IMG/VR virus record: IMGVR_UViG_2585427748_000010
Strand: one strand, 5' to 3'
DNA: 5,599 nt
Source: a virus
Taxonomy: Duplodnaviria > Heunggongvirae > Uroviricota > Caudoviricetes
Shown here: piece by piece, positions 1 to 5,599 of the stretch
How the letters are laid out: each line of letters begins with the position of its first letter
Numbering within the stretch: position 1 is the first letter of the stretch
Made by a program: the position numbers and the translations under genes
Notes under the pieces: model-generated
What the model was told of the DNA's origin: nothing
What the model saw: only the letters and a program-made list of their open reading frames with translations
The model's database searches: none

Positions 1-1073
1 CCTGTTGCCGGTGCGACCATATCGTGCAGGCACCAGTACCTTCAAAACCCATTGCACGCAGTTATGCCGGAGCGGGGCTTCTGGCCCATGTTGTCACCGG
101 GAAATATGCAGACCATCTGCCGTTATACCGCCAGTCAGAAATATACCGTCGTCAGGGAGTGGAGCTGAGCCGTGCCACACTGGGGCGCTGGACAGGTGCT
201 GTTGCTGAACTGCTGGAGCCGCTGTATGACGTCCTGCGCCAGTATGTGCTGATGCCCGGTAAAGTCCATGCTGATGATATCCCCGTCCCGGTCCAGGAGC
301 CGGGCAGCGGTAAAACCCGGACAGCCCGGCTGTGGGTCTACGTCCGTGATGACCGTAACGCCGGTTCACAGATGCCCCCGGCGGTCTGGTTCGCGTACAG
401 TCCGGACCGGAAAGGTATCCATCCACAAAATCACCTGGCCGGTTACAGCGGTGTGCTTCAGGCCGATGCTTACGGTGGTTACCGGGCGTTATACGAATCC
501 GGCAGAATAACGGAAGCCGCGTGTATGGCTCATGCCCGGAGAAAAATCCACGATGTGCATGCAAGAGCGCCCACCTACATCACCACGGAAGCCCTGCAGC
601 GTATCGGTGAACTGTATGCCATCGAGGCAGAGGTCCGGGGCTGTTCAGCAGAACAGCGTCTGGCGGCAAGAAAAGCCAGAGCCGCGCCACTGATGCAGTC
701 ACTGTATGACTGGATACAGCAACAGATGAAAACACTGTCGCGTCACTCAGATACGGCAAAAGCGTTCGCATACCTGCTGAAACAGTGGGATGCACTGAAC
801 GTGTACTGCAGTAATGGCTGGGTGGAAATCGACAACAACATCGCAGAGAACGCCTTACGGGGAGTGGCCGTAGGCCGGAAAAACTGGATGTTCGCGGGTT
901 CCGACAGCGGTGGTGAACATGCGGCGGTGTTGTACTCGCTGATCGGCACATGCCGTCTGAACAATGTGGAGCCAGAAAAGTGGCTGCGTTACGTCATTGA
1001 ACATATCCAGGACTGGCCGGCAAACCGGGTACGCGATCTGTTGCCCTGGAAAGTTGATCTGAGCTCTCAGTAA
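1..1073 (+). CDS. IS66-family transposase (TnpC/orf3 type), 5'-truncated by the window edge
   Basis: The frame is open from nt 3 (codons 3-5, 6-8 ...) to TAA at 1071-1073; the ORF-track start at 24 is an internal GTG. The translation [17 protein letters not shown]...[38 protein letters not shown]...[10 protein letters not shown]...[35 protein letters not shown] matches the conserved IS66 transposase core as I remember it (Cys cluster, LPLYRQ, ADD-PV, NWMF-GS blocks). Confidence 0.9.
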
Positions 1074-1079
1074 ATATCA

Positions 1080-1103
1080 ATACGGTTCTGACGAGTCGCT
1101 TAC
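1080..1103 (+). repeat. Probable right terminal inverted repeat of the IS66-family element
   Basis: Lies between the transposase stop and the ...CGCTTAC end. The exact IR length cannot be set without the left end. Confidence 0.35.
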
Positions 1104-1145
1104 GTAAGTAGTACGCATCTTACCTCTTTTTTAGAGATAACCATT

Positions 1146-1256
1146 ATGACAATAGAAAAACACGAAAGAAGCACTAAGGATTTGGTGAAAGCAGCAGTAT
1201 CGGGATGGCTGGGCACTGCGCTTGAATTTATGGATTTCAAGAGTCATGCGTGTTAA
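1146..1256 (+). pseudogene. N-terminal fragment (36 codons) of an MHS-type MFS transporter, disrupted at the prophage junction
   Basis: ATG at 1146 gives MTIEKHERSTKDLVKAAVSGWLGTALEFMDF, then KSHAC and a stop. The G-x-x-x-E-(F/W)-x-D-F block matches the N-terminal signature of metabolite:H+ symporter MFS transporters (ProP has ...LGNAMEWFDF...). The frame leaves the expected hydrophobic TM1 continuation right after ...FMDF and stops 20 bp before the integrase gene end, as expected for a gene split by phage integration. Possibly a ydfJ-like gene, but I cannot verify this. Confidence 0.45.
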
Positions 1257-1275
1257 CTATTTGATAAATATTAAA

Positions 1276-2571
1276 TTAATTTTTCATTGCTTCGTTATGG
1301 GGCATGGTTGGGGCAAACTCGCTTAACTGTGTATTTAACAAAGCTACCTGTGCATTATTGTTTTCAGACATCCATTTTCCGTATACCTGAAATACCATTT
1401 GCGCATCTGCATGGCCCATCTGGTTTGCTATAAATGCCGGGTTAGCACCAGCTGTCAGCGACCAGCAGGCATAAGTATGTCTCGACTGATATGATTTTCG
1501 ATGGCGGAGTCCGGCACGTTTTATCGCTGCGTCCCACATCTGCCTTATTGAGTCAACGGTAAAATGGTCACCATAATTTTTTACTCTCGCTGACACTTCA
1601 GGTTGAAAAACAAAGGTGCATTTTTGTTTTTCTGTTCTGCCATACTCTCTGAGGTGAACATCAATGATATGCTCTTTGCTCAGTCTCGTTAATGTCATCT
1701 GACTCCGGAGAGCGTCGATTGCTGGCTTAATAAGATGAATGCCCCGATTGGTTCCCGCCTGTGTTTTTGGTACCGTGAAACGGTCTTTTGCTAAATTTCT
1801 CCTGATCATCATTGTTCCATTTTTCAGATCTATGTCCTCCCATCCAAGTGCACACAGCTCACCAGGGCGAACTCCAGTATAAACAGAAACACACCATAAA
1901 TTTTTTGCTTGCTGATTTCTGCACGCATCGATAAGACGGATAAATTCTTCCCGCGAAAGAGGATCCGGAATGGTTCTTGATTCCTTTAATGGCGAGATCC
2001 CCTTAAACGGATTATCTGCCAGGTAACCGTTATCAACACCAAACTGGAACACGGCGTTAAGATTTGTCATGTAATTATTTACAGTTACAGCCGATCTCCC
2101 TGGTTGTGTAACAATATAGTTACTTTTGGGGATCTGGTATCCAGTCAGTAACTCTTTACGAACCTCCAGTAATTTTTCTTTATTAATCGATGAGGCAAGA
2201 TTTTTTTCACCGATTATGCTCAGGATATTTTTGATGACGGCACGGTATGTGTTGAGTGATGTTTTGGCGACTTCAGTTTCTTTCAGTGCCAGAAATTTTT
2301 CAGCCAGTTCTTTTATGGTTAAATCTTGTCGGGCCTCACCAAATTTTTCCAGATTGCGTGAGGAGGGAAACTGTTTTGCATAGTCGAAAACACCAGTTTT
2401 TATTGCGTAACAAACAGAGGAGCGTAGTTCACCTGCAACGCGCCTGTTTTTTGCTGTGTCAGGAACCCCCAGATTTTCCCTGACTCTTACGTCTTTATAA
2501 ACAAACCAGATACGTAATTTCCCTCCATGGTTTTCCACGCCTGTCGGATATTTCATTTCAACTTCTCTCAT
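1276..2571 (-). CDS. int: Phage integrase, tyrosine site-specific recombinase with an N-terminal arm-binding-type domain
   Basis: A 431-codon ORF. The N-terminus MKYPTGVENHGGKLRIWFVYKDVRVRENLG resembles the arm-DNA-binding region of lambdoid integrases. The C-terminal catalytic region has VRPGELCALGWEDID (box I Arg), SRHTYACWSL (His/Arg box) and GHADAQMVFQVYGKW (His and nucleophilic Tyr). The more likely start is the second ATG at 2556 (MKYPTG...), preceded by GAGAGAAG; the first ATG is at 2571. Confidence 0.9.
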   Translation of the reverse strand: MREVEMKYPTGVENHGGKLRIWFVYKDVRVRENLGVPDTAKNRRVAGELRSSVCYAIKTGVFDYAKQFPSSRNLEKFGEARQDLTIKELAEKFLALKETEVAKTSLNTYRAVIKNILSIIGEKNLASSINKEKLLEVRKELLTGYQIPKSNYIVTQPGRSAVTVNNYMTNLNAVFQFGVDNGYLADNPFKGISPLKESRTIPDPLSREEFIRLIDACRNQQAKNLWCVSVYTGVRPGELCALGWEDIDLKNGTMMIRRNLAKDRFTVPKTQAGTNRGIHLIKPAIDALRSQMTLTRLSKEHIIDVHLREYGRTEKQKCTFVFQPEVSARVKNYGDHFTVDSIRQMWDAAIKRAGLRHRKSYQSRHTYACWSLTAGANPAFIANQMGHADAQMVFQVYGKWMSENNNAQVALLNTQLSEFAPTMPHNEAMKN

Positions 2572-2590
2572 TAGTTAGTGTGGCTTTTAG

Positions 2591-2842
2591 TCAAGTAAGA
2601 TGACGTCTTGGTCTCGCTGATGCCTGGCGCTCAATCCAGCGATCAATTTCTTCCAGGTTGTAAAAGCATGGACTGTTATCCCATGGCATACCGTCATGAG
2701 CGACATGCTTATATTCCCTTCCTTCCATAAACGATTTTTCCCGGGCCTTTTTTAACGTACCTTTTTTTATTCCTTTCAGCGCAATTAACTGCTCTTCGGA
2801 TACCCATTTGCCGGGAGAGACAATCATGATTACTTCGCTCAT
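2591..2842 (-). CDS. xis: Excisionase (lambda Xis-like winged-helix DNA-binding protein)
   Basis: An 83-codon ORF immediately upstream of int on the same strand, with a 19-34 bp gap. It contains W-x-S/T...EGREYKHVA, which parallels lambda Xis ...DGREYLFHE. Size and position are typical of Xis. Alternative start at 2827 (MIVSPGKW). Confidence 0.75.
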   Translation of the reverse strand: MSEVIMIVSPGKWVSEEQLIALKGIKKGTLKKAREKSFMEGREYKHVAHDGMPWDNSPCFYNLEEIDRWIERQASARPRRHLT

Positions 2843-2871
2843 CGATTTCTTTATCTCTTACATCAGACGAG

Positions 2872-2903
2872 CGCCGGTTGCAGAATACCAGTCACAACCG
2901 GCG
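2872..2903 (-). promoter_or_regulatory. Perfect 9-bp inverted repeat (CGCCGGTTG ... CAACCGGCG, 14-nt spacer) between the exonuclease-domain gene and xis
   Basis: Read directly: 2872-2880 is the exact reverse complement of 2895-2903. There is no U-run after it on either strand, so it is not a canonical intrinsic terminator; it may be an RNA stem-loop, processing site or protein-binding palindrome. Confidence 0.3.
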
Positions 2904-2914
2904 ACAGTTGAACA

Positions 2915-4546
2915 TTAAGAATCAGCCTGACTCGGGATCAGTTTTTGCCAGATAACTGAAACGTATTTTGCCTGGTAACGGGCGTCATCAAGTGCATTAT
3001 GGCGCTCACCTTCGAATGGAATAGCCGTTCTGGCATCGAAGTCTATGGCTTTCCCCAGCTCAACGATTGTGCGTACATCGCGATCGTTGTAGTAACGCCA
3101 CGGGCAGGGGATCCCCTGCCGTTCGTATGAACGGCGCAAAATCGTGTTGTCGAAGTTGGCTCCATTTCCCCAAACCTGAACAAAAAATTCACCGGAGTTT
3201 TCGTCGATAAATTCTCGCAATTGTAACAGTGCATCATCTAACGGGATTTCATCGGTCATAATGGCAGATTGCGCTTCGCGTGATTGCTTAAGCCACCATT
3301 TAATGGTGTCCCGATCAATGACTCCGCCAGCAGTTTCCAGATCGATAGTCTTACTAAATTCCGGTCCCATATCTCCGGTTTGCGGATCGAAAAATATTGC
3401 ACCTATTGAGATGATCGGGGCATCAGGATTTTTTCCCATGGTTTCAAGGTCGATCATTAGATGGTCACACGTCCTGCTGGTGGATGTGATTTCGTGATGA
3501 CCGTTCACCTTAATTGGGTGATCTGCCGTCTCGCCAGTTTCATTATCGCTATTGTGATGCTGATTGCCGCCAGTGTTCTCCTTGTGTGGATGTTCAGCGC
3601 CTTCCATTTCCTCCGGATCATCTTCCTGAACTTCAACCTGATACTCTTCATCGAATGTTTCTTGGTATGTTGCGTCGCCCATCACCGCGCCACAATCAGG
3701 GCAGTTGCCGCCGCCGGTCTGACCGCAGGCGGTGCAGACTTTTTCCACTTCCTGTTGCGCTACTGGTTCAGGCTGTTTCGTTTCTGGCTCGTTTTGTAAC
3801 GCATTTGGACTGTTTTGTTCCGCTTTTTGGTAGTTCCGTTCCGATTCATGCTGGTTCTGGTTCACAGAATCGCGGGTCTGGAGCCCCTTAACCCATTTCG
3901 GATCATTCGGGTCACTAATCCCTTCAACAAATTCACCACGTGATGCAGCAAGCAACTTATCGGCGTCAGGCTGGCTGATATTGGCTGCCTGCATAATTTT
4001 GTTTACTTCGTCAGCGGTAACTTTTATCGGCTCTGGTTGTTCTGAATCTTCAGCGGTATCTACATTTTGCGGTAAGCCCGTGTATGTGCCATTTTTTCGG
4101 GCAAAATATTCTTCTTTTGTGATTTCAGTGGCGCCAGCAGCCAGTGCCTTATCCAGACCAGAGAGTTTGTTTGCGCGACCGTATTTTTCTCCGTCCTTAT
4201 CTGCGAAGAGGAAATAGAACGGCCCCTCACGCTCTACAGATGGTTCAGCTTCCGGCGCGGTTTCATTTTTTGGGATATCAGATACCTCAGTTTCCACTGC
4301 ATCAGTTTGTGTTTCTGATGACTGGAGAACATCAACAGTGCCCAGGTCTGTTTCTTCATTCTCAAACACGCCCTTTGTCGTCAGGTATTCGCAGATATAT
4401 TTGTTCAGTGCTACGGGATCTTTGTGAATGTCGATCGGACGCTCACGGACAAGGCCAAAAATAGTTTGGCGGTCGTAGCGAAGGGCATCAGGCTGTTTGC
4501 GCATTGATGCCGAGATACGCTGAGGTAGCCTGAGTTTAACGGACAC
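2915..4546 (-). CDS. Prophage early-left-region protein with central zinc ribbon and C-terminal DEDDh 3'-5' exonuclease domain; 5' end fused to or truncated by an IS terminal repeat
   Basis: A 543-codon ORF. The C-terminal ~180 residues carry DnaQ-like motifs: Exo I HLMIDLETMG, Exo II VWGNGANFDNTIL, Exo III ERHNALDDARYQAKY (DEDDh type), plus the ...DTIKWW... block seen in Rv2179c-like/phage small exonucleases. Residues 271-285 are CTACGQTGGGNCPDCG (CxxC-x8-CxxC). Long Glu/Pro/Gln-rich linkers and a His-rich patch (EHPHKENTGGNQHHNSDNETGETADHPIKVNGHH) precede the nuclease domain. The first 9 codons (GTG at 4546 down to 4520) lie inside the IS3-family left end, so the annotated start is chimeric. 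Confidence 0.7.
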   Translation of the reverse strand: MSVKLRLPQRISASMRKQPDALRYDRQTIFGLVRERPIDIHKDPVALNKYICEYLTTKGVFENEETDLGTVDVLQSSETQTDAVETEVSDIPKNETAPEAEPSVEREGPFYFLFADKDGEKYGRANKLSGLDKALAAGATEITKEEYFARKNGTYTGLPQNVDTAEDSEQPEPIKVTADEVNKIMQAANISQPDADKLLAASRGEFVEGISDPNDPKWVKGLQTRDSVNQNQHESERNYQKAEQNSPNALQNEPETKQPEPVAQQEVEKVCTACGQTGGGNCPDCGAVMGDATYQETFDEEYQVEVQEDDPEEMEGAEHPHKENTGGNQHHNSDNETGETADHPIKVNGHHEITSTSRTCDHLMIDLETMGKNPDAPIISIGAIFFDPQTGDMGPEFSKTIDLETAGGVIDRDTIKWWLKQSREAQSAIMTDEIPLDDALLQLREFIDENSGEFFVQVWGNGANFDNTILRRSYERQGIPCPWRYYNDRDVRTIVELGKAIDFDARTAIPFEGERHNALDDARYQAKYVSVIWQKLIPSQADS

Positions 4547-4847
4547 TCCTTCCTGAAATAGAATGGCATCAGAAGGAGCTAATAATGAGCAGAAAAACCC
4601 AACGTTACTCTAAAGAGTTCAAAGCCGAAGCTGTCAGAACGGTTCTTGAAAATCAACTTTCGATCAGTGAAGGCGCTTCCCGATTATCTCTTCCTGAAGG
4701 CACTTTAGGACAATGGGTTACCGCCGCCAGAAAAGGGCTCGGTACTCCTGGTTCCCGCACGGTGGCTGAACTGGAATCTGAAATTCTGCAACTGCGTAAG
4801 GCGTTAAATGAAGCTCGCCTTGAGCGAGATATATTAAAAAAAGCAAC
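4521..4847 (+). mobile_element. IS3-family insertion sequence (IS600-like), left end plus orfA, interrupted at 4848 by IS30
   Basis: Starts TGAGGTAGCC... (IS3-family ends are TG...CA); orfA starts 65 bp inside, which is typical spacing. An A7G run at 4836-4843 sits where IS3-family elements carry the programmed -1 frameshift site between orfA and orfB. Identity with IS600 is from memory and unverified. Confidence 0.7.
4585..4847 (+). pseudogene. IS3-family transposase OrfA (helix-turn-helix/leucine-zipper subunit), 3'-disrupted by the IS30 insertion
   Basis: Translation MSRKTQRYSKEFKAEAVRTVLENQLSISEGASRLSLPEGTLGQWVTAARKGL...LESEILQLRKALNEARLERDILKKAT is a typical IS3-group OrfA. After codon ~88 the frame runs into IS30 DNA; the ORF-track tail ...VDSIGQRNSYVKTWGCGGFLNETNIYSRGKSLCF is a read-through of the IS30 left end. 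Confidence 0.8.
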
Positions 4848-4873
4848 TGTAGATTCAATTGGTCAACGCAACA
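4848..4873 (+). repeat. IS30 left terminal inverted repeat (about 26 bp)
   Basis: TGTAGATTCAATTGGTCAACGCAACA at the start of the IS30 segment. The length is taken from the known IS30 structure, not measured against a right end. Confidence 0.65.
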
Positions 4874-4909
4874 GTTATGTGAAAACATGGGGTTGCGGAG
4901 GTTTTTTGA

Positions 4910-5599
4910 ATGAGACGAACATTTACAGCAGAGGAAAAAGCCTCTGTTTTTGAACTATGGAAGAACGGAACAGGCTTCAGTGAAATAGCGAATATCCTGG
5001 GTTCAAAACCCGGAACGATCTTCACTATGTTAAGGGATACTGGCGGCATAAAACCCCATGAGCATAAGCGGGCTGTAGCTCACCTGACACTGTCTGAGCG
5101 CGAGGAGATACGAGCTGGTTTGTCAGCCAAAATGAGCATTCGTGCGATAGCTACTGCGCTGAATCGCAGTCCTTCGACGATCTCACGTGAAGTTCAGCGT
5201 AATCGGGGCAGACGCTATTACAAAGCTGTTGATGCTAATAACCGAGCCAACAGAATGGCGAAAAGGCCAAAACCGTGCTTACTGGATCAAAATTTACCAT
5301 TGCGAAAGCTTGTTCTGGAAAAGCTGGAGATGAAATGGTCTCCAGAGCAAATATCAGGATGGTTAAGGCGAACAAAACCACGTCAAAAAACGCTGCGAAT
5401 ATCACCTGAGACAATTTATAAAACGCTGTACTTTCGTAGCCGTGAAGCGCTACACCACCTGAATATACAGCATCTGCGACGGTCGCATAGCCTTCGCCAT
5501 GGCAGGCGTCATACCCGCAAAGGCGAAAGAGGTACGATTAACATAGTGAACGGAACACCAATTCACGAACGTTCCCGAAATATCGATAACAGACGCTCT
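4910..5599 (+). CDS. insI: IS30 transposase, 3'-truncated by the window edge (first 230 codons)
   Basis: ATG at 4910 with the frame open to the last base of the window. Translation MRRTFTAEEKASVFELWKNGTGFSEIANILGSKPGTIFTMLRDTGGIKPHEHKRAVAHLTLSEREEIRAGLSAKMSIRAIATALNRSPSTISREVQRNRG... matches the IS30 transposase N-terminal HTH region. Missing from the ORF track only because no stop codon falls inside the window. Confidence 0.92.
   Translation, partial: MRRTFTAEEKASVFELWKNGTGFSEIANILGSKPGTIFTMLRDTGGIKPHEHKRAVAHLTLSEREEIRAGLSAKMSIRAIATALNRSPSTISREVQRNRGRRYYKAVDANNRANRMAKRPKPCLLDQNLPLRKLVLEKLEMKWSPEQISGWLRRTKPRQKTLRISPETIYKTLYFRSREALHHLNIQHLRRSHSLRHGRRHTRKGERGTINIVNGTPIHERSRNIDNRRS

Follow-up and report, generated by a model that had tools for sequence, protein, structure and literature searches.

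An IS600-truncated Qin/Tritos-type prophage gene with a RecE-like scaffold and a predicted DEDDh 3'-5' exonuclease domain

Gene content of the window and state of the truncated gene

The window, by which we mean the whole 5,599-nt stretch of DNA analysed here, carries part of a Qin-type prophage with insertion sequences on either side. On the plus strand, positions 1..1073 hold the 3' part of an IS66-family (ISCro1-like) transposase gene (Pfam DDE_Tnp_IS66, E = 1e-103), which lies beyond the int end of the prophage; matching genomes annotate this element as ISCro1, and it is absent from this site in strain ML35. It is followed on the minus strand by an intact int gene for the tyrosine integrase of a Qin-type prophage (1276..2571; Pfam Arm-DNA-bind_2 and Phage_integrase), adjoining rspB in ML35, and by an intact xis excisionase gene (2591..2842; Pfam DUF1233, E = 1.6e-31; PHROG 539, excisionase). 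ORF calling on the window then gave a minus-strand frame at 2915..4546 with a GTG start, encoding 543 aa with an overall pI of 4.5 as calculated from the composition of the translation. An earlier note on this DNA had placed this frame directly upstream of xis-int and had described a DEDDh domain, a zinc ribbon and acidic linkers within it. Both the frame and its anatomy were recovered as described, with xis and int coming next on the same strand.

At its upstream end the gene is truncated by the left end of an IS600 element of the IS3 family (4521..4847, plus strand; IRL TGAGGTAGCC..., orfA from 4585), recognised by an HTH_Tnp_1 match and labelled 'IS600 family' by PGAP. IS911 was also considered as the truncating element and was ruled out in favour of IS600 by alignment with K-12 IS911A. 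Inserted into IS600 orfA is an IS30 copy (4848..5599, plus strand; IRL TGTAGATTCAATTGG, transposase ATG at 4910), identified from sequence, translation and the PGAP IS30 annotation, which runs off the window.

Homology to the intact gene begins at 4520/4521, at the IS600 inverted repeat. Alignment with the intact gene and the IS end showed that the first eight codons of the 543-aa frame (4523..4546, minus strand), GTG start included, come from the IS600 left inverted repeat and are foreign to the gene. The 543-aa frame is a 5'-truncated fragment and not a whole gene: positions 2915..4520 (minus strand) are the 3' remnant, codons 289-823 and the stop, of a Qin/Tritos-type prophage gene for a protein with a RecE scaffold and a predicted DEDDh 3'-5' exonuclease domain, and constitute a pseudogene. 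Approximately the back two-thirds of the intact gene are retained, with codons 1-288 absent; the frame matches positions 289-822 of the 823 in the PHROG 2082 profile, and PGAP calls the fragment a pseudogene, 'missing N-terminus', in ML35. The first 288 codons, native start included, were removed by IS600, which IS30 hit later. The suspicion that the gene was interrupted and had a full-length homologue was borne out by recovery of an 823-aa form; the truncated gene is real and already catalogued, and is not new cargo.

Window positions 2918-4521 showed 0 nucleotide differences from the intact 823-aa gene of phage PhiR42_1 downstream of the junction. In gene order, everything from ydfD through O is lost in ML35 relative to PhiR42_1, and comparison with intact phages showed that the upstream ydfD-dicB-dicA region, with the early-left promoter, is gone, IS600/IS30 standing in its place. 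An SD-like GGAAGGA abuts the GTG start without a spacer, and a consensus-match scan found no sigma-70-like promoter on the minus strand. The frame is open and its catalytic residues are intact, and a fortuitous promoter is conceivable, observations that count against a silent copy. Showing no differences from an intact allele, the truncated allele carries no selection signal of its own. Given its nucleotide identity with an intact allele and the loss of both its start codon and its upstream operon, the window copy is most likely a silent and very recent pseudogene.

Across 5,426 complete E. coli genomes, the intact gene, counted by its intact breakpoint region, was present in ~3,564, and the IS600-cut allele, detected with a junction-spanning probe, in ~37. 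A count of 2,258 genomes for the truncated allele was rejected, as the 80% coverage bar behind it is reached by the int-xis-exo sequence alone. The ydfE pseudogene (b1577) of the K-12 Qin prophage corresponds to the first 255 aa encoded by the same gene, and its chromosomal locus, adjoining rspB, is also the same. K-12 retains codons 1-255, whereas the window retains codons 289-823; truncation in K-12 was by IS2 and also removed xis and part of int, whereas in the window it was by IS600 and left xis and int intact. The K-12 and window truncations are complementary and independent.

Architecture of the intact protein and its relation to RecE

Sequence and structure prediction indicated that the intact 823-aa product is modular. 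Residues 1-288 form a YdfE-type N-terminal module, lost in the window, for which PF27430 and PF27432 are listed in precomputed annotations. The scaffold that follows consists of a three-helix domain, an alpha/beta mini-domain, a KLLAASRGEF...DPNDPKW box and a zinc ribbon, with acidic disordered linkers between them, and the C-terminus is predicted to be a DexA/Rv2179c-type DEDDh exonuclease, in place of the PD-(D/E)XK 5'-3' nuclease of RecE.

In the window, the retained scaffold opens with the three-helix domain (ORF aa 9-63; 4358..4522, minus strand; pLDDT 84-91, dN/dS 0.10), which aligns to RecE aa ~300-350. The small alpha/beta mini-domain, GPFYFLF...RANK...EEYxARKxG, lies at ORF aa 108-156 (4079..4225, minus strand), and the conserved box KLLAASRGEFVEGISDPNDPKWVKG at ORF aa ~190-225 (3872..3979, minus strand). 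This box, with 87% identity to RecE, occurs in nearly all long scaffold relatives regardless of head; no other element of the RecE-like scaffold is shared so widely. A regular-expression search of the translation located the zinc ribbon CTACGQTGGGNCPDC (CxxC-x7-CxxC) at ORF aa 271-285 (3692..3736, minus strand; pLDDT ~65), and a near-identical ribbon, CNACGQTGGDNCPDC, is found in K-12 RecE. The zinc knuckle reported in the earlier note is present, as C271-x2-C274-x7-C282-x2-C285, but its spacer is of seven residues and not eight. From the zinc ribbon to the nuclease runs an acidic and His-rich disordered linker (ORF aa 292-357; 3476..3673, minus strand; dN/dS 0.88), whose counterpart is RecE aa ~540-590. 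Composition agreed with the acidic and His-rich character noted previously (acidic fraction 0.26-0.29; His 0.11 in aa 300-360), and the linkers, this one included, are predicted to be disordered (pLDDT <30). dN/dS was 0.05-0.26 in the folded parts versus 0.67-0.88 in the linkers; by this measure the linker segments evolve almost neutrally.

The DEDDh domain itself, a predicted 3'-5' exonuclease of DnaQ fold (Rv2179c/DexA-like; ORF aa 362-533; 2948..3463, minus strand), was identified by Pfam, by alignment to DexA and by fold search. A DEDD-family match had been predicted at residues ~360-540, and PF16473 (Rv2179c-like) was found over aa 362-533 with E = 1.4e-67 (227.2 bits against a gathering cutoff of 27), covering profile positions 2-177 of 177. 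All five catalytic residues are present: D366 (codon at 3449-3451), E368 (3443-3445), D466 (3149-3151), H516 (2999-3001) and D521 (2984-2986; all minus strand) correspond to DexA D7, E9, D119, H186 and D191, respectively. In the AlphaFold (AF2) model, the nuclease part had a pLDDT of 70-90, and Foldseek matched it with probability 1.0 to the CRISPR DnaQ domain 8H2F, RNase T, Orn and DexA (TM score, target, 0.5-0.68). With its catalytic pentad intact and a DnaQ fold predicted, the earlier description of a complete DnaQ-like DEDDh nuclease holds, and the head is a predicted metal-dependent 3'-5' exonuclease of the DEDDh family.

T4 DexA (exonuclease A; PDB 8KEL/8KEN) was the only solved structure detectable by sequence in the PDB search (E = 1.5e-6). 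Its Pfam family and DEDDh pentad are those of the present domain, over which the two are 27% identical; it is likewise phage-encoded, DexA being a 3'-5' DNA exonuclease (PMC12153337). Unlike the domain studied here, which lies behind a ~640-aa scaffold in a temperate phage, DexA is a stand-alone protein of 227 aa with extra loops; its proposed 5hmC readers W152 and D169 correspond to Y486 and A500 here, the alignment of these loops being less certain. Rv2179c of M. tuberculosis, the founder of PF16473, shares the Pfam family (227 bits) but is a stand-alone exoribonuclease, and the relationship is distant, since the PDB search returned no sequence match to it at E<=0.01. Of the three roles proposed in the earlier note, that of a 'DexA-like nuclease' is the best supported, DexA being the sole PDB structure matched by sequence.

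RecE is a workhorse of recombineering, and we know of no function for its first ~560 residues. The region upstream of its nuclease has been described in print as 'of unknown function' (PMC11611040). Homology with the middle of RecE extends over ORF residues 9-347: residues 11-343 align to positions 317-600 of the NCBIfam RecE profile (E = 9e-77), and in BLASTP residues 262-627 of the full-length protein matched K-12 RecE 278-592 with 39% identity over 366 residues (E = 2e-61), the match ending at RecE 592, just ahead of the RecE nuclease domain. A block of 78% nucleotide identity to recE spans aa 475-622, and the zinc-ribbon block and acidic/His linker are 80-87% identical to K-12 RecE. The zinc ribbon, acidic stretch and His patch, regarded at first as unusual, are common to RecE almost verbatim. 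The claim that the gene does not match RecE survives for the nuclease head, where DEDDh is swapped for PD-(D/E)XK, but fails for the homologous middle region.

Like recE of the Rac prophage (K-12 b1350), the gene lies near xis-int at a late position in the early-left operon, and in both proteins the KLLAASRGEF box, zinc ribbon and acidic/His linker lie directly upstream of the nuclease. The two differ in the nuclease (PD-(D/E)XK 5'-3', PF12684, in RecE; predicted DEDDh 3'-5' here), in the N-terminus (PF06630 in RecE; a YdfE-type module here) and in the recT partner, present in Rac, whereas no recT follows the gene in four phage contexts. Pfam searches of the full-length protein (P0016) found neither the PD-(D/E)XK domain PF12684, which is present in K-12 RecE, nor the Exonuc_VIII N-terminal domain PF06630, which is present in some DEDDh-headed relatives (P0123, P0231). 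In Rac and 666R9, by contrast, recT overlaps the recE gene, which encodes a PD-(D/E)XK head. More widely, scaffold relatives use two alternative N-terminal modules and carry a DEDDh head, a PD-(D/E)XK head, a third type of head, or none. The third head gave only sub-threshold Pfam Rad52_Rad22 matches, and no match in PDB, NCBIfam or PHROG function labels.

Phage context and the Tritos class

The order dicB-ydfD-exo-xis-int was found in PhiR42_1, Tritos, mEp460_ev081 and 640R1, with no recT next to the gene in any of these four phage contexts. Over all 823 aa, the intact form shares 99% identity with TRITO_27, the Rec-module nuclease of Tritos, and both lie in the same context, cI...dicF-dicB-ydfD-exo-xis-int; the window copy differs in being cut by IS600 and in missing the remainder of the module. 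A study of lambdoid Rec modules (PMC12315714, Genome Res 2025) reports DnaQ-like 3'-5' nucleases in such modules and presents Tritos as the prototype of a Rec module with a nuclease and without SAP, SSB or anti-RecBCD, its class being scored positive for nuclease and negative for annealase, SSB and anti-RecBCD. By annotation, the intact relatives match the Tritos class in gene content, having a nuclease and no annealase, SSB or anti-RecBCD in the early-left operon.

Chi sites in PhiR42_1 numbered four on the top strand and two on the bottom strand versus ~1 expected per strand, a weakly informative count that only just comes up to the level set for the Tritos class, and that study reports 7-21 for the class, above the PhiR42_1 figure. 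The earlier placement of the gene among variable accessory cargo is not supported: it sits in the recE position of the early-left operon and is the sole Rec-module nuclease of these phages (PMC12315714).

Possible roles of the intact protein and of the scaffold

We consider it very probable that window positions 2915-4520 are the IS-truncated 3' 1.6 kb of a recE-position gene with a RecE scaffold and a DEDDh head, the following mechanism included. The intact protein would be made from the early-left operon after induction and would act as a metal-dependent 3'-to-5' exonuclease on DNA 3' ends, its nuclease presumably tethered by the flexible acidic linker to the scaffold common to RecE. In phages that appear to lack both an annealase and an anti-RecBCD protein, the nuclease would probably trim 3' tails or process DNA ends, so that host RecBCD/RecA could handle phage recombination; alternatively, it may degrade DNA as T4 DexA does. 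Generation of 3' overhangs for a RecT-type partner is probably not its function. According to PMC12315714, DnaQ-type exonucleases usually inhibit rather than promote recombination, which counts against this mechanism. So does the Chi count of PhiR42_1, below the Tritos-class range, for the cooperation with RecBCD that we infer. RNase T and Orn match the structure just as well, and together with the exoribonuclease name of the family they make an RNA substrate possible.

It is nevertheless improbable in our estimate that the intact protein has RNA or nucleotide signals as its substrate, be it as a 3'-5' exoribonuclease, as a TONDO/ISG20-like factor against RNA phages, or as a counter-defence degrader of cyclic or linear oligonucleotide messengers. 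The sole solved relative found by sequence is the DNA exonuclease DexA, even though PF16473 is named for the exoribonuclease Rv2179c and both RNase T and oligoribonuclease are among the top structural matches; DNA is also the substrate of EcD, the characterised homologue from E. coli. Prophage-encoded DEDDh exonucleases with auxiliary domains do defend against RNA phages, but the TONDO authors set their clade apart from other defence-associated DEDDh domains (PMC13344964). The gene lies in the recE slot, and its scaffold is common to RecE and to proteins with PD-(D/E)XK or sub-threshold Rad52-like heads, all of them DNA-recombination functions. No signalling-defence genes were seen nearby in the phage contexts examined, and for a degrader of nucleotide second messengers, another of the roles first proposed, no evidence of any kind was found.

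Kang et al. 2025 (PMC12153337) describe EcD ('HREX'), a short DexA homologue from E. coli that breaks down T4 DNA and gives cells protection. Alongside T4 DexA it is the closest characterised relative of the nuclease, and it is the only E. coli member of the DexA family of DEDDh exonucleases with a tested biological role. On this model the truncated ORF could still be expressed as a free-standing, host-benefiting nuclease, for example in defence against modified (5hmC) phage DNA, a reading to which we give very little probability. Its 543 codons are open with the pentad intact, and stand-alone ~185-aa versions of the domain do exist in lambdoid phages (e.g. mEp460 gp26, 59% identity), but here the gene has lost its native start, 288 codons and the upstream operon, and the GTG start inside the IS600 repeat has an SD-like sequence without a spacer and no minus-strand promoter match. 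The allele is rare (37/5,426 genomes) and, as an exact match to an intact allele, shows no mark of maintenance by selection. The 5hmC-linked residues of Kang et al. are not conserved, W152 and D169 being replaced as noted. EcD, a short stand-alone protein, is a different paralogue, because its primers encode MIDTET...TIPETY; it is also without the Asp equivalent to the tetramer-forming DexA D90, which is kept here as D438 in an invariant alignment column. A viral contig matched by a 20-mer of the EcD reverse primer held no matching ORF, and the match was set aside as due to chance. For the fragment, the only PADLOC hit was a weak one to a generic CRISPR-associated DEDDh model (E = 1e-5), and none of its defence-system models matched the full-length protein.

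Practically no probability attaches to the label that many records give the gene, an ordinary RecE/exonuclease VIII orthologue that degrades dsDNA 5'-3' in partnership with RecT: phage records do annotate 'exodeoxyribonuclease VIII' and the middle third is truly homologous to RecE, but with the NCBIfam RecE equivalog NF007259, whose curated cutoff is 1269 bits, the fragment scored 259 and the full-length protein 286, PF12684 and PF06630 are both missing from the latter, the predicted head is a DEDDh fold of opposite polarity, and recT is not adjacent in the four phage contexts. At the level of sequence the orthologue reading is already refuted, in line with the earlier note's separation of the protein from RecE.

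A broader reading, which we put forward tentatively and regard as more doubtful than not, is that the RecE-type scaffold is a modular delivery platform with interchangeable DNA-end enzymes, the DEDDh form, which is present in about two-thirds of E. coli genomes and has no annealase partner in the four phage contexts, having a distinct role. In lambdoid enterobacterial phages the heads of such a platform may be 5'-3' PD-(D/E)XK, 3'-5' DEDDh, sub-threshold Rad52-like, or nothing. The distinct role of the DEDDh-headed form could be the preparation of phage ends for the host RecBCD-Chi pathway, or that of a defence or counter-defence nuclease.

In the main, this result clarifies what the window contains: its only 'non-standard' gene appears to be a very common prophage gene in a copy recently killed by an IS. 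It also points to a systematic mis-annotation, many phage records calling a predicted 3'-5' DEDDh enzyme 'exodeoxyribonuclease VIII'. The same scaffold, near-identical zinc-ribbon block included, serves here with a nuclease of predicted opposite polarity and without an annealase, and in Chi-rich lambdoid phages the gene could account for the nuclease-only Rec modules that are otherwise unexplained. Because the heads vary, the role of the scaffold is experimentally approachable via head-swap and scaffold-deletion constructs; if the platform reading were true, understanding it would at the same time account for the N-terminal 560 residues of RecE.

The open reading frame and its domains

The frame on the minus strand at window 2915..4546 comprises 543 codons with a GTG start (hereafter the ORF). 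In Pfam, aa 362-533 scored 227 bits (cutoff 27; E = 1.4e-67) as a complete DEDDh exonuclease domain of the Rv2179c-like type; the earlier note had expected a DnaQ/RNase T/Rv2179c-like match over residues ~360-540. In an alignment of the ORF, T4-type DexA and mEp460 gp26, a stand-alone nuclease relative, all five catalytic positions were invariant, with DexA D7, E9, D119, H186 and D191 corresponding to ORF D366, E368, D466, H516 and D521. A zinc knuckle was present (C271-x2-C274-x7-C282-x2-C285), its spacer being seven residues rather than the eight first reported; the linkers were strongly acidic and the final one His-rich. Excisionase (2591-2842) and tyrosine integrase (1276-2571) genes lie on the same strand, 3' of the ORF. 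The first description of the ORF, as a DEDDh nuclease with zinc knuckle and acidic linkers upstream of xis-int, was therefore correct.

AlphaFold2 modelling (30-sequence alignment, fragment numbering) predicted a three-helix domain (aa 1-55, pLDDT 84-91), an alpha/beta mini-domain (aa 100-148, 82-89), a weakly predicted zinc ribbon (aa 261-283, ~65) and the DEDDh domain (aa 350-535, 70-90), separated by linkers with pLDDT below 30. A Chi site, GCTGGTGG, falls within the gene at the border of acidic linker and nuclease domain (window 3476-3483, + strand); it is one of four top-strand Chi sites in the genome of Escherichia phage PhiR42_1.

Truncation, prevalence and age of the lesion

The ORF matched PHROG 2082, an 823-position profile, from position 289 on only, and tblastn recovered a 99.8% identical protein encoded in a 2,472-bp gene of PhiR42_1; the suspected interruption and the existence of a full-length homologue (Exo) were thus borne out. 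By DNA alignment, homology to the intact gene stops at window 4520/4521, beyond which lies the left inverted repeat of an IS3-family element, so that the GTG start and first eight codons are IS sequence. Alignment with K-12 IS911A together with PGAP annotation identified this element as IS600 and ruled out IS911; IS30 splits it at window 4848. The IS30 insertion lies in IS600 orfA (window 4830-4860, junction 4847/4848, ...ATATTAAAAAAAGCAAC/TGTAGATTC), and in K-12 CP4-6 (L010:2030-2050) IS30A is inserted at the homologous position of the related IS911A (...ATATTAAAAAAGGCTAC/TGTAGATTC). Judged from these junctions, the same target hit in two different IS3-family elements suggests that a conserved orfA site is an IS30 hot-spot.

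The matching arrangement in E. coli ML35 adjoins rspB, in the Qin prophage attachment region, and PGAP flags that copy of the ORF as 'incomplete; missing N-terminus'. The K-12 Qin pseudogene ydfE, truncated by IS2, corresponds to codons 1-255 of this gene; the two types of copy have thus kept complementary halves of one gene. Compared with PhiR42_1, the region 5' of the gene in ML35 consists of IS600/IS30 and adjoining remnants, where intact phages carry ydfD, dicB, the DicA/DicC immunity genes and replication gene O. The IS cluster stands in for ~5 kb of prophage (L001:16086-19130 versus L002:3765-9001), with loss of the exo 5' end, ydfD, dicB, dicF, ydfABC, dicA, dicC, cII, O and part of a DUF977/LygF gene. 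The ML35 Qin remnant therefore lacks the immunity and replication region, with int and xis intact.

At window 1-1073, an IS66-family (ISCro1-like) transposase gene is represented by its 3' part, which ends ~200 bp past the int stop codon; ML35 has rspB there. No complete E. coli genome of the collection gave a colinear match to the whole window; the strain thus has an IS66 insertion at the int end in addition to the IS600/IS30 lesion at the opposite end.

Among 5,426 complete E. coli genomes, 3,564 carried the intact breakpoint region, a single genome having as many as six copies (300-nt probe across the breakpoint, coverage of 80% or more required), and the exo/IS600 junction was contiguous in only 37 (300-nt junction probe). 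A count of 2,258 genomes for the cut allele was rejected as an artefact, since int-xis-exo sequence by itself accounts for 81% of the query used. On the 3' side of the junction (window 2918-4521), the window copy and the intact PhiR42_1 allele are identical at every nucleotide. Rarity and identity together mark the lesion as rare and recent; it says nothing about selection acting on the fragment. The sole sigma-70-like match near the junction was the promoter of IS600 itself, on the opposite strand, and an SD-like GGAAGGA abuts the GTG with zero spacer. The missing promoter match and spacer are weak negative evidence on expression, but fit the pseudogene annotation.

The ORF is most likely a recent IS600-made pseudogene of an abundant and already catalogued prophage gene. 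'3'-5' exoribonuclease domain-containing protein' or 'exonuclease' is the PGAP name for such proteins, PF27430, PF27432 and PF16473 are listed for them in precomputed Pfam, and PHROGs has families covering the full-length form; no experiments on the fusion protein itself turned up in the literature search.

The gene is also prone to internal rearrangement. Five 731-aa alleles (P0001-P0005) are 100% identical to the window fragment and carry an in-frame ~92-residue deletion in the N-terminal module (...EVNAMY/ALWPSD...), and in P0137 (527 aa) an internal deletion fuses the first linker straight to the middle of the DEDDh domain. Between two intact alleles (L002:8137-10608 versus L008:7001-9472), synonymous divergence is uneven by a factor of more than ten: dS is 0.065 in the DEDDh domain and 0.74 in the mini-domain. 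This pattern indicates that phage lineages have recombined within the gene, at breakpoints close to the borders of domains.

A RecE-like scaffold with alternative C-termini

The earlier statement that the protein does not match RecE proved wrong. ORF aa 11-343 aligned to positions 317-600 of the NCBIfam RecE equivalog (E = 9e-77), with total scores of 259 bits (ORF) and 286 bits (full-length Exo), far under the 1269-bit cutoff; in BLASTP, Exo 262-627 was 39% identical to K-12 RecE 278-592 (E = 2e-61). The likeness is concentrated at Exo aa 475-622 (78% nucleotide identity; 80-87% amino-acid identity in 30-residue windows), a block holding the KLLAASRGEF...DPNDPKW box, the zinc ribbon and the acidic/His stretch, and it stops just before the RecE nuclease domain. 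Features first thought unusual are consequently RecE features, and the nuclease head is what differs: K-12 RecE carries PF06630 (N-terminal) and PF12684 (PD-(D/E)XK), whereas full-length Exo has neither. According to a 2023 review, no function is known for the part of RecE upstream of its nuclease domain, the latter being residues 564-866 (PMC11611040). In PV340562, OV696610, LR597641, ON470612 and other phage records, the DEDDh-headed gene is labelled 'exodeoxyribonuclease VIII' or 'ds DNA exonuclease'; this label comes from the RecE-like scaffold and is wrong as to both fold and polarity.

With the scaffold only (ORF aa 9-347) as query, an exhaustive HMMER search across 1.84 billion representatives returned just 125 clusters, many of them fragments. 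Long relatives begin with one of two alternative N-terminal modules, YdfE-type or Exonuc_VIII-type, and end in DEDDh heads, PD-(D/E)XK heads (short RecE-type and a long variant), a ~270-aa head without assignable family, or short tails without an enzyme domain; in P0123 a DEDDh head follows a K-12-type RecE N-terminus. The ~270-aa head (P0166, P0173, P0183, P0192, P0216, P0224, P0239 and P0147, on the same scaffold) is called 'exonuclease' by PHROGs and had no match in PDB, NCBIfam or above-threshold Pfam. Both sequences tested gave sub-threshold Pfam Rad52_Rad22 matches (E = 0.003 and 0.11), and this head is possibly an annealase joined to the scaffold of RecE. In P0158 (703 aa), a K-12-type RecE N-terminus and scaffold, broken in the zinc ribbon, are joined in frame to RecT sequence, making it a natural recE-recT deletion fusion.

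Phage context and possible function

The gene had been taken for accessory cargo, incorrectly. In PhiR42_1, Tritos, mEp460_ev081 and 640R1 the genes are ordered dicB-ydfD-exo-xis-int, and an annealase gene was absent from all four of these DEDDh-headed contexts. In Rac and 666R9, the RecE genes have PD-(D/E)XK heads and overlap recT, and mEp460 and related phages carry the nuclease domain as a stand-alone gene. TRITO_27 of Tritos is 99% identical to the intact form. A 2025 Genome Research survey of lambdoid Rec modules presents Tritos as the prototype with a nuclease and without annealase, SSB or anti-RecBCD, and describes modules with DnaQ-like 3'-5' nucleases as well as proteins termed 'RecE-2' that have no nuclease domain (PMC12315714). 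The structure of DexA was solved by Kang et al. (2025), who showed that EcD, a short E. coli DexA homologue, degrades 5hmC DNA and confers protection from T4 (PMC12153337). EcD is a different paralogue from Exo, and the residues those authors tie to 5hmC reading or tetramer loss do not fit Exo.

Intact Exo, a predicted 3'-5' DNA exonuclease, would be made after induction, with flexible acidic linkers tethering its nuclease to a scaffold that is presumed to dock it to the target that RecE also uses. Because the phage lacks an annealase or RecBCD inhibitor, we propose, tentatively and at rather less than even odds, that Exo trims 3' tails or processes ends for the host RecBCD/RecA pathway, or degrades DNA as DexA does. 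An RNA or nucleotide substrate for the intact protein is improbable, as is a defence role for the fragment. The idea of a modular scaffold would merit more interest if experiments confirm it.
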